Assembly: GCA_964640435.1 (NCBI GenBank)
Contig: CAZXFJ010000001.1
Location: forward strand, 64,542 to 128,541
Direction of reading: 5' to 3'
Source of the DNA: an uncultured Gammaproteobacteria bacterium
Lineage (GTDB): Bacteria > Patescibacteriota > Microgenomatia > Levybacterales > GWA1-39-11
DNA: 64,000 nt
Under the pieces are notes generated by a model. It saw nothing but the letters and a program-made list of their open reading frames with translations, did not search any database and was not told the origin of the DNA. Of the stretch, positions 1-64,000 are shown one piece after another (the first letter of the stretch is position 1; every line of letters begins with the position of its first letter). The position numbers were made by a program, and so were the translations under genes.

Positions 1-1409
1 TTATACTACCACAGCTACCTCAGTTTCCTGTATATGGAACAACTCTTACTGCGGCACTTTCAAATGATAAGCTCGCGGAATTTGGTGAGAAAAACCGAGT
101 TCAGACAGTTTCATATAACGACACTTTAAAGCTTGGCGTTTTTTCTGTTTCCTTTGCTCGTATAACCCACTCCATAATGGATGCTGCAAATATGTTTATT
201 CGTACTCCAGTTGGTAACTTTTATCACGGAAGTGATTTTAAATTTGATTTTACACCGGCTGATGGAAGACCTTCAGAGCTTCGTAAAATTGCAAAATGGG
301 GAGACGAAGGAATTCTTTGTACAATGTCAGATTGTTTAGGAGCAGAACGTCCAGGTCATTCAAGGTCTGAACTTTCTATTGTAGATAGTTTTGAAGATGA
401 AGTTAAAAAGGCAAAAGGAAAAGTTTTTATAACTACTTATTCTTCAAATATTTCTCGTATGAATCAAGCAATTCAAGTTGCAAGAAAATACAATAGACGG
501 GTTTGTTTTATTGGAAGGTCTTTTCTTAAAGTTCGAGATATTGGAAGAAAATTAAAATACATGGATTTACCTGCGAAAATGGAGATAAGACCTCAGGAAG
601 TTCGACGTATGAATCCATCAAATGTGATGATTTTGCTTGCGGGTAGTCAGGGTCAGGTTGAGTCTGGTTTATCACGAATTGCTCAGGATCAAGATCGCGA
701 CCTAAGAATAAGCCGTGGAGATACTGTTATTTTTTCAGCTGATCCTATTCCGGGAAATGAGCTAAATATTAATTCTTTAATTGATATTATCTCCAAAAGA
801 GATGCTCGAGTTGTGTACTCAACATTAACAGATGAATTTCATGTTTCAGGACATGGAGCGCAAAATGATTTAAAGTTATTAATTTCATTAACAAATCCAA
901 AATTTTTGTTGCCAATTGGTGGAAATTACAAACACATGGCAGCATATAAAAGGATGGCAGAGGAAATGGGATATACATCAGATAAGGTGATTTTTGCAGA
1001 CGATGCGAAGCAAATAATATTTACACAAAATGGGTTTAGAGTTGGAAAATCAATTGCAACACCGGATGTATATGTTGATCAAATATCTGGTGATTCAATT
1101 GATAATTATGTAATTTTGGACAGACAAAAAATTGCAAAAGAAGGAGTTTTGATTATCGTTTGCGAAGTGAACCAGCTTAACGGGCAATTATTATCAAATC
1201 CAGATGTAATTGCTCGCGGTGTATTGTTTGAAAATAAAGATAAATTTGCTGACCAATTAGGTCGAAAACTTTCAGAGACTTTCTCAAAAAAACAGGACAG
1301 AGTTACAAATTGGAATTTTTACAGAAAAACAATACAAATGACTGCCGAAAGAATATTATATGATGAGGGAAGATCTCCTCTGGTGGTACCCGTAGTAATC
1401 GAGAACTGA
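1..1409 (+). CDS. rnj: Ribonuclease J (beta-CASP metallo-beta-lactamase RNase), 5' partial. The reading frame is open from the window edge (codons from nt 3).
   Basis: Frame open from nt 3. The ...ITHSIMDAA... (HSIxD) motif lies upstream of the first Met of the ORF-track call. The beta-CASP and C-terminal domain pattern is typical of RNase J. Confidence 0.75.
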   Translation, partial: ILPQLPQFPVYGTTLTAALSNDKLAEFGEKNRVQTVSYNDTLKLGVFSVSFARITHSIMDAANMFIRTPVGNFYHGSDFKFDFTPADGRPSELRKIAKWGDEGILCTMSDCLGAERPGHSRSELSIVDSFEDEVKKAKGKVFITTYSSNISRMNQAIQVARKYNRRVCFIGRSFLKVRDIGRKLKYMDLPAKMEIRPQEVRRMNPSNVMILLAGSQGQVESGLSRIAQDQDRDLRISRGDTVIFSADPIPGNELNINSLIDIISKRDARVVYSTLTDEFHVSGHGAQNDLKLLISLTNPKFLLPIGGNYKHMAAYKRMAEEMGYTSDKVIFADDAKQIIFTQNGFRVGKSIATPDVYVDQISGDSIDNYVILDRQKIAKEGVLIIVCEVNQLNGQLLSNPDVIARGVLFENKDKFADQLGRKLSETFSKKQDRVTNWNFYRKTIQMTAERILYDEGRSPLVVPVVIEN

Positions 1410-1460
1410 CATTAGAAGCTTTGAATTTCAAGCAAAAAGTGATATCCTTTATAGGCATTT

Positions 1461-3608
1461 ATGGCAAGAAAGAAAAAGGCTGCAAAAAGAAGAAAGTATA
1501 AGAAAAGAAGTAGTGGTAAGCTCCAAAGTGGAACAATTTACACAATCTTTGCATTAGGTTCAATTGTTTCAGGTATAGGATTATTAGCGTCATATACTCA
1601 AGCAAACGAATTACTTACAGAAGCGAATCTTTATTTAACCTCATATTTCGGACCTTTATCATTTTTAATTCCAATAATTTTAATTTTATTCGGTTTACTT
1701 CTTACCGGTGTTAAAACACCGATAACAAAAGCAACATCATTTTTTGGATTTTTACTTTTAACAGGATCTTTGCTCGGTTTATTTAGCTCAGGTCAGATTG
1801 GTGAAAAAATTGTTGCAACTTCCAATTCAATTTTTCCTCCAGCATTAACATTAGTATTTTTTATATTCGGAGCTCTAATTGGCCTAATTGTTTGTCTTAA
1901 CATAACCGCATCACAAATTGGTGCAATTTTTGCAGGGTTATTTGGAGGTATCGGTGCAATTGGAAAAGGTCTAGCGCCATTATTTAAAAGCAAAAAACAA
2001 TTTGCAGTTGATGATATGCAGCAAATTACTATTAAGGGTCTTAAGAATGAGCCAATAAAAGAGCAGCCAGCAGTTATAGCTCCAACTCTTGCTACGGCAA
2101 AACTACCTGAGAAAAAAGATGGGTCTATGGAAGATAAGTTGGTACTTAATAAGCCTATGGAGCTTGGTGTTTGGGAGTATCCGCCATTATCCCTTTTGTC
2201 AGTTCATGCAGGAAAGCGTGATACAGGAGATGTTAAAAAAATAGCAAAAACAATTGAAGAGACATTACAGAGTTTTGGAATAAAGTCTCGTGTTTCAGAA
2301 ATTAATGTTGGGCCCTCAGTTACGCAGTATGCTTTGGAAATTGCTTTGGGTACTAAATTATCAAAAATAACCGGTTTATCAAATGATTTGGCTTTAGCAA
2401 CAGAAGCACCAACGGGACAAATCAGAATTGAAGCGCCAATTCCAGGAAGAAATTTGGTTGGTATTGAAATTCCTAATAGATCAATGGAAATCGTCTCGCT
2501 TAAAACTATGCTTGAATCTCCTCAAATGCAGAAAGCAAAATCAAAAACTGCCGTTGCATTGGGACTTGATGTTTCAGGGAATGCAGTAGTTGCAGATATT
2601 GCAAAAATGCCCCACGTTTTGATCGCAGGAACCACAGGATCTGGAAAATCAGTTATGGTTAACTCAATTGTTTCATCTATTCTTTTCCGTGCATCTCCAA
2701 GTGAGGTTCGTTTTATCATGATCGACCCTAAGCGTGTTGAATTAACAGGCTATAACGGCATTCCTCATCTTATGTCTCCAGTTGTTGTAGAGCCGGCCCA
2801 AGCAGTATCTGCTCTTAAATGGGCTATGAAAGAAATGGATCGCCGTTATGTTCAATTTCAAGATTCCGGAGTTAAGAATATTGATTCATACAATGAGCTT
2901 GCAGGATTTCAAGCATTACCATATATCGTAATTTTAATCGACGAGCTTGCAGATCTTATGGCACTTGCGGCCGTTGAAGTTGAAGATTCAATTGCACGTA
3001 TTGCACAGATGGCTCGTGCAACCGGAATCCATCTTGTACTTGCAACCCAGCGTCCATCCGTTGATGTTTTAACAGGTCTTATTAAGGCAAACGTTCCTTG
3101 TAGAATATCATTTAACGTTTCTTCTATGATCGATTCTAAAGTTATTATTGATTCGCCAGGTGCTGAAAAATTACTTGGTCGAGGAGACATGTTGTATGTG
3201 CCACCAGATCAGGCAAAACCTGCCAGAATTCAAGGAACATTTGTTTCAGATCAGGATGTAAAACGAGTTGTTAACTTTATTAAATCAAAAGGTGTACCTG
3301 TCCAGTATACTACTGAGGTGGTTGAGCAGGCTGTAAACCTTGGAAAGAAAGGGGCTGCCGGAATGAATAGTGGCGGTGGTGGAGGCGAGGATGAACTATT
3401 TGAACAAGGTGTAAGAATTGTTTGTGCGCATGATAGAGCTTCATCATCACTTCTTCAAAGAAGGCTTTCTATCGGATTTAATCGCGCAGCAAGGCTCTTA
3501 GAACAGCTTGAAGAAGCAGGTGTAGTTGGTCCAGCAGATGGCTCGAAACCACGTGACGTTTTAGTTCGAAATCCAGATGAGTTTCTTGCTGCCCGTGCCC
3601 AACAATAA
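1461..3608 (+). CDS. ftsK: DNA translocase FtsK/SpoIIIE
   Basis: N-terminal polytopic membrane region. Walker A GTTGSGKS. C-terminal gamma winged-helix (LLQRRLSIGFNRAARLLEQLE). Confidence 0.9.
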   Translation: MARKKKAAKRRKYKKRSSGKLQSGTIYTIFALGSIVSGIGLLASYTQANELLTEANLYLTSYFGPLSFLIPIILILFGLLLTGVKTPITKATSFFGFLLLTGSLLGLFSSGQIGEKIVATSNSIFPPALTLVFFIFGALIGLIVCLNITASQIGAIFAGLFGGIGAIGKGLAPLFKSKKQFAVDDMQQITIKGLKNEPIKEQPAVIAPTLATAKLPEKKDGSMEDKLVLNKPMELGVWEYPPLSLLSVHAGKRDTGDVKKIAKTIEETLQSFGIKSRVSEINVGPSVTQYALEIALGTKLSKITGLSNDLALATEAPTGQIRIEAPIPGRNLVGIEIPNRSMEIVSLKTMLESPQMQKAKSKTAVALGLDVSGNAVVADIAKMPHVLIAGTTGSGKSVMVNSIVSSILFRASPSEVRFIMIDPKRVELTGYNGIPHLMSPVVVEPAQAVSALKWAMKEMDRRYVQFQDSGVKNIDSYNELAGFQALPYIVILIDELADLMALAAVEVEDSIARIAQMARATGIHLVLATQRPSVDVLTGLIKANVPCRISFNVSSMIDSKVIIDSPGAEKLLGRGDMLYVPPDQAKPARIQGTFVSDQDVKRVVNFIKSKGVPVQYTTEVVEQAVNLGKKGAAGMNSGGGGGEDELFEQGVRIVCAHDRASSSLLQRRLSIGFNRAARLLEQLEEAGVVGPADGSKPRDVLVRNPDEFLAARAQQ

Positions 3609-3616
3609 TAACTTCT

Positions 3617-4243
3617 ATGAAAAAGATTTCAGACATATTACGTCAGAGACGTGAAGAAAGAGGTATAAGTCTTGATAAAGTTGAAGCGGATACAAAGATA
3701 AAAAAGGAATTTTTGTTAGCAATTGAACATGGTAATTTTCAGCGACTACCTTCAGGTTACGCATTGGGATTTGTGAAGAATTATTCAAAATATTTAGAAA
3801 TTCCTGTTAGTGAAGCAGTTCCTCTTTTTCGACGTGAATATGCTGGAAAGCATGTAACCCATATTGTTCCAAATTTTCGTAAATCTCAACACAAATATAA
3901 TAGAAAATTATTCTTCAATACTCGAACATTTTTAATTCTTGCAGTAGTGGTGTTAGTTGGGATATATATATTCTTTCAATATAGTTCTTTATTTTTTGCA
4001 CCAAAACTTACTATTTCTCAGCCTAAAAATGGACAAACAATACAAAACAATGTTGTTGAAGTTGAGGGGGTAACTGATCCTTATGCAACAGTAACAATAA
4101 ATAATGAAGAAACATACGTTGATTTACAAGGAAACTTTAAAAAGAGTGAATATCTTTTCTCGGGTAACAACAAGATAACTGTAGTGGCTAAAAATCGTTT
4201 TGGAAAAATAGCTACACGAGAAATTAATGTTAGTGTAAAATAA
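3617..4243 (+). CDS. RodZ-like HTH (XRE) bitopic membrane protein
   Basis: N-terminal HTH (ISLDKVEADTKIKKEFLLAIEHG...GFVKNYSKYLEI), then a single TM segment and an extracytoplasmic domain. Start is 9 nt after ftsK. Confidence 0.55.
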   Translation: MKKISDILRQRREERGISLDKVEADTKIKKEFLLAIEHGNFQRLPSGYALGFVKNYSKYLEIPVSEAVPLFRREYAGKHVTHIVPNFRKSQHKYNRKLFFNTRTFLILAVVVLVGIYIFFQYSSLFFAPKLTISQPKNGQTIQNNVVEVEGVTDPYATVTINNEETYVDLQGNFKKSEYLFSGNNKITVVAKNRFGKIATREINVSVK

Positions 4244-4282
4244 ATTCTTGCTTTTAAATCTGCTTCATGCTAACTTATAAAT

Positions 4283-4549
4283 ATGGTAGATCCTGTCCAG
4301 GTAGTTTTACTTGTAGTAATTGTTCTTCTAACCCTTCTTCTTTTGGTATTAGGTGTTCAAGTCTTTTTTATTCTCAAAGAGCTTCGAGAAACGTTATTCA
4401 GAGCAAACAAAGTTCTTGAAAACACAGAAAATATTACAGAATCAGTTTCTGAGCCTATGACTTTTATCTCCAATCTTCTTCTATCCGCAAAGTCTTTTTC
4501 TACTATTTCTAAAATTCTTAAGAGGTTAAAGGAAGACGATGCAGAATAA
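4283..4549 (+). CDS. DUF948-like small membrane protein
   Basis: N-terminal TM helix followed by a coiled-coil-like segment. Paired with a YtxH-like gene, as in Firmicutes ytx loci. Confidence 0.4.
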   Translation: MVDPVQVVLLVVIVLLTLLLLVLGVQVFFILKELRETLFRANKVLENTENITESVSEPMTFISNLLLSAKSFSTISKILKRLKEDDAE

Positions 4550-4991
4550 TAAACATGTTAAACAAGGCGGTGGATCAGCATTTTTCTGGGGTCTTGTTAT
4601 AGGAGCACTTCTTGCCACATTACTCACTACAAAAAACGGTAGAAAAATTCTTCATGAGCTAGTAGATATTGTTTTATCAATGATGGAAGATTTTGCTGAG
4701 AAGAAAAAGACTTCAAATGTCCCCGTTGTGACTGCTGTTAAGAATACAGTAAACAATATAAAGGAAGATATTCGTGAAGAGGTAGAATTTAAGAAAGCTG
4801 TAGATGAAATAAATTCTGAAATTGCTGAAGATGAGCAACCTGGTAGTGAAGATGATTTGGAGGTCAGTTCGACTCCGGTACAAGTTATTGCGGAAGAGGA
4901 AGAAATTGTAGTTGATGAAAAAGAGGAATCCCCTAAAAGTAACGGTCATGCTAAAAAGAGACTCTTCCATGGTATAAGAAAGGCTAAATAG
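4539..4991 (+). CDS. YtxH-like membrane-anchored protein with acidic C-terminus
   Basis: GGGSAFFWGLVIGALLATLLTTKNGRK matches the YtxH signature (GxxxGxxxGxLxAPKSG). Overlaps the preceding ORF by 11 nt. Confidence 0.45.
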   Translation: MQNNKHVKQGGGSAFFWGLVIGALLATLLTTKNGRKILHELVDIVLSMMEDFAEKKKTSNVPVVTAVKNTVNNIKEDIREEVEFKKAVDEINSEIAEDEQPGSEDDLEVSSTPVQVIAEEEEIVVDEKEESPKSNGHAKKRLFHGIRKAK

Positions 4992-5048
4992 CCTCAATTT
5001 TGCCCCCCAAATTGGTGTTCTAGCCTTAAAATTGATATAATATGCATT

Positions 5049-6071
5049 ATGAAAAAGGTTGTTGTTATTGGTGGTGGAACAGGGACATATACGGCCCTGA
5101 CTGCCCTTCGTGATAAAAAATATGATCTTACAGCCATTTTGACAATGGTAGATGATGGTGGATCAAATAAGGTGCTTCGTGATGAATTTGGTCTCCTTCC
5201 AACATCTGGTGTAAGGCTTGCTATGGTTGCGCTATCAAGTAAGCCATCACTTCTTCGTGAACTATTTTTATACCGTTACCACAAGGGAACAGGAATCTCT
5301 GGAATGACCTTTGGTAATCTGTTCTTAGCAGCAGTTACTGATATTTTAGGATCTCAAGAAAAAGCAATTGAGCACACATCGGATATATTAAAAGTTAAAG
5401 GAAAAATACTACCAATTTCTCATGAAGATGTTCGCTTGGTCGCGCACTACGAGGATGGATCTGAAGTTGTTGGAGAGCATAATATTGATGAACCAACTCA
5501 CGATGGAAAAATGAAGATTACAAAACTTTTTACACGTCCAGAAGCTACAATAACTGAACATGCAAAGCAAGCAATTTTAGATGCAGATACTATAGTTTTA
5601 GGTCCCGGCGACTTTTATACAAATTCTGTAGCAAATCTTGTTATCGGAGGAGTAGTTGATGCATTGATGGAATCAAAGGCACAACTCATTTTTGTTATGA
5701 ATCTTATGACTAAATATGGTGAGACATATGATTATTCTGCATCTCAATATATTGAAGATCTTGCAAAATATATTCCACTATCAAGAATAAACGTGCTTTT
5801 AATTAATAATGATATGAAGTTACCTGTGGAAACTCTCGAAAAATATAAAGAGGAGTTTTCAATTCCTGTTGTAGATGATCTAGATAGTATGGATTTGCCA
5901 GAGGGCGTAAGAGTAGTTCGTGCACCTATTTTATTTAGAAAAGAAATAGAACCTGAAAAAGGAGATTTAGTAAAGCGAAGTATGATAAGACATGATCCAA
6001 GAAGACTTGGTAAAATATTAACAGAACTTATAGGAACTGATGAGTCTTCAGAGCCTGTTAACAATGGATAA
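5049..6071 (+). CDS. YvcK/CofD-family protein (UPF0052, gluconeogenesis factor / 2-phospho-L-lactate transferase-like)
   Basis: VVIGGGTG...LTAILTMVDDGGS motifs diagnostic of the CofD/YvcK family. Confidence 0.7.
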   Translation: MKKVVVIGGGTGTYTALTALRDKKYDLTAILTMVDDGGSNKVLRDEFGLLPTSGVRLAMVALSSKPSLLRELFLYRYHKGTGISGMTFGNLFLAAVTDILGSQEKAIEHTSDILKVKGKILPISHEDVRLVAHYEDGSEVVGEHNIDEPTHDGKMKITKLFTRPEATITEHAKQAILDADTIVLGPGDFYTNSVANLVIGGVVDALMESKAQLIFVMNLMTKYGETYDYSASQYIEDLAKYIPLSRINVLLINNDMKLPVETLEKYKEEFSIPVVDDLDSMDLPEGVRVVRAPILFRKEIEPEKGDLVKRSMIRHDPRRLGKILTELIGTDESSEPVNNG

Positions 6072-6684
6072 GAAAACAAAAGCTGAAAAAATTGCAAGAG
6101 AACTTAAGAAGCTATTTCCCAATCCTCATACACCATTAAATCACAGTAATCCCTGGGAGCTTTATGTTGCGGTAGCATTATCTGCTCAACAAACTGATGT
6201 TGGTGTAAATAAAGTTACGGAAACACTTTTCAAAAAATATAAAAATTTAGATGATTATCGTAAAGCATCACTTGAAGAATTTGATGGTGATATAAAAAGC
6301 ATAAATTTCCATAAAGGTAAATCAAAAGCGATTAAGGCGGCTGCTGATATTATTGCGGAAAAATACAATGGTAAAATGCCACAAGAGATGGATCAGTTAT
6401 TGGAGCTACCTTTTATTGGAAGAAAGACGGCAAATGTAATTTTGCAGGAAGCATTTGGGAAATCCGAGGGTATAGTGGTTGATACTCATGTAAAGAGACT
6501 TACTAATCTATTTGGGTTAACTACAAATTCCGACCCAGTAAAAATAGAAAAAGATTTGATGGAGGAAGTTGCGCAAAAGGATTGGAGAGAATTTGGATTA
6601 GGTCTTATATATTATGGACGAACGTATTGTAAAGCCTCATGTAAGCACACAGATTGTCCTCTTCGCGAGTATATATCTAAATAA
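6064..6684 (+). CDS. nth: Endonuclease III-like HhH-GPD DNA glycosylase. Start at MDKKTK overlaps the upstream stop (ATGGATAA).
   Basis: HhH-GPD core (LPFIGRKTANVILQEAFG). C-terminal Cys cluster CKASCKHTDC. The atypical Cys spacing is noted. Confidence 0.7.
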   Translation: MDKKTKAEKIARELKKLFPNPHTPLNHSNPWELYVAVALSAQQTDVGVNKVTETLFKKYKNLDDYRKASLEEFDGDIKSINFHKGKSKAIKAAADIIAEKYNGKMPQEMDQLLELPFIGRKTANVILQEAFGKSEGIVVDTHVKRLTNLFGLTTNSDPVKIEKDLMEEVAQKDWREFGLGLIYYGRTYCKASCKHTDCPLREYISK

Positions 6685-9600
6685 TTATCTTCTTGTTTCT
6701 CTTTTTGTGTTAAACCACATGAAGTAAACTGTTGGAATGAAGAACAACATGATTATTCCTGAGAATGTAAGTCCTGCAATAATTGCTCCTCCTAGTCCTC
6801 GCCATAATGGATCAGTAACAGTAATTGGAATAAGACCCAAGATTGTTGCAAGAGATGTTAATGCAATTGGTTCAAGTCGAGATGCTGAAGCTTCGGAAAT
6901 TGCTTCAATAAGACTCATATCATGTTTTTGGTTTTCAACGATTTTATCAACAACTAGAATAGAATTTTTAACAACAATTCCAAAAAGAGCCAGTACTCCA
7001 ATAAGTGCTGGGAATGAAAGTGGTGTTCCGGTTAGTGCAAAAATTACAAATACACCAGAGATTGAAAGTGGAATAACAAGCATAACAATTAATGCTCGTC
7101 TGAATGATGAGAACTGAATAACCATTGTGACAATAATTAAGAAGAATGAAAGAATCATCGCTGTGAGAATTGAGTTTATTGAGTTTTGATTTTCTTCATT
7201 TGCTCCTCCAGTTTTCCATTCATACCCTGATGGCAAGTGAAGATCACTATCAGCAAACTTGATTAATTCTGTATTAATTGTTTGTGAATTAAATCCTCGT
7301 CGAGCAGCAGCAGAAATTGAAATAGTTCTCTTACCACCTTCACGAGTTATTTGTGTTGGATTGTTCTCAAGCTTTAATGTTCCCAGTGAGGCAAGAGGAA
7401 TATTTCCTGTTGGTGTAGGAATATTAATTTGGTCAAGAGTATTTACAAAAGATGTTTCATTATAAAGCCTTAGCGTAATATCTTTTTCTTCAGTTTCACC
7501 TGGGAATTTATTACTTTCAAATTTAATCCCTGATGCGTACAGCCTTAGAAGACCACCTAATTGATCAACGGATATATTATTATCAGCAATAATTTCACTA
7601 TTTGGAACAAATACTATCTTACTTGTTCCTGGTTGAATTGATTTCTCAGCGTTTGCTATACCAGGGTTTTTTTCAAGATATGCAACGACTTCATCTGCTT
7701 TCTTATTGAGAACAGACAAGTCATCTCCTACAAGTTTTATTTGAACATCTGCTCCAACTGGGGGACCACCAGATTGTTCAATAACCTGAAACTTTCCTGC
7801 TTGGTAATTGCTGAATTTGTTGCGAAGCTTTTCTGCTATTTCAAAAGATTCTTCTCTTTGACCTTCCTTTTTAAGATTCAATGAATATAGAAGACTATTT
7901 GAGTCACCTTGAGTTCCTCCACTTTCAGTATTAATTGAAGTTCCGAGATCAAGACTTACGAAATTAACACCGGGAGTTTTGCTAATTTCCGAAAGCATTC
8001 TTAAACCTTCTTTTTTAGTTACATCAACATTGGTTCCAGATGCAAAATCAATACTTGCATAAACTATATCTGAATCAGTTTTTGGAAAGAATTCATTTTT
8101 AACAAATCCAAATGGTAAAAGAAGGAATGAAAATATAGAAAAGATTACAACCATGGTCACAACCATTCTTCGGTTTTGTCGACTTGAAATAACTTTTTGA
8201 ATTAAGTCCTTGTATGCATGATTAATTCTGTCGAAGCTTATAACACCTTCTTCATAATTTCTCGATCTCAATGAATTTAATGTACGACCAAGTCTTGTTT
8301 TTGATGAGAAGCGTTTAGTTTGCATGTTTCTTACCCCTATGATCACTTTCTCTCTTAGTATGTATACGACCATAAGTAATGAAATCAGCGCTACTATTTC
8401 AAAAGCGAATAAGTTACCTCTCGGAATAACCGAGAATAATATTCCTGCCATCATTAAGACAAATATGATTTGGAAAAGTATTTTTACTCTTCCAGGAACC
8501 TGAGGTCTTAGTAAGATAACGACGAGCGGAAGTGTGATAAACATTGCAACAAAGAAAGAAGAAATAAGCGCAGTTGACACAACTATTGGAATTGATTTAA
8601 TAAATTCACCAATAATTCCACTTGCTAAAAGTAATGGTAAAAATGCCCAAACAGTAGTAATTGTTGTTGTTGCAACTGGAGTTAAAAAGTCACGCCATAC
8701 GAGAAGTCCTGTTTCAATCGGTGTAAATCTTTTCGTCTTGTAGTAAAAGCTCATTGCAGAAATAACAACAACTGTATCGTCCACTAAGAGTCCTAGGGAT
8801 AAGATAAGAGAGAAAAGAGAAAGAAAATTAAGCGTAATTCCTGTTTGCTGCATTATTATAAAGGTTATTAAGAAAGATAATGGTGCAGAAAGAGAGGATA
8901 CAACCGCCTGTCTTGGTCCAAGGAAAATAAATAGAACAAGTACGACTAAGAATACAGTGATAAGAAAATCACGTGTAAGCTCAGAAAATTGATGATCAAT
9001 TTCTTCAGAAGTGTTTACTAAATTAACGGCTTCAAACCTGCCTTCGCCACGAGCAGCAATTTCATCATCTACAGTTTTATGAGCAGCACTTACAGCTCGG
9101 TTTATGTTAAATGTTTTAACACGTAAGACATTAAAAGTAACAGATCTTTGTGATTCTCTTCCAGGGTATGCGATAAATGATTGATTCTGTCCAGGTTTTG
9201 GACTTTCATAGATCTGAGCTATTTCAGACAATGAAACATTTTGCCCATTTAAATTTACTCTTGTTTTTCTTATGTCATCAATTGTTGAAATTGCAGGGTC
9301 GATTGTTAGTGAAAAGTTGCTATTTTCTGTTCTAACAGACCCTGCTGGAAAACTCTTAAATCCACTAGTTACTGCAGATGATAACTGGAATGGATTGACT
9401 CCATATGAAGAGTAAACCTCAGGGTTAACTATTATTTTTATCTCTGTTTCCTCAAGACCAGCGACTCCAACTGAATCAATTTCTGGTAAATCTTCTAGTT
9501 TTTGTTTTAGATGGGTTGCAAATTTGAAAAGACTTCCATCATCAGCAGTTGTTGTTAGAACAAAAGTCCAAACTGGAGAATTCTCAAAGTCTAATTTTAT

Positions 9601-10041
9601 GACACGAGGAGAAATTACATCATCGGGTAAGTCAGTTATTGAGTCAACCGCAGATTGTACATCAGATTTTGCTTTATCAACATCAACTCCTGATTCAAAT
9701 TCAATTGTTACAGTTGAAGCATTTTCAACAGAATTTGAAGTTACAGTTTTTACTTTATCAAGACTGTTGACAGCATCTTCAATAGGTATAGTTACAAGCG
9801 ACTCAACGTCAGCTGGTCCTGCTCCTGGTAAAACAGTAGAAACCAATACATATGGTAGGTTAACTTGGGGATTTAGATCTCGAGGTAGAGTAAAAAACGC
9901 GTTAAGACCAACACCTATTACTAAAAGGAGTAATAGAACTACTAGTCTTGGATTCTTCAGATAAGAAGCTACTTTTGAATTAGCAAGCTTTTGGTCGAAT
10001 CTGAGGAATTTTAAAAATTCATCTTTTCGTGGTTTTGGCAT
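6685..10041 (-). CDS. RND-family efflux transporter (AcrB/MMPL-like), 1118 aa
   Basis: 12-TM RND topology with two large extracytoplasmic loops and a conserved C-terminal TM bundle. Immediately downstream (minus strand) of an adaptor gene. Confidence 0.8.
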   Translation of the reverse strand: MPKPRKDEFLKFLRFDQKLANSKVASYLKNPRLVVLLLLLVIGVGLNAFFTLPRDLNPQVNLPYVLVSTVLPGAGPADVESLVTIPIEDAVNSLDKVKTVTSNSVENASTVTIEFESGVDVDKAKSDVQSAVDSITDLPDDVISPRVIKLDFENSPVWTFVLTTTADDGSLFKFATHLKQKLEDLPEIDSVGVAGLEETEIKIIVNPEVYSSYGVNPFQLSSAVTSGFKSFPAGSVRTENSNFSLTIDPAISTIDDIRKTRVNLNGQNVSLSEIAQIYESPKPGQNQSFIAYPGRESQRSVTFNVLRVKTFNINRAVSAAHKTVDDEIAARGEGRFEAVNLVNTSEEIDHQFSELTRDFLITVFLVVLVLFIFLGPRQAVVSSLSAPLSFLITFIIMQQTGITLNFLSLFSLILSLGLLVDDTVVVISAMSFYYKTKRFTPIETGLLVWRDFLTPVATTTITTVWAFLPLLLASGIIGEFIKSIPIVVSTALISSFFVAMFITLPLVVILLRPQVPGRVKILFQIIFVLMMAGILFSVIPRGNLFAFEIVALISLLMVVYILREKVIIGVRNMQTKRFSSKTRLGRTLNSLRSRNYEEGVISFDRINHAYKDLIQKVISSRQNRRMVVTMVVIFSIFSFLLLPFGFVKNEFFPKTDSDIVYASIDFASGTNVDVTKKEGLRMLSEISKTPGVNFVSLDLGTSINTESGGTQGDSNSLLYSLNLKKEGQREESFEIAEKLRNKFSNYQAGKFQVIEQSGGPPVGADVQIKLVGDDLSVLNKKADEVVAYLEKNPGIANAEKSIQPGTSKIVFVPNSEIIADNNISVDQLGGLLRLYASGIKFESNKFPGETEEKDITLRLYNETSFVNTLDQINIPTPTGNIPLASLGTLKLENNPTQITREGGKRTISISAAARRGFNSQTINTELIKFADSDLHLPSGYEWKTGGANEENQNSINSILTAMILSFFLIIVTMVIQFSSFRRALIVMLVIPLSISGVFVIFALTGTPLSFPALIGVLALFGIVVKNSILVVDKIVENQKHDMSLIEAISEASASRLEPIALTSLATILGLIPITVTDPLWRGLGGAIIAGLTFSGIIMLFFIPTVYFMWFNTKRETRR

Positions 10042-10042
10042 A

Positions 10043-11551
10043 TTAGTTACTTATTTTTACTTTTTCGCCTTCTATGACATTTCTATCCAAAATTACTGAA
10101 TCCTGTGAACCAAGTCCAGCAGTAATAGCTACGTTTGATCCAACTATATCTCCTAGTTCGACTTTTTTAGCAACAACTTTTCCATTTTTAGCAACGTATG
10201 TATAAGCTCCCTCTTGGGTTTGGAAAACAATATCTATAGGAAGGTATGGAATAGTTGATACTGAATCAGCGTTTCCTATTGGTATTTCTACCTTTATATA
10301 CTGACCATCTGTTACTGATGAATAGAGCGTATCAGGGAGAGCATAAATAACTGAATTTAAGGGTCCGTCAGTTGCTTCATTTGATACAAATTCAGGCATA
10401 ATATTGTACTTTTTACCTTTTATATAAAAAGTGCTTTCTTCAATTCGTGAAACTTTACCAGCTGTTTCGTAGGGAACTGTAACGGTAGCTGTTGCTGCTT
10501 GATTATTGCTCGATATTGTTACAAGTGGAGTACCTGGATTTACGGCTTGGCCATAGCTTACATGTACTTTTTCTACAACCCCATCAAATGGTGCTGCTGG
10601 ATACATTGTTGCTTCGGAAATCTGAGCAAGCTGAAGTTGAAGCTTGCTTATTTCAAGACCCATTCTTAAAGCTTTTTCTTGTACATCAAGCTGTTTAAGT
10701 GTTAAGTCGTGAGCTAAATCAGCAAGCCTCGTAGGAGGATTATTTGTATCTGCCGCAAATCTTGCTTGGCGTTGAGCTGCTTCAAGTTGTGCTTGTCCTG
10801 CTCTATATTGAGCAATTTGTTGTCTTAATCCAAGAATTTGATCAGGAGCTCCTCCACTGGATTCAAGAGCTGATAAACTTGTTTCAAGACTTACAATAAT
10901 TGAAGCATTTAAATCAATAACTCGTCTTGTATCTGTAATTGATTGTTCAGTAATTTGTCTTTGTTCATCAGCGCTCTCTCTTGATTGGTCAGCGATTTCT
11001 CTTTGGTTTCCTATTATTCCCTTCTGAGTATCAAAAGTATCTTTTGTATTCATGTACTGAGTTGCAGCAATCTCCCGAGATACACTTAATGCATTTCCTC
11101 CTTGGTAATTACTTGAAAGACTTACTAAGTTTTGACCGCGTGTAACAACCTGTCCTTCTACAACATTAATTCCTGAAACAATACCAGGAGTCTGTGCAAC
11201 TATTTGAATAACACCCTTTTTATCAATCTTTGCACTGAAAGTCGCACGAGGAGCTTTTCCAATTTGGTAAATAGCAACTTCTTTTGCGGCAGAGGCAGTA
11301 TTTGCTTCTTTTGGTTTTGGAGTAAGAATAGTATTTAAAATCATCACTAAAAGAAGTATGACAAGAGCAATGAAAAAACTCGCCATTGGGCGACGCTTAA
11401 TGTATTTAGTTGTTTTTGTTGTTAGACTTTTTCGTCTTTCTCCAAATCTAAGATCAGAAAACTTTGAAGATATTGAGTTTTTAACACGTGAAAAAAAAGT
11501 ACCTTTAGTACCACGAGAGGAGCTTCTTGATCGATTAATTCTTCTGGCCAT
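10043..11551 (-). CDS. RND efflux periplasmic adaptor (HlyD/membrane-fusion protein) with long coiled coil. True start may be internal at the MASFFIALV... TM anchor.
   Basis: TM anchor, long Q/A-rich coiled coil, and C-terminal beta-barrel/MP domains. Followed 1 nt later by the RND pump gene on the same strand. Confidence 0.7.
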   Translation of the reverse strand: MARRINRSRSSSRGTKGTFFSRVKNSISSKFSDLRFGERRKSLTTKTTKYIKRRPMASFFIALVILLLVMILNTILTPKPKEANTASAAKEVAIYQIGKAPRATFSAKIDKKGVIQIVAQTPGIVSGINVVEGQVVTRGQNLVSLSSNYQGGNALSVSREIAATQYMNTKDTFDTQKGIIGNQREIADQSRESADEQRQITEQSITDTRRVIDLNASIIVSLETSLSALESSGGAPDQILGLRQQIAQYRAGQAQLEAAQRQARFAADTNNPPTRLADLAHDLTLKQLDVQEKALRMGLEISKLQLQLAQISEATMYPAAPFDGVVEKVHVSYGQAVNPGTPLVTISSNNQAATATVTVPYETAGKVSRIEESTFYIKGKKYNIMPEFVSNEATDGPLNSVIYALPDTLYSSVTDGQYIKVEIPIGNADSVSTIPYLPIDIVFQTQEGAYTYVAKNGKVVAKKVELGDIVGSNVAITAGLGSQDSVILDRNVIEGEKVKISN

Positions 11552-11677
11552 TGAAAGGTTACCTAGAGGGAAATGATGGACAGTTCAAGTGGGCAGCCTG
11601 AGTAACTATAAGATTGTACGTTACGTGTACTGAAATGTCAAGAAATGATTGCAATTTAACATGCTATAATAGTACGC

Positions 11678-13471
11678 ATGACAGCTTCCCAAATTCTTGA
11701 AAAGTACATTAAGTTTTATGAAGAAAGAGGGCATAAAAGGATACCTAGTTCTTCTCTTGTCCCCCTTAATGACCCATCAACTTTATTTACATCATCCGGA
11801 ATGCAGCCATTAGTGCCATATTTATTAGGAGAAACACATCCTCAAGGTAAAAGACTGGTTAATTCGCAAAATTCATTCAGAGCTCAGGATATTGATGAGA
11901 TAGGGGATAGTCGTCATACAACTTTTTTTAGAATGCTAGGAAACTGGTCACTGGGTGATTACTTCAAAAAAGAACAGATTCCATGGGTTTTTGAACTTTT
12001 AACCAAAGAGTTAAATATTAATCCAGAAAAATTATACGTCACTGTTTTTGAAGGATATGGCGAAATTGAGCGTGATTTTGAAGCAGCAGATATTTGGAAA
12101 GAACTTTTTGCATCAGTTGGTTTAAGCGGAGAAGAGCGAATTTTCTACTATGGAGTTGAAAAAAATTGGTGGTCAAGATCTGGGGTTCCAGACAAAATGC
12201 CAGTTGGTGAACCTGGCGGACCTGATTCAGAAGTTTTTTTTGAGTTTGATGTAGAGCATGACAGACAATTTGGTGACAAGTGTCATGTAAATTGTGACTG
12301 CGGAAAATATGTAGAAATTGGGAATTCTGTTTTTATGCAATACAAAAAAAATACAGATGGTTTTGAAGAATTACCTCAGAAAAATGTTGATTTTGGTGGA
12401 GGGCTTGAGAGATTGGTAATGGCAACTGAAAGTAAGCAAGATATTTTTGAAACATCACTTTTTTTTCCAATTATTGAGACAATCTCAAATACAACTGCAA
12501 AGAAATACGAAGAAAATAAGCGAGAAATGAGAATTGTTGCAGATCATTTAATTTCTAGTGCTTTTATCACTGCAAATGGTGTTCGACCTGCGAATAAAGA
12601 GCAAGGGTATATCCTTAGGCGACTACTTCGTCGTGCTTTTGATAACTTTTATGCGCTTAATGGCGACACAATAGTTCCGATTATTGAAAAAATTGTTGAT
12701 CAATACAAAGAAACTGATGAATATTTATTAGAAAAATATGAAGAAATAAAGAATGTAATTCTCGAAGAAGAACAGAAATATAAGAATACTCTTTCAGAAG
12801 CAAAGAAGTTTATTTCCAAAAGATACAAAAGAACAGGTGATGAATTAATGGGTGTAACTGAAATATCAGCAGATGATGCATTTATTCTTTATACGACTCA
12901 TGGTCTTTCGCCAACTCAAATTAAAAGTCTTGGTTTTCAATTTGATGATCAAAAATTTGCAGAAAAAATGGAAGAGCATCAGAGTTTATCTCGAAAAGGC
13001 GCAGAGCATAAATTTGCTGGTGGACTAGCAGATCATGAGGAACTAACAATTAAAGGGCATACCGCAACTCACCTTTTACAGCAAGCACTACGTGATGTTT
13101 TAGGTGATCAAATTCACCAAACAGGATCAAATATTACAACGGAAAGATTAAGATTTGATTTTAATCTTGATAGAAAATTGACCGAAGAAGAAATTGAAAA
13201 GGTGGAAAAAATAGTTCGGGAAAAGATAGAAGAAAATCTTCCAGTTCGTTTTGAGATTATGCCAATAGAGAAAGCTCGTAAAACTGGTGCGATTGGTCTT
13301 TTTGATGATAAATACAATAAAGACGTAAAAGTATATTTTATAGGTGATTATTCGAAAGAATTGTGCGGAGGTCCTCATGTCGATTTTACAGGAGAGATTA
13401 AAAGTTTTAAAATAATTAAAGAAGAGAGCCTTGGTAAAACCAACAGGCGTATTTATGCTGTTGTAGAGTAG
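11678..13471 (+). CDS. alaS: Alanine--tRNA ligase, short form (catalytic + tRNA-recognition + editing core, no C-Ala domain)
   Basis: N-terminal AlaRS class II motifs (FTSSGMQP, WSLGDY). Editing-domain Zn motifs HTATHLL and CGGPHV. Only 597 aa. Confidence 0.85.
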   Translation: MTASQILEKYIKFYEERGHKRIPSSSLVPLNDPSTLFTSSGMQPLVPYLLGETHPQGKRLVNSQNSFRAQDIDEIGDSRHTTFFRMLGNWSLGDYFKKEQIPWVFELLTKELNINPEKLYVTVFEGYGEIERDFEAADIWKELFASVGLSGEERIFYYGVEKNWWSRSGVPDKMPVGEPGGPDSEVFFEFDVEHDRQFGDKCHVNCDCGKYVEIGNSVFMQYKKNTDGFEELPQKNVDFGGGLERLVMATESKQDIFETSLFFPIIETISNTTAKKYEENKREMRIVADHLISSAFITANGVRPANKEQGYILRRLLRRAFDNFYALNGDTIVPIIEKIVDQYKETDEYLLEKYEEIKNVILEEEQKYKNTLSEAKKFISKRYKRTGDELMGVTEISADDAFILYTTHGLSPTQIKSLGFQFDDQKFAEKMEEHQSLSRKGAEHKFAGGLADHEELTIKGHTATHLLQQALRDVLGDQIHQTGSNITTERLRFDFNLDRKLTEEEIEKVEKIVREKIEENLPVRFEIMPIEKARKTGAIGLFDDKYNKDVKVYFIGDYSKELCGGPHVDFTGEIKSFKIIKEESLGKTNRRIYAVVE

Positions 13472-13482
13472 GGCTAAATTTT

Positions 13483-15819
13483 ATGAATCTGCCTTTTTTA
13501 AAAAGCGAAAAGCCGCAAAAAAATTTCTTTTTATCTCTGTTGTACAAGCCATATAAGGTAAGTGCGATTTTATTTGAAGAGATAAATTCAAAACTTTTTA
13601 TTCTTTCCACTTCTGATCAAGATACTACGAAAAGTGCCGATGAGTTAACAGCTGATGAATTACTAAATATTTCAGATAAAGTTGTTAGTAGTGTTGAGCC
13701 AAGTCTTCCAGAAGGTGCAACAGTTGAAAAAACTATTTTTTCTGTTCCTTACGAGTGGGTTACGGATGGAAAAATTAGCGCTGAGTATCTTGAGAAGTTA
13801 AAAAAAGTTTGTCAGGATTTAGGACTTATTCCTGTGGGGTATTTAATTTCAATTGAAGCAATTATTTCCCATCTTGAGCATAAAGAGGGAGCCCCTGTTT
13901 CGGCTATTTTTGTTGAGGTTGCGGTCAAGAAAATGATTGTATATCTTGTCCGTGCTGGGAAAATCTTAGAGGTACATTCGGCTGACATTGAAAAAGGGGC
14001 ACTTCCCACAGCAGAATCCTTATTAAAACAAATAAATACCGTAGATGTTTTGCCTTCAAGAATTATTTTGCTGGATTATAAAAATGCAGCAGCAATGCAA
14101 CAGGACTTCATATCGCATACCTGGTCCAGTGATATTTCATTTCTTCATTTACCTCAGGTATTAGTTCTTGAAAAAGGTTTTGAGGACGAAGCGGCAGTTA
14201 ATGGGGTAGCTATACAAATGGACCTTGAGGTCTTACATGATACTTCCGCACTTAGGAAAGTAGAGAGCGAAAACATAAGTATCGGGGATAAAAAAGACAT
14301 TGAAGAACCTTTTGAAAAAGAAGAGGTTACTGAGGAAATTGAAGAGGCTTCAGCTGAAGAACTTGGTTTTGTTAAAGAGAGGGATGTCGCTGATGAAGAG
14401 ATAAAGATGGAAGAGGCTGAAGCTACTGGTGATGGGATTTCTGATGATGGCGAGCCTGTAATTCGAGAGGCAGGAAAAATAAACGAAGAGTCGAATATTT
14501 CTATAATTGAACCAAATGATCCCCCTGAATCTCAGGATTTTGATCCAGAAACAAAAAATGTTGCCGCAGGTATACCAATACTTTCATCATTACCCATGTT
14601 GTCAAATTTTTCTTTTCCAAGCACAATAAGAGAGATACAGAGGAAAATTAAAATACCTAATTTAAAATCTTTTTTTGCTGGAGGAAACAATTCGATGAAA
14701 ATAAAAGCTGCGATTGCATTAGGTGTAGTAATAGTTGCAATAGTTATTATCTCCGTTCTTTATTACAACGTAATTCTAAAAGCTGAAGTTTCTGTTTTTT
14801 CTGATAGAAAAACAGTAGATAAAAGTCAGGAAGTAACTTTTTCAGAAAACCCTTCTGACTCAAGCTCAATAAAAATAACTCTGAAAGAGCAAACAGAGAA
14901 AGGTGATGATACGAAGAATGCTAGTGGAACGAAAGATACTGGGGAGACAGCAAAGGGGAGTATTGTGGTTTATAACAAGACAGAAAGTGAGAAATCATTT
15001 CCTAAAGGAACTGTGATAGTTGGCCCAAATAGTCTTGAATTTGAAACTCAAAGTGACATTAAAATTGCCTCAACCAGTGCATTCTCAACAAGTCTTTCAT
15101 CGGCAAGTGTTAAGGTCGAGGCATCAAAGTTCGGTAAAGAATATAATCTTCCTTCAGGATCTAATTTCACAATTAAAGGTTCATCCTCAAGTAACTATAT
15201 TGCTAAAAATTCAGAAGCCTTGACTGGTGGTACTAAGAAAACAACCACTGTTGTTTCGCAAAAAGATTTAGATCAACTACTAACGCAAGTTGAAGAAAAG
15301 CTTGAGAAGAATGCGATTGAGGCAGTTAAACAGCAAATAGGTTCATCGGGGGATGTAATTCCTCAAGCACTTTCTGTTGACGTTGTTGAGAAAAACTACA
15401 CTAAAAAAGTTGGAGCAGAGAGTGGAAGTGTTGGGATTTCTGCCGAGGTTAGATATTCCATAGGAAGTTATAGTCGGGATGATATTCAAAAAGTTGTTGA
15501 TTCATTGTCTTCAGGAGATATACCTGGAACATATAAGATTAATATGGATAATTCAAAAATTGAAGTGGTCGATGTAAAAGTAGATAATGACAATAATGCC
15601 TCAGCAACTCTTAAGGTCAATGCAACTTACGAGCCGGAAATTGATAGTGCAAAATTGGCAACAGAGCTTAAAGGAAACGGTGAATCAAAAGCTATCGAAA
15701 AAATAAAAAGTATAAATGGGGTTACAGATGTTGTCATAAAGTTTTCAAGAAAAATTCCATTCTTCCCTAATATGCTGCCTGCTAATAGTAAAAACATAGA
15801 CGTACAGGTTAAGAAATAA
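13483..15819 (+). CDS. Hypothetical bitopic protein: N-terminal FtsA/PilM-like (actin-fold/SHS2-like) cytoplasmic region, acidic linker, central TM helix, Ser/Thr-rich extracytoplasmic domain
   Basis: N-terminal pattern resembles FtsA/PilM domain 1C/2A, but the glycine-rich ATP loop is degenerate. Single TM (AAIALGVVIVAIVIISVLYY) near residue 410. S/T-rich C-terminal half. Confidence 0.4.
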   Translation: MNLPFLKSEKPQKNFFLSLLYKPYKVSAILFEEINSKLFILSTSDQDTTKSADELTADELLNISDKVVSSVEPSLPEGATVEKTIFSVPYEWVTDGKISAEYLEKLKKVCQDLGLIPVGYLISIEAIISHLEHKEGAPVSAIFVEVAVKKMIVYLVRAGKILEVHSADIEKGALPTAESLLKQINTVDVLPSRIILLDYKNAAAMQQDFISHTWSSDISFLHLPQVLVLEKGFEDEAAVNGVAIQMDLEVLHDTSALRKVESENISIGDKKDIEEPFEKEEVTEEIEEASAEELGFVKERDVADEEIKMEEAEATGDGISDDGEPVIREAGKINEESNISIIEPNDPPESQDFDPETKNVAAGIPILSSLPMLSNFSFPSTIREIQRKIKIPNLKSFFAGGNNSMKIKAAIALGVVIVAIVIISVLYYNVILKAEVSVFSDRKTVDKSQEVTFSENPSDSSSIKITLKEQTEKGDDTKNASGTKDTGETAKGSIVVYNKTESEKSFPKGTVIVGPNSLEFETQSDIKIASTSAFSTSLSSASVKVEASKFGKEYNLPSGSNFTIKGSSSSNYIAKNSEALTGGTKKTTTVVSQKDLDQLLTQVEEKLEKNAIEAVKQQIGSSGDVIPQALSVDVVEKNYTKKVGAESGSVGISAEVRYSIGSYSRDDIQKVVDSLSSGDIPGTYKINMDNSKIEVVDVKVDNDNNASATLKVNATYEPEIDSAKLATELKGNGESKAIEKIKSINGVTDVVIKFSRKIPFFPNMLPANSKNIDVQVKK

Positions 15820-15820
15820 A

Positions 15821-16540
15821 ATGACTTATTATGAAAAAGGCGCAAAAGCGAGCCGAAAAAAATACGTTAAAATCCTTGGTAGTTTTTTTATAATTTTTGG
15901 AATCCTATTTTTTGGGTATTTTTTCTTTCCACTACTTTCCTACCAAGTTTTTTTAGCTAATGCATCAGAAGGGGATATTGAAGTTCCAATTCCTAAATAT
16001 CTAGTTGCAAAGAAAACGGGTAATATTTCAGATCTTATTTCAGAAAGAATTACATCGCTTACGACAAATTTTAATGATGCTCGTAATTGGTATCCAGATG
16101 TTCAAATTGCAAAACAAGAAGAAAGAAAAGTCGATAAGTATTCTCTATCCATACCAAAGTTAAAAATAGAAAATGCAGAAGTATCAACAACTGATTATGA
16201 TTTAGCAAATCATCTAGTTCAATACTTTGGCACAGCGATACCAGGTGAACCAGGTACAGCAATTATTTTTGGTCATTCAACAATTCCTGCCTGGTTTGAT
16301 CCTAAAAATTACAAAACAATTTTTGCAACATTGCACACTCTTAAGGTGGGTGATGAGTTTCAGGCGACAGTTGATGGAAAAACATATAACTATAAAATCT
16401 TCTCCATTGAAATTACAACACCAGAAGATACTAATATGTTTTCTCAGAGCTTTGATCATTCATACATAACAATTGTCACATGTACACCACCTGGAACTAT
16501 CTGGAAAAGACTTGTTGTGAGAGCAGCAATGGAAGAATAA
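15821..16540 (+). CDS. Sortase-family transpeptidase
   Basis: N-terminal TM anchor. Catalytic triad context IFGHS ... TIVTCTP ... KRLVVRA. Start is 2 nt after the upstream stop. Confidence 0.8.
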   Translation: MTYYEKGAKASRKKYVKILGSFFIIFGILFFGYFFFPLLSYQVFLANASEGDIEVPIPKYLVAKKTGNISDLISERITSLTTNFNDARNWYPDVQIAKQEERKVDKYSLSIPKLKIENAEVSTTDYDLANHLVQYFGTAIPGEPGTAIIFGHSTIPAWFDPKNYKTIFATLHTLKVGDEFQATVDGKTYNYKIFSIEITTPEDTNMFSQSFDHSYITIVTCTPPGTIWKRLVVRAAMEE

Positions 16541-16541
16541 A

Positions 16542-16757
16542 ATGGAAAACCAAGCACAAAATACTGATTTTGGAATGAATCAAGAGGATATTAAGAACTA
16601 TAAATTAAAAAGCTTTTGGAATACAATTAAATATTACTTGGCAAAAATAGAGCCAGCATTTGTAAAAATATTTCAAACAATATTGTACTGGACTATTAAA
16701 TTCTCGAAAGCATTTTTTAGTGGACTATTTCGTATGATTTTAGGAAAGGAAGTTTAA
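16542..16757 (+). CDS. Small hypothetical protein (71 aa), amphipathic/hydrophobic C-terminus
   Basis: ORF tightly packed between the sortase gene and the phosphorylase gene (TAATG overlap). No recognisable family. Confidence 0.3.
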   Translation: MENQAQNTDFGMNQEDIKNYKLKSFWNTIKYYLAKIEPAFVKIFQTILYWTIKFSKAFFSGLFRMILGKEV

Positions 16758-18028
16758 TGGAAGAACAAAATCTCGCTCTTGAAGCAATAAGAAAAAAGCT
16801 TGTAGGAAAAGAACTCTCATATAGAGAGATATATGCAATCATGGATCAGATTGCTCAGGAAAAACTTGGTGATGTTTTAACGACGTACTTTGTTGCGTCA
16901 GGTTATTCAGAAGGTTTTTCAGATGATGAGCTTTATTACCTAACAAAAGCCATGGTTGAAACAGGCGAGCATTTGGATTTTAGAGGAGTTGTTGCAGATA
17001 AGCATTCTATAGGTGGGGTACCAGGAACACGAGTGACAATGATATTAGTTCCTATAATTGCTGCTGCTGGATTTAAAATTCCAAAAAGCTCATCTCGTGC
17101 AATAACTACTCCGGCAGGAACTGCTGATGCAATGGAGGTTTTAGCTCCTGTAACATTCACTAAGGATCAGATATACAAAATTGTAGAAGAAACTAATGCG
17201 TGTATTGTATGGGGAGGGAGTTTTAAAATTGCTCCAGCGGATGATGAGATTATTAAAATTGAAGAACCGCTTGTTTTCGAGTCTTACGACAAAATTGTTG
17301 TTTCAGTAATGGCCAAAAAGGTTGCTTTTGGAGCAACTCATGTAATTATTGATTTGCCATATGGTAGAACTGCAAAAATCCATCGAACAGAAGAGGCAGA
17401 GGTATTAAAGAAAAAATTTGAATTTCTAGGGAAAAAATTTGGAGTTAAGATCAAGGCATCAATTCATAGAATTGAAGAGCCAGCAGGTGTTGGTATTGGT
17501 CCATTATTTGAGGCACGTGATTCATTGAAAGTTTTAGAACAAGTTGAGGATAGGCCAATAGATCTTGAAAATTTGGCTATTAAAACTGCTGCCGAGCTTT
17601 TAGAGCTGTGTCTTTCGGATGCAAATCAAGAAATAAAAAAAGAGGCAGAAAAATATGAAAATACCTTGGAGTGGGCGAGAGATATTTTGGTTTCGGGTAG
17701 GGCACATAAAAAAATGATGGACATAATAAAAGCACAAGGTGGAAAAAAGATTTCTTCAAAGGATTTAATTGGAGGAAAAAAGAGACTTATTATAAAAGCA
17801 GAAAAGAACGGAACAGTAAAGAAAGTTTCAAGTAAAAATATTACTCTACTTGCAAAACTTCTGGGTGCACCAGAGGATAAGGATGCTGGAATGGTCCTTC
17901 AGAAGAGAATTGGAGATAAGGTAGAGAAGGATGAAGAATTAGTCACTTTTCACACGGATTCAGCATATAGGTTAAAAGAGGCAACAGATTCTTACGATCT
18001 GTTCCCAATCTATGAAATTGAGAAGTAA
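16757..18028 (+). CDS. Nucleoside phosphorylase of the thymidine/AMP phosphorylase family (glycosyltransferase family 3)
   Basis: Signature DKHSIGGVPG. Overall collinearity with DeoA-type pyrimidine-nucleoside phosphorylases (about 420 aa). Confidence 0.75.
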   Translation: MEEQNLALEAIRKKLVGKELSYREIYAIMDQIAQEKLGDVLTTYFVASGYSEGFSDDELYYLTKAMVETGEHLDFRGVVADKHSIGGVPGTRVTMILVPIIAAAGFKIPKSSSRAITTPAGTADAMEVLAPVTFTKDQIYKIVEETNACIVWGGSFKIAPADDEIIKIEEPLVFESYDKIVVSVMAKKVAFGATHVIIDLPYGRTAKIHRTEEAEVLKKKFEFLGKKFGVKIKASIHRIEEPAGVGIGPLFEARDSLKVLEQVEDRPIDLENLAIKTAAELLELCLSDANQEIKKEAEKYENTLEWARDILVSGRAHKKMMDIIKAQGGKKISSKDLIGGKKRLIIKAEKNGTVKKVSSKNITLLAKLLGAPEDKDAGMVLQKRIGDKVEKDEELVTFHTDSAYRLKEATDSYDLFPIYEIEK

Positions 18029-19742
18029 CTCAGTTATCAAGAACTGGGTGTTTATTCTTTTCTTCCTTAACTTAATACTTTTTTTTATTTTTCTCATTAC
18101 CCAACACTTTCCCTTTTATGCAGTTTTTGCAAATATAGTTAGTATTTTTGCTATTACAATTTGGTCTTTAAATTTTCACAGGATTTATAACTATATTAAA
18201 AAAAATCCATTGGATTTAGTTTTATTTTTAATACTATTTTTCACAGCGTTTTTTATATATCAATATAAATTAGATATTGTTACCCCAGGAATTCAAAGTG
18301 ATGAAATTTCAATAATTGAAGCATCTGAGAAAGTGTCAGAGTTGTCAGAATTTATTCCATTTATAAATATAAATTATGGTCACCCCACTCCCCTTTTGTA
18401 TTTAACATCTGTTGCTATTGATCTATTTGGTAGAGAACCATTTGCAGGTCGTCTTCAAGGAATTATATTTGGTGCAGCATCGGTTGCCGTATTTTTTGTT
18501 CTCTTGAGAATATTCTTCTCAAGAAGTATATCTTTTGCAACATCACTATTGATGATGTTCGCATATCCATTAATCGTTCTATCTCGTTTAGCTTATGAGA
18601 TTACTCCTTCACTATTTTTTCAGATCGTTACAGTTATTTTTCTGTACTTATCTTTAAAGAGTCGTGATGTTCGTTATTTTTCAGCAGTTGGTATTTTTCT
18701 GGGGATGGGATTATTTACTTATGTAGGTTTTAGAACTTTTGCAGTATTAATTTTGTTACTTGCTGGATACTTTATATTTATAAAAACAAAAGATCATAAA
18801 AAAAGCAGCAAAGAGGCATTATTTGTAATCGCACCTCTTTTTATAGTTGCCTCTACTCTTGTTGCTTATAGCGTTGGACATTTTGGAGAAATCATGGAGA
18901 GATCAAGAGTATTATCAATATTTGGTCAAAGTCTTACAGTAGTAGAGATAGTAAAAGAATTGGGTGGAAATATCGCAAGACTTTCTTATATTTTCTTTTT
19001 TGAAGGCGATCCTAACTTAAAACAAAACCCAGTTGGAAGAAGCATTTTTGATATTGGAACATTTTTATTATTTGTAACTGGTTTGTTTTATTTATTTAAA
19101 GTCAAGAAATGGGTTTTATTATTACTTCTTATTTTCTTTATTCCTCCACTCATTAATGATTTCTTATCTCTTGAACGAATTCCAGAATTTCATTATTACG
19201 GAATTGGTCATCCAAGCACTTTAAGAATCGCAGGAATTATTCCCCCGGTGTTTTTTGCTGTTGCAGTAGCGCTGAATGGATTAAAAAAACAATTTGCAAA
19301 AATCAATGAGGGTATGGATATGATCTTAGTCCCATTAATATTAATTGTTATTATTTTCTACAATTGGGTCTCATACTTTAATCAACCTTTTAATATTTAT
19401 GATTATAAATTCAACGGTGCAATTGCGATGAATATAGTTCGTGAGATGAATTTAAGTAATGCAAAAAAAATCTGTGTTTCACCTCTTTATTTAGAAGATT
19501 ACCGTTTAAGATATTTTGCAAATAAGGATAAGGAAATAACAGAATTTTCTCCAAAGAGCGATGAAGAGATAATTAATCAAATAAATAAAAGTGATATGTG
19601 TTTTGTAGCAAGTGGAACATCGAATAAGAGCACTGTTGAAAGTCTGCAAAATTATATTCTTTCAAACCCAAATTCTAATTTTTCAATGTATGAATTGAAA
19701 AATCATTGGGGCTATATAGATGGTCTTGTCATAACTAAATAA
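18012..19742 (+). CDS. GT-C type polytopic membrane glycosyltransferase (ArnT/PMT-like)
   Basis: About 12 TM helices. First extracytoplasmic loop carries a DE motif (QSDEISIIE). Large C-terminal extracytoplasmic domain. Confidence 0.5.
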   Translation: MKLRSNSVIKNWVFILFFLNLILFFIFLITQHFPFYAVFANIVSIFAITIWSLNFHRIYNYIKKNPLDLVLFLILFFTAFFIYQYKLDIVTPGIQSDEISIIEASEKVSELSEFIPFININYGHPTPLLYLTSVAIDLFGREPFAGRLQGIIFGAASVAVFFVLLRIFFSRSISFATSLLMMFAYPLIVLSRLAYEITPSLFFQIVTVIFLYLSLKSRDVRYFSAVGIFLGMGLFTYVGFRTFAVLILLLAGYFIFIKTKDHKKSSKEALFVIAPLFIVASTLVAYSVGHFGEIMERSRVLSIFGQSLTVVEIVKELGGNIARLSYIFFFEGDPNLKQNPVGRSIFDIGTFLLFVTGLFYLFKVKKWVLLLLLIFFIPPLINDFLSLERIPEFHYYGIGHPSTLRIAGIIPPVFFAVAVALNGLKKQFAKINEGMDMILVPLILIVIIFYNWVSYFNQPFNIYDYKFNGAIAMNIVREMNLSNAKKICVSPLYLEDYRLRYFANKDKEITEFSPKSDEEIINQINKSDMCFVASGTSNKSTVESLQNYILSNPNSNFSMYELKNHWGYIDGLVITK

Positions 19743-19774
19743 TATTTTTTAAATATGGTAAAATAGCATTACAG

Positions 19775-20719
19775 ATGAAGAGACTTACAACAGTAATAAT
19801 TTTACTGCTCGTACTTATCACCGCTGGCTTTTTCTACTGGACTTCCGGAAATCAAGCTGTAAATCCTAAGGATAAATCAAACAAAATTTTTGTGATTAAT
19901 CGTGGTGAAGCAGTCCGTGAAATTGGTAATAGTCTCAAAAAAGAAGGATTAATTCGTGACCCTGTTGTTTTCTTCTTATACATAAAGATGAATGGTAAGG
20001 ACAAAAATATTCAAGCAGGAGACTACAAGCTTTCCCCATCAATGAATCTTGCTCAAGTAATTGAAGCGATGCAGCATGGAAGTCTTGATATATGGGTTAC
20101 AGTTCCTGAAGGTTTAAGAGCGGAAGAAATTGCAGATATTTTAAAGGAAAATATTCCTTCATATGATGAAAGCTGGAGGCCAATCTTAGTTGAAAATGAA
20201 GGTTATTTATTCCCAGACACGTATTTAATTCCCAGAGATGCAACAGTTGAGCAGGTTGTAACGATGATGAAAAACAACTTGGCAAATAAGCTTAAAGATT
20301 CAAATATAACTATTGACGATCCTCGTATGCTAAGAGCTCTTACCATGGCTTCACTCATTGAGCGTGAGGCAATTACAAATGAAGAAAAGCCTCTTATTGC
20401 TGGAGTTATTAATAACAGGCTTTCATTGGGTATGCCTCTTCAGATTGATGCATCAATTCAATATGCAAAGGGAAATAAGAGCAAGTGGTGGCCTCAGGTA
20501 TTTACAGATGACTATAAGAATGTAGTTTCTCCCTATAATACCTATCTTAAGCAAGGTCTTCCTCCGGGACCTATTGCAAATCCAGGTATAACAGCGATTA
20601 ATGCAGCTCTTAATCCACAGGATAATGACTACATATATTATATTCACGATAAGAACAAAGTAATTCATCCAGCAAAGACTATAAACGAACATAATGCGAA
20701 TGTAGAAAAATATTTATAA
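19775..20719 (+). CDS. mltG: Endolytic murein transglycosylase MltG (YceG family)
   Basis: N-terminal TM anchor and a YceG-like domain with a conserved catalytic Glu region (LIEREA). Confidence 0.8.
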   Translation: MKRLTTVIILLLVLITAGFFYWTSGNQAVNPKDKSNKIFVINRGEAVREIGNSLKKEGLIRDPVVFFLYIKMNGKDKNIQAGDYKLSPSMNLAQVIEAMQHGSLDIWVTVPEGLRAEEIADILKENIPSYDESWRPILVENEGYLFPDTYLIPRDATVEQVVTMMKNNLANKLKDSNITIDDPRMLRALTMASLIEREAITNEEKPLIAGVINNRLSLGMPLQIDASIQYAKGNKSKWWPQVFTDDYKNVVSPYNTYLKQGLPPGPIANPGITAINAALNPQDNDYIYYIHDKNKVIHPAKTINEHNANVEKYL

Positions 20720-20727
20720 ATTGGGTG

Positions 20728-20756
20728 TTGACAAATAGATGGATATAAGATATAAA
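20728..20756 (+). promoter_or_regulatory. Sigma70-like promoter for rpoBC: TTGACA, 17-nt spacer, TATAAA
   Basis: TTGACA at 20728-20733 and TATAAA at 20751-20756, with an exact 17-nt spacer. Confidence 0.55.
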
Positions 20757-20775
20757 TAATCCCAACCTAAATCGT

Positions 20776-20807
20776 GGGGGGAGTTAAGAACTTCCTTCCC
20801 TTTTTTT
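20776..20807 (+). terminator. Leader hairpin (GGGGGAG...CTTCCTTCCC) followed by T7 in the rpoB 5' leader; candidate attenuator
   Basis: G/C-rich imperfect stem followed by TTTTTTT, located between the promoter and the rpoB ATG (20844). Confidence 0.35.
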
Positions 20808-20843
20808 GTTAAAATTTCGGCACTCTTCTAGAAATTATTTCAG

Positions 20844-23800
20844 ATGGCAAAAAACATAGGCAGTAATAAACAATATTGGGGTAAAGAGTCAAAATCTTTA
20901 CCGGAATTTGATCTGTTATCCATACAGAAGGCTTCTTATAAGTGGTTTATTGAAGAAGGCATTCGTGAGGTAATCGATGAAATTTCTCCGATTGAGGATT
21001 TCACGGGTAAAAACTGGGAACTTGTTCTTGGTGACTACAAACTTGGTGAACCAAAAATCACAGAAGAAATGGCTCTTGCGAAGGGTCTTACATATTTTAC
21101 TCCTCTAACAGTTGAAGCAACTCTCGTAAACAAAAAATCAGGTAAAAATGTTAAGCAAAATGTTTTCCTAGGTGAAGTGCCTAAGATGACTGACCGTGGA
21201 ACATTTATTGTTAACGGTATTGAACGTGTTATCGTTGGGCAAATAGTTCGATCTCCTGGAGTTTTCTTCACAGCAGCAGAAGATCCAATAACAGGTAGAA
21301 CCCTTTACACAGCCGAAATGAGACCAGTTCATGGTTCATGGCTTGAATTCTCAACAACAAGAACAGACATGGTTGTTGTTAGAATTGACCGCAGAAAGAA
21401 GTTTTTAGCTTCAGTTTTCTTAAAAGCTCTTGGAATTGATACAAATGAAGAAATTTATGAAAAATTCAAGGGAATTGATGGAGCAGAAAACTACATTAAA
21501 AACACAATTGAAAAAGACGAAACTCGTGGAGCAACTGACGCATTAATCGAAATCTTCAAGAAAATGAACCCAGGAGAGCCAGTCGTTATTGACACAATCC
21601 GTCAAAACTTCCGTGATTCATTCTTTGACAGACGTCGTTATGACCTTTCACGTGTAGGTCGTTACAAAGTTAACAAAAAGCTTGCTAATATCTCAAATTT
21701 TGAGGCTCAAGATGCGTTAACACTCACTATTAATGATGTTATTGGAATAATTTCATACCTAGTTCAGCTTGCTAACGGAAAGGGTAAGATTGATGATATT
21801 GATCATCTTGCAAACAGACGTATCCGCTCAGTTGGAGAACTTGTTCAAACAACAGCATTTAGAGTTGGAGCATTAAGACTTGAAAGAATAATTAAAGAGA
21901 AAATGTCTCTTGCATCAACTGAGGAGCAATTCTCACCAAGCCACTTTATTAATGCTCACCCAATAATTGCTGCTATTAATGAATTCTTTAGAACAAGCCA
22001 GCTTTCAGCTATTCTTGATCAAACAAACCCACTTTCAGAAATTGACAATATTCGCCGCTTGACTGTTATGGGAACAGGTGGAATTTCACGTGAGCGTGCT
22101 TCATTTTCAATCCGTGATATTAATGCTTCACAATACTCAAGAATTTGTCCTGTTAGAAGCCCTGAAGGTCCAAACATTGGACTTGTTACATATCTTGCGC
22201 TTTACGCAAGAGTTAACGAATATGGATTTCTAGAAGCTCCATATAAAAAGGTAGCAGCTGAAGGTAAAAAGCTTCGCGTAACAGACGAAATTGTATATCT
22301 TGATGCAGAAAATGAGATGGAAGCATACATTACTCACGCTGATATTAAAGTTGACGAAAAGGGTTACATTGTGGATGATCTAGTTCCAGCTCGTTACAAC
22401 GGAGAATACCTTGAAGTTGAAAAAGAGAAAATCCAATACATTGATGTTATTCCACGCCAGGTTGTTGGAACAAGTGCTGCTTTAATTCCATTTATTGACC
22501 ACGACGAAGCAAACCGTGCACTTATGGGAACTCACATGCAATGTCAGGCTGTTCCTTTAATTAAAGCAGAAGCTCCAGTTATTGGAACAGGTATGGAAGA
22601 AATGGTTTCAAAAGCTTTAGGTCGTGTTATTACAGCTCCATTTGATGGAACTGTTGAGTTTGTTGATGCAAACAAGGTTACTATTAAAGATGGAAGAAAC
22701 GAAGAAACATTTAAGATTAATAAATTTAAGAGAACTTCAAACAACACATTATTTAACCAAAGACCAATTGTAACAGTTGGACAAAAAGTTAAAAAAGGCG
22801 ACATTTTAATTGATGGTCCAGCCTCACAAGAAGGAGAACTTGCTCTTGGAAAGAACTTAGTTATTGCTTATGCATCATTTGATGGACTTGGATATGAAGA
22901 CGCTATCGTTATCTCAGACAGACTTGTTCAAAGTGACGCATTAACTTCAGTTCATGTTGAGAAATATGAAGCAACTGTTGTTGATACAAAACTTGGAGCT
23001 GAAGAAACAACTCGTGATATTCCAAACGTTGCTGAAGAAGATCTAGCAAATCTTGACGAAGATGGAATCGTAGTTGTTGGATCAGAAGCAAAACCAGGTG
23101 ACATTCTAGTTGGAAAAATTGCTCCAAAAGGTGAAACAGAATTAACAGCCGAAGAAAGACTTTTGAGAGCTATCTTTGGAGAAAAAGCACGTGAAGTTCG
23201 TGACACTTCACTTCGTATGCCACACGGTGAGCATGGAATTGTTACAAATGTTCAAATTCTTGACCGTGAGCGTGGAGATGAGCTCGAGCCAGGAGCAATA
23301 AGAAAAATTCAAATTGAAGTTGCACAAATTCGTCACGTTGTTGTTGGAGATAAACTAGCTGGACGTCATGGAAATAAAGGTGTTATCTCAAAGATAGTTC
23401 CAGATTCAGACATGCCATATCTTGAGGATGGTACACCAGTTGATATTATTATTTCTCCAATCTCAGTGCTTGGGCGTATGAATCTTGGACAGCTTCTTGA
23501 GGCTCATTTAGGACTTGCTGCAAGAAACTTAAATAAAAGAATTGCTCTTCCGGTTTTTGAAAAAATGAATGAAGATCAGTATGTTGATCTTCTAAAAGAA
23601 GCAGGACTTCCTGTAAATGGAAAACAAAAGCTTATTGATGCTCGAACTGGAGAAGCATACGAAAATGATGTTGTTGTTGGAATTGGATACATCATGAAGC
23701 TTATACACATGGTTGAAGATAAAGCACACGCTCGTTCAACTGGACCATACTCACTTGTTACACAACAACCTCTTGGAGGAAAAGCACAAATGGGAGGACA

Positions 23801-24236
23801 GCGTCTAGGAGAGATGGAGGTATGGGCACTTGAAGCACACCGTGCAGCATATACATTGCAAGAAATGTTAACAATTAAATCTGATGATGTATCTGGACGT
23901 GCGAAGGCATTTGAAGCTATAATTAAGAGTGTTGATATTCCAACACCAAGAGTTCCTGAGTCTTTCAAAGTTTTGATTCGTGAGTTACAATCATTATCTC
24001 TTAACATTGTTCCTACTCAAGCAGTTGTAGCAGATGAAACAGAAGATGAAGATACTTCAAGCAAACAAGAAGAGGTTATAAAAGAAGCTAAAGAGCTTCA
24101 AGAAGGACTTGATGCTGTTGGGGTTGAGACAGAAGAAGTTAATAATCCTGAAAGTGATGTAACTGCGGAAGAAATTGTAACAACAGATGCATCAACTGGT
24201 ACTGAAGAGCAAAGTGAGGAGGTAGCTGTTTCCTAA
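20844..24236 (+). CDS. rpoB: DNA-directed RNA polymerase subunit beta
   Basis: 1130 aa. Conserved beta-subunit blocks (GDKLAGRHGNKGV, NADFDGD-adjacent regions) and rifampicin-cluster region. Confidence 0.97.
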   Translation: MAKNIGSNKQYWGKESKSLPEFDLLSIQKASYKWFIEEGIREVIDEISPIEDFTGKNWELVLGDYKLGEPKITEEMALAKGLTYFTPLTVEATLVNKKSGKNVKQNVFLGEVPKMTDRGTFIVNGIERVIVGQIVRSPGVFFTAAEDPITGRTLYTAEMRPVHGSWLEFSTTRTDMVVVRIDRRKKFLASVFLKALGIDTNEEIYEKFKGIDGAENYIKNTIEKDETRGATDALIEIFKKMNPGEPVVIDTIRQNFRDSFFDRRRYDLSRVGRYKVNKKLANISNFEAQDALTLTINDVIGIISYLVQLANGKGKIDDIDHLANRRIRSVGELVQTTAFRVGALRLERIIKEKMSLASTEEQFSPSHFINAHPIIAAINEFFRTSQLSAILDQTNPLSEIDNIRRLTVMGTGGISRERASFSIRDINASQYSRICPVRSPEGPNIGLVTYLALYARVNEYGFLEAPYKKVAAEGKKLRVTDEIVYLDAENEMEAYITHADIKVDEKGYIVDDLVPARYNGEYLEVEKEKIQYIDVIPRQVVGTSAALIPFIDHDEANRALMGTHMQCQAVPLIKAEAPVIGTGMEEMVSKALGRVITAPFDGTVEFVDANKVTIKDGRNEETFKINKFKRTSNNTLFNQRPIVTVGQKVKKGDILIDGPASQEGELALGKNLVIAYASFDGLGYEDAIVISDRLVQSDALTSVHVEKYEATVVDTKLGAEETTRDIPNVAEEDLANLDEDGIVVVGSEAKPGDILVGKIAPKGETELTAEERLLRAIFGEKAREVRDTSLRMPHGEHGIVTNVQILDRERGDELEPGAIRKIQIEVAQIRHVVVGDKLAGRHGNKGVISKIVPDSDMPYLEDGTPVDIIISPISVLGRMNLGQLLEAHLGLAARNLNKRIALPVFEKMNEDQYVDLLKEAGLPVNGKQKLIDARTGEAYENDVVVGIGYIMKLIHMVEDKAHARSTGPYSLVTQQPLGGKAQMGGQRLGEMEVWALEAHRAAYTLQEMLTIKSDDVSGRAKAFEAIIKSVDIPTPRVPESFKVLIRELQSLSLNIVPTQAVVADETEDEDTSSKQEEVIKEAKELQEGLDAVGVETEEVNNPESDVTAEEIVTTDASTGTEEQSEEVAVS

Positions 24237-24248
24237 CAGCAGAAAAAT

Positions 24249-27200
24249 ATGGACGATAATAAAGTAAAAAGACGAGAAGATAAGAAATTTGACGCAATAA
24301 ACATTTCAGACTTTAAAGGTCTTAAGGTTTTAGTTGCTGATGGTGCTGATATAAAAGCTAACTCATATGGTGAGGTTACAAAACCTGAAACAATCAACTA
24401 TAGAACATATAGACCTGAAAAAGATGGACTTTTTGATGAAAGAATCTTTGGACCTACCCGTGACTTTGAATGCTACTGTGGAAAATACAAGAGAATCCGA
24501 TACAAGGGTATCGTTTGTGACCGCTGTGGAGTAGAAGTTACATATTCAAGAGTACGTCGTGAAAGAATGGGTCATATTACTCTTGCATCACCTGCAGTTC
24601 ACATCTGGTTCTCAAAAGGTAGCCCTTCAAAGCTATCAACAATGCTTGATATCCCACAAAAGGAACTTGAATCAGTCATTTACTTTGCTTCATTCTTAGT
24701 TACTGAGATTGATGAAGAAAAACGCAAAGAAGCACAGAAAGAGCTTAATGATGTTAAAAATGACAGAATTGCAAAGCTCAAAGCTCAAGTTGAAGCTGAA
24801 AAAACTGTAATTGATAACGATGAAAAAGCAAAGGTAAAGGATGTTAAAGGAAATCTTTCTGAAGAGCAAAAAACACTAGTTCTTGAAGAAACAGATGTTA
24901 CATTCAGACAAAAAAGAATTGCTCTTGATAAGAGACTTGAAACAGAAGTTTCAAGAACTGAAGAAATCTTCACAAGGGTTGGTGACATTGTTAAAGGTCT
25001 TAAGCTTTGGGATGTTCTTTCTGAAGAAGAATATGTTCGTCTTATTGAATACGAAGTCCCAATATTCTTTGAAGTTGAAACAGGAGCAGCTGCAATTTTG
25101 CACGCGATTGAAAAACTTGACATGCCAAAACTAATTGGTGATCTACGTGTTGAAGTTGAAAAATCATCTGGTCAAAAACAGCTTAAGCTTCTTAAAAGAC
25201 AACACTTAATTGAGTCAATTAATAGAGCAGGATTTAACCCAGCATCACTTGTTTTGAACGTTCTTCCTGTTTTGCCACCAGACTTGCGTCCTATGGTTCA
25301 GCTAAATGGAGGACGTTTTGCTACATCTGATCTTAACGATCTTTACAGAAGAGTTATTAACAGAAACAACCGTTTGAAGCATTTAATCTCACTTGGTGCA
25401 CCTGAAATCATTTTGAGAAATGAAAAAAGAATGCTTCAAGAGTCTGTTGATTACTTAATTGACACTTCAATTAGAACATCACAAACTCAAAAACAATTTA
25501 AGTCACTTTCAGACATCCTTCGTGGAAAACAAGGTCGATTCAGAAAGAATCTTCTTGGAAAACGTGTTGACTACTCAGGACGTTCAGTTATTATCGTTGG
25601 ACCAGAACTTACACTTAACCAATGTGGACTTCCAAAAGAAATGGCATTAGAATTATTCAAGCCATTCGTTATTCGTGAAGTTATCGCACGTGGACTCACT
25701 ACTCCAAACGTTAAGGCTGCAAAGAGATTTATCGAAAGAAGAACACCTGAGATTTTTGATATTTTAGAAGAAATCACAAGAAATCACCCAGTTCTTCTAA
25801 ATCGTGCTCCTACACTTCACAAACTTGGTATTCAAGCGTTCTACCCAGTTTTAGTTGAAGGATCAGCTATTAAAATCCATCCTTGTGTCTGTGCAGGATA
25901 TAACGCTGATTTTGATGGAGACCAAATGGCTATTCACGTTCCTTTGTCTGCAAAAGCACAAGAAGAAGCAGTATCTCTTATGATGCCTGCGCACAACCTT
26001 CTAAAACCAGCTGATGGAACGCCTATTACTCTTCCAAACAAAGAGATGGCTCTTGGTGCATTCTACTTAACAAGCGTTGATGAGAGACTTAGAAAAGAAA
26101 ATATTCCATCATTTGCATCAGCTGAGGAAGCACACTTTGCATTCTCACTTAAAAAGATTGCTCTTCGTGAGCCAATTAGTGTTCGAATTGATGGAAAAAT
26201 CTTTGAAACAACAATTGGAAGAATAATCTTTAACGAAAGACTTCCAAAAGATATGAGATTTGTAAACTCAGAAATTAAAGCTTCAACTATTAAAGAGCTT
26301 GTTACAAAGGCTATGGTTTCAGTATCTGAAGCAGAAGTTGCAAACCTTATTGATAACTTGAAAGAAGTTGGATTCTATGCAGCAACTCTATCAGGTATTT
26401 CTGTTTCAACATTCGACTTAAAGCGTCTATCCGACAAAGATCGCTTAATTGATGAAGCAGAGAAAAAAATTAAAGAGATTGATTCAGAATATCAAAACGG
26501 TCTTATCACAAACGCAGAACGTCGAAGACTTTCAAACAATGTGTGGCTTGATGTAACAGAAAAGATGGCAAACCTTACATGGGAACTATTTGATAAGAAT
26601 GATATTGTCCGTATCATTGCTGAATCAGGAGGAGCACGTGCTGGAAAAGATCAAATCAAACAGCTTGCTGCTATGCGTGGTCTTATTTATGATCCAATGG
26701 GACGCATCGTTGAGCTTCCTATTAAATCAAACTTTAGAGAAGGTCTTTCAATCTTTGAATACGTGAACTCTGCTCGTGGATCACGTAAAGGACTTACCGA
26801 CTCAGCTTTGAAAACAGCTGACGCAGGATATCTAACACGACGTCTTGTTGACGTAGCACACGATGTTATTATTCGTGAAGGTGACTGTGGAACAGAAGAA
26901 GGAATTCTTGTACCAATGGATAAGCGTGACAATGAAGTACATCTTTCAAGTATGCTTCTTGGACGTGTGGCTCTTAAAGATATCGTAAGCAAGAAAAACA
27001 AGAAAACAATTGTTAAAAAAGGTGAAGAAATTGACTTTGAAAAGTATGCTGAGATTATGAAAGATGACTCAATTCTTGAAATTTCAGTACGCTCTCCATT
27101 GTTCTGTCGTTTGCGTTATGGTCTTTGTGCAGCATGTTACGGATGGGATCTCTCAGCTTACAGAAGAGCTGATGAAGGAACACCAGTTGGAGTTATAGCA

Positions 27201-28049
27201 GCTCAATCTATCGGAGAGCCTGGAACACAGCTTACAATGCGTGTTCGTCACTTTGGAGGAGTTGTTATGTCTGACGTTACACAAGGTCTTCCACGTGTTG
27301 AAGAACTCTTTGAGGTACGTCGTCCAAAGACTTTGGCTCCAATTGCTGAAATTGGTGGAAAAGTACAGGTTAACAAAGTTGAAGATGGATACATCATAAG
27401 ACTTCGAAACACAAAGGCAAAGCCTGTTGAAGAGCGTGAGTACTTTGTACCACTTACATCAACTCTTCTTGTTGAAGAGGGAGACACAGTAAATGCGGGA
27501 ACACAGCTTTGTGAAGGATATCTTGATCCAAGAGATGTTCTTAAGATTTCAGGACTAAGATCAGCACAGCAATACTTAATCGACCAAATTCAAAATGTTT
27601 ATGAATCACAAGGAATTGCAATTCACTTCAAGCACTTTGAAACAATCGTTCGAAAGATGTCTGATAAGGTTATGATTGAGACACCAGGTGACACAACTCT
27701 TATGCCTGGAGATCTTATCTCAAAGCTTCGTTTTGAAGAAGAGAATGCAAACATTATTACTGAAGGTGGAGAACCAGCTTCAGCTCGTGAGATCATTCTT
27801 GGAGTTACAAAGGCTTCACTTGTTACAGATTCATGGCTATCAGCATCATCATTCCAAGAAACAACTCAGGTTTTGACAGATGCAGCTCTTGAAGGACGTG
27901 TCGATAACCTAATTGGTCTTAAAGAAAACGTTATCGTAGGTCGTCTTATTCCAGTTCGTGGTGAATTCATGGAGGGAAACATTATTAAAGAAGCGTCAAT
28001 GCAAGAGAATGTGATTCCTGCGCAAGCTCCAGTAACTGCTGCTGAATAA
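24249..28049 (+). CDS. rpoC: DNA-directed RNA polymerase subunit beta'
   Basis: 1266 aa. Zn finger [23 protein letters not shown] and catalytic NADFDGD. Confidence 0.97.
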
Positions 28050-28069
28050 TCCCTTTAACTGATTCCCGC

Positions 28070-28098
28070 TGGAATTTGAGCACGATTTATAGTAGAAT
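28070..28098 (+). promoter_or_regulatory. Candidate rpsL promoter TGGAAT-17-TAGAAT with a TTGAGCACGA element at the start of the spacer; very short leader
   Basis: Hexamers at 28070-28075 and 28093-28098. The spacer begins TTGAGCACGA, identical to the rplC leader promoter spacer. Confidence 0.4.
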
Positions 28099-28108
28099 AT
28101 ACAAACTT

Positions 28109-28531
28109 ATGCCAACACTTAACCAATTAATTAAAAACGGCCGAAGCAAAAAGAGTAAAAAAGTTAAAGCAACAGGATTGCGTACTATTTTTAATGCTAA
28201 AGAGCGCAAGTACACATTAGTTCCTTCTCCTCAAAAACGTGGGGTTGTAACTCTTGTTCGTACAATGACTCCTAAAAAGCCAAACTCAGCTCTTCGTAAA
28301 GTTGCTCGTGTTAAGCTTTCAAACAGAGAAGAAGTTACAGCATATATTCAAGGAATTGGACACAACTTAGCAGAGCACGGAATCGTTTTGGTTCGTGGTG
28401 GTCGTGTTAAGGATTTACCAGGAGTTAAATATCACCTAGTTCGTGGTAAGTTTGATTTAGCTGGAGTAGAAACAAGAAGAAGCTCAAGAAGCCGATACGG
28501 TACAAAGAGACCACAGGCTCAAAACGCATAA
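28109..28531 (+). CDS. rpsL: 30S ribosomal protein S12
   Basis: [12 protein letters not shown]... canonical S12 N-terminus. The ORF-track start at 28076 is rejected in favour of the internal ATG. Confidence 0.95.
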
Positions 28532-28535
28532 TAAT

Positions 28536-29012
28536 ATGGCAAGAGGTGGATCAAAATACAAAAAAAGAATTATTGAAGGCGATCCAGTTTATGGAAGCGT
28601 CCTCGTTACCATGTTTACAAATCGTCTAATGATAGATGGTAAAAAAACTGTTGCACAACGTGTTGTTTATGATGCAATGGAAAAACTCAAAAATGAAGGA
28701 AATCCTCTAGAAATTTTTGAAAGAGCTCTTGATTCTGTAGGACCAAAGGTTGAAGTTAAAGCTCGTCGTATTGGAGGAGCAGCATACCAAGTTCCACAAG
28801 AAGTTCGCGGCGCAAGAAAAACAGCTCTTGCTATTCGATGGATTCTCGAAGCAAGCAAAAAGCGCCCAACAGCAGAATTTAAAACAATGGCAGACAAGCT
28901 AGCAGCAGAACTTCTCGCAGCAACTAAAAATGAAGGTGAAGCTATTAAAAAGCGTGATGTAGCACACCGTATGGCTGAAGCAAACAAAGCATTCTCACAC
29001 TTCCGTTGGTAA
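28536..29012 (+). CDS. rpsG: 30S ribosomal protein S7
   Basis: Follows rpsL in str-operon order. S7 family sequence. Confidence 0.95.
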   Translation: MARGGSKYKKRIIEGDPVYGSVLVTMFTNRLMIDGKKTVAQRVVYDAMEKLKNEGNPLEIFERALDSVGPKVEVKARRIGGAAYQVPQEVRGARKTALAIRWILEASKKRPTAEFKTMADKLAAELLAATKNEGEAIKKRDVAHRMAEANKAFSHFRW

Positions 29013-29046
29013 ACTACATTTAATCTTCTAGGTTTTATTCAATTTT

Positions 29047-29496
29047 ATGGATATAGTTCAATCACTATTCGTTGCTGGTTTTGGTGCTTTTTCTTTCTCA
29101 GGGTTTTTACTTGGGGTTAAAAACTGTGTCAAAAAGAAGAATCCTTACGGCTTAACGAGAAAATATAATATTATTGGTTCATTTGTTTGGGCAGATGCTG
29201 TTGTATTTGGTCTATTTTGGGTCATAATGAGCATTATTTCGTTACTTTTAAGTGACTTCCTACTATTCCTACTCACTCAATCCGTTTTCTGGCTAGTTCG
29301 TTCAATTGGAGAAACTATTTATTGGTTTAATCAACAATTTGCTATGAAGAACAGAAATCCTGCTCATACTCTTTGGATTTCAAGATATTTTCCAGGAGAT
29401 TCTGTTTGGGTTGCAATGCAAATCTTTTGGCAATGCATAGCGGTTTTGACTACGGTTTCTACCCTGTATCTTGCTAAAATCTTCTTTAAAATTTAG
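29047..29496 (+). CDS. Hypothetical polytopic membrane protein (about 4 TM)
   Basis: Hydrophobic segments with a Trp-rich C-terminal half. No recognisable family. Confidence 0.4.
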   Translation: MDIVQSLFVAGFGAFSFSGFLLGVKNCVKKKNPYGLTRKYNIIGSFVWADAVVFGLFWVIMSIISLLLSDFLLFLLTQSVFWLVRSIGETIYWFNQQFAMKNRNPAHTLWISRYFPGDSVWVAMQIFWQCIAVLTTVSTLYLAKIFFKI

Positions 29497-29519
29497 TAAA
29501 GTGTGGTAGTATAAGTTTT

Positions 29520-30179
29520 ATGGAAAATATACGTTGGTATGGCCATGCTAGCTTTGCAATAACAGATCAGAATGGTAAAAAAATATACTTCATAGATCCA
29601 TTTCATCTTCCTGAAAATATAGATGAAAAAGCAGATATAATTTTTGTTACTCATGCACATCACGATCACTTATCGGAAGGTGATATTGATCTTCTTCTAA
29701 AGTCTACAACGATGGTTGTGGCAACTCCTGATTCTTTGGCTACTTTAAAAATTGAAGACTCTCAAAAGTTTCCTGTTGAACCAAATAAAGAATATGAGAT
29801 TGAAGGAGTCAAGTTTGAAACAGTTCCTGCATATAATGTTGATCGTGAGAAGCAAAATTTTCATCCAAAATCTAATAATTGGGTAGGGTACCTACTAAAT
29901 GTGAATGGGATGAAGATATATCACGCTGGAGATTGTGATTTTATGCCTGAGATGCGTGAATTTGCCTCAAAAGAGCTTGATATTGCCATGTTGCCCATGG
30001 GAGGTACATATACAATGAATGTTGATGAAATGATTGAAGCAGCAAATGTTATAGGGGCAAAAACAACCATTCCAATGCATTACAGAGGACTTCTTAAAGA
30101 TAAGTCACAAGAGGCAGAAGAAAAGTTAAAAAAAGGAGTTGTAAATTCTACTGTTTTAATCCTTGATGAGGTTGCGTAA
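29520..30179 (+). CDS. MBL-fold metallo-hydrolase (UPF0173/COG2220-like)
   Basis: Metal-binding HxHxDH variant (VTHAHHDH) and downstream His/Asp ligands. Confidence 0.65.
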   Translation: MENIRWYGHASFAITDQNGKKIYFIDPFHLPENIDEKADIIFVTHAHHDHLSEGDIDLLLKSTTMVVATPDSLATLKIEDSQKFPVEPNKEYEIEGVKFETVPAYNVDREKQNFHPKSNNWVGYLLNVNGMKIYHAGDCDFMPEMREFASKELDIAMLPMGGTYTMNVDEMIEAANVIGAKTTIPMHYRGLLKDKSQEAEEKLKKGVVNSTVLILDEVA

Positions 30180-30181
30180 GT

Positions 30182-30811
30182 CTATTGAACGTCGATTCCT
30201 AATATTTTAGTTCCAGGGGTTATCTGATTTACAATATCCATTCCACTTGTTACTTTACCGAAGATTGTATATGCAGGATCCAGTGGAGTATCTTTCTTAA
30301 TAATGAAGAATTGGCTTCCATTAGTATTAGGTCCACGGTTTGCCATAGCAAGAGTTCCTTCTACGTATCCTGCTTTATATAGATCGTTATTCGGGTCAAT
30401 TTCATCTTCAAAGGTTGCTCCATAAATTGATTGTCCTCCTGCGCCTGTTCCTTCAGGATCTCCCCCTTGAATTACCCAAGATTCAACTCTGTGGAAAGAA
30501 TTATTGTTGTAGTAGCCTTCTTTTGCAAGAGTTGCAAAGTTTGTGACTGTTTTTGCAGCAACTGAAGCGTATAGGTCAACCTCAATATTTCCCTTTGCGG
30601 TCTTGATTGTTGCTTTATCTGCAGAAATTCTTTGAGTTTCAGGAACTGTTGGGACAGGGGAAGGTGGGGTAAGAGTTACCTGTGGAGTAGGCGATGGGCT
30701 TAAAAAATTGTATGCGTCAGGTGCTAAATTTCCTGTGTTTTGTCTAAATAACATAAATACTCCTATTATTCCTAGAACAACAATGGCTATGAAAATCACT
30801 GCCGTTTTCAT
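30182..30811 (-). CDS. Cyclophilin-type peptidyl-prolyl cis-trans isomerase, membrane-anchored
   Basis: N-terminal TM helix, Pro/Thr linker, and cyclophilin core (FHRVESWVIQGGDPEGTGAGGQSIYG). Confidence 0.85.
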   Translation of the reverse strand: MKTAVIFIAIVVLGIIGVFMLFRQNTGNLAPDAYNFLSPSPTPQVTLTPPSPVPTVPETQRISADKATIKTAKGNIEVDLYASVAAKTVTNFATLAKEGYYNNNSFHRVESWVIQGGDPEGTGAGGQSIYGATFEDEIDPNNDLYKAGYVEGTLAMANRGPNTNGSQFFIIKKDTPLDPAYTIFGKVTSGMDIVNQITPGTKILGIDVQ

Positions 30812-30896
30812 TTTTTAGATTGTAGATAAATGTATTAAAAAATTCAACCCCATATTCAGTAGATATATTCAATTTAGGCTGTTAAATTGATATAAT

Positions 30897-31133
30897 TTGG
30901 TAATGAAGAGAGGTCCAGAATTTTCAAATCCAGCACAAAAAGCGGAAACTGTTAGTTATTATATTGCCAATTTAAGAAATCTGGTTGATATAAGAGGTTT
31001 AATTGATCCAGAAAATGATCCTGAAAAAGCACGTCAAGTTCATCGTGCTGTAGAGACAAGATCAATAGAGCTTGCAAGACTTGGGAAAAAAGATATAGTT
31101 CATGAGATTCGCGGTAGAAAGATATATAAATAG
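30897..31133 (+). CDS. Small hypothetical protein (78 aa)
   Basis: ORF with an upstream extended -10 like element (TGATATAAT). No family recognised. Confidence 0.3.
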   Translation: MVMKRGPEFSNPAQKAETVSYYIANLRNLVDIRGLIDPENDPEKARQVHRAVETRSIELARLGKKDIVHEIRGRKIYK

Positions 31134-32207
31134 CTACTTAGTAGATTTAGTAAGTTGTTCCAAGCCCTCTTTGGTAATTAAAAAATCGTCTTCTATTCTA
31201 ACCCCTCCAATTCCCGGAATGTATATACCTGGTTCAATTGAAAAATAATTTCCTTCAGTCAGAGTATCTTTTGAGTTTGGGTGTAAATGAGGCGTTTCGT
31301 GTACTTCCATGCCTATTCCATGCCCAAGTCCATGAGGAATATGATCAAATCCGTTCTTCTTCATAACTGCGTTAGCAACATTTGCGCCTTCTGAAGCGTC
31401 GACTTTTCTAGCTTCAATAAAAAGAGCATTATAAACTTTTTGTGCCGTTGTTTGTGCTTCTAGGACGGCTTTATACATTTTTCTTGCTTTATTGGATACA
31501 GTTTCTGTAAGAACTGTGCGAGTCATATCAGAGCAATATCCACCAACTTTTGCTCCAAAATCAAGTAAAACAAACTCATCATTCTCTGAAAGTTTTTTAT
31601 CTGATGTATGATGATGTGGAACTGATGAATTAGGACCAAACGCAACTATAGATTCAAAAGCGAGCTGTCCTCCGTATTTTTTAATATAACTTTCAATTTC
31701 GTAAGCGATTTGTTCTTCAGTAACACCAGTCTGTATTAATGGTTTTACGTATTCATACGTGTCATCTGTAAGTTTTGCAGCTTTTTTAAGAAGTTCTATT
31801 TCGTTTTTGTCTTTGATTTTTCTTAAATCCTCAACTATATAATCTTTGAGTTTGAGTTTAGCTTCAATTTCTTTTTTAAACTTTTCATATTCTGTAAAGG
31901 TTAAATTATTCTCAAAACCAACAGTTTGTATATTCTTGCTCTTTACTATTTGGTTAATTTTTTTAGCAACAGGTTTTTTGATTGTTGCTCTTATATTTGA
32001 AGGTAATATTCGCTCAACAGCTTCAATATATCTTGAATCTGTGAACAAAAGAGCGCTATCTTTTGTGATAAAAAGATATGCTTCACGTTCTTCTCTTGAG
32101 AAATTGGAGAAACCGGTTAAGTAGAAGATATTTATAGGAGAGGAGATAATTATTGCATCAATTTTATTCGTAGGAAATAATTTTCTTAAGTTTTGAATTC
32201 GATTCAT
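31134..32207 (-). CDS. M24-family Xaa-Pro aminopeptidase/prolidase
   Basis: Creatinase-like N-domain plus pita-bread fold metal ligands (HGLGHGIGMEVHE). Confidence 0.8.
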   Translation of the reverse strand: MNRIQNLRKLFPTNKIDAIIISSPINIFYLTGFSNFSREEREAYLFITKDSALLFTDSRYIEAVERILPSNIRATIKKPVAKKINQIVKSKNIQTVGFENNLTFTEYEKFKKEIEAKLKLKDYIVEDLRKIKDKNEIELLKKAAKLTDDTYEYVKPLIQTGVTEEQIAYEIESYIKKYGGQLAFESIVAFGPNSSVPHHHTSDKKLSENDEFVLLDFGAKVGGYCSDMTRTVLTETVSNKARKMYKAVLEAQTTAQKVYNALFIEARKVDASEGANVANAVMKKNGFDHIPHGLGHGIGMEVHETPHLHPNSKDTLTEGNYFSIEPGIYIPGIGGVRIEDDFLITKEGLEQLTKSTK

Positions 32208-32824
32208 TTTGTTGGTTTTGTAAATAGTGCGGAAATGAATAAGTCATTGTACTTACTTAATAATAATTTTGATGTATCTTCTGGCCCATACATTCCATAG
32301 TTGAGGCCATTTGCTACCCATATATTATCTTCTAATAGTTGACTATATCCATTTAAGGCAAAATTTTGTCCTGACCATGTGACATGCGCAGATTTTACTA
32401 GATCTCCTGTTTTTGCGAATTCATCTACAAACATTGCGAAATTATCTGAGTCAGGTAGCCAACGACTTTCACATGCGCCTACTTGTTGATCTTGTGAATT
32501 AAAAAAATCTAACGCAAGTCGTACAAACTTACCTGCGAACATGTCTGGGTGTCTAGTGACGCCGTTATATTCTTGATCATGAATAGGAAGGATTTTAGTA
32601 CGTAAATTAAAACTTGCTATTCCACTAAAAACAAAAGCATCAAGTATATACGGAGGGTCTTGGACCTCAATATTATAAGGTTTTATGGTATATGATAGGT
32701 CCCGACCAGAAGCTGCCTTAAATTTACCAGAATTTCCTTCAGTTTCTGCTTGTTTAAATAGTAAATCAAAATTAATTCCTCCTCGGCCAGGATTATAAGG
32801 GTATTTGTTTTCAACCATAGGCAC
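32204..32824 (-). CDS. Hypothetical protein (206 aa), operonic with the M24 peptidase (4-nt overlap). Start is probably the internal ATG (MVENKY...).
   Basis: ORF only. No recognisable motifs. Confidence 0.35.
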   Translation of the reverse strand: MPMVENKYPYNPGRGGINFDLLFKQAETEGNSGKFKAASGRDLSYTIKPYNIEVQDPPYILDAFVFSGIASFNLRTKILPIHDQEYNGVTRHPDMFAGKFVRLALDFFNSQDQQVGACESRWLPDSDNFAMFVDEFAKTGDLVKSAHVTWSGQNFALNGYSQLLEDNIWVANGLNYGMYGPEDTSKLLLSKYNDLFISALFTKPTK

Positions 32825-32883
32825 GATTATAGCAAAACAACATAGTATTTACACTCAGATCACTTTCTGATAAAATAGACTCA

Positions 32884-32910
32884 CGTTCGATCTTCGAGCG
32901 AATTTTTTTT
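32884..32910 (+). terminator. Hairpin (CGTTCGA-TCT-TCGAGCG) followed by T8, ending 3 nt before the fusA ATG; leader attenuator/terminator-like element
   Basis: 7-bp stem including one G·U pair, 3-nt loop, AA, then TTTTTTTT. A candidate TTTACA-17-TAAAAT promoter lies at 32848-32876. No Shine-Dalgarno. Confidence 0.4.
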
Positions 32911-32913
32911 AAT

Positions 32914-35061
32914 ATGGCTGATAATTCAAGACAAGTACCACTCGATAAGATCCGAAATATCGGAATCATTGCCCACATTGACGCAGGAAAAACAACAACT
33001 TCTGAGCGTATCCTTTATTACACTGGAAAATCATACAAAATTGGAGATATTGATGATGGAAACACAGTTATGGACTGGATGGATCAAGAAAGAGAAAGAG
33101 GTATTACTATCGTTTCTGCTGCTACAACAACTTTCTGGACTCACACAGAGTTAGGTCGATCAGAAGGTCAAGATGTTCCATACAGAATCAATCTTATTGA
33201 TACCCCAGGTCACGTTGACTTTACAGCAGAAGTAGAGCGTTCACTTCGTGTTCTTGATGGAGCAGTAACAGTACTTGATGCTGAAGAAGGAGTTCAATCA
33301 CAGTCTGAAACAGTTTGGAGACAAGCTGATAAATATCACGTTCCACGTATCTGTTTTGTTAACAAAATGGATAAGCTTGGAGCAGACTTCTTAAAGACTG
33401 TTAAATCTATTGAAGATAGACTTGGAGCAAACCCATGTATTATGGTTCTTCCAATTGGAGCTGAAAATGACTTCGTTGGAGTTGTTGACCTTCTTAATAT
33501 GAAAGCAATTACTTGGGATGGTGGAGAACTGGGTGCAAAATATGATGTTTCTGATGAAATTCCTGAAAGCATGAAGGCTCAAGTTGAAGAATATCGCCAC
33601 AAGATGATTGAGAAGATTGCTGAAAACAATGATGATCTTTTGGAAAAATACTTAAATAATGAAGAAATCTCAAATGAAGAATTAAAGCAAGGTCTTCGTA
33701 AAGCTGTTGTTGGATATAAATTAGTTCCAATTTATGCTGGAACCTCACTTCGAAACAAAGGAGTGCAGCCACTTCTAGATGCTGTTGTTGATTATCTTCC
33801 ATCACCAGCGGATCTTGGAATAGTTAAGGGAACAAATCCAAAAAATGGAGAAGAAGAGGAAAGAAAACTTGTTCCAGAAGAAGCATTTACAGGATTTGCA
33901 TTCAAAGTTCAAATCGACCCACACGTTGGAAAAATTACATTCGTTCGTATCTACTCAGGAAAACTTGTATCAGGATCATATGCATTTAACTCAACTCGTG
34001 ACGTAAAAGAGCGCGTTGGAAGACTTCTTCTTATGCATTCAAACCAAAGAGAAGAAATTGCAGAAGCATATGCCGGAGAAATCGTTGCTGTTGTTGGACT
34101 TAAGGATACAATCACCGGAGACACGATTTGTGATGAAACAAAACCAATTGTCCTTGAGAAGATTACTTTCCCAGAGCCTGTTATCTCTCTTGCTATTGAA
34201 CCAAAAACAAAATCAGATCAAGAAAAGATGGGTCTTGCTTTGAAGCGACTCATGGAAGAGGATCCAACCTTTACAGTTAAAACAAACCACGAAACAAACC
34301 AAACCATTATTTCCGGAGTTGGAGAACTTCAACTTGAAATTATGGTTGATCGTATGAAGCGTGAATTTAACGTTGAAGCAAACGTTGGTGCACCTCAGGT
34401 TGCATACAAAGAAACATTCGGTCAAGAGGCAACTGGAGAGGGAAAATACATCAAGCAAACTGGAGGACGTGGTCAATACGGTCACTGCTGGCTTCGTGTT
34501 GAGCCAATGCCAAGGGGTGAGGGAAGTGTATTCGTTAATGCAATTAAGGGAGGAGCAATTCCTGCAGAATTCGTTACTTCAGTTGAAAAAGGAGTCAAGG
34601 AAACAGAAGAAAAAGGAATGTTACTTGGTTACCCAATGGTAGACATGAAAGTTACAGTTTATGATGGTTCTTACCACGATGTTGATTCATCAGATATCGC
34701 ATTTAAGATTGCAGCATCTATGGCGCTTCAAGCAGCTTCTAAAAAAGGTGACATGAAACTTCTGGAGCCTATTATGAAGATTGAGGTTACAACTCCAGAA
34801 GAATTTATGGGAGATGTTATTGGAGATTTGTCATCAAAGAGAGCGCAAATTTCAGGATCAGAAGAGCGCGGAAATGCACGTATAATTTTGGCTATGGTTC
34901 CATTGTCGGAACTTTCAGGATATGCAACAACTTTAAGATCAATGTCTCAAGGACGTGCAACTTACTACATGGAGCCTTCACACTATGAAGAAGTTCCAAC
35001 TAACATTGTTCAAGCAATGCTTGCAAAGTCCACCTTCACCGGACGCATGAACGCTCAATAA
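32914..35061 (+). CDS. fusA: Elongation factor G
   Basis: GTPase G1-G4 motifs ([18 protein letters not shown]) and EF-G domains II-V. 715 aa. Confidence 0.95.
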
Positions 35062-35086
35062 TCTAGGGCTTTAATTTTCTTCACAG

Positions 35087-35851
35087 TTAAATTTCAAATT
35101 CCATACCGTCGTATGCTGCTGTAGTATTGGAGAAAATTTTCTTTGCTTCATCTTCTGCCCATTTTCTATCAGATGTTTCAGGAAAAAGATTTGCTCCAAA
35201 GTGGGTAAGAATTAATTTCTTTACATTCCCATCTTTTGCAAGAGTTGCTGCTTGAATAGGATCTAAATGTCCCCAGATGTCAGGATCTTCAGTTTTTTTA
35301 TTTGCACATTCTGAAATTAGTAAATCAGCATCTTGAGCAAGTTTTTTTGCTTCGTCTGTAAATCCACAATCGCCAGTGTATGCAATCATTTTTCCTTCTA
35401 TTTCAAATTTAAATCCATGATCAATATATGCATGTTTTTGTTTAATGGCAGCAGCTTTAAAAGGAATATTTTCAAATTCTTCAGATAGTTCATGAAGTCT
35501 TATTTCGGTTTTTAATTCCCCGATAACACCTTCAATTGGTTCATAGCCAATCGTGAATGGAGGATCGACTATGGTTTTAAAATCTTTTGCTCTGTCTGTT
35601 CCAACATAGACGTCAATTCCTTGCTTAAAGTTGAATTTTGCTAGTGTATGAAGACCGGAGGTATGATCTATATGGAAATGGGAGATAAATAGAGTAATGG
35701 GTTTATATTCATTAATGTATTGGTCAAGCTTGTAGAATCCATTTCCTGCATCAAGAATAATATATTGGTCTTTTGTGTCTATTAAGATACATGGTGTATC
35801 TCCAGTGGGGCTTGAATACCATCCGTTTGTGCCAAGAAATGTTATTTTCAT
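35087..35851 (-). CDS. MBL-fold metallo-hydrolase (RNase Z/PhnP-like short form)
   Basis: HFHIDHTSGL (HxHxDH) plus downstream His/Asp ligands. About 254 aa. Confidence 0.6.
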   Translation of the reverse strand: MKITFLGTNGWYSSPTGDTPCILIDTKDQYIILDAGNGFYKLDQYINEYKPITLFISHFHIDHTSGLHTLAKFNFKQGIDVYVGTDRAKDFKTIVDPPFTIGYEPIEGVIGELKTEIRLHELSEEFENIPFKAAAIKQKHAYIDHGFKFEIEGKMIAYTGDCGFTDEAKKLAQDADLLISECANKKTEDPDIWGHLDPIQAATLAKDGNVKKLILTHFGANLFPETSDRKWAEDEAKKIFSNTTAAYDGMEFEI

Positions 35852-35961
35852 TTTTTTATTATAGCAAACCTAAACATTGTTATATTTTTAACAATTAGTA
35901 TAAATTTATTAATAATTTCAAAAAACTACAATGTTACAGATAAGTTCTGTATAATATTTTT

Positions 35962-37146
35962 ATGCCAAGAATCAAACTGTCCGAATTTCGGGCAAAAACT
36001 ATTGTTGCAGACTATTTAGGCACCGATTATACCGGAATTTCTTTTGATGCAGATTCTGACGGCGTATCAAAGCTTGATGAAACAGTGAAGCCAGATGCTC
36101 GATACGTTGTAAAAGTTGATCAAGGGATAAAAAAGCGTTTTAAACAAGGTTTAATTAAACTTGATGTAACTGGAGTTGATCAGATAATGGATGCATTATC
36201 AGATCTTCGTAAAAAAGGATTTAACCATTTTTTAATTGAAGAGCTTGTCCCACATGAGGACCATGAGGAGCGATATCTAGCACTCGAGCGCACAGATAAG
36301 GGAATTGTTATTCATTATTCACTTCATGGAGGAGTTGAGATTGAGTCTCATCAGTCAGATGTTAAAACAGCAATTTTAAAAGATTCAGAAGAGGTAAGAA
36401 GAATTGCTGAGGAGATTGATCTAAATCCAGATACTCTCGAAAAAATAGTTGAGCTTTTTGATATTAATTATTTTTCATTCTTAGAGATAAACCCACTCGT
36501 TATTTCTTTTAAGAATCCATACTTTTTAGATATTGCTTCAGAAGTAGATTCTGCAGCAGAATTCTTTGTTGATACGTGGTCGCTTGATGACATCCGTAAT
36601 GCAAAACGTAACTTAACAGAAGAAGAAATAAATGTTAGAAAGTTATCAGAAAAAAGTTCTTCATCTCTTTCTTTAACTGTTCTAAATCCAAATGGTTCTA
36701 TTTTCATGTTACTATCTGGTGGAGGAATAAGCGTGGCACTTGCAGATGAAGTAAAGAACTTGGGTCTTGGTCATGAGCTAGCAAATTATGGAGAATATTC
36801 TGGAAACCCAACTGAAGAAGAAACATACATATATACTCAAAATATCTTATCTCTTCTTCTAAAAAGTACAGCAACAAAAAAAGTTCTTGTTATAGGTGGA
36901 GGAGTTGCAAACTTTACAGATGTTCGCAAAACATTTAAGGGAGTAATTCGAGCGTTATCTGAAGTTGCTGATAAGTTGCAAGAGCAAAATGTTAAAGTCT
37001 TTGTTCGTCGTGGAGGTCCAAATCAGGAAGAGGGTCTTGCTCAGATGAAAAAGTTTTTAGAGAACAATAATATTTTAGGATCTGTGGATGGACCAAGTAT
37101 GGTTGTTTCAGAAGTAGTTGATCAGGCTATAAAAACAATAAATTAA
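35962..37146 (+). CDS. aclB: ATP-citrate lyase beta subunit (ATP-grasp, SucC-like; AclB)
   Basis: Near-collinear with the N-terminal part of eukaryotic ACLY and bacterial AclB. Matching blocks: VVKVDQGIKKRFKQGLIKLDV, FLEINPLVI, LTVLNPNGSIFMLLSGGGISV, ELANYGEYSGNPTEEETY, VLVIGGGVANFTDVRKTFKGVIRAL, VFVRRGGPNQEEGL. Confidence 0.85.
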   Translation: MPRIKLSEFRAKTIVADYLGTDYTGISFDADSDGVSKLDETVKPDARYVVKVDQGIKKRFKQGLIKLDVTGVDQIMDALSDLRKKGFNHFLIEELVPHEDHEERYLALERTDKGIVIHYSLHGGVEIESHQSDVKTAILKDSEEVRRIAEEIDLNPDTLEKIVELFDINYFSFLEINPLVISFKNPYFLDIASEVDSAAEFFVDTWSLDDIRNAKRNLTEEEINVRKLSEKSSSSLSLTVLNPNGSIFMLLSGGGISVALADEVKNLGLGHELANYGEYSGNPTEEETYIYTQNILSLLLKSTATKKVLVIGGGVANFTDVRKTFKGVIRALSEVADKLQEQNVKVFVRRGGPNQEEGLAQMKKFLENNNILGSVDGPSMVVSEVVDQAIKTIN

Positions 37147-37147
37147 T

Positions 37148-38944
37148 ATGTTTGACGTTGAAAAAATAATAAATTCAGATCAGAAGGTTTTGGCCATTGG
37201 GTCATACCCTTCAATAATTCAAGCTATGCTTGATTTTGATTTCCTCGCAGGAAAGAAAAATCCAAGTGTTGTGGGAATTGTTGCCTCGGGCCGCCGTGGT
37301 GAGCGATATTTCTTTGGTAAAAAAGAAATAAGAATTCCTGTATATTCTTCTGCAAAAAAATTACCTGAAAAACTAAAAGAAGAAATAACATACATCATTA
37401 ATCTTGGATCAGGCCGCCGTGTCTTAACTTCAACAACAGAGGCTTTAGAAAATCTACCAAATGTAGTTGGTGGATCAGTATTTGCAGAAGATACTCCAGA
37501 AAAACATGCAATTGATTTAAAAGCATATATTGAAGCAAGGAAAATCTTTTTAACAGGACCTGCGTCTGTTGGGTTTTTAATTCCAGGAATATTTAAGCTT
37601 GGCGCTATTGGTGGAGTAACACACAAGCAGTTAATTGACGCAAAATTATTTGAACGAGGAAATGTTGCAGTTTTCTCTGCTTCGGGTGGAACTACAAATG
37701 AGTTAATTAATATTCTCGCACAGCACAATAAAAAGATTTCTTTTGCCCTTCATTTTGGAGGAGATAGGTTCCCTATGGTTCCACCAAAAGAGGCATTTTT
37801 AGCAGCACAAGCAGATCCTGCAACAACTCACATTGTATATTTTGGTGAACTTGGTGGAATCGATGAATATGCAGTCTGTCAACTAATTCAGGAAGGAAAA
37901 TTGACAAAACCAATTATAGTTTATATTGCTGGAGTAGTTGCTGAGGTTTTCCCAGAATCTCCTCAATTTGGTCACGCAAAAGCTATGGCATCAACCGCAC
38001 GTGAAACAGCTCGTGCAAAGCGCGATGCATTAAAAGCCGCTAGTGCTCAGGTTGCAGAAAGTTTTGCAGAATTTGTTGCTCTTATGAGCAATATTCCATC
38101 GCACTCAACCACTGAAGAGAAAAAGCACAATGATATAATTACGCAACATATGGAAAACAGAAAGCATGCTATTATTGCTACCAGTATTTCAAAAGATGAA
38201 GACGGACAGGTAAAAGTTTTGGGACAAGATTTACTAAAGTTTGCAGAAGATCACTCTTTTGGTTATATAGTTGTCTCAATGTTTTTGGGTAAACAGATAA
38301 AAAGCCGCGAGCTCGAAGACTATATTAATTTTATCTTGAAGCTTCTTGTTGATCATGGACCTTATGTTTCAGGAGCAGTAAACACTATTGTTACCTCTCG
38401 CGCTGGTCGTGATTTAGTTTCGTCTCTTTCCGCAGGACTTCTAACAGTTGGACCAAGATTTGGAGGAGCAATTAATGAAGCAGCTGCTAATTGGATTGAG
38501 GGAGTTGAGAGTGGAGAATCTGCAGAAAAATTTGTTGAAAGCTTTGCTGCTAAGAAAAAATATGTTTTAGGAATTGGACATAAAAAATACAGAGTAGATA
38601 TGCCTGATCCAAGAGTTACTGCAATTAAAAAATATACTGAAGGACTTGATGCAAAGTACACAAAGTTTGCGTTAAGTGTAGAAAAAGTTACAGTTGCTAA
38701 AAAAGGCAATCTAATTCTAAATGTTGATGGTGCAATAGCCGCAGTTTTGCTTGATATTTTAAGTGAAAAAGAAGGATATACAGTAGACGAACTTAAAGAG
38801 CTTGTTGAAACAGAATTCTTTAATGGATTATTCGTCTTATCTCGCTCTGTTGGATTTATTTCACATTTCTTAGATCAAAAAAGAATGGATGAGGGACTGT
38901 TTAGACTAGAAGAAGAGCATGTAGCCGATGCCTCTGGTGAATAG
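37148..38944 (+). CDS. aclA: ATP-citrate lyase alpha subunit (CoA-binding/SucD-like domain + citryl-CoA lyase, citrate-synthase-like domain; AclA)
   Basis: Matching blocks: MLDFDF, TGPASVG, GIFKLGAIGG, GKLTKPIIVY, catalytic His context QFGHAKAMAS, LVDHGPYVSGAVNTIVTSRAGRDLVSSLSAGLLTVGPRFGGA, GIGHKKYRVDMPDPRV, KGNLILNVDG, NGLFVLSRSVGFISHFLDQKRM. Confidence 0.85.
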   Translation: MFDVEKIINSDQKVLAIGSYPSIIQAMLDFDFLAGKKNPSVVGIVASGRRGERYFFGKKEIRIPVYSSAKKLPEKLKEEITYIINLGSGRRVLTSTTEALENLPNVVGGSVFAEDTPEKHAIDLKAYIEARKIFLTGPASVGFLIPGIFKLGAIGGVTHKQLIDAKLFERGNVAVFSASGGTTNELINILAQHNKKISFALHFGGDRFPMVPPKEAFLAAQADPATTHIVYFGELGGIDEYAVCQLIQEGKLTKPIIVYIAGVVAEVFPESPQFGHAKAMASTARETARAKRDALKAASAQVAESFAEFVALMSNIPSHSTTEEKKHNDIITQHMENRKHAIIATSISKDEDGQVKVLGQDLLKFAEDHSFGYIVVSMFLGKQIKSRELEDYINFILKLLVDHGPYVSGAVNTIVTSRAGRDLVSSLSAGLLTVGPRFGGAINEAAANWIEGVESGESAEKFVESFAAKKKYVLGIGHKKYRVDMPDPRVTAIKKYTEGLDAKYTKFALSVEKVTVAKKGNLILNVDGAIAAVLLDILSEKEGYTVDELKELVETEFFNGLFVLSRSVGFISHFLDQKRMDEGLFRLEEEHVADASGE

Positions 38945-38965
38945 TTATTGTGGTAAAATACCTCT

Positions 38966-39925
38966 ATGAAAGTTTTTCCCGATTTTGAGATTCGTGATTT
39001 GCTTTGGTATAAAATCGGAGGCAAAGTTAGGTTATTTATTGAAGTTTCTACAAAGCAGGATATAAAAGATGCTTTTACCCTTATTAAGCGAGAAAAAATA
39101 CAGAAAATTCTCTTTATTGGAACGGGTTCAAATCTTATTTTTCCAGACGACTACTTTGACGGAGCAGTTATAAAATTTGTGCCAAGTAACGATCCAATCA
39201 GGCTTGTTAAACCACATGTAATCGAAGCAGATGCTGGAGTAATTCTAGATGATGTTCTTCAGTTTGCATTTAATAATAATCTTGCAGGTCTTGAATGGGC
39301 TGGGGGATTGCCGGGAGATGTTGGGGCAGCCATTCGAGGAAACGTTGGTGCATTTGGCGGAGAGATAAAGGATAGTGTTGCAGAAGTGGAAACGTTTGAA
39401 ATCACAAATGGTAAGCCAAAGTTTAGAACCTTAAAGCGTCATCAATTGAAATTCTCATACAGAAATTCTTTAGTGAAGAAGAAAAAGCTTGGGGTACTCA
39501 CTGCTACATTTAGGCTTAAGAAGGTAACAGATTCGGAAATGCTGAAAGTTAGATCAACTTACTTACATAATATTGAATACAGAAAGATAAGGCATCCACT
39601 CGAGTATCCAAATTGTGGATCAGTATTTAAGAATGTTGCTGATCCGATTCATGTAGGAAAAGTTATAGAAGTTTTCCCAGACCTTGAAGAGAAAATAAAA
39701 AGAGATTGGCATGGTAAGGTTGCCATGGGGTATTTGATAAAGAGACTAGATTTGGGAGAGTTTCGCGTTGGAAATGCTATGGTATCAGCAAAGCATAGTA
39801 ATTTTGTTGTTAACCTTGGCGGAGCACGATCAACAGATGTCTTGGCAATAATTAAAACTATTCAAGATAAATTTGTAGAAACTTTTGATTTTCTGCCTGA
39901 AGTGGAGGTGGAAATAGTAAATTAA
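38966..39925 (+). CDS. murB: UDP-N-acetylenolpyruvoylglucosamine reductase
   Basis: FAD-binding N-domain and MurB C-domain motifs (GGLPGDVGAAIRGNVGAFGG, SAKHSNFVVNLGGA). Confidence 0.85.
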   Translation: MKVFPDFEIRDLLWYKIGGKVRLFIEVSTKQDIKDAFTLIKREKIQKILFIGTGSNLIFPDDYFDGAVIKFVPSNDPIRLVKPHVIEADAGVILDDVLQFAFNNNLAGLEWAGGLPGDVGAAIRGNVGAFGGEIKDSVAEVETFEITNGKPKFRTLKRHQLKFSYRNSLVKKKKLGVLTATFRLKKVTDSEMLKVRSTYLHNIEYRKIRHPLEYPNCGSVFKNVADPIHVGKVIEVFPDLEEKIKRDWHGKVAMGYLIKRLDLGEFRVGNAMVSAKHSNFVVNLGGARSTDVLAIIKTIQDKFVETFDFLPEVEVEIVN

Positions 39926-40197
39926 TGGACGAGAACAACGAACAACAACAGTTAAATTTAAACATTAATTTTGATTCAACTCCAGTTTTATATACAGATA
40001 ACATTGTTATGACAACAAATGAGAATGGATTTGTACTCAATGTCATGCAGCAACTCATGACAACAAACCAGGTAAGAGTTGTTTCAAGAATTGGAATGAG
40101 TCGAGATCACGCTAAAAAGCTCGTAAAAGAAATGGGAAGACTCCTTGCCATGACTGAGGGAGAGGGACAGACTCAAGAAACTAAAAAGAAGAACTAG
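39925..40197 (+). CDS. Small hypothetical protein (90 aa), DUF3467-like
   Basis: Gln/Asn-rich N-terminus, then a conserved-looking core (YTDNIVMTTNENGFVLNVMQ). Start overlaps the murB stop (TAATG). Confidence 0.35.
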   Translation: MDENNEQQQLNLNINFDSTPVLYTDNIVMTTNENGFVLNVMQQLMTTNQVRVVSRIGMSRDHAKKLVKEMGRLLAMTEGEGQTQETKKKN

Positions 40198-40259
40198 TCA
40201 ATTGTAAGAGTTTGCCTGAACCTATTGACACCAGTTTGATGCAGTAGTATAAGCAAATT

Positions 40260-40904
40260 ATGGTAGCAGTTGAGAGAGGCGTTTCTCTTGGTTTGCCAAT
40301 TGATATCCCCGTTGCATCGGCACAGACTTCTTATGACCGTGTCACAGATCACAAAATCCTTAAGGGATTGCACGATGGAAATGTTAAAAGGGTTGATGGT
40401 AATTACTTAAATAGAAACATTCCAATCGCATACGATACCGACAGAGCACTTCTTCAGCAGTTAGGGGTTCCATATTTTATGTACGATGCTCTATGGGGAG
40501 CTAATTGGATTGATGGAAATATCCCGGATGAGCAGCGTAAAAAAGAATTGTCTTATCAGTTTTATGATCCTGGAATTCAGTTAATTGAGAATGTAGAATC
40601 AAATGTTCGTGTAGTTATTGACCTTGATAGAAAGGGGCCTTTATATGTTGTTGGTATTCAAAAAGTCGATCCGCGGAGATCCTATGCAAATGAAAATCTT
40701 GTTCGCGATGCTAAGTTTAAGCTTGGTCAGAGTGGAGAAACATATATAGACCCAATGGGAATTACTCGTGAGTATATTCGCTACGATAAAGACTATGATG
40801 TTCGCGACAAAGATCATTTAGAAGATAATTTTGCTGTTGCAGAGCCACTTGTTGCATTGGGACATGTTGCTTCTATTCTTGGATATAGGATAAGAAGCGT
40901 ATAG
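40260..40904 (+). CDS. Hypothetical protein (214 aa)
   Basis: ORF preceded by a TTGACA-17-TATAAG promoter-like element at about 40220-40248. No recognisable family. Confidence 0.4.
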   Translation: MVAVERGVSLGLPIDIPVASAQTSYDRVTDHKILKGLHDGNVKRVDGNYLNRNIPIAYDTDRALLQQLGVPYFMYDALWGANWIDGNIPDEQRKKELSYQFYDPGIQLIENVESNVRVVIDLDRKGPLYVVGIQKVDPRRSYANENLVRDAKFKLGQSGETYIDPMGITREYIRYDKDYDVRDKDHLEDNFAVAEPLVALGHVASILGYRIRSV

Positions 40905-40944
40905 TTTGACTTAATTCATTTTTTTCCTGTAAACTGTATTTTCA

Positions 40945-41526
40945 ATGACCCCGTTTGATATTCTCCGATTTAATTTTGAATGGATGACTTGGAACATCTT
41001 TTTGGCTATTATACCTGTTGTATTTGGTCGATGGATGGTTAAGGGTAAGACAAATATTAAGCGTATCCTTGCGGGTTTTGTGTGGTTCTTCTTTTTACCA
41101 AATTCAATCTATCTATTAACTGATCCAATTAATTTGTTTAAGGATGCAAGATTTTTAACAGGGATATATTTGATGCTGGACATAATTTTGTTTGCAATCC
41201 TTCTTCCAATTGGAGTCGTGACTTACATAATTTCGATGGGGTATTTTGAACGCATGCTCAATAAGGTTAAGGATAAGATTCTTAAACATTCGATTATTTT
41301 TATTCTTAACTCCTTGGTAGCCTTTGGAGTAGTATTAGGTCGTTTTCAAAGAGTGAACTCCTGGGAAGTGATCACTGATATACCCAACGTTATTGAAAAA
41401 AGCTTAGGAATACTCGCCTCACCTTCGCTTATGTCATGGGTAATATTTTTTGTAATATGTTTTGAGATTGTATATTATTACTTTGGTTCATTTGAAAGGC
41501 TTCGCCAAAGAGTCATCGCTGCGTAG
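40945..41526 (+). CDS. Hypothetical polytopic membrane protein (DUF1361-like)
   Basis: About 5 TM helices. The 3' end overlaps the convergent alkA-like gene by about 49 nt. Confidence 0.4.
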   Translation: MTPFDILRFNFEWMTWNIFLAIIPVVFGRWMVKGKTNIKRILAGFVWFFFLPNSIYLLTDPINLFKDARFLTGIYLMLDIILFAILLPIGVVTYIISMGYFERMLNKVKDKILKHSIIFILNSLVAFGVVLGRFQRVNSWEVITDIPNVIEKSLGILASPSLMSWVIFFVICFEIVYYYFGSFERLRQRVIAA

Positions 41527-42083
41527 GTCCTAAAAGGACTCCATTTTTTAGATAGTTTTTCCATTTGTTTTACTGTTGGTTTTTTCTTTAGCTTATAGAC
41601 TTTCATAATTGCATTTTGAAGACCAAGATCTCCATAAGAAAAGATATCAGGGCGTCCTAGAGAGAACATGAGAAACATTTCAGCGGTCCACCGACCAATG
41701 CCTTTAACCTTAACAAGTTCCTCAATAATTACTTCGCTATCAATTTCATTAAATTTATTAAGCTCAAGTTCTCTTTTTGTTACTTTTTCAGATAAATCTT
41801 TAAGATATGAGGTCTTTTGTTTTGAAAGGCCTACTTCTCTTAATTTTTCATCAGAAATTTTTAATAAGTCATTTGGGTTAACAAATTTATTCTTAAATAA
41901 GTTCTCAAATCTACTAAAAATAGTTGCAGCGGCTTTTACCGATAATTGTTGTCCAACGATTGACCGCGTTAGGCGATAAAAAGGATCAGGGTGAACTGCA
42001 AGCTCAAAAGGTAAAATACTAAGGGAGGTTTGGTGAAGAATAGGGTCTGTGATTTTAAAATGCTCGATTGCTTTTTTGTACAC
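41478..42083 (-). CDS. HhH-GPD DNA glycosylase (AlkA/3-methyladenine DNA glycosylase II-like)
   Basis: HhH-GPD motif (LVKVKGIGRWTAEMFLMFSLGRPD) with a catalytic Asp context. Confidence 0.7.
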   Translation of the reverse strand: MYKKAIEHFKITDPILHQTSLSILPFELAVHPDPFYRLTRSIVGQQLSVKAAATIFSRFENLFKNKFVNPNDLLKISDEKLREVGLSKQKTSYLKDLSEKVTKRELELNKFNEIDSEVIIEELVKVKGIGRWTAEMFLMFSLGRPDIFSYGDLGLQNAIMKVYKLKKKPTVKQMEKLSKKWSPFRTYAAMTLWRSLSNEPK

Positions 42084-42736
42084 TATTTACCAATTATAAC
42101 AACAGCATCATCGCGTCCTGAAGCATCTAGATTTGCGGAAGTTGATCCAACCGTATATTTTCCTGCTAAGTCACTCTTAAGAAGATTTAAATATTTATTC
42201 TGTGATGATTTAATTTGAATGGAAGCATTTGTATAGTCAAAGTTTTCTGCGTTTCCAACTTGAATAACATTCCATCCAAGGCCAGTCAAATAGTCTCCAG
42301 CAGTTTTGGATGCACCTGCTGTGCCACTTCCATTAAGAACATGAATCGCAAGCTTGCTTCTATCAAGCCCTGTTGTTCGATCGATTGTTGTAGATGATGT
42401 TGGTTTGGGACTTGGCGTTGTAGTAACAGTGTCTTTTGGTTCCTCGGTTGGAGTCATTTCTTCGGTTGGTGTTGCTTCTTCAGTTGGGAATAATTCTTCT
42501 GTTGGAGTAGGTGTTAGGTCGCTTGCTGTATCACTGCTTGATCCACTAATAAATTTAAATACTCCGAATACAATAAGGGCTAAAACGATAACGACAAAAA
42601 TGATAATAAATATTTTTTTAGGGGAACGACCTGAGTCTTGTTTATTAAGACGACTGCTTTCAAACTGAGTAGGGGCTTGGAATATTTCTCCTCTTTCCTC
42701 TTCTTCCATAGCCAATATAATAACAGGAAAAAGCAA
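42083..42736 (-). CDS. LytR_C-domain cell-envelope protein with TM anchor and a Pro/Thr/Glu repeat linker
   Basis: N-terminal TM, (A/M)TPTEE repeats, and a C-terminal LytR_C-like domain (IHVLNGSGTAGASKTAGDYLTGLGWNV). Confidence 0.6.
   Translation of the reverse strand: MLFPVIILAMEEEERGEIFQAPTQFESSRLNKQDSGRSPKKIFIIIFVVIVLALIVFGVFKFISGSSSDTASDLTPTPTEELFPTEEATPTEEMTPTEEPKDTVTTTPSPKPTSSTTIDRTTGLDRSKLAIHVLNGSGTAGASKTAGDYLTGLGWNVIQVGNAENFDYTNASIQIKSSQNKYLNLLKSDLAGKYTVGSTSANLDASGRDDAVVIIGK
42421..42514 (-). repeat. In-frame 15-nt period repeats encoding (x)TPTEE units within the LytR_C gene
   Basis: Repeated ttcggttgg/ttcagttgg units on the + strand. Protein: TPTPTEELFPTEEATPTEEMTPTEEP. Confidence 0.6.
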
Positions 42737-42763
42737 TTTTGCAAGTATTGATTTGCTAAAGTT

Positions 42764-42812
42764 AAATTTTAAATGTAAAGTTGACTTGACATTTAAAATT
42801 TCATCTGATAAT
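42764..42812 (+). promoter_or_regulatory. Promoter of the XRE operon, overlapped by a perfect 13-nt inverted repeat (AAATTTTAAATGT-N12-ACATTTAAAATTT) that flanks/overlaps the -35 (TTGACTTGACA); -10 TGATAAT
   Basis: Inverted-repeat arms at 42764-42776 and 42789-42801. -35-like TTGACT/TTGACA at 42781-42791. GATAAT at 42807-42812. Confidence 0.5.
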
Positions 42813-42824
42813 GTTTAACCATGT

Positions 42825-43025
42825 ATGGCAGAGGCAGTAAAAAATCGTGTTCAGGAGTATCGATCATTAAAAAAAATTACTCAAGAAGACTTAGCAAAAT
42901 CAGTTGGGGTAGCAAGACAGACAATAATTGCCATTGAGAAAGGAAATTATACTCCATCTGTTTTATTAGCTATTAAGATAGCAAAAGAATTAAAGGTAGA
43001 GCTTAAGGAATTATTTTACATATGA
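42825..43025 (+). CDS. XRE-family HTH transcriptional regulator (66 aa, YozG-like)
   Basis: HTH_3/HTH_26 pattern [39 protein letters not shown]. Confidence 0.8.
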
Positions 43026-43387
43026 AAGAAATACATGCAGGTGAACTACTTATATCAGTAATTTTAATACTTCTTTTAATTTTCTTCTTAAATCCATTTC
43101 ATATCCTAATGCCGGATCCAATGCTTACTCTTATGATTGTTATTCTGCTAGTTTTATTTGGTATTTTTGCAGGTTTTGTTTTTAAAGAGAGCGTTCATGA
43201 TGAGAGAGAAAGTCTACATCGTTTTATTGCCGCTCGTTTTGCTTATCTAGTTGGCACAGGAGTACTTGTTATTGGGATAATTATTCAAAGCCTTTCACAC
43301 AGTGTCGACATTTTTTTAGTTGTAACTTTAATACTAATGATACTGGCAAAGATATTTGGTTTTTTGTATGCAAAGAATAAACATTAA
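43022..43387 (+). CDS. DUF2178-like small polytopic membrane protein, overlapping and cotranscribed with the XRE regulator
   Basis: Four hydrophobic helices. 4-nt start/stop overlap (ATGA). This pairing is typical of XRE-DUF2178 modules. Confidence 0.5.
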
Positions 43388-43402
43388 AGGAGGTGAGACA
43401 AA

Positions 43403-43669
43403 ATGAATAAAACAACAATGTGGATTATAGTTATTGTTGCATTAATTGTAGGATTTGTGGGTGGCTTTTTTATTGCAAATAGCCAAGCTTCTAAATCTAT
43501 GATGATGGTTAAAGAAGATATGCAAAAACAAATCAATGATGCAAAAATGGAAAATGAAAAAATGATGGAGGAGAATAGTGCGGGAGACGATAAGATGATG
43601 CAGGATGATTCAGGTTCCATGGAGCAGAGCGATACAATGATGCAAGATGACAAGATGATGGAGAAATAA
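43403..43669 (+). CDS. Methionine-rich (about 18% Met) small bitopic protein with MMQDD/KMMEE repeats
   Basis: Strong SD (AAAGGAGGTG) 8 nt upstream. N-terminal TM. C-terminal acidic Met-rich tail (SMMMV, KMMEEN, DDKMMQDD, DTMMQDDKMMEK). Confidence 0.6.
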   Translation: MNKTTMWIIVIVALIVGFVGGFFIANSQASKSMMMVKEDMQKQINDAKMENEKMMEENSAGDDKMMQDDSGSMEQSDTMMQDDKMMEK

Positions 43670-43720
43670 TTTCTCTAAAAGCCGGCCGGCTTAATTATCA
43701 TTGTATGTTTTAATATAAAT

Positions 43721-45457
43721 ATGATCACTTTATTAATATTTGCTTTTTTATCAGGACTTGTAACTATAGCTGCGCCATGTATTTGGCCTTTACTTCCGAT
43801 TGTTTTATCAAGTAGTGCTCTTAACGGGGACCATATGCGTCCTTTAGGTCTCACTCTTGGAATAATGACAAGTTTTGGTATTTTGACACTTTCAATTTCC
43901 TATCTTGTTGCCATATTTAAATTTGATGCTAATCTATTAAGAATTTTTTCAGTAGTAATTTTAGTGTTCTTAGGTCTCACACTTTTATTGCCACCACTTT
44001 CAAGAATTGTTGAATCATTTGTCTCACGATTTGCTGGAAAAATAGGTCCTCAAAACGTGCAAGGAGGATTTGTGCCTGGTTTTATAACAGGTCTTGCTTT
44101 AGGTGTAGTATGGACACCATGTGCTGGTCCAATACTTGCAACAATTGCCACACTTTCTGCAACCAAAGCTGTCGGATTGCAAATAGTTTTGGTAACAGCA
44201 GTTTATTTAATCGGCGTTGCAATACCTTTGTTTATATTTTCATATGCTGGTCAAAAATTTATTCAAAAAAGCAGATTTTTTAACAAATATACGGGTATCG
44301 TGCAGAGAGTATTTGGAGCGATAATAATTGCAACAGCTCTACTAATCTTTACTAACTATGACAAGGTTTTATCTGCCAATCTTTTAAATGCATTCCCATC
44401 GTATACAAGTTTTATCAATAATCTTGAAGGAAATAATCAAGTCTCAAAAGAACTAAACAAGATAAAAGGAAGTGAAGATAATTCGCAAAGTAATAATTCC
44501 TCACTGTTTAATGAAAATTATCCAGCACCAGAGCTTACAGGAATCACAAATTGGATTAACACTCCAGATGACAAACCTTTAACACTTAAGGATTTGAAGG
44601 GGAAAGTAGTACTCGTCGATTTTTGGACATATACATGTATTAATTGTATTCGGACATTGCCTCATGTTACTGCTTGGTATGACAAGTATAATAAAGACGG
44701 ATTTGTCACTATTGGGATTCATACACCTGAATTTGAGTTTGAGAAGAGTACAAATAATGTTGAGGCGGCAATAAAGCAATTTAATATTCATTATCCAGTT
44801 GCACAAGATAATAATTACGCTACATGGACCGCATTTCAAAATCAGTATTGGCCTGCAGAGTATTTAATAGATAAAAATGGAAACGTCAGACGTACTCATT
44901 TTGGAGAAGGAGAGTACGAGGAGATGGAGGAGGCAATTAGAATCTTATTGAAAGAAAAGGGAGCATCACTTTCAGCGGGACTTGTCGAAATGCCAGATGA
45001 TACTCCTGCTCAGCGAATTTCTCCTGAGACATATATAGGATCATCTCGTATGGAATATTATTACCCAAATGGAAGAGTTAATAACGGCTCATATACAAAT
45101 TTAAAACTACAACCACAGATTCCTGTAAATTCATTTGATTTTGGAGGTAGCTGGATAGTTAGCGACGAATATTCTCAAACAGGAAATAATGCATCCTTGG
45201 AATATAAATTTTATGCCAATAAAGTTTTCTTAGTATTAAAGCCAGCCAATAGTAATGCTGGAAAAGTTAGAGTTTTTCTTGATGGGAAAGTAGTGAGTAT
45301 TCTAAATAAGGGAAGGGATGTTAATAGTGATGGTTACATTCCAATTACTGAAGACAGATTATATGAATTAATAAACCTTCAAGGAAAATATGGCGAACAT
45401 TTGTTAAGACTCGAATTTAGTAATGGAATTCAAGTCTTTGCATTTACATTCGGATAA
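43721..45457 (+). CDS. DipZ-like thiol-disulfide oxidoreductase: CcdA/DsbD transmembrane electron-transfer domain fused to a TlpA-like thioredoxin domain and a C-terminal beta-rich domain
   Basis: TM Cys pair (AAPCIWPL, WTPCAGPIL). Thioredoxin CxxC (WTYTCINCIR). About 150-aa C-terminal extension. Confidence 0.75.
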   Translation: MITLLIFAFLSGLVTIAAPCIWPLLPIVLSSSALNGDHMRPLGLTLGIMTSFGILTLSISYLVAIFKFDANLLRIFSVVILVFLGLTLLLPPLSRIVESFVSRFAGKIGPQNVQGGFVPGFITGLALGVVWTPCAGPILATIATLSATKAVGLQIVLVTAVYLIGVAIPLFIFSYAGQKFIQKSRFFNKYTGIVQRVFGAIIIATALLIFTNYDKVLSANLLNAFPSYTSFINNLEGNNQVSKELNKIKGSEDNSQSNNSSLFNENYPAPELTGITNWINTPDDKPLTLKDLKGKVVLVDFWTYTCINCIRTLPHVTAWYDKYNKDGFVTIGIHTPEFEFEKSTNNVEAAIKQFNIHYPVAQDNNYATWTAFQNQYWPAEYLIDKNGNVRRTHFGEGEYEEMEEAIRILLKEKGASLSAGLVEMPDDTPAQRISPETYIGSSRMEYYYPNGRVNNGSYTNLKLQPQIPVNSFDFGGSWIVSDEYSQTGNNASLEYKFYANKVFLVLKPANSNAGKVRVFLDGKVVSILNKGRDVNSDGYIPITEDRLYELINLQGKYGEHLLRLEFSNGIQVFAFTFG

Positions 45458-45850
45458 TTAGTCCTCTGTAATCGTTGCGGGAATTTCTTTTCCTTCAGGT
45501 ATAAAACGTATGGAGAGTGAGTTAACACAGTGACGAGTATCCTTTTCGGTTAAATGTTCACCTCTAAAAACATGTCCTAAATGTGCTCCGCAATTTCCGC
45601 ATTCTATCTCAGTTCTTTCTCCATCGGGATCTGGAAGCTCGCGTACTGCATCAGGAAATGTGTCATCAAATGCTGGCCATCCACAATGTGCATCATATTT
45701 TGCCTTTGCAGAAAACAGAGGTAGATTGCAGCGACGACAAATAAAAGTTCCTGGGGCATAAAAGTCATCGTATTCTCCTGTAAATGGAGATTCCGTACCT
45801 TTATCTTCAATTATTCTTTTTTCTTCATCAGTCAACTTATTGTATTCCAT
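45458..45850 (-). CDS. msrB: Peptide-methionine (R)-S-oxide reductase
   Basis: Zn CxxC pairs (CRRCNLPLF, CGNCGAHLGHVF), catalytic RHCVNS, and GWPAF motif. Convergent with the DipZ gene with 0-nt spacing. Confidence 0.85.
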   Translation of the reverse strand: MEYNKLTDEEKRIIEDKGTESPFTGEYDDFYAPGTFICRRCNLPLFSAKAKYDAHCGWPAFDDTFPDAVRELPDPDGERTEIECGNCGAHLGHVFRGEHLTEKDTRHCVNSLSIRFIPEGKEIPATITED

Positions 45851-45935
45851 AATATATATTATACACCTCTTATTTCTTACAATAATCTCATCATTTTATG
45901 GGTTTATCTATTTATTAAAAGCTTAAAATGTCGAT

Positions 45936-46547
45936 ATGGTGCAAAGTGGGATACTTTTCGATAAGGCTAGAAACAGATCAATAATGCCATTAGGTGGTGA
46001 TCAAGAGCCCAATTGGAGATTGTATGATGACGTACCAATAGCACATCGAGAACCTACGCCTGAACAGAAAAGAATGATTGACGATAGTTATCAAGAAGCA
46101 TTAAAAGAGGTAATAAAAGATCAAGCAAAGCAGAGAGAAAGATTTAATAGTCTAGTAAAGCGCTCAAGTCAGACACTATATAAGATAAAAACTGTTTTTC
46201 CCTATAATTTTTTTCCTACAACAGTATCTATTGATCCACAAAAGGTAACACTGCAAATAAAAAACTTTTTCTCTTCTTCTGAAATTAGAAGTATTCATAT
46301 AAAAAACATCTCACATGTATTTGTAGATACAGGTCCATTCTTTGCTACACTTGTACTAATTGATCAAAGTATTTTGGATGATAATGTTGGAAAAATTCAA
46401 ATTCCATATTTAAAAAAACAGGAAGCACTTAAAGCTCGCAGAATAATTCAAGGACTTATTGTTGCACATAAGGAAGAAATTGATATTACAAAGTTAAGCG
46501 ATGACAACGTTGTCAGAAAACTTGAGGAAATTGGGCGCATGCAGTAG
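45936..46547 (+). CDS. Hypothetical protein (203 aa)
   Basis: ORF only. No recognisable motif. Confidence 0.35.
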   Translation: MVQSGILFDKARNRSIMPLGGDQEPNWRLYDDVPIAHREPTPEQKRMIDDSYQEALKEVIKDQAKQRERFNSLVKRSSQTLYKIKTVFPYNFFPTTVSIDPQKVTLQIKNFFSSSEIRSIHIKNISHVFVDTGPFFATLVLIDQSILDDNVGKIQIPYLKKQEALKARRIIQGLIVAHKEEIDITKLSDDNVVRKLEEIGRMQ

Positions 46548-46564
46548 TGTGTTAAAATAATTTC

Positions 46565-47239
46565 GTGAAATATCCAAAGAAAAAAGTAGCAGTAGCGATC
46601 TTTGCACACCCAGATGACGAAGCATTTGGTCCAGCTGGAACAATTCATAAATTAACTCGTGATTATGACGTTTATCTTCTCTGCGCAACAAAAGGTGAGA
46701 TAGGTGAAACAAGTATTGAAAACAAAAAGCCTCTTCACGAGATTCGTGCTGATGAGCTTCGAAAATCTGCAAAGATATTAGGAGTAAAAAAAGTATATTT
46801 TTTAGGTTTTATAGATGGGACACTTTCAAATAGTCTTTATCATAAATTAGCAGCAGAAATTGAAAAGCATTTGAAAAAATTAATGCCTGAACTTATTTTA
46901 ACTATGAATCCAAATGGAGGTTCAGGGCATATTGATCATATTGTTGTTTCCATGGTTTCGTCATTTGTTTTTGAACGATTATCATTTATTAAAAAGATTA
47001 TGTATACCGCTCAAACAAAAGAGGTAACAGATAAATCTGCAAAATATCCCTACTTTATATATAGACCCCAAGGTTTACCTCGAGAACAAATTGATGAAAT
47101 TGTCGATGTTTCAGATGTTTGGGAGGTAAAGCAGGCTGCTATGAAAACTCACGAGTCACAAAAACATGATTATGATAGAATAAATAAAATGCGGGAGGGC
47201 TTACCTCAAGAAGAGCACTTTTTAGTTAAAAATAGGTAG
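46565..47239 (+). CDS. PIG-L/LmbE-family N-acetylglucosaminyl deacetylase
   Basis: AHPDDE motif near the N-terminus and a HIDH metal-ligand motif (GGSGHIDH). Confidence 0.7.
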   Translation: MKYPKKKVAVAIFAHPDDEAFGPAGTIHKLTRDYDVYLLCATKGEIGETSIENKKPLHEIRADELRKSAKILGVKKVYFLGFIDGTLSNSLYHKLAAEIEKHLKKLMPELILTMNPNGGSGHIDHIVVSMVSSFVFERLSFIKKIMYTAQTKEVTDKSAKYPYFIYRPQGLPREQIDEIVDVSDVWEVKQAAMKTHESQKHDYDRINKMREGLPQEEHFLVKNR

Positions 47240-47250
47240 CAAATTGCCCC

Positions 47251-47279
47251 TTGACGAGGCACGATAATTTTTGTATTAT
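47251..47279 (+). promoter_or_regulatory. tuf promoter TTGACG, 17-nt spacer, (TG)TATTAT. The spacer contains GCACGA.
   Basis: Hexamers at 47251-47256 and 47274-47279. GCACGA at 47259-47264. A weak hairpin (ACACC-CAAGA-GGTGT) plus U-rich tract follows at 47287-47310 before the ATG. Confidence 0.55.
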
Positions 47280-47324
47280 ATATCTCACACCCAAGAGGTG
47301 TTTTATTTTTGACAAAAAACAAAT

Positions 47325-48506
47325 ATGGCTGGAAAATTTGACAGAACAAAACCACACGTTAATATAGGAACCATCGGTCACGTCGACCATGGTAAAACTA
47401 CGTTAACAGCTGCTATCACAACAGTTCTTGCTAAAAAAGGACTTGCTGAAGCAAAGAAATACGAAGATATTGATAATGCTCCTGAGGAAAAAGCTCGTGG
47501 AGTCACCATTAACATCTCCCACCAAGAGTACGAAACAGAAAACAGACACTATGCTCACATTGATGCTCCAGGACACGCTGATTATGTTAAAAACATGATC
47601 ACAGGAGCAGCTCAGATGGATGGAGCAATCCTTGTTGTATCTGCTGCAGACGGTCCAATGCCTCAAACACGTGAACACATTCTTCTTGCTCACCAAGTTG
47701 GTGTACCTAAGATCGTTGTCTTCCTTAATAAAGTAGACATGGTTTCAGACCCAGAGCTTATTGACCTTGTTGAAATGGAAGTACGTGAACTTCTTTCAAA
47801 ATACCAATATCCAGGAGATGAGACACCTATCGTTAAGGGTTCAGCTCTTAAAGCAACACAAGGTGATGCAGCAGCGGAAGAACAAATTCTTGAACTTATG
47901 AAGACTGTTGATGAATACGTTCCAACACCAGAACGTGACACAGATAAACCATTCCTTATGCCTGTTGAAGACGTTTTCTCAATTAAAGGTCGTGGAACAG
48001 TTGTAACCGGACGTGTAGAGCGTGGAATGATCAAAGTTAACGACACAGTTGAAATCGTTGGAATTAAACCAACAGTATCAACAGTTATTACAGGAATTGA
48101 AATGTTTAGAAAACAACTTGATGACGCACAAGCTGGAGATAACGCAGGACTATTACTTCGTGGAATTGAAAAAGAGAACGTAGAGCGTGGTCAAGTTATC
48201 GCAAAACCAGGTTCTATTACTCCTCACACAGAATTTGAAGCTGAAATTTACGTTCTTACCAAAGAAGAAGGTGGACGTCACACTCCATTCTTCAAAGGAT
48301 ACCGCCCACAGTTTTACATCAGAACAACTGACGTTACAGGTGAAGTTATCTTGCCAGATGGTGTAGAAATGGTTATGCCAGGAGACAATGCTAAAATGAC
48401 AGCAAAATTAATTGTACCTATTGCTCTTGAAGAAGGAATGAGATTTGCTATTCGTGAAGGTGGAAAGACAGTTGGAGCTGGAGTTATTACTAAGGTTCTT
48501 AAATAG
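47325..48506 (+). CDS. tuf: Elongation factor Tu
   Basis: [18 protein letters not shown] motifs. 393 aa. Confidence 0.97.
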
Positions 48507-48550
48507 TTTAAGGGTTTCGCACATTTGAAAAGTTAAGTTCGCACGCTGCA

Positions 48551-48577
48551 GGCCTACTATTTAGTGGGCTTTTTTTG
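48551..48577 (+). terminator. Rho-independent terminator-like hairpin (GGCCTACT-ATTT-AGTGGGCT) + T7 between tuf and rpsJ
   Basis: 8-bp stem with two G·U pairs, 4-nt loop, followed by TTTTTTT. Confidence 0.45.
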
Positions 48578-48592
48578 TATTAAAATTTAAAT

Positions 48593-48904
48593 ATGGCACA
48601 AAAAGGAAGAATTAGAGTAAAACTTAAGAGTTATGATTCAAGGATCATAGATTCAACGTGTCAACAAATCCTTGATACAGCTATAAGAACCGGTGCAAAA
48701 GTCATCGGTCCTATTCCATTACCTACAAAAAGAAGCGTTTTTGTAGTAAACAAATCTCCTTTTATTGATAAAGATGCTCGTGAGCACTTCCAGCTTAAAA
48801 CTCACAAAAGACTTGTTGATATCATGAATCCAACTGATAAAACAATTGAATCTTTAATTCATTTAGATCTTCCAGCGGGAGTAGATGTAGAGATTAAGAT
48901 GTAA
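48593..48904 (+). CDS. rpsJ: 30S ribosomal protein S10
   Basis: [21 protein letters not shown]... S10 family. 103 aa. Confidence 0.95.
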
Positions 48905-49322
48905 TAAGCTCTTTTACGAGCGTGTGAGTTTCAATTTTTTTCAATTCTTCAAGCATTTGTTCGCTTATATTGTAATTTTTCATTTCATCAAAGCTGATCC
49001 AAGCAAAATCTGAGTGCTCTTCTGATAATTGTACGTCATAGCTACCTATTACTTCACATAAGAAATCTATTTGAACATAATGAGTGTCGCGACCCGTATT
49101 TTCATACATCCAAACGGCAAGTGGTGAGCCTATTTTAACATCGAGTCCTGCTTCTTCTTTTATCTCGCGAGACGCACCAGATATTGGATCTTCCATGTAT
49201 TCGAGCTTTCCTCCGGGAATTTCCCATGATCCAGGCAAAAATGAGTCATTATCAGATCTTTTCATGAGTAAAAACTTATTATTATGGACAATAAAACCGC
49301 CGGTAACTACCTTTTGATTCAT
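48894..49322 (-). CDS. NUDIX hydrolase
   Basis: Nudix box GGKLEYMEDPISGASREIKEEAGL (Gx5Ex7REUxEExGU). The 3' end overlaps the rpsJ stop by 11 nt on the opposite strand. Confidence 0.8.
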   Translation of the reverse strand: MNQKVVTGGFIVHNNKFLLMKRSDNDSFLPGSWEIPGGKLEYMEDPISGASREIKEEAGLDVKIGSPLAVWMYENTGRDTHYVQIDFLCEVIGSYDVQLSEEHSDFAWISFDEMKNYNISEQMLEELKKIETHTLVKELITS

Positions 49323-49403
49323 AGATAGTTATTATAGCAAATTATTATTAAATCCTTATTTTTCTGAAAAATAAAATTATGTAATATTTGAATATCGGTC
49401 GTG

Positions 49404-49434
49404 TTGCAATTGAGCACGAAATCATATATAATCG
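49404..49434 (+). promoter_or_regulatory. Promoter for the rplC-led operon: TTGCAA, 17-nt spacer (TTGAGCACGAAATCATA), TATAAT
   Basis: Hexamers at 49404-49409 and 49427-49432, with the shared spacer element TTGAGCACGA. Confidence 0.55.
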
Positions 49435-49507
49435 TATCTTACATGTCCAAACTATTGATGTATTTCAATAATACATAAATCGAAGTCAATCCCTGGGGCA
49501 TATATTT

Positions 49508-49531
49508 AAGCGACTTCGAGTCGCTTTTTTT
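49508..49531 (+). terminator. Leader hairpin AAGCGACT-TCG-AGTCGCTT followed by TTTTT, ending at the rplC start; attenuator-like
   Basis: Perfect 8-bp stem, 3-nt loop, U-tract, then GTG/ATG of rplC at 49532/49538. No Shine-Dalgarno. Confidence 0.55.
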
Positions 49532-49537
49532 GTGGTT

Positions 49538-50440
49538 ATGAATGTTACAAGTATAATCGGTAAAAAAATTGATCAAACACAAGGCTTTTTAGAAGACGGA
49601 AAACGTGTGCCGCTTTCCGTTATTAACGTGGCTGGAAACGTAGTATCCCAGATCAAAACAGTTGATCATGAGGGATATAATGCAATCCAACTCGGATTTG
49701 ATAATGCAAAGCGCGTTACAAAACCAATCCAAGGACACATTAAGAAAGCGGGTTTGAAAGATACATCACCCCGCTTTTTTCGTGAAAATAGGCTCGTTGA
49801 TGGCCCAGCTGACGTAGAAGTTGGATCACAAATTGTTGTTGCTGAAGTTTTTGAACCAGGAGACATTGTTGATGTTACAGGAACAAGCAAGGGTAAAGGA
49901 TACGCAGGAGTTGTTAAGAAATTTAGATTTGCTGGAGGACCAAAAACTCACGGACAATCAGACCGACATCGTGCGCGTGGATCAAGTGGATCAGGTACAA
50001 CTCCAGGTCGTGTTTACAAGGGTAAAAAAATGTCTGGACGTATGGGTAATGAGCAGGTAACTGTTAAAAACTTAGAAGTTTTGGGAATTGATGGAGACAC
50101 GCTTTTAGTTCGTGGACTTATTCCAGGAATTAAGGGAGCAGTTGTTTTTGTTAAAAAAGTTGGAAAAAACAAAAAATTCGTTCCACTATGGAGCGAGAAA
50201 AAAGAGGAAGTAGTTGAAGAAACTCCAGTTGAGGAAACAGTAGCCCCAGTTGAAGAGGTAAAGACAGCAGAAGAAACAGTTGAAACTCCAGAAGAAACTG
50301 TAGCAACAGCAGAAGAGACTGTTAGTACACCTGAAGAAACCGTTGAAACAGCTGAGGAAACTGTAAAAACTGAAGAAGCACCATCTGAAGAAGCTGTTGA
50401 GGTTAAAGAAGAAGTAAAGGAAGGAGAACAAAATGCCTAA
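49538..50440 (+). CDS. rplC: 50S ribosomal protein L3 with a ~90-aa acidic C-terminal extension (start may be GTG at 49532)
   Basis: L3 core (IIGKKIDQTQ...GTSKGKGYAGVVKK). C-terminal EETVxTxE repeats. Confidence 0.9.
   Translation: MNVTSIIGKKIDQTQGFLEDGKRVPLSVINVAGNVVSQIKTVDHEGYNAIQLGFDNAKRVTKPIQGHIKKAGLKDTSPRFFRENRLVDGPADVEVGSQIVVAEVFEPGDIVDVTGTSKGKGYAGVVKKFRFAGGPKTHGQSDRHRARGSSGSGTTPGRVYKGKKMSGRMGNEQVTVKNLEVLGIDGDTLLVRGLIPGIKGAVVFVKKVGKNKKFVPLWSEKKEEVVEETPVEETVAPVEEVKTAEETVETPEETVATAEETVSTPEETVETAEETVKTEEAPSEEAVEVKEEVKEGEQNA
50226..50380 (+). repeat. 21-nt period in-frame tandem repeat (about 5 copies) encoding (A/P)EETVxT heptads in the rplC 3' extension
   Basis: gaagaaactgt.../gaagagactgt.../gaagaaaccgt.../gaggaaactgt... 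units. Protein: ETVETPEETVATAEETVSTPEETVETAEETVKTEE. Confidence 0.7.
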
Positions 50441-51140
50441 AAAAGTAGAAGAAAAACAAGTTAAAGCAAAAGCAGTAAAAGCAGAGCCAGTTAAAAAAAC
50501 TGTAGTAAAAGAAGCAGGTTTAACTGTTGATGTATTTGGAATGGATGGAGTAAAGAAGGGAACTGTTGTACTTTCAAAAGAAATTTTTGGAGCAAAATTA
50601 AATGAAAAATTAGTTCTTCAAGCTCTTCGTGTTTACATGGTTAACCAAAGACAGGGTACAGCAAATACAAAAACACGTGGTGAAGTTATTGGATCAACAA
50701 GAAAGATCTACAGACAAAAAGGCACAGGTCGTGCACGTCACGGTGCTATAAAGGCTCCTATCTTTGTTGGTGGAGGTATAGCTTTTGGTCCAAGAGCACG
50801 TACTTTTGAACTTAAATTGTCAAAGCAAATGAAGAAAAAGGCACTTTTCTCAGCACTTTCTTCAAAACTTGCTGATAACAAAGTTTTTGTTATTGACGGA
50901 GCTTCAGCAACAGGAAAAACAACAGAGGTAGCAAAAATGCTTAAAAAGCTTAACGTATCAGGTAGATTATTGTTTGTAGCAACAGATTCAGCAGCAAGAG
51001 CAGCAAGGAACATTAAAGGTGTTGTTCTTGAAGCACCACATTCAATAAATACTTATGAGGTTGTTAATAGCAAGTTTTTAGTAGTTGAAAAGAGTGCTAT
51101 TGAAAAAATGGAGAAAAACTTCTTAGGAGGAGATAAATAA
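50433..51140 (+). CDS. rplD: 50S ribosomal protein L4 with a Lys-rich N-terminal extension
   Basis: L4 family core; 8-nt overlap with rplC. Confidence 0.9.
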   Translation: MPKKVEEKQVKAKAVKAEPVKKTVVKEAGLTVDVFGMDGVKKGTVVLSKEIFGAKLNEKLVLQALRVYMVNQRQGTANTKTRGEVIGSTRKIYRQKGTGRARHGAIKAPIFVGGGIAFGPRARTFELKLSKQMKKKALFSALSSKLADNKVFVIDGASATGKTTEVAKMLKKLNVSGRLLFVATDSAARAARNIKGVVLEAPHSINTYEVVNSKFLVVEKSAIEKMEKNFLGGDK

Positions 51141-51141
51141 T

Positions 51142-51468
51142 ATGAGACTAGCATCTGACTTTATCATAAAACCAATTATTTCAGAAAGATCATTTGCTGA
51201 GGCAAAGTCTGATAAATATACGTTTGAAGTTGCTCGTTCAGCTACAAAAACAAATATTAAAAACTCAATTGAAAAACTTTTTGGAGTAAAAGTAATTGGC
51301 GTATACACGACAAATGTTAAAGGAACAAAAAACCGAAGAACAAGATTTGGTATGCAGGCTATTAATGCTTCATACAAAAAAGCACGTGTTCAGCTTGCTA
51401 AAGGTCAAAAAATTGATATTTTTGAAGAGACAACAGATGAGAAAAAGTCTAAGAAAAAGGATAAATAA
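51142..51468 (+). CDS. rplW: 50S ribosomal protein L23
   Basis: L23 family; strong SD (GGAGGAGATAAATAAT). Confidence 0.9.
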   Translation: MRLASDFIIKPIISERSFAEAKSDKYTFEVARSATKTNIKNSIEKLFGVKVIGVYTTNVKGTKNRRTRFGMQAINASYKKARVQLAKGQKIDIFEETTDEKKSKKKDK

Positions 51469-51470
51469 AT

Positions 51471-52217
51471 ATGGCAAAAAAATTAATTAAAATATTAAAG
51501 AAAAATTCAGGAAGAGATTCTCAAGGTCACGTTGCGGTTCGTCATCAAGGTGGTCGCTCAAAGAGATTCCTACGTCTTGTTGATTTTAAGAGAAATAAGT
51601 ACGGAGTTGAGGGTAAAGTTATTGCAATAGAATACGATCCAAATAGAACAGCTGATATTGCTCTTATTCAATATAAAGATGGAGAGAAAAATTATATTTT
51701 AGCTCCACTTGGACTTAAGGCTGGAGATAAAGTTATTTCAAGTGAAGCAGCTGATGTGAGAATTGGAAATGCATTACCACTTGATTTCATTCCTGTTGGA
51801 CAACCAATTCACAATGTTGAGCTTAGCCGTGGACGTGGTGGACAGATAGCACGTTCTGCCGGAGATCAGGCATTTATTATGGCAAAAGAAGCTGGATATG
51901 CGCACGTTAAGATGCCTTCAGGTGAGGTCCGCAAGATTTTTGCACAAAATTTTGCTACAATTGGCCAGCTTGGTAAAGTTGACTGGAAAGATCGAGTCTT
52001 GGGTAAAGCAGGAGCTTCCCGTCACGCAGGAATAAGACCTTCAGTTCGTGGAGTTGCAATGAACCCTTCATCTCATCCTCATGGAGGAGGAGAAGGACGC
52101 TCTGGTATTGGACTTAAATCTCCAAAGACTTACGCAGGTCGTAAAGCTGTTGGAAAGACAAGACAACCTAAAAAGTATTCAAATAAATTTATACTTAAGA
52201 GAAGGGGAGTTAAATAA
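51471..52217 (+). CDS. rplB: 50S ribosomal protein L2
   Basis: L2 motifs ([11 protein letters not shown]...). Confidence 0.95.
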
Positions 52218-52219
52218 TT

Positions 52220-52504
52220 ATGTCAAGATCAATTAAAAAAGGACCATTTATAGATGAGAAATTAATGAAGAAAGTTCAGGCTCAAAAGGCTGCTGGAAAA
52301 GTAGATCCAATTAAAACTTGGGCAAGAGCTTGTCAGATTCCGCCAGAGTTTGTTGGACACACATTTTTAGTTCACAATGGTAAGAATCACATAACTGTAA
52401 AAGTAGTTGAAAATATGGTTGGACACAGACTTGGAGAGTTTGCGCCAACAAGACTATTTAGAGGTCACGGAAGAATTGTTGCTCGTGAGATTTCAAAGAC
52501 ATAA
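52220..52504 (+). CDS. rpsS: 30S ribosomal protein S19
   Basis: [15 protein letters not shown]... S19 family. Confidence 0.95.
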
Positions 52505-52511
52505 AAATAAT

Positions 52512-52943
52512 ATGGAATATATAGCAATTGCAAAAAATATTAAAATTAGCCCTCGTAAAATGAGGTTAGTTGCTAATGAGGTTAAGAAGCAAAACATTTC
52601 AAATGCCCTTGCGTCTTTAACTGTTATGAATAAGCGTGCAGCAGGACCAATTCAAAAGGCCTTGAATTCTGCAATTGCCAATGCAGCAAACAATTTCAAT
52701 GCACGCAAAGATGCGCTATCAATTCATGACATAATAATAACCGAAGGGCTAGCAGCAAAAAGATTTCATTTTGCAGGACGTGGACGTTCACGCCCATACA
52801 AAAGACGCCAAAGTCACATAAGAGTAGTTTTGACAGATGGAAGCAAAGCAGCACAGGCACCAGTAGTTCAAGGTGAAGTTGTAAACGAAAAAGTAGAAGC
52901 AAAAGAAGTAAAGGCTGAAACAAAGAAAGGAAAGAGCAAATAA
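52512..52943 (+). CDS. rplV: 50S ribosomal protein L22 (internal ATG chosen; the ORF-track start at 52407 overlaps rpsS)
   Basis: MEYIAIAKNIKISPRKMRLV... L22 N-terminus. Confidence 0.9.
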   Translation: MEYIAIAKNIKISPRKMRLVANEVKKQNISNALASLTVMNKRAAGPIQKALNSAIANAANNFNARKDALSIHDIIITEGLAAKRFHFAGRGRSRPYKRRQSHIRVVLTDGSKAAQAPVVQGEVVNEKVEAKEVKAETKKGKSK

Positions 52944-53581
52944 TGGGACAAAAAGTTAATCCAATAGCATTAAGACTTGGAATACACCACGGCTTCAAAA
53001 GCACAGGTTACTATTCTAAGAAAACTTACGCAATAACTGTATTGCAAGATATTAAATTGCGCGAAGAATTACTTAAAAAGCTAAAGCAGGCTGGAGTTGG
53101 AGACGTCATTATTGAGAGATCTCTATCAAGCATTAGGATAACTGTTTATGTTACTCGTCCAGGTATCGTTATTGGACGCGGAGGAACAGGAATTGAAACT
53201 CTTAAAAAGGATGTTGTTCGTATGCTTGGAGTAAAAACAAATGACAAGAATGCTAAAAAGGTTGAGCTTAAGGTTGAACCAATCAAGGAGCCAAATCTAA
53301 ATGCATACCTTGTAGCTGTAAATATTTGTGATCAGCTTCTTCGCCGTATTCCACACAGACGTGCGATGAAGCAGTCAGTTGATAAAGTTATGGCATCAGG
53401 TGGAAAAGGTGTGAGAATTATTCTTTCAGGAAGAATTGGTGGAGCGGAAATTGGAAGAAAAGAGCGTTTACAGGCTGGAAAAGTATCATTATCTACAATT
53501 CGTGAGAATATTGATTACGCTGAGGTACCTGCTCTAACAAAGAGTGGATACGTAGGAGTCAAAGTTTGGATAAATAAATAA
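52943..53581 (+). CDS. rpsC: 30S ribosomal protein S3
   Basis: [13 protein letters not shown]... KH domain; S3 family. Confidence 0.95.
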
Positions 53582-53585
53582 AAAT

Positions 53586-53999
53586 ATGTTAACACCTAGA
53601 CGTACAAAATATAGAAAACAATTTAAACCAAGGGTCGCTGGAAAAGTAGCTTTGGCTGGTAACAAGGTGTCATTTGGTGAATTTGGGCTACGTGCTGAAG
53701 CATCTGGAAATATTTCAGCAAGACAAATCGAGGCAGCTCGTAAGTCTATTACCCATTTCACAAAGCGTGGAGGACGTATCTGGATTAGAATTTTCCCAGA
53801 TCGACCAATTACAAAGAAACCACCAGAGACACGTATGGGTGGAGGAAAAGGTGACATTTTTCAATATGTTGCACCAGTAAAACTTGGAAGAGTTTTATTT
53901 GAAATGTCTGGAGTACCAGAAAACGTTGCAAGGGAGGCTTTGAGACTTGCATCATATAAGTTGCCTGTAAAAAGTAAATTTGTGACACGAGAAATATAA
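53586..53999 (+). CDS. rplP: 50S ribosomal protein L16
   Basis: [14 protein letters not shown]... L16 family. Confidence 0.95.
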
Positions 54000-54000
54000 T

Positions 54001-54237
54001 ATGAAAAAGAACGATATTGTTGAATTAAGATCAAAAACACGAGATGAGCTTTTAAGAATGCTTACAGATCTTCGTGAGGAAGTGCAAAAGATGGGTATTG
54101 ACAAGGCTCAAGGAAAATTAAAGAATTTAAACGCTGTAAAGCGAAAAAAGAAGGATGTTGCACGTGTATTAACATTTATAAAAATGAAAACAGAAGTTAT
54201 TACAGAAGAAGTAAAGGAGGTAGCTGCTGCAAAATAA
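54001..54237 (+). CDS. rpmC: 50S ribosomal protein L29
   Basis: Position and L29-like helical sequence. Confidence 0.85.
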   Translation: MKKNDIVELRSKTRDELLRMLTDLREEVQKMGIDKAQGKLKNLNAVKRKKKDVARVLTFIKMKTEVITEEVKEVAAAK

Positions 54238-54251
54238 GCAGTCAAACTAAT

Positions 54252-54503
54252 ATGGCTAAAAAAGTTATAACAGGAAAAGTAGTATCAAACAAAATGCAAA
54301 AAACAGTTGTAGTTGAGGTGGAAAGATTTATAAGTCACCCTATCTACAAAAAACGCATTAGAAAAACAAATAAAATTAAAGCTGACACAAACGGAATGGA
54401 AGTTCCAAATGGTGTAATTGTAAAAATTGAACAAACAAAGCCAATCAGCCGAGATAAATATTTTAAAGTTATAGAAATTGTTAAAGAAGGAGTAAATAAA
54501 TAA
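54252..54503 (+). CDS. rpsQ: 30S ribosomal protein S17
   Basis: S17 family ([18 protein letters not shown]). Confidence 0.95.
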
Positions 54504-54877
54504 TGGTACAGCACAGAACAATGCTCGTTGTAGCAGACAATTCAGGAGCAAAGATTCTTCAGGTTATCCAAATCTATGGAGGATCAAAGCGACGTAAAGG
54601 TGAACTTGGATCACTTCTTGGTTGTGTTGTTAAAAAAGCTCTACCTAACACTCAATTTAAAAAGGGTGACAAGGTAAAAGCAGTTTTAGTTCGAACACAC
54701 AAAGAGTACAAAAGAGCTGATGGAACATATATCCGCTTCTCTGAGAATGCTGGAGTTATTATTGAAAATGAAAAGAGCAAAAATCCAATAGGAACACGTA
54801 TCTTTGGACCTATTGCAAGAGAAATCAAAGATTTAGGTTATGCAAAGATTGCATCTTTAGCAAACCACGTTGTTTAA
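54503..54877 (+). CDS. rplN: 50S ribosomal protein L14
   Basis: [17 protein letters not shown]... L14. Confidence 0.95.
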
Positions 54878-54881
54878 ATAT

Positions 54882-55190
54882 ATGAGAATAAAAACAGGAG
54901 ACACAATTAAAGTATTAATAGGAAAAGATAAGGGTAAGACCGGAAAGGTTGAAAGAGTTGATATGGCAAAGGACATGGTTTTAGTTGAAAACATGAATCA
55001 ATTCAAGAGACACTTAAAGTCTCGTGCTCAGAACCAACCATCTGAGATCGTTACTCTTACAAAGCCTTTGAGAAGTGCAAATGTTGCTTTAGTTTGTCCA
55101 AATTGTAAAAAAGTAACACGTGTTGGTGTAAAGATCGAAAAAGATAAAAAAGTGAGAATGTGTAAGAAGTGTAAAAAGGTAATTAACTAA
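54882..55190 (+). CDS. rplX: 50S ribosomal protein L24 (ATG at 54882; the TTG start at 54870 is less likely)
   Basis: KOW domain ([23 protein letters not shown]). Confidence 0.9.
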
Positions 55191-55191
55191 T

Positions 55192-55305
55192 ATGAAAGTA
55201 CAAGCTTCAATTAAAAAAAGATGTTTGAAATGTAAAATTATTAAGCGCCGAGGCGTGCTGTTTGTTATTTGTGAAAATCCAAAGCACAAACAACGCCAAG
55301 GATAA
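55192..55305 (+). CDS. rpmJ: 50S ribosomal protein L36 (37 aa), not in the ORF track. Located between rplX and rplE instead of after infA.
   Basis: [37 protein letters not shown], hand-translated from 55192-55305. Canonical L36 Zn-ribbon. Confidence 0.9.
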
Positions 55306-55334
55306 TTGATAAATCGAGGCTAATAAAGTATAAT
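55306..55334 (+). promoter_or_regulatory. Candidate internal promoter TTGATA-17-TATAAT upstream of rplE
   Basis: Hexamers at 55306-55311 and 55329-55334, in the 54-nt gap between rpmJ and rplE. Confidence 0.4.
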
Positions 55335-55359
55335 TTAGCTTCGGATAATTATTAAAAAT

Positions 55360-56100
55360 ATGGGAGACTTTAAAAAACAATTTGAAACAGAGACAGTTAA
55401 GAAGCTACAAGAGGAGCTAGGGATTAAAAATCCTATGGCAGTTCCTCATGTGGTGAAAATTATTGTTAACACATCAATGAAAGACTTTTTAACTGACAAA
55501 AGAAACATTGAAAAAATGCGCGAAGATATGGTTTTGATAACCGGACAAATGCCAAAAACAAATAAGGCAAGGATTTCTGTTGCAACATTTAAGCTTCGTG
55601 AGGGTGATGAGATTGGAATGTCAGCAACACTTCGTGGAAAGCGTATGTATGACTTTTTGGAAAAGCTTGTTAAAATAGTTTTCCCAAGAGTTAAAGACTT
55701 TAATGGAGTAAGTGCAAAGTCTTTTGACGGACGTGGAAACTTGAGTATTGGATTTACAGAAAACACAGTATTTTCCGAAATTGATCCTGGAAAAGTAGAC
55801 AAGATTCGTTCTTTGCAAGTTGTTATCGTTACAAATGCAAAAGAAGATGCAAAAGCAAAAGCACTTTTAACAGCAATCGGACTTCCTTTTAAGAAGGGGA
55901 GGCAAACTAATATGGCTAAGAAATCAAACATAGTTAAAAATTTATATACTAAACCAAAGTTTTCGACTAGAAAGAAAAACATTTGTATGTTGTGTGGAAG
56001 GTCACGTGGTTATATGAGATTATTTGGTCTTTGTAGAATTTGTTTCAGAGAAAGAGCGTTGAAAGGAGAGCTTCCAGGAGTTAAAAAAGCTTCTTGGTAA
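55360..56100 (+). CDS. rplE: 50S ribosomal protein L5 continuing in-frame, without a stop codon, into the type-Z S14 coding sequence (246-aa ORF)
   Basis: L5 sequence runs to ...AIGLPFKK. Then GRQTN is encoded by an SD-like AAGGGGAGG plus spacer. Then the S14 ATG at 55912, all in one frame. Confidence 0.85.
55912..56100 (+). CDS. rpsZ: 30S ribosomal protein S14 type Z (zinc-binding, 62 aa), in-frame with upstream L5
   Basis: [10 protein letters not shown]...[38 protein letters not shown]. CxxC...CxxC Zn motif. Own SD GGGGAGG 8 nt upstream. Confidence 0.85.
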
Positions 56101-56106
56101 TAAATT

Positions 56107-56493
56107 ATGTATACAATTGGTGACTTTTTAATACAAGTAAAAAACGGATACAGAGCTAATAAAAAGGAAATTGTTTATCCTCGCTCAAACGTCGTTGTAT
56201 CTTTGGCAAAAATTCTTGAAAAAGAAGGATTTGTTTCAAAGGTTAGCGAGAAAGAAGCTGATGGTAAAAAAACATTGCAAATAAGCCTTAAATATGAAGG
56301 ACGCGTGCCTGCAATTAGTGATATAAGACTTATTTCAAAACCATCAGTTCACCTTTATGCTGGTAAATTAAAAGTTAAAAAAGCTATGGGAAGACATGGA
56401 GTGGGAATTGTTTCAACAAGCTCTGGAATGATGACATCAGCTGACGCAGGTAAAAAAGGAGTAGGTGGAGAATTAATCTGCCAAATTTATTAA
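56107..56493 (+). CDS. rpsH: 30S ribosomal protein S8
   Basis: S8 family; position after S14. Confidence 0.95.
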   Translation: MYTIGDFLIQVKNGYRANKKEIVYPRSNVVVSLAKILEKEGFVSKVSEKEADGKKTLQISLKYEGRVPAISDIRLISKPSVHLYAGKLKVKKAMGRHGVGIVSTSSGMMTSADAGKKGVGGELICQIY

Positions 56494-56494
56494 T

Positions 56495-57043
56495 ATGAGT
56501 AATATTGCAAAACAACCAGTTAAAGTTGAAGATGGAGTTACGGTTAATTTTTCTGACGGACAAGTAGTAGTTGTTGGTCCAAAAGGAAATCTTAGCTTAA
56601 AAGTTCCAGCTGGAATTAAAGTTACAGTTGAGGATGGAGTTGCTAAAATTGTAAGCGAGTCAGATGCACGAGAGCTTACAAAGTTTGCTGGATTAACACG
56701 TGCTTCAGTTGCAAATATGGTAAAAGGAGTAACGGCTGGTTTTCAGAAGCAACTTGAGCTTACCGGAGTCGGATACAGAGCTCGTGTTGATGGAGTAAAT
56801 CTTGTTTTAAACGTTGGATATGCAACACCTATGACTGTAGTTCCTGTTGAAGGTGTTACAATATCAGTTGCTGAAAATGTAATAACTGTAGCTGGTAGCA
56901 ATAAACAACTTGTAGGAGATGTTGCTGCAAATATTCGTGCAGTAAGACCACCAGATCCATACAAGGGTAAAGGAATAAAATATGTTGGTGAGAAATTAAG
57001 ACGTAAAGTTGGAAAAGCAGCAAAAGCTGTTGGAGGAAAATAA
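56495..57043 (+). CDS. rplF: 50S ribosomal protein L6
   Basis: L6 family two-domain sequence. Confidence 0.95.
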   Translation: MSNIAKQPVKVEDGVTVNFSDGQVVVVGPKGNLSLKVPAGIKVTVEDGVAKIVSESDARELTKFAGLTRASVANMVKGVTAGFQKQLELTGVGYRARVDGVNLVLNVGYATPMTVVPVEGVTISVAENVITVAGSNKQLVGDVAANIRAVRPPDPYKGKGIKYVGEKLRRKVGKAAKAVGGK

Positions 57044-57400
57044 ATGCGCGAAATAAGAGTTAAATTAAAAAGACAAAAACAAAGAATTGATAGAACAAGA
57101 AATAAAATCTTGGTTAACAAAACTTTACCAAGGCTTACAGTTTTCCGTTCTAACAAAAATATGTATGCTCAAATTATTGATGATGCTAAAGGTATGACTT
57201 TAGTAGCCGTTAATGGAGCTGATGTTGCAGATGCAAAAGCAAATAAAACTGCAAAAGCAACAGAGCTCGGTCGAAAGATTGCGGAAAAAGCAGTTGCCGC
57301 AAAGATTAAAAATGTTGTTTTTGATCGTGGATCATACAGATATCACGGACGAGTAAAAGCGCTAGCTGATGCTGCTCGAGAAGGAGGCTTAGTTTTCTAA
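57044..57400 (+). CDS. rplR: 50S ribosomal protein L18
   Basis: L18 family ([19 protein letters not shown]). Confidence 0.9.
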
Positions 57401-57401
57401 T

Positions 57402-57860
57402 ATGGATAATAGAAATTATAATCAACAAGCACAGGATCGATCTGAAGAAAAGGTTGTACAGTTAAATCGTGTTTCTAAAAAAACTAAAGGTGGAAACAAA
57501 ATGAGATTTGCAGCGCTTGTTGTTGTGGGAAACAGACAAGGTCGTGTTGGAGTTGGACTTGGTAAATCATCAGACGTTTCAAGTGCAATTATTAAAGGTG
57601 CACAACAAGCAAGAAAACGAATGATTGATGTAAATATTGTTAAAGATACAATTTCACACCCAGTTTTTGTGAAAGTTGGAGCAGCACAAGTTATGCTTAA
57701 GCCAGCTCCTGCAGGAACAGGTATTATTGCAGGTGGAGCAGTACGTGCAGTTGTTGAGGCAGCAGGAATTAAAAATATCTCATCAAAAATTTTGGGAACA
57801 AACAATAAAGCAAGCAATGTTCATGCAACATTTGAAGCATTAACAAGACTTGGTAAATAA
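57402..57860 (+). CDS. rpsE: 30S ribosomal protein S5 (followed directly by rplO; no rpmD/L30)
   Basis: S5 dsRBD and C-domain (VVVGNRQGRVGVGLGKS...). Confidence 0.95.
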   Translation: MDNRNYNQQAQDRSEEKVVQLNRVSKKTKGGNKMRFAALVVVGNRQGRVGVGLGKSSDVSSAIIKGAQQARKRMIDVNIVKDTISHPVFVKVGAAQVMLKPAPAGTGIIAGGAVRAVVEAAGIKNISSKILGTNNKASNVHATFEALTRLGK

Positions 57861-57861
57861 T

Positions 57862-58299
57862 ATGGAATTACATAAATTAACAAAAACAGTTGATAAAGGA
57901 CTTAGAAGACTCGGTCAGGGTCATGGAACTGGTCGTGGAAAAACTTCAGGACGTGGTACAAAAGGTCAAAATGCAAGAAACAAAGTGCCTGTATTTTTTG
58001 AAGGTGGAGCGCTTCCAATGACAAAAAGACTTCCATTTTTAAGAGGTCGTGGAAGAAATAAAGGACTGGGTAAAAACCCAGTTACTGTTTCTGTAGTAGC
58101 ATTAAACGCTTTTCCAGCAAAATCAATTGTTGATGTTGATGCAATAATTTCAAAGGGTATTGCTTCATCTGATGCTAAAAAGTTTGGTGTAAAAATAATT
58201 GGAAGCGAAGAAATAAAAGTTGCTTTGACTGTAAAAGCTGCTGTAAGTGCTGGAGCAAGAAAGCAAATTGAAAAAGCAGGCGGGACTATTGAAAACTAA
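57862..58299 (+). CDS. rplO: 50S ribosomal protein L15 (ATG at 57862)
   Basis: [36 protein letters not shown]... L15. Confidence 0.95.
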
Positions 58300-58304
58300 A
58301 AATT

Positions 58305-59591
58305 ATGAAGCAAGCGTTATCGCTTTTTAAGGCCACATTTCGCGACTCAGAAACTCGCAAAAAAATATTAATTGTTTTAGGAATTTTTCTTATCTTCAGA
58401 TTTTTTGCACACATCCCAGTATCAGGAGTAGACATTGCTCAGCTTAAAGCTCTTTTTGCCCAAAACCAATTACTCGGACTTCTTGATATTTTCTCAGGAG
58501 GAACATTGTCAAACTTCTCAATTTTGGCTATCGGACTTGGTCCTTATATCTACGCTTCTATCGTTTTGCAGCTTTTAACAATTGTTTATCCAAAGCTTGA
58601 AGAGCTTCAAAAAGAGGGTGAATATGGTCGACAAAAAATTAATCAATATACTAGATTTCTAACTATTCCACTCGCTATCGTTCAGTCATTTGGTATGTAT
58701 GTTTTGCTTCGAAACCAGCAATTAATAGCAAACCTTGATGTATTTGGAGTAATAACATTTATTCTTACGATGACCGCTGGAACTATGTTCTTAATGTGGC
58801 TTGGAGAATTAATATCAGAGCAGAAAATTGGTAACGGTATTTCTCTTCTTATTTTTGCTGGAATAGTTGAGCGTATTCCGATTGTTGCATGGCAAACACT
58901 TACAACAGTTAACTCTCAAGATATATTTAATTTAATTATATTTGCTATTCTTGGTGTAATAGTTATTGCATCAATTGTATTTGTAAATGAGGCTGTAAGA
59001 CGTGTGCCAATTTACTATGCGAAGCGTGTTCGTGGAGGTAAAACTTACGGTGGTCAATCAACTCATTTACCTTTGAAAATCAATCAATCTGGAGTTATTC
59101 CAATAATCTTTGCTGTATCAATAGTTCTACTTCCTTCACTTATTTCAGGTTACTTAGTGGCAAGTCCAAATAAAACATTTGAAGCAGTAGGTACATTTCT
59201 TTCTACGAACTTTAATCCTGATAGTTTGGGTTATAACGCGGTTTACTTTTTGCTTGTCGTTGGATTTACATACTTTTACACGGCTGTTGTATTCAATCCC
59301 CAGAAGGTATCAGAAGAAATTCAAAAATATGGTGGTTTTATTCCTGGAATCCGTCCAGGTAAGGCAACGGCTTCTTACCTTAATTACATAACAACAAGAA
59401 TAACTCTTCCGGGAGCTCTTTTCTTAGGTATTATTGCAATTTTACCTGCAATTGTTAAAGCATTCACTGGGGTAACGACTCTTCTTGTTGGAGGAACTAG
59501 TATTTTGATTGTGGTTTCAGTTGTTATTGAAACTATTAAAATTCTGGAAGTACAGGTTGTTAATCGCAATTACGAAAGGTTTATTGACTAA
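58305..59591 (+). CDS. secY: Preprotein translocase subunit SecY
   Basis: 10-TM SecY family; position in spc operon. Confidence 0.95.
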
Positions 59592-60128
59592 GTGAAAATA
59601 ATTCTAATTGGTATTCAAGGCTCCGGTAAATCTACACAAGGAAATTTATTAAAAGAAAAATTAAACATACCATACTTATCTACAGGGCATATTTTCAGAG
59701 AACTTGCAAAAGAACATGATGCACTTGGTCGTTATATTAAGGAAACAATAAATGCTGGATATTTAATAGATGATGATAAAACACTTGAGATAGTTGAGGA
59801 ATACCTAAAGCGCCCAGAATATGTTAACGGATATATTTTAGATGGATTTCCAAGAACAGCACCTCAGGCTGAAAAATTCGGAAATGGAATAGATCACGCA
59901 ATATATATAAAGGTTTCAGATGAGGAAGCTTTAAAGCGTTTATCTTTTAGAAACGATGGAAGAGCAGATGACGCATCGCCTGCTTTAAAAATGAGAATTG
60001 AATTATTTCATAAATTCACGGAGCCAGTTCTAGATTTTTATAAAAATAAAGGAATGTTGACAGAGATTGATGGTGAAAAATCAATTGAGGAAACTCATCA
60101 AGAAATTTGTGAGGCTTTAAATATTTAA
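59592..60128 (+). CDS. adk: Adenylate kinase (short form, GTG start)
   Basis: P-loop GIQGSGKSTQ and the AMP-binding region. 178 aa. Confidence 0.9.
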   Translation: MKIILIGIQGSGKSTQGNLLKEKLNIPYLSTGHIFRELAKEHDALGRYIKETINAGYLIDDDKTLEIVEEYLKRPEYVNGYILDGFPRTAPQAEKFGNGIDHAIYIKVSDEEALKRLSFRNDGRADDASPALKMRIELFHKFTEPVLDFYKNKGMLTEIDGEKSIEETHQEICEALNI

Positions 60129-60129
60129 T

Positions 60130-60888
60130 ATGGATACAGTAAAAATAGAAAAAATGACTCGTGCTGGAAAGATCCTTGGAGAGGTAATGGATGAGATAGT
60201 AAAATTTGTTAAACCTGGGGTAACAGAGCTTGATATAGATCGATTTGCAGAAAGTGAAATCGTTAAACGAGGTGGAAAGCCAGGATTTAAGAAGGTTCCA
60301 GGTTATCACCATACAATTTGTATATCAGTAAATGATGTTGTTGTGCATGGAATTCCAACAGATAGAGTAATTTCTGAAGGAGATATTGTTGGAGTTGATT
60401 GTGGTGTATATCTTGATGGATACCACACAGATATGGCTGAAACTATAAACCTCAATAGGGACTCAGAAGAAATTAAGAAATTCTTAAAAGCTGGAAAAGA
60501 CGCAATGTTTGCCGGAATTGCCCAAGTTAAAGCCGGAAATCGTGTTGGTCAAATCTCTCAAGCAATGCAGGGAAAAATTGAGGGGCCAGGGTATGCAGTT
60601 GTTAAGAGTCTTGTTGGACATGGTGTTGGAAAAGAACTTCATGAAGAGCCTGAAATTCCAGGGTATTTGGCTATGAAAATGGAAAAGACACCCGTTCTTA
60701 GAGCCGGAATGACCATCGCAATCGAAATTATCTACAATATGGGCAGTCCAGAGGTCACATACACAGAAGATGATGATTGGACAATTGTTACTCAGGACGA
60801 GAGTCTTTCAGGGCTTTTTGAGCGTACAGTTCTCGTTACAGACACAGGTTTTGAGCTAATAACGAGGCTCTCGGGCGATAAGCTTTAG
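60130..60888 (+). CDS. map: Methionine aminopeptidase type I
   Basis: Pita-bread metal ligands (D...D...H...E...E); position after adk. Confidence 0.9.
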   Translation: MDTVKIEKMTRAGKILGEVMDEIVKFVKPGVTELDIDRFAESEIVKRGGKPGFKKVPGYHHTICISVNDVVVHGIPTDRVISEGDIVGVDCGVYLDGYHTDMAETINLNRDSEEIKKFLKAGKDAMFAGIAQVKAGNRVGQISQAMQGKIEGPGYAVVKSLVGHGVGKELHEEPEIPGYLAMKMEKTPVLRAGMTIAIEIIYNMGSPEVTYTEDDDWTIVTQDESLSGLFERTVLVTDTGFELITRLSGDKL

Positions 60889-60946
60889 GTCGTGGCTAGA
60901 TAGGCTTGCAAGCTTACGCTCAATTTGATAAAATAAGCCTTAAGTA

Positions 60947-61165
60947 ATGGCGCATTCTGGAGCAATTGAGGTTGAAGGAGTGGTAAAAGAAGTTTTACCA
61001 AATACTTTGTTCCGAGTTGAAATTGAAGGTGGAAGGGTCGTTTTGTGTCACTTGTCAGGAAAAATGAGAATTCATTTTATTAAAATCCTGCCAGGAGACC
61101 GCGTAAGAATTGAGATGACCCCTTACGACCGTGAACGCGGTAGAATCACCTACAGAGTGCGATAA
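60947..61165 (+). CDS. infA: Translation initiation factor IF-1
   Basis: S1-like OB fold. 72 aa. Confidence 0.95.
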
Positions 61166-61180
61166 TTTTTTTTCACAAAT

Positions 61181-61570
61181 ATGCGTGTTGTTGGAGTAAA
61201 TTTACCAGATAATAAAAGAGTTGATATTGCGCTTACCTACATATATGGAGTAGGAAGATCAAACGTGTATCAAATTCTTGAGAAGGCTCAAATTAAGCCT
61301 GAAACAAGACTAAATACGTTAACAGAAGATGATTTGGGTAAGATTCAGAAAGCTCTTGAAACATACAAAATTGAAGGAGACTTAAGAGCTGATGTTGCCG
61401 GAGATGTTAAAAGACTCCGCGAAATTAGCTCATACAGAGGTAATAGACACACAAAAAGCCTACCAGTTCGTGGTCAAAGAACACGTTCAAATGCTCGTAC
61501 AAAGCGTGGAAAGCGTGTCACAATCGGAGCTATTAAGAAAGAAGACGCAGCAAAGGTAGCAGGAAAATAA
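61181..61570 (+). CDS. rpsM: 30S ribosomal protein S13
   Basis: MRVVGVNLPDNKRVDIALTYIYGVGR... S13. Confidence 0.95.
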   Translation: MRVVGVNLPDNKRVDIALTYIYGVGRSNVYQILEKAQIKPETRLNTLTEDDLGKIQKALETYKIEGDLRADVAGDVKRLREISSYRGNRHTKSLPVRGQRTRSNARTKRGKRVTIGAIKKEDAAKVAGK

Positions 61571-61571
61571 T

Positions 61572-61970
61572 ATGGCAAACAATAAAAAAGTAACAGTAAA
61601 AAGTAAAGCAAAAAAAATTGCATCCATGGAAACGGGTAGAATTTACGTGTCTACCACTTTCAACAACACAATCGTTACAATTACAAACGAAAAAGGTGAT
61701 GCTGTTTCTTGGTCTTCATCAGGAAATATGGGTTTTAAAGGTACACGTAAGAGTACTCCCTTTGCAGCAACATCAGCTGTTGAAGAAGCAATTAAAAAAG
61801 TACGAGAAACAGGACTTTCTACAGTTGAAGTATATATTAAAGGTCCAGGTGTAGGACGTGATGCAGCACTTCGTGCTGTTAGAAACTCTGGTCTATCAAT
61901 TTCTATGATAGCTGACATCACACCGATCCCACACAATGGTCCAACTGTAAAGAAAAAGAGAAGAGTTTAA
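61572..61970 (+). CDS. rpsK: 30S ribosomal protein S11
   Basis: S11 family (GPGVGRDAALRAVRNSGL). Confidence 0.95.
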   Translation: MANNKKVTVKSKAKKIASMETGRIYVSTTFNNTIVTITNEKGDAVSWSSSGNMGFKGTRKSTPFAATSAVEEAIKKVRETGLSTVEVYIKGPGVGRDAALRAVRNSGLSISMIADITPIPHNGPTVKKKRRV

Positions 61971-61974
61971 TAAT

Positions 61975-62574
61975 ATGGCAAAATATAACGGTCCAAAACA
62001 CAAATTAGCAAGAAGAGAAGGAGTAAATATACTCGGTAAAACTTCTGCGTCACTTGATAGAAGAATCAATGTTCTTCCAGGTTCAAATAGTAAAAGACGC
62101 CCTAGAAAGCCTTCAGAATATGGGATGCAACTTCGTGAAAAACAAAAGCTTAAGAGAATTTATGGTCTACTTGAGAAGCAATTCAGAAAGTATGTTTTCT
62201 CAGCACAAAAGAAAAAGATTAACACAGAAGATGCACTAGTTCAGCTTCTTGAAACACGTCTTGATAACATCGTTTATAGACTTGGTCTAGCAAAAACAAG
62301 ACCACAGGCTCGTCAATTTGTTGGACACAGACTCGTTTTGGTTAATGGTAAAAAGGTAAATATTCCATCTTTTGAAGTACAGGAGAATGATGTAATTACA
62401 GTTGTTCCAAAACTTGCAACAGAAGACCTAAAAACAAGGCTAGCAGAAGAAAAAGACATGCCAAGTTTTGTATCTCGAGAGAACCTTGCTGGAAAGCTTT
62501 TAAGGCTCCCAACTAAGGACGATGTGGCAAATCCAGTAGATTATCAGTTAGTTATTGAATTTTACTCTCGATAA
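61975..62574 (+). CDS. rpsD: 30S ribosomal protein S4
   Basis: S4 N-domain and S4 RNA-binding domain. Confidence 0.95.
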   Translation: MAKYNGPKHKLARREGVNILGKTSASLDRRINVLPGSNSKRRPRKPSEYGMQLREKQKLKRIYGLLEKQFRKYVFSAQKKKINTEDALVQLLETRLDNIVYRLGLAKTRPQARQFVGHRLVLVNGKKVNIPSFEVQENDVITVVPKLATEDLKTRLAEEKDMPSFVSRENLAGKLLRLPTKDDVANPVDYQLVIEFYSR

Positions 62575-62605
62575 TGGTAAAATAACTTTTTGGTTAAGCA
62601 TAATC

Positions 62606-63535
62606 ATGGCAAATTTAAACTTTAAAACAATTGAAGAAAAGACAGAAGCAGGTTACGCACGATTTGTAATCGAGCCACTAGAGCCTGGTTTTGGACAAAC
62701 ATTAGGAGTAGCACTTCGACGCGTACTTCTTACAAATATCAATGGAGCAGCTGTAACAAGCGTTAAAATTGATGGAGTAAAACACCTTTTCTCAACACTT
62801 CCAGGTCTTAAAGAAGATATTATTGAACTCGTTCTTAATATCAAAACACTTCGTGTAAAGCTCGCTGATGGAGTAGATGAAGCAAGTATCTCACTTTCTG
62901 CAACAGGTCCTGGAGAAGTTACAGCAAAGCAAATTGAGGTTTCAGAAGGCGTAGAGATTGTAGACCCTAGCCACTACCTTGGTTCACTTTCAGACAAAAA
63001 ATCAAAACTTAACATCGAAATGACAGTTGAGCGTGGAATGGGTTACTCACTTGCAGAAGACAGAAAAATTTCTACAGTTGGAATTATTCCAATTGATGCA
63101 ATATTCTCACCAATCTTAAGAGTTAACTACAAAGTTGAACAAACACGTGTTGGAAGACAAACAAACTTTGACAAACTTATTCTTGAAATCTGGACAGATC
63201 AAACAATTGAAGCAAAGACAGCGCTTACACAAGCTGCTAAGATTTTAGTTTCATACTTCCATCAAGTATTTGAACCAAATGCAGAAATTGTTGAAGGTGA
63301 TAAGGCAGTAGCAGCAAGCTCAGGATTTTCAGACGAAGTTCTAAAAATGACTATTGATGAACTAGATCTTCCTACAAGAATCTACAATTCACTCAGAAAT
63401 GCAGGAATTGAAACTGTTGCAGACATGCTTAACACCCCAAAGAAAGAATTAATGGGTTACCGCAATCTTGGAGCTAAATCACTTTCTATTATTGAGGAAG
63501 CGATGCAAGCTCGTGGAATTGACCTTACTTTCTAA
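62606..63535 (+). CDS. rpoA: DNA-directed RNA polymerase subunit alpha (ATG at 62606)
   Basis: alpha NTD dimerisation and assembly region, plus alpha CTD (ELDLPTRIYNSLRNAGIETVADM). Confidence 0.95.
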   Translation: MANLNFKTIEEKTEAGYARFVIEPLEPGFGQTLGVALRRVLLTNINGAAVTSVKIDGVKHLFSTLPGLKEDIIELVLNIKTLRVKLADGVDEASISLSATGPGEVTAKQIEVSEGVEIVDPSHYLGSLSDKKSKLNIEMTVERGMGYSLAEDRKISTVGIIPIDAIFSPILRVNYKVEQTRVGRQTNFDKLILEIWTDQTIEAKTALTQAAKILVSYFHQVFEPNAEIVEGDKAVAASSGFSDEVLKMTIDELDLPTRIYNSLRNAGIETVADMLNTPKKELMGYRNLGAKSLSIIEEAMQARGIDLTF

Positions 63536-63570
63536 TTTTTAAAATAGAAAAAGGTTTATATTTTAAATAT

Positions 63571-63595
63571 GGCGTCCAAGAGTAGGCGCCTTTTT
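63571..63595 (+). terminator. Hairpin (GGCGTCC...GGCGCC) + T5 between rpoA and rplQ
   Basis: 6-bp G/C stem with an 8-nt loop, followed by TTTTT. Confidence 0.35.
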
Positions 63596-63603
63596 ATTAG
63601 AAA

Positions 63604-64000
63604 ATGAGAAAACAAATTTTTGGAAGAAGATTAAAAAGAGACATCAATGAGCGAAAAGCTTTATTTCGTGGTTTAATGAGCTCACTGGTTTTACATGGTA
63701 AAATAACTACAAGTGAAGCAAAGGCTAAATCAATTAAAGCTGACGTTGATAAGCTTATTACTTATGCAAAAAATGATAAGACTAATGCAAAAAGACTCAT
63801 TTTAATGCGTATTCCAAGTGAGCAGATTGCAGACAAAATCATTGCAGATATTGCTCCAAAGTTTACTAATCGTCCAGGTGGATACACGAGAATTTTAAAA
63901 CTTGGTGAGAGAAAGAAAGATGGCTCAAGACAAGTTCTTATGACTTGGACTGAGACAGTTACTGCAACAAGCTTTGTAGAGCCAAAAAGAAATGAAGGTA
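63604..64000 (+). CDS. rplQ: 50S ribosomal protein L17, 3' partial at window edge
   Basis: MRKQIFGRRLKRDINERKALFRGL... L17 family. Runs off the window. Confidence 0.9.
   Translation, partial: MRKQIFGRRLKRDINERKALFRGLMSSLVLHGKITTSEAKAKSIKADVDKLITYAKNDKTNAKRLILMRIPSEQIADKIIADIAPKFTNRPGGYTRILKLGERKKDGSRQVLMTWTETVTATSFVEPKRNEG

Follow-up and report, generated by a model that had tools for sequence, protein, structure and literature searches.

A candidate ribosome-dependent transcription attenuator preceding rplC in Levybacteria

How is transcription of the rplC-led ribosomal protein (r-protein) operon controlled when rplC is separated from rpsJ by a gene that runs in the opposite direction? This arrangement is found in the window, i.e., the whole stretch of 64,000 nucleotides that was analyzed, whose host is a member of the Levybacteria (Microgenomates, CPR). 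An earlier note on this DNA had pointed to a promoter and an attenuator-like hairpin belonging to rplC itself. Here, we analyzed the 215-nt gap between the NUDIX gene and rplC, which holds the promoter, the leader, and the hairpin, and compared it with related loci.

The junction between rpsJ and rplC

The features of the locus are listed in Table 1. The earlier note had placed rplC downstream of an antisense NUDIX gene, and this holds, the NUDIX assignment being confirmed by Pfam. The genes downstream of rplC are rplD, rplW, rplB, and rpsS, followed by further genes; L4 was likewise confirmed by Pfam. At their 3' ends, rpsJ and the NUDIX gene on the opposite strand share 11 nt (48894-48904), and scanning from rpsJ to position 49508 revealed no terminator-like site on the plus strand. 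Hence, read-through from tuf-rpsJ would cross the NUDIX gene in antisense and meet the terminator in the rplC leader. A tRNA scan of the window found none.

Two start codons in one frame, GTG 49532 and ATG 49538, are candidates for rplC. The ATG is likely the start and is favored because of the alignment with the L3 N-termini of relatives; it lies 6 nt past the end of the U-tract. With the assumed anti-Shine-Dalgarno (anti-SD) sequence, the 20 nt upstream of rplC form a duplex of -2.7 kcal/mol at best, which ranks 32 of 60 genes, compared with -7 to -10 kcal/mol for SD-led genes. By this comparison of duplex energies over 60 window genes, rplC has no usable SD, as had been noted before. Where an SD (GGAGG) was recognized by eye in the window, the gene was operon-internal. 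At its C terminus, L3 is extended by an acidic low-complexity stretch of ~80 aa with EETV-like repeats (window positions 50200-50440), and the start of rplD lies 8 nt upstream of the rplC stop; relatives likewise have ~300 nt between the L3 core and L4.

Related loci were collected by an L3 protein scan with one genome per species. This gave 80 loci; where the records are named, most belong to Levybacteria and other Microgenomates (CPR). The closest relative by L3 protein is 75% identical, and an exact-sequence search with the window's L3, taken from either start codon, had no match. The term window clade is used below for 12 distinct leaders, i.e., those of the window, of genome loci L001-L005, and of six metagenome contigs. 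The contigs were obtained by scanning metagenomes with the 17-nt pattern CATGTCCARACTATTGA, which gave mostly chance matches, and by filtering for a second motif, CAATCCC, which left the six new leaders.

Among the loci, the distance between rpsJ and rplC varies from ~130 nt to 2.4 kb. The genes carried at this position in L001-L028 are mutually unrelated and include NUDIX, CDF cation efflux, FkbM methyltransferase, a Gp49/HTH toxin-antitoxin-like pair, an MGMT-like DNA-binding domain, PCMT, peptide deformylase, Asp/Glu racemase, and a TPR protein. The rpsJ-rplC junction is an insertion hotspot. Three relatives (L004, L085, and L108) have no NUDIX gene, and there the same promoter and leader start a few bases past the rpsJ stop codon, which indicates that the leader is ancestral and that the NUDIX gene was inserted upstream later. 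The earlier idea that the leader had been rebuilt at a new operon boundary does not agree with this.

Promoter, terminator, and leader ORF

Table 1. Features of the tuf-rplC region, in window positions; P1 and P2 denote helices of the predicted 5' domain.
Feature	Position	Strand	Basis or remark
tuf	47325-48506		EF-Tu by Pfam
rpsJ (S10)	48593-48904		Pfam
NUDIX gene	48894-49322	minus	Pfam
-35 hexamer TTGCAA	49404-49409	plus	TTGCA(A/T) invariant in 12/12 window-clade leaders
-10 hexamer TATAAT, within TATATAAT	49427-49432	plus	invariant in 12/12
Predicted transcription start	49441	plus	purine 2 nt before leader ATG; conserved TTRC-ATG context and -10 spacing
Leader ORF, 11 codons and stop, MSKLLMYFNNT*	49443-49478	plus	frame, length, and position kept in 12/12 relatives
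P1 5' strand AUGUCC, includes leader start codon	49443-49448	plus	pairs with 49496-49501; RNAfold, RNAalifold consensus
P2 5' strand AUUGA	49454-49458	plus	pairs with 49486-49490; RNAalifold consensus
Antiterminator 5' strand UCGAAGUC	49480-49487	plus	starts 2 nt after leader stop; pairs with 49512-49519
Invariant block UCAAUCCCUGGG and GCAU	49486-49501	plus	3' strands of P2 and P1
Intrinsic terminator hairpin, perfect 8 bp, loop UCG	49508-49526	plus	~-9.5 kcal/mol
U-tract (T7)	49525-49531	plus	T-run of 4-9 after hairpin in relatives
rplC (L3)	49538-50440	plus	Pfam PF00297, N-terminal alignment with relatives, SD energy

The promoter proposed for rplC in the earlier note (TTGCAA-17-TATAAT) was recovered at 49404-49432 and is conserved in 12/12 close relatives, among which the sequence of the 17-nt spacer varies while the hexamers are fixed. 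It scores 10/12 sigma-70-type consensus matches. Our scans counted 59 promoter-like sites, against 60 expected by chance, and 11 terminator-like sites in 20 kb, against 11.5 expected. As single-sequence patterns in this AT-rich DNA, the promoter and the hairpin are thus at chance level, and their significance comes from conservation.

The -10 hexamer is followed by the leader ATG at a distance of exactly 10 nt in 12/12 close relatives, and TTRC precedes this ATG in 12/12 window-clade sequences. Transcription is predicted to start at 49441 and would yield a near-leaderless mRNA. The corresponding spacing in sister clades is 11-16 nt; together, these spacings point to 5' UTRs of 2-7 nt, so that the messages would not be strictly leaderless. 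Among 60 genes of the window, 13 have a -10-like hexamer that ends 5-9 nt before the start codon, with a peak at 6-7, which suggests that leaderless initiation is common in this genome and, consequently, that initiation should be possible at an AUG only 0-3 nt from the 5' end. The hexamers of these genes often read TGnTATAAT or TGnTAnAAT; examples of the genes are those listed as 5049, 11678, 35087-, 35962, 45458-, and 48894-. A second promoter before the hairpin (TATATT, 49501-49506, as at tuf and fusA) was considered and rejected, being too near the hairpin and not conserved. Apart from the promoter at 49404-49432, the window shows none for rplC.

The perfect 8-bp hairpin with its T-run, which the earlier note had seen before rplC, occupies 49508-49531. 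Its arms, AAGCGACT (49508-49515) and AGTCGCTT (49519-49526), enclose the loop TCG (49516-49518), and the terminator scan reported eight pairs, four of them GC, a loop of 3, and T7, which is the form of a rho-independent terminator. Structure prediction, suggested in the note as a check, returned the hairpin at the energy given in Table 1, but the single-sequence folding z-score of the leader (-1.17) is unremarkable. The attenuator-like character of the hairpin is not a matter of chance: in 66 of the 73 Microgenomates rplC loci with a called hairpin, a hairpin with a strength of at least -7.5 kcal/mol and a T-run are found within 60 nt of the ATG. The conservation check gave a similar picture, since stem sequences differ among relatives while pairing and position are kept. 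As a G+C-containing hairpin with a T-run precedes rplC whatever lies upstream, we regard it as a selected feature of rplC and not of the upstream gene. In the window, where the NUDIX gene is antisense, there is no upstream gene for the terminator to end, and rplC expression has no visible route other than read-through. Across loci, U-tract and ATG are 3 to 143 nt apart, and several sister-clade loci, read by eye, have a normal SD after the terminator.

Mimicry of 23S rRNA by the 5' arm of the terminator (UUAAGCGACU, 49506-49515, identical to E. coli 23S nt 3-12, E = 0.31) was considered and judged to be chance, as relatives vary there. Comparison with the E. coli 16S, 23S, and 5S rRNAs gave only 6-10-nt matches with E values of at least 0.3, which is noise level. 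AAGCGACU is also the commonest terminator arm in other Levybacteria.

Two parts of the leader had not been described in the earlier note, namely, an 11-codon ORF and an antiterminator pairing. That note had drawn attention to an inverted repeat, TACAT...ATGTA; the repeat is present (49440-49444 and 49458-49462), but the pair is not conserved, and TACAT holds the start codon of the leader ORF. The leader peptides of relatives follow the pattern MS(K/R)LLxxx(L/M)(V/I)T*, with Leu at 3/11 codons in most window-clade peptides. The stop codon stands at one position throughout; the window has TAA there, L086 has TAG, and ten relatives have TGA. Over its first 16 nt, the ORF shows no change at all, synonymous sites included; the C-terminal half of the peptide has synonymous changes (TCA/TCT, TTA/CTA) and conservative substitutions. 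The leader ORF has no SD. It looks like a translated ORF, and its translation is assumed in what follows.

Analogous ORFs, defined as a -10-like hexamer followed 7-16 nt later by an ATG that opens 4-15 codons ending before the terminator, were found in 50 of the 73 loci, compared with 6.3 +/- 2.5 in shuffled sequences (maximum 14). Across loci, these ORFs are most often 11 codons long, with 26-30 nt typically separating the stop from the terminator. The peptides differ by clade: other Levybacteria have MxxxxEVIxAT*, loci that are mostly titled Woesebacteria have MxVVMIxxSHD*, in which all three stop codons are again used, and others have MEVxxxx*. When these peptides were inspected for enrichment of regulatory codons, neither a repeated residue common to the clades nor a codon bias toward a specific signal was found.

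In sister-clade leader ORFs (L012, L016-L022, and L025; e.g., L018 at ~2905-2925), the stretch GGAGGUGAU(C), located ~14 nt from both the AUG and the stop, is perfectly complementary to the canonical 16S 3' end. Its nucleotides are conserved even in L008, where the reading frame over it is shifted, and an in-frame AUU, AUC, AUG, or UUG usually comes after it. This element is possibly a ribosome anchor at the stop or an internal SD. Some Woese-type terminators carry CCUCC, which could pair with GGAGGUGAU.

Leaders with a comparable layout were noticed elsewhere in the window. Before tuf (47251-47324) and fusA, encoding EF-G (32870-32913), a short G+C hairpin begins right at the predicted +1 of a promoter (ACACC-CAAGA-GGTGT and CGTTCGA-TCT-TCGAGCG in the tuf and fusA regions) and is followed by a U-rich leader of 10-25 nt without SD. 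These hairpins look like 5' stabilizer or landing-pad modules, or very early attenuators. Between tuf and rpsJ (48550-48592) there is a terminator-like hairpin with U7, and as the ATG of rpsJ is preceded by TAAAAT at a distance of 6 nt, this gene may be a separate leaderless unit. Upstream of a 1130-aa ORF at 20844, which from its size and position we take to be possibly rpoB, the region ~20728-20843 has TTGACA-17-TATAAA, a G-rich hairpin, and a U7 run ~40 nt upstream of the ATG; a leader ORF is not obvious there.

Antiterminator pairing and possible modes of control

The strand UCGAAGUC is a perfect 8-bp complement of GACUUCGA (49512-49519), which spans four bases of the terminator 5' arm, the loop, and the first base of the 3' arm. 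MAFFT misaligns the terminator arms of the window clade, and co-variation was accordingly measured by duplex energies with permutation and not by column counts. Over the 12 leaders, the mean duplex energy is -8.3 kcal/mol for cognate and -5.6 kcal/mol for noncognate partners, and none of 20000 permutations was as good, using a statistic that ignores kinship. The antiterminator of L001 and L002 amounts to merely 4 bp. When the nascent RNA was folded up to the terminator loop, the antiterminator was part of the minimum free-energy (MFE) structure in 12/12 leaders, whereas masking of a ribosome footprint at the leader stop left the terminator alone to form.

Other Levybacteria have a version of their own. 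There, the last three codons of the leader ORF, including the stop (GCUACAUAG), pair with the loop and the top of the 3' arm of the terminator (CUAUGUAGU). In the alignment, 80.6% of cells pair, compared with 28-46% when the partner is slid, and three pairs are changed on both sides (e.g., GACUACAUC/GAUGUAGUC in L007, and CAUAA/UUAUG vs CAUAG/CUAUG); 3 of 500 shuffles reached the covariation score. The mean duplex energy is -10.9 kcal/mol, against -4.2 kcal/mol for shuffled sequence. The terminator helix shows 98% pairing in the same alignment and shares columns with the antiterminator, which makes the two mutually exclusive. For the naked full leader, the antiterminator is the MFE structure in most members. 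The leader sequences are entirely different between sister clades, the common features of the clades sampled being the ORF and the terminator. Hence, in two separate constructions, the antiterminator strand lies within what a ribosome terminating on the leader ORF would cover.

Taken together, these sequence data lead us to propose that the leader is a ribosome-dependent (leader-peptide, trp-type) transcription attenuator gating the rplC-led r-protein operon, to which we assign a probability of roughly 0.55. Several features of such attenuators are found: a 5' ORF conserved in position and frame, a terminator between this ORF and rplC, and an excluding antiterminator within reach of the ribosome. 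Regulatory codons are absent, and these define the amino-acid subclass rather than the mechanism. According to the proposal, the sigma-70-type promoter would start the transcript 0-3 nt before the 11-codon ORF, and nascent 49480-49487 would pair with the 5' arm and loop of the terminator (49512-49519) before the terminator 3' arm is made. A ribosome that has completed the mini-ORF, at or near the stop (49476-49478), would cover 49480-49487, allowing the hairpin and U7 to form and transcription to end ~6 nt before rplC. With no ribosome, or with one that is late, slow, or early in the ORF, the antiterminator would persist and RNA polymerase would read through into rplC, rplD, and later genes. 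The net effect would be more r-protein mRNA at low translation capacity or speed and less at high. We infer the transcription start, the translation of the ORF, termination at the U-tract, and the direction of the response from the sequences compared.

A further and more tentative step, to which we give clearly less than an even chance, is that the effector is the ribosome itself, the leader timing AUG loading plus 11 codons against the arrival of RNA polymerase at the terminator, and that, in Levybacteria as well as several sister lineages of Microgenomates, this takes the place of L4-type autoregulation by free r-protein. If true, transcription of the rplC-led r-protein cluster would be fed back directly by translational capacity, which would explain the uncoupling of rpsJ and rplC and the gathering of foreign genes at the junction. 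The candidate regulator is widely conserved and precedes the largest r-protein gene cluster in Microgenomates; its presence accounts for the promoter that rplC has to itself and for the insertion hotspot at the junction, and the logic of leader peptide and antiterminator is open to in vitro testing without culturing the organism.

Folding of the full naked RNA of the window clade (nested-structure MFE) gives the terminator together with a 5' domain of two helices, P1 and P2, so that an absent ribosome may lead in this clade to read-through or, as in the trp leader, to termination. Among the 12 leaders, neither helix shows two-sided covariation. P1 has only one-sided U-A/U-G changes, and the 5' strand of P2 is invariant in all 12, so that covariation neither supports nor contradicts its pairing. 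The blocks AUGUCCAAACUAUUGA and UCAAUCCCUGGG are absolutely invariant in 12/12, including unpaired bases and synonymous sites. Invariance at synonymous sites points to a constraint, at the RNA level or from protein binding, that the attenuator model does not need, and is typical of a protein-binding site. It would fit autogenous attenuation of the E. coli S10 kind, in which free L4, L3, or another r-protein binds the P1/P2 internal loop and stabilizes pausing or termination, the ORF being incidental or secondary. The regulated genes are indeed those of r-proteins, and the terminator sits where known r-protein attenuators have theirs. L3, L4, and their rRNA sites are highly conserved, however, so that a mimic should be common to the clades, whereas the invariant blocks are limited to the window clade and sister-clade leaders are unrelated to them. 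Neither the window nor 20 related loci hold an Rfam r-protein leader, and similarity to E. coli rRNA does not rise above noise. That a short translated-looking ORF and a terminator are what the clades have in common argues for ribosome-mediated rather than protein-mediated attenuation, and we consider control by a bound r-protein unlikely.

The terminator wins in naked window-clade RNA at equilibrium, as would also be expected of a constitutive element, i.e., a leaky terminator or insulator (e.g., against tuf-rpsJ read-through), a 5' stabilizer, or a U-rich ribosome landing site, with a functionless ORF and alternative pairing. The gap in terminator-like sites between rpsJ and 49508 agrees with an insulating role, and a hairpin followed by a U-rich stretch and an SD-less ATG also precedes tuf and fusA, with the hairpin at the predicted +1, and rpsJ. 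Because of this recurring layout, the hairpin and U-tract may have a second role in mRNA stability or SD-independent initiation. As a full account, the constitutive element is rather improbable. The distance between U-tract and ATG is variable, the SDs past the terminator in several sister-clade loci imply that initiation there does not require the hairpin, the rplC hairpin is not directly preceded by a conserved promoter, and an ORF in 50/73 loci where 6 were expected, along with antiterminator co-variation in two clades, is hard to explain without function.

We judge equally improbable a stall sensor closer to the trp leader, responding to Leu-tRNA supply, a ribosome-targeting antibiotic, or nascent-peptide arrest, in which read-through would occur only upon stalling inside the ORF, and both absent and complete translation would lead to termination. 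P1 and P2 (49443-49458 with 49486-49501) may act as an anti-antiterminator in the folding models, like regions 1:2 of the trp leader, and the three Leu codons of most window-clade peptides would fit a Leu-tRNA input. When the footprint of a ribosome at codon 6 was masked, the antiterminator was favored over the terminator in the window and in L086, but the terminator still wins in 10/12 window-clade leaders. No amino acid is common to the clade-specific peptides, and the naked RNA of the sister clade already adopts the antiterminator fold, which fits read-through in the absence of translation, as the ribosome-dependent attenuator proposed here would have it.

Finally, although promoter, ORF, and terminator form a complete unit of ~90 nt with synonymous and conservative changes in the C-terminal half of the peptide, and attenuator-derived peptides and sRNAs have trans roles in Sinorhizobium (PMC7968998, PMC7298713), an independent tiny gene that makes an 11-aa peptide or trans sRNA and merely has rplC downstream is very improbable, given that the unit stands directly before rplC in every locus examined, whatever lies upstream, that the window offers rplC no other visible promoter, and that the peptide sequence is not conserved between clades.

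Relation to known attenuators and r-protein leaders

The E. coli S10 leader stands before rpsJ, has no leader ORF, and mediates L4- and NusA-dependent attenuation. As proposed for the rplC leader, a hairpin resembling an intrinsic terminator controls transcription into the S10/L3/L4 cluster, and the goal is r-protein homeostasis. The resemblance to L4/S10-type attenuation put forward in the earlier note ends there: the rplC leader lies after rpsJ in the window and in all loci, carries an ORF, is unrelated in sequence between sister clades, and has no sequence or structure match to the S10 leader. Searches against Rfam 15 gave no match in the window at the gathering threshold or, beyond noise, at E values up to 10, and none at the gathering threshold in 20 loci. 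The S10 leader is restricted to Gammaproteobacteria, and the balance of r-protein synthesis is known in detail mainly for E. coli, RNA leaders being narrowly distributed (PMC3616713).

Short upstream ORFs (uORFs) that report general translation status, not one amino acid, as proposed here for rplC, are found in ribosome-stalling antibiotic-response attenuators (ermC-type; E. coli topAI uORF, PMC12121999). Those leaders induce resistance or stress genes upon stalling, whereas the rplC leader precedes r-protein genes and has no recognizable arrest motif. The leaderless short-ORF attenuators of mycobacteria (polycysteine sORFs; bioRxiv 10.1101/834739; background in PMC4633059), resemble the proposed rplC element in that a polycistronic mRNA opens with a (near-)leaderless uORF, the translation of which governs expression of the genes downstream. 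The polycysteine sORFs are described as cysteine-responsive (bioRxiv 10.1101/834739); the rplC leader differs in having no such codon bias, a canonical intrinsic terminator, and r-protein genes as targets.

The closest architecture is that of the classical leader-peptide attenuators (E. coli trp, his, leu, thr, pheA, and pheST), which likewise combine a promoter-proximal short ORF with alternative antiterminator and terminator hairpins and a U-tract just before the first structural gene, and in which a ribosome at the leader stop would also cover the antiterminator strand. The rplC leader differs from them in lacking a run of regulatory codons, in its near-leaderless ORF without SD, in its length of ~90 nt, in its target, which is the main r-protein operon and not an amino-acid pathway, and in its CPR host. 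Full-text searches of the literature turned up neither an rplC leader peptide nor any r-protein leader in Patescibacteria/CPR. Judged from its sequence, the rplC leader thus appears to have the known architecture of a leader-peptide attenuator, the new element being a near-leaderless ORF without regulatory codons that would control the main r-protein operon.

Follow-up and report, generated by a model that had tools for sequence, protein, structure and literature searches.

An apparent L5-S14 fusion in a Levybacteria-like genome traces to a single missing G ahead of the L5 stop codon

Introduction

Can ribosomal proteins L5 (uL5) and S14 (uS14) be made as one polypeptide? The question is raised by a reading frame within the ribosomal-protein gene cluster of the 64,000-nt stretch of DNA analyzed here (the window), which runs through the whole of L5 and on into a type-Z S14. 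In the ribosome, uL5 sits on the central protuberance of the 50S subunit and uS14 is buried in the head of the 30S subunit, and a linker of five residues is not expected to let both proteins occupy their own sites. The original prediction offered three explanations for the arrangement: a genuine fusion protein, a fusion accompanied by independent initiation of S14, or an error that had substituted the stop codon of L5. These are weighed below against near-identical contigs from the same population, the corresponding loci of related species, and other reading frames that span the two genes.

Results

Reading frame and proteins at the junction

The ORF list, the Pfam domains and a direct reading of the DNA agree that L5 and type-Z S14 occupy one 246-aa ORF with no intervening stop codon, as the original prediction had stated (Table 1). 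From position 55879 the sequence reads GGA CTT CCT TTT AAG AAG GGG AGG CAA ACT AAT ATG GCT AAG AAA, and the ORF carries the domains Ribosomal_L5 (24–80), Ribosomal_L5_C (85–177) and Ribosomal_S14 (195–245), all scoring far above their curated cut-offs. Since the single frame is a deterministic reading of the sequence, chance is not at issue. An antisense ORF of 178 aa (55446–55982), lying wholly within L5, was regarded as a shadow ORF, its host gene being AT-rich.

Table 1. Features at the L5-S14 junction, in window coordinates.
Feature	Position	Strand	Remarks
Fused ORF, L5 + GRQTN + type-Z S14	55360..56100	+	246 aa; ORF list and Pfam domains
rplE (uL5), missing G restored	55360..55910	+	183 aa, ending GLPFKKGEAN, stop TAA 55908-55910
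G4 tract, lesion site	55896..55899	+	G5 in the same-population junction-spanning contigs read
GGAGG, Shine-Dalgarno-like motif for S14	55898..55902	+	9 nt 5' of the ATG; function inferred from consensus
TAA, real L5 stop	55908..55910	+	Present in the window, one base out of frame; TAA-T-ATG arrangement with S14
rpsN/rpsZ, type-Z uS14 (short, four-cysteine)	55912..56100	+	62 aa + stop; ATG 55912-55914

Both halves of the ORF are readily assigned. The uL5 domain models were matched over their full length (PF00281, 51.1 bits against a cut-off of 34.9; PF00673, 109.6 bits against 27.8), and the L5 part scored 219.9 bits (cut-off 186) against NCBIfam NF000585, the model for 50S ribosomal protein L5, covering profile positions 4–180 of 181. 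The S14 part scored 95.9 bits (cut-off 77) over the entire profile (1–61 of 61) of NF005974, type Z 30S ribosomal protein S14, which is also the name given by NCBI to its cluster mates. At 62 aa, and with four cysteines arranged as CMLC...CRIC, it has the length (about 61 aa) and the CxxC...CxxC pattern of the short, zinc-binding form. Each protein is also found on its own: an identical 62-aa S14 (P0121) was called separately in Logan contigs, and the top match of the fused protein in a database of 5.8 billion clusters is a separate 183-aa L5 (P0001), which matches the L5 part at 100% identity and is on record on six Logan per-run contigs. By function and membership, the locus is a typical spc-operon rplE-rpsZ pair.

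A one-base difference in a G tract

In the DNA alignment of the junction, the sole difference between the window (AAGAA-GGGGAGG) and the Logan contigs (AAGAAGGGGGAGG) is one G. With five G residues the sequence is read as AAG AAG GGG GAG GCA AAC TAA T ATG, so that L5 ends in GEAN and the ATG of S14 begins one base after the TAA; restoring a single base thus separates L5, ending in GEAN-TAA, from S14. The apparent linker, GRQTN, arises when GGG GAG GCA AAC TAA T (the L5 tail, its stop codon and the spacer base) is read with a -1 shift. The G tract lies 12 nt upstream of the TAA, which is itself intact, and overlaps the Shine-Dalgarno region of S14, the GGAGG being preserved whether four or five G residues are present. 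The two versions differ in homopolymer length only, and adding the base brings back both the conserved end of L5 and its stop. Judged from these alignments, what the window carries is a private 1-nt deletion in a homopolymer, G5 to G4. Loss of the G moves the last four codons of L5 (GEAN, with its TAA) into the frame of S14, whereupon L5 is read as GRQTN and runs on into the MAKKS... of S14.

Distribution of the deletion

Four distinct contigs that span the junction, from runs SRR14271353, -54, -59 and -70, all read GGGGG while being 99.87–99.97% identical to the window. Among them, L003 carries five G residues despite matching the window without a single substitution over 3,265 bp. In a collection of 15 billion proteins, the exact 246-aa protein occurs once, on an NCBI contig 182,222 bp long from which the window presumably comes, and it is listed as a member within an S14 cluster. 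The gene-position index holds no gene with the fused product, and no match emerged when JGI metagenome contigs were scanned for a pattern permitting either G4 or G5.

The quality of the surrounding consensus was assessed by tiling the window with 26 Logan contigs of the same run series. The aligned bases number 178,051 and span positions 1–62123, or 97% of the window. Identity ranged from 99.5 to 100.000%, and some runs yielded contigs that match the window at 100.000% over 14 kb. SNPs occur at 40 positions, and the G at 55896 is the single indel. Every homopolymer run of at least 5 nt in the covered part has the same length in the Logan contigs (598/598, including 56 runs of at least 7 nt). 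The ORF map is one of tightly packed, intact genes, with rpoB and rpoC at full length. The loss of the G stands alone. A noisy long-read assembly was considered as the source of the window and was rejected, because no further indel occurs in 62 kb and all long genes are intact.

One further contig from the series breaks off close to the junction. L086 (SRR14271365), which matches the window from 55911 to 57129, starts 1 nt before the ATG of S14, with the G tract 15 nt upstream of its first base, and is the sole hint of something odd at the junction in another sample. A break at this place might be read as the sign of a G4/G5 bubble in the assembly graph; this was rejected, since the contig starts 15 nt past the point where such a bubble is expected to close and the run gives short contigs generally, making the break uninformative. 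It is probably due to low coverage.

L5 termini and gene spacing in related genomes

The original prediction assumed that L5 normally stops directly after PFKK. This does not hold in the clade, where L5 continues for one to six residues beyond that motif and has a final N in 8 of the 10 homologs read. The tails that precede the stop codon in other species include GEQN (P0002), GEASN (P0136) and GETRN (P0005), as well as NQTQN, GAATSN, EGSN, VEASN and IKAKN, and the reading GRQTN has no counterpart among the homologs read. An ENA contig of 87% identity reads ATG CCT TTT AAA AAA GGA GAA GTA AAC TAA T ATG, giving GEVN followed by the stop. The possibility that G5 is the error and G4 the truth was therefore rejected, as only the G5 frame yields the conserved GE-x-N-stop tail. 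Related genomes do have the stop codon after PFKK that the original prediction had proposed to look for, but it lies four codons later (GEAN-TAA) and does not replace the AAG.

The L5 stop and the S14 start were located in 80 loci of GTDB species representatives that encode relatives of the query. No genome of the same species is among the GTDB species representatives, where the best L5 identity is 79%. The stop lies upstream of the start in 80/80 loci, and none of the 80 is fused. Nine of them have the 1-nt spacing of the window, and in 10 more the spacing is between -1 and 5 nt. Two separate genes with a TAA-T-ATG junction are the state of the population and the ancestral state.

Other reading frames spanning L5 and S14

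When the fused protein was compared with 1.84 billion cluster representatives using HMMER, the matches were mostly plain L5, and about 10 ORFs span L5 and S14. Four of these (P0145, P0154, P0179 and P0267) are clearly frameshifted and contain garbled stretches, P0145 continuing into a scrambled S8. In P0138 the ORF reads through the spacer, while P0155 has a W that is maybe a recoded TGA, so that its fusion may stem from a recoded stop. The roughly 10 spanning ORFs include no conserved fused L5-S14 family, and the literature searches made here turned up no report of an rplE-rpsN fusion.

Gene neighborhood

The genes around the junction form the usual S10/spc/alpha ribosomal-protein cluster. 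The window has a G+C content of 36%, its nearest named relatives are MAGs of Candidatus Levybacteria and Patescibacteria, and it belongs to a Levybacteria-like (CPR/Patescibacteria) genome. Within the cluster, rpmJ (L36, 37 aa; 55192–55305, + strand; TIGR01022, 75 bits) is found between the genes for L24 and L5 and is absent from its usual place between infA and the gene for S13, where only 15 nt remain (61166–61180). L36 directly precedes L5 in about 30 Levybacteria-like species representatives. This order was not seen in any of the more remote loci retrieved from CPR and other phyla, and the placement of L36 looks like a clade-level rearrangement. Between rpmJ and rplE there is a strong sigma-70-like match, TTGATA and TATAAT separated by 17 nt (11/12; 55306–55334, + strand), which may represent an internal promoter or, the DNA being AT-rich, have arisen by chance. 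The S10 operon is split between rpsJ (S10) and rplC (L3) by a gene for a NUDIX hydrolase (48894–49322, - strand), followed by a gap of 209 nt before L3. The ORFs for S5 and L15 (57402–58299, + strand) adjoin or overlap, with no L30 gene between them; CPR bacteria are known to have lost L30.

Two observations were made outside the ribosomal-protein cluster. A pair of adjacent genes (35962–37146 and 37148–38944, + strand) code for proteins with a Citrate_bind domain and with Ligase_CoA and Citrate_synt domains, respectively, as recorded by Pfam on the identical Logan genes. These are domains of the subunits of ATP-citrate lyase or of citryl-CoA synthetase/lyase, and they point to an unexpected metabolism for a small genome of CPR type. 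Nearer the start of the window, a gene for a 778-aa protein (13483–15819, + strand), with only a weak match to Baseplate_J, lies directly upstream of a sortase gene (15821–16540, + strand), and its product may be a sortase substrate or surface protein.

Discussion

We favor an isolated consensus or assembly error of one assembly as the cause of the missing G, and put the probability of this at about 0.6. The per-run assemblies from the same series and, by identity, the same population give G5, which argues that G4 is peculiar to one assembly; it was seen in no other, and the gene that it affects is essential. Under an error of this kind, arising in assembly or polishing, the base would be present in the DNA of the organism and no fusion protein would be made. 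The error part of the third original explanation is in keeping with this, while the substitution part fails, the lesion being a 1-nt deletion in G5 with the TAA intact. Against an artefact stands the isolation of the event, as the error would have struck once, in a tract of only five bases, in a window that is otherwise free of indels. De Bruijn-graph assemblers normally retain the better-covered path, and G4 in the 182-kb contig could represent a real allele, predominant in the reads from which the MAG was built.

A real G4 would be a very recent, private mutation, due to slippage and confined to a single strain or sample of the Levybacteria-like population, neutral to deleterious in effect and not an adaptation, and this we regard as a possible explanation, to be held tentatively. 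In its favor, freedom from any other indel against 178 kb of independent alignments makes the consensus look reliable, the population is polymorphic (40 SNP positions in 62 kb), and the ribosome-binding site and start codon of S14 are unaffected by the deletion. The break in L086, 1 nt before the S14 ATG, could reflect heterogeneity at the site, yet it falls 15 nt past the point where a G4/G5 bubble should end. Opposed to it are the lack of any other assembly with G4, the spanning contigs read being all G5, including one that is otherwise identical over 3.3 kb; the six Logan contigs that encode a separate L5; and the absence of the fused product from the gene-position index. Moreover, all of the L5 in such cells would bear a dangling zinc-ribbon domain, which is likely to be costly.

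Were G4 real, ribosomes would miss the TAA and make a 246-aa L5-S14 chain, and free S14 would be produced from the GGAGG, the 9-nt spacer and the ATG. With the ribosome-binding site intact, the supply of S14 need not collapse, and its initiation would proceed without the coupling of termination to reinitiation that the TAA-T-ATG arrangement suggests. The fusion would then behave as an L5 with a dangling extra domain and would probably be deleterious. Dual expression, the second of the original explanations, is thus a fair description of the G4 allele if it exists in cells; as an evolved feature it is unsupported, since a separate L5 is found on six contigs and 80/80 relatives are unfused. It is rather doubtful that G4 is a real recent variant carried by part of the population, giving a uL5 with a complete C-terminal uS14 zinc ribbon and a free S14 from the internal start. 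If it were true, the variant would test, in nature, the tolerance of the central protuberance of a reduced CPR ribosome for additional mass, and would be a minor curiosity concerning extended uL5 proteins, not a new ribosomal architecture.

The genuine fusion protein of the original prediction, taken as an evolved feature, found no support in the population contigs read, from which it is absent, or in the related species (80/80 without it). A selected L5-S14 fusion characteristic of the lineage, for example a tether between the subunits at the protein level or a device for co-assembly, would draw on a reading frame seen in one window only and on the handful of other single ORFs with L5 and S14 among the 1.84 billion cluster representatives. 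Those ORFs are unrelated singletons with differing junctions, the arrangement is conserved neither within the same population nor across the 80 related species, and the literature searches gave no report of it. The architecture is not common to the orthologues, and the linker is not a sequence of its own, GRQTN being simply what GEAN, the stop and the spacer become when read out of frame. We consider such a fusion very improbable, and an evolved fusion is effectively excluded. Programmed recoding, in which G4 would be the true sequence and ribosomes would shift frame on AAG-AAG-GGG-AGG to end L5 normally, in the manner of prfB or dnaX, is more improbable again, to the point of being negligible. 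The homopolymer does stand beside an SD-like GGAGG, superficially resembling the stimulator of the prfB +1 frameshift, but L5 terminates at a plain in-frame stop in the orthologues and in those near-identical contigs that were read, and a need for frameshifting is not conserved; because the orthologues require none, a programmed frameshift is excluded.

Among known systems, one parallel is Ribo-T, an engineered tethered ribosome in which the rRNAs are linked through designed tethers. It shares with the present locus the idea of covalently linked, working subunits; a 5-residue peptide between uL5 and uS14 differs in having no evidence of selection behind it and in being geometrically implausible. 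Another likeness is to the ribosomal-protein 'fusions' created by gene calling, of which P0073 and P0075, from related Levybacteria-like contigs (L103, 532–1230, and L105, 293–988), are examples that were listed with both L36 and L5 domains. These L36-L5 fusions were rejected as gene-calling artefacts, an in-frame stop after KQRQG having been read as Q. Their DNA thus has an in-frame stop, whereas the window truly has none at its junction.

The pseudo-fusions and frameshifted genes produced by homopolymer errors in draft genomes and MAGs also resemble the locus, with the same single-base change of length and a product unique to one record. Such errors are usually numerous and favor the longest runs, whereas the window has one, in a 5-base run; as it is the sole indel in 62 kb, and 56 runs of at least 7 nt are correct, there is still room for a real mutation. 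Left as it stands, the record would seed a spurious 'L5-S14 fusion protein' in protein databases, which is a matter of annotation hygiene, and could lead astray those who search for fused domains or study the ribosomes of CPR bacteria.

The system to which the locus belongs is the rplE-rpsN/rpsZ pair of the spc operon. The window differs from it in lacking one G, which puts the stop out of frame, and in the L36 gene between those for L24 and L5, a trait of the clade. The gene order L14-L24-(L36)-L5-S14-S8-L6-L18-S5-L15-SecY is the same and, once the G is restored, so is the junction, TAA-T-ATG with GGAGG upstream, matching the similarly tight spacing in relatives that is associated with translational coupling.
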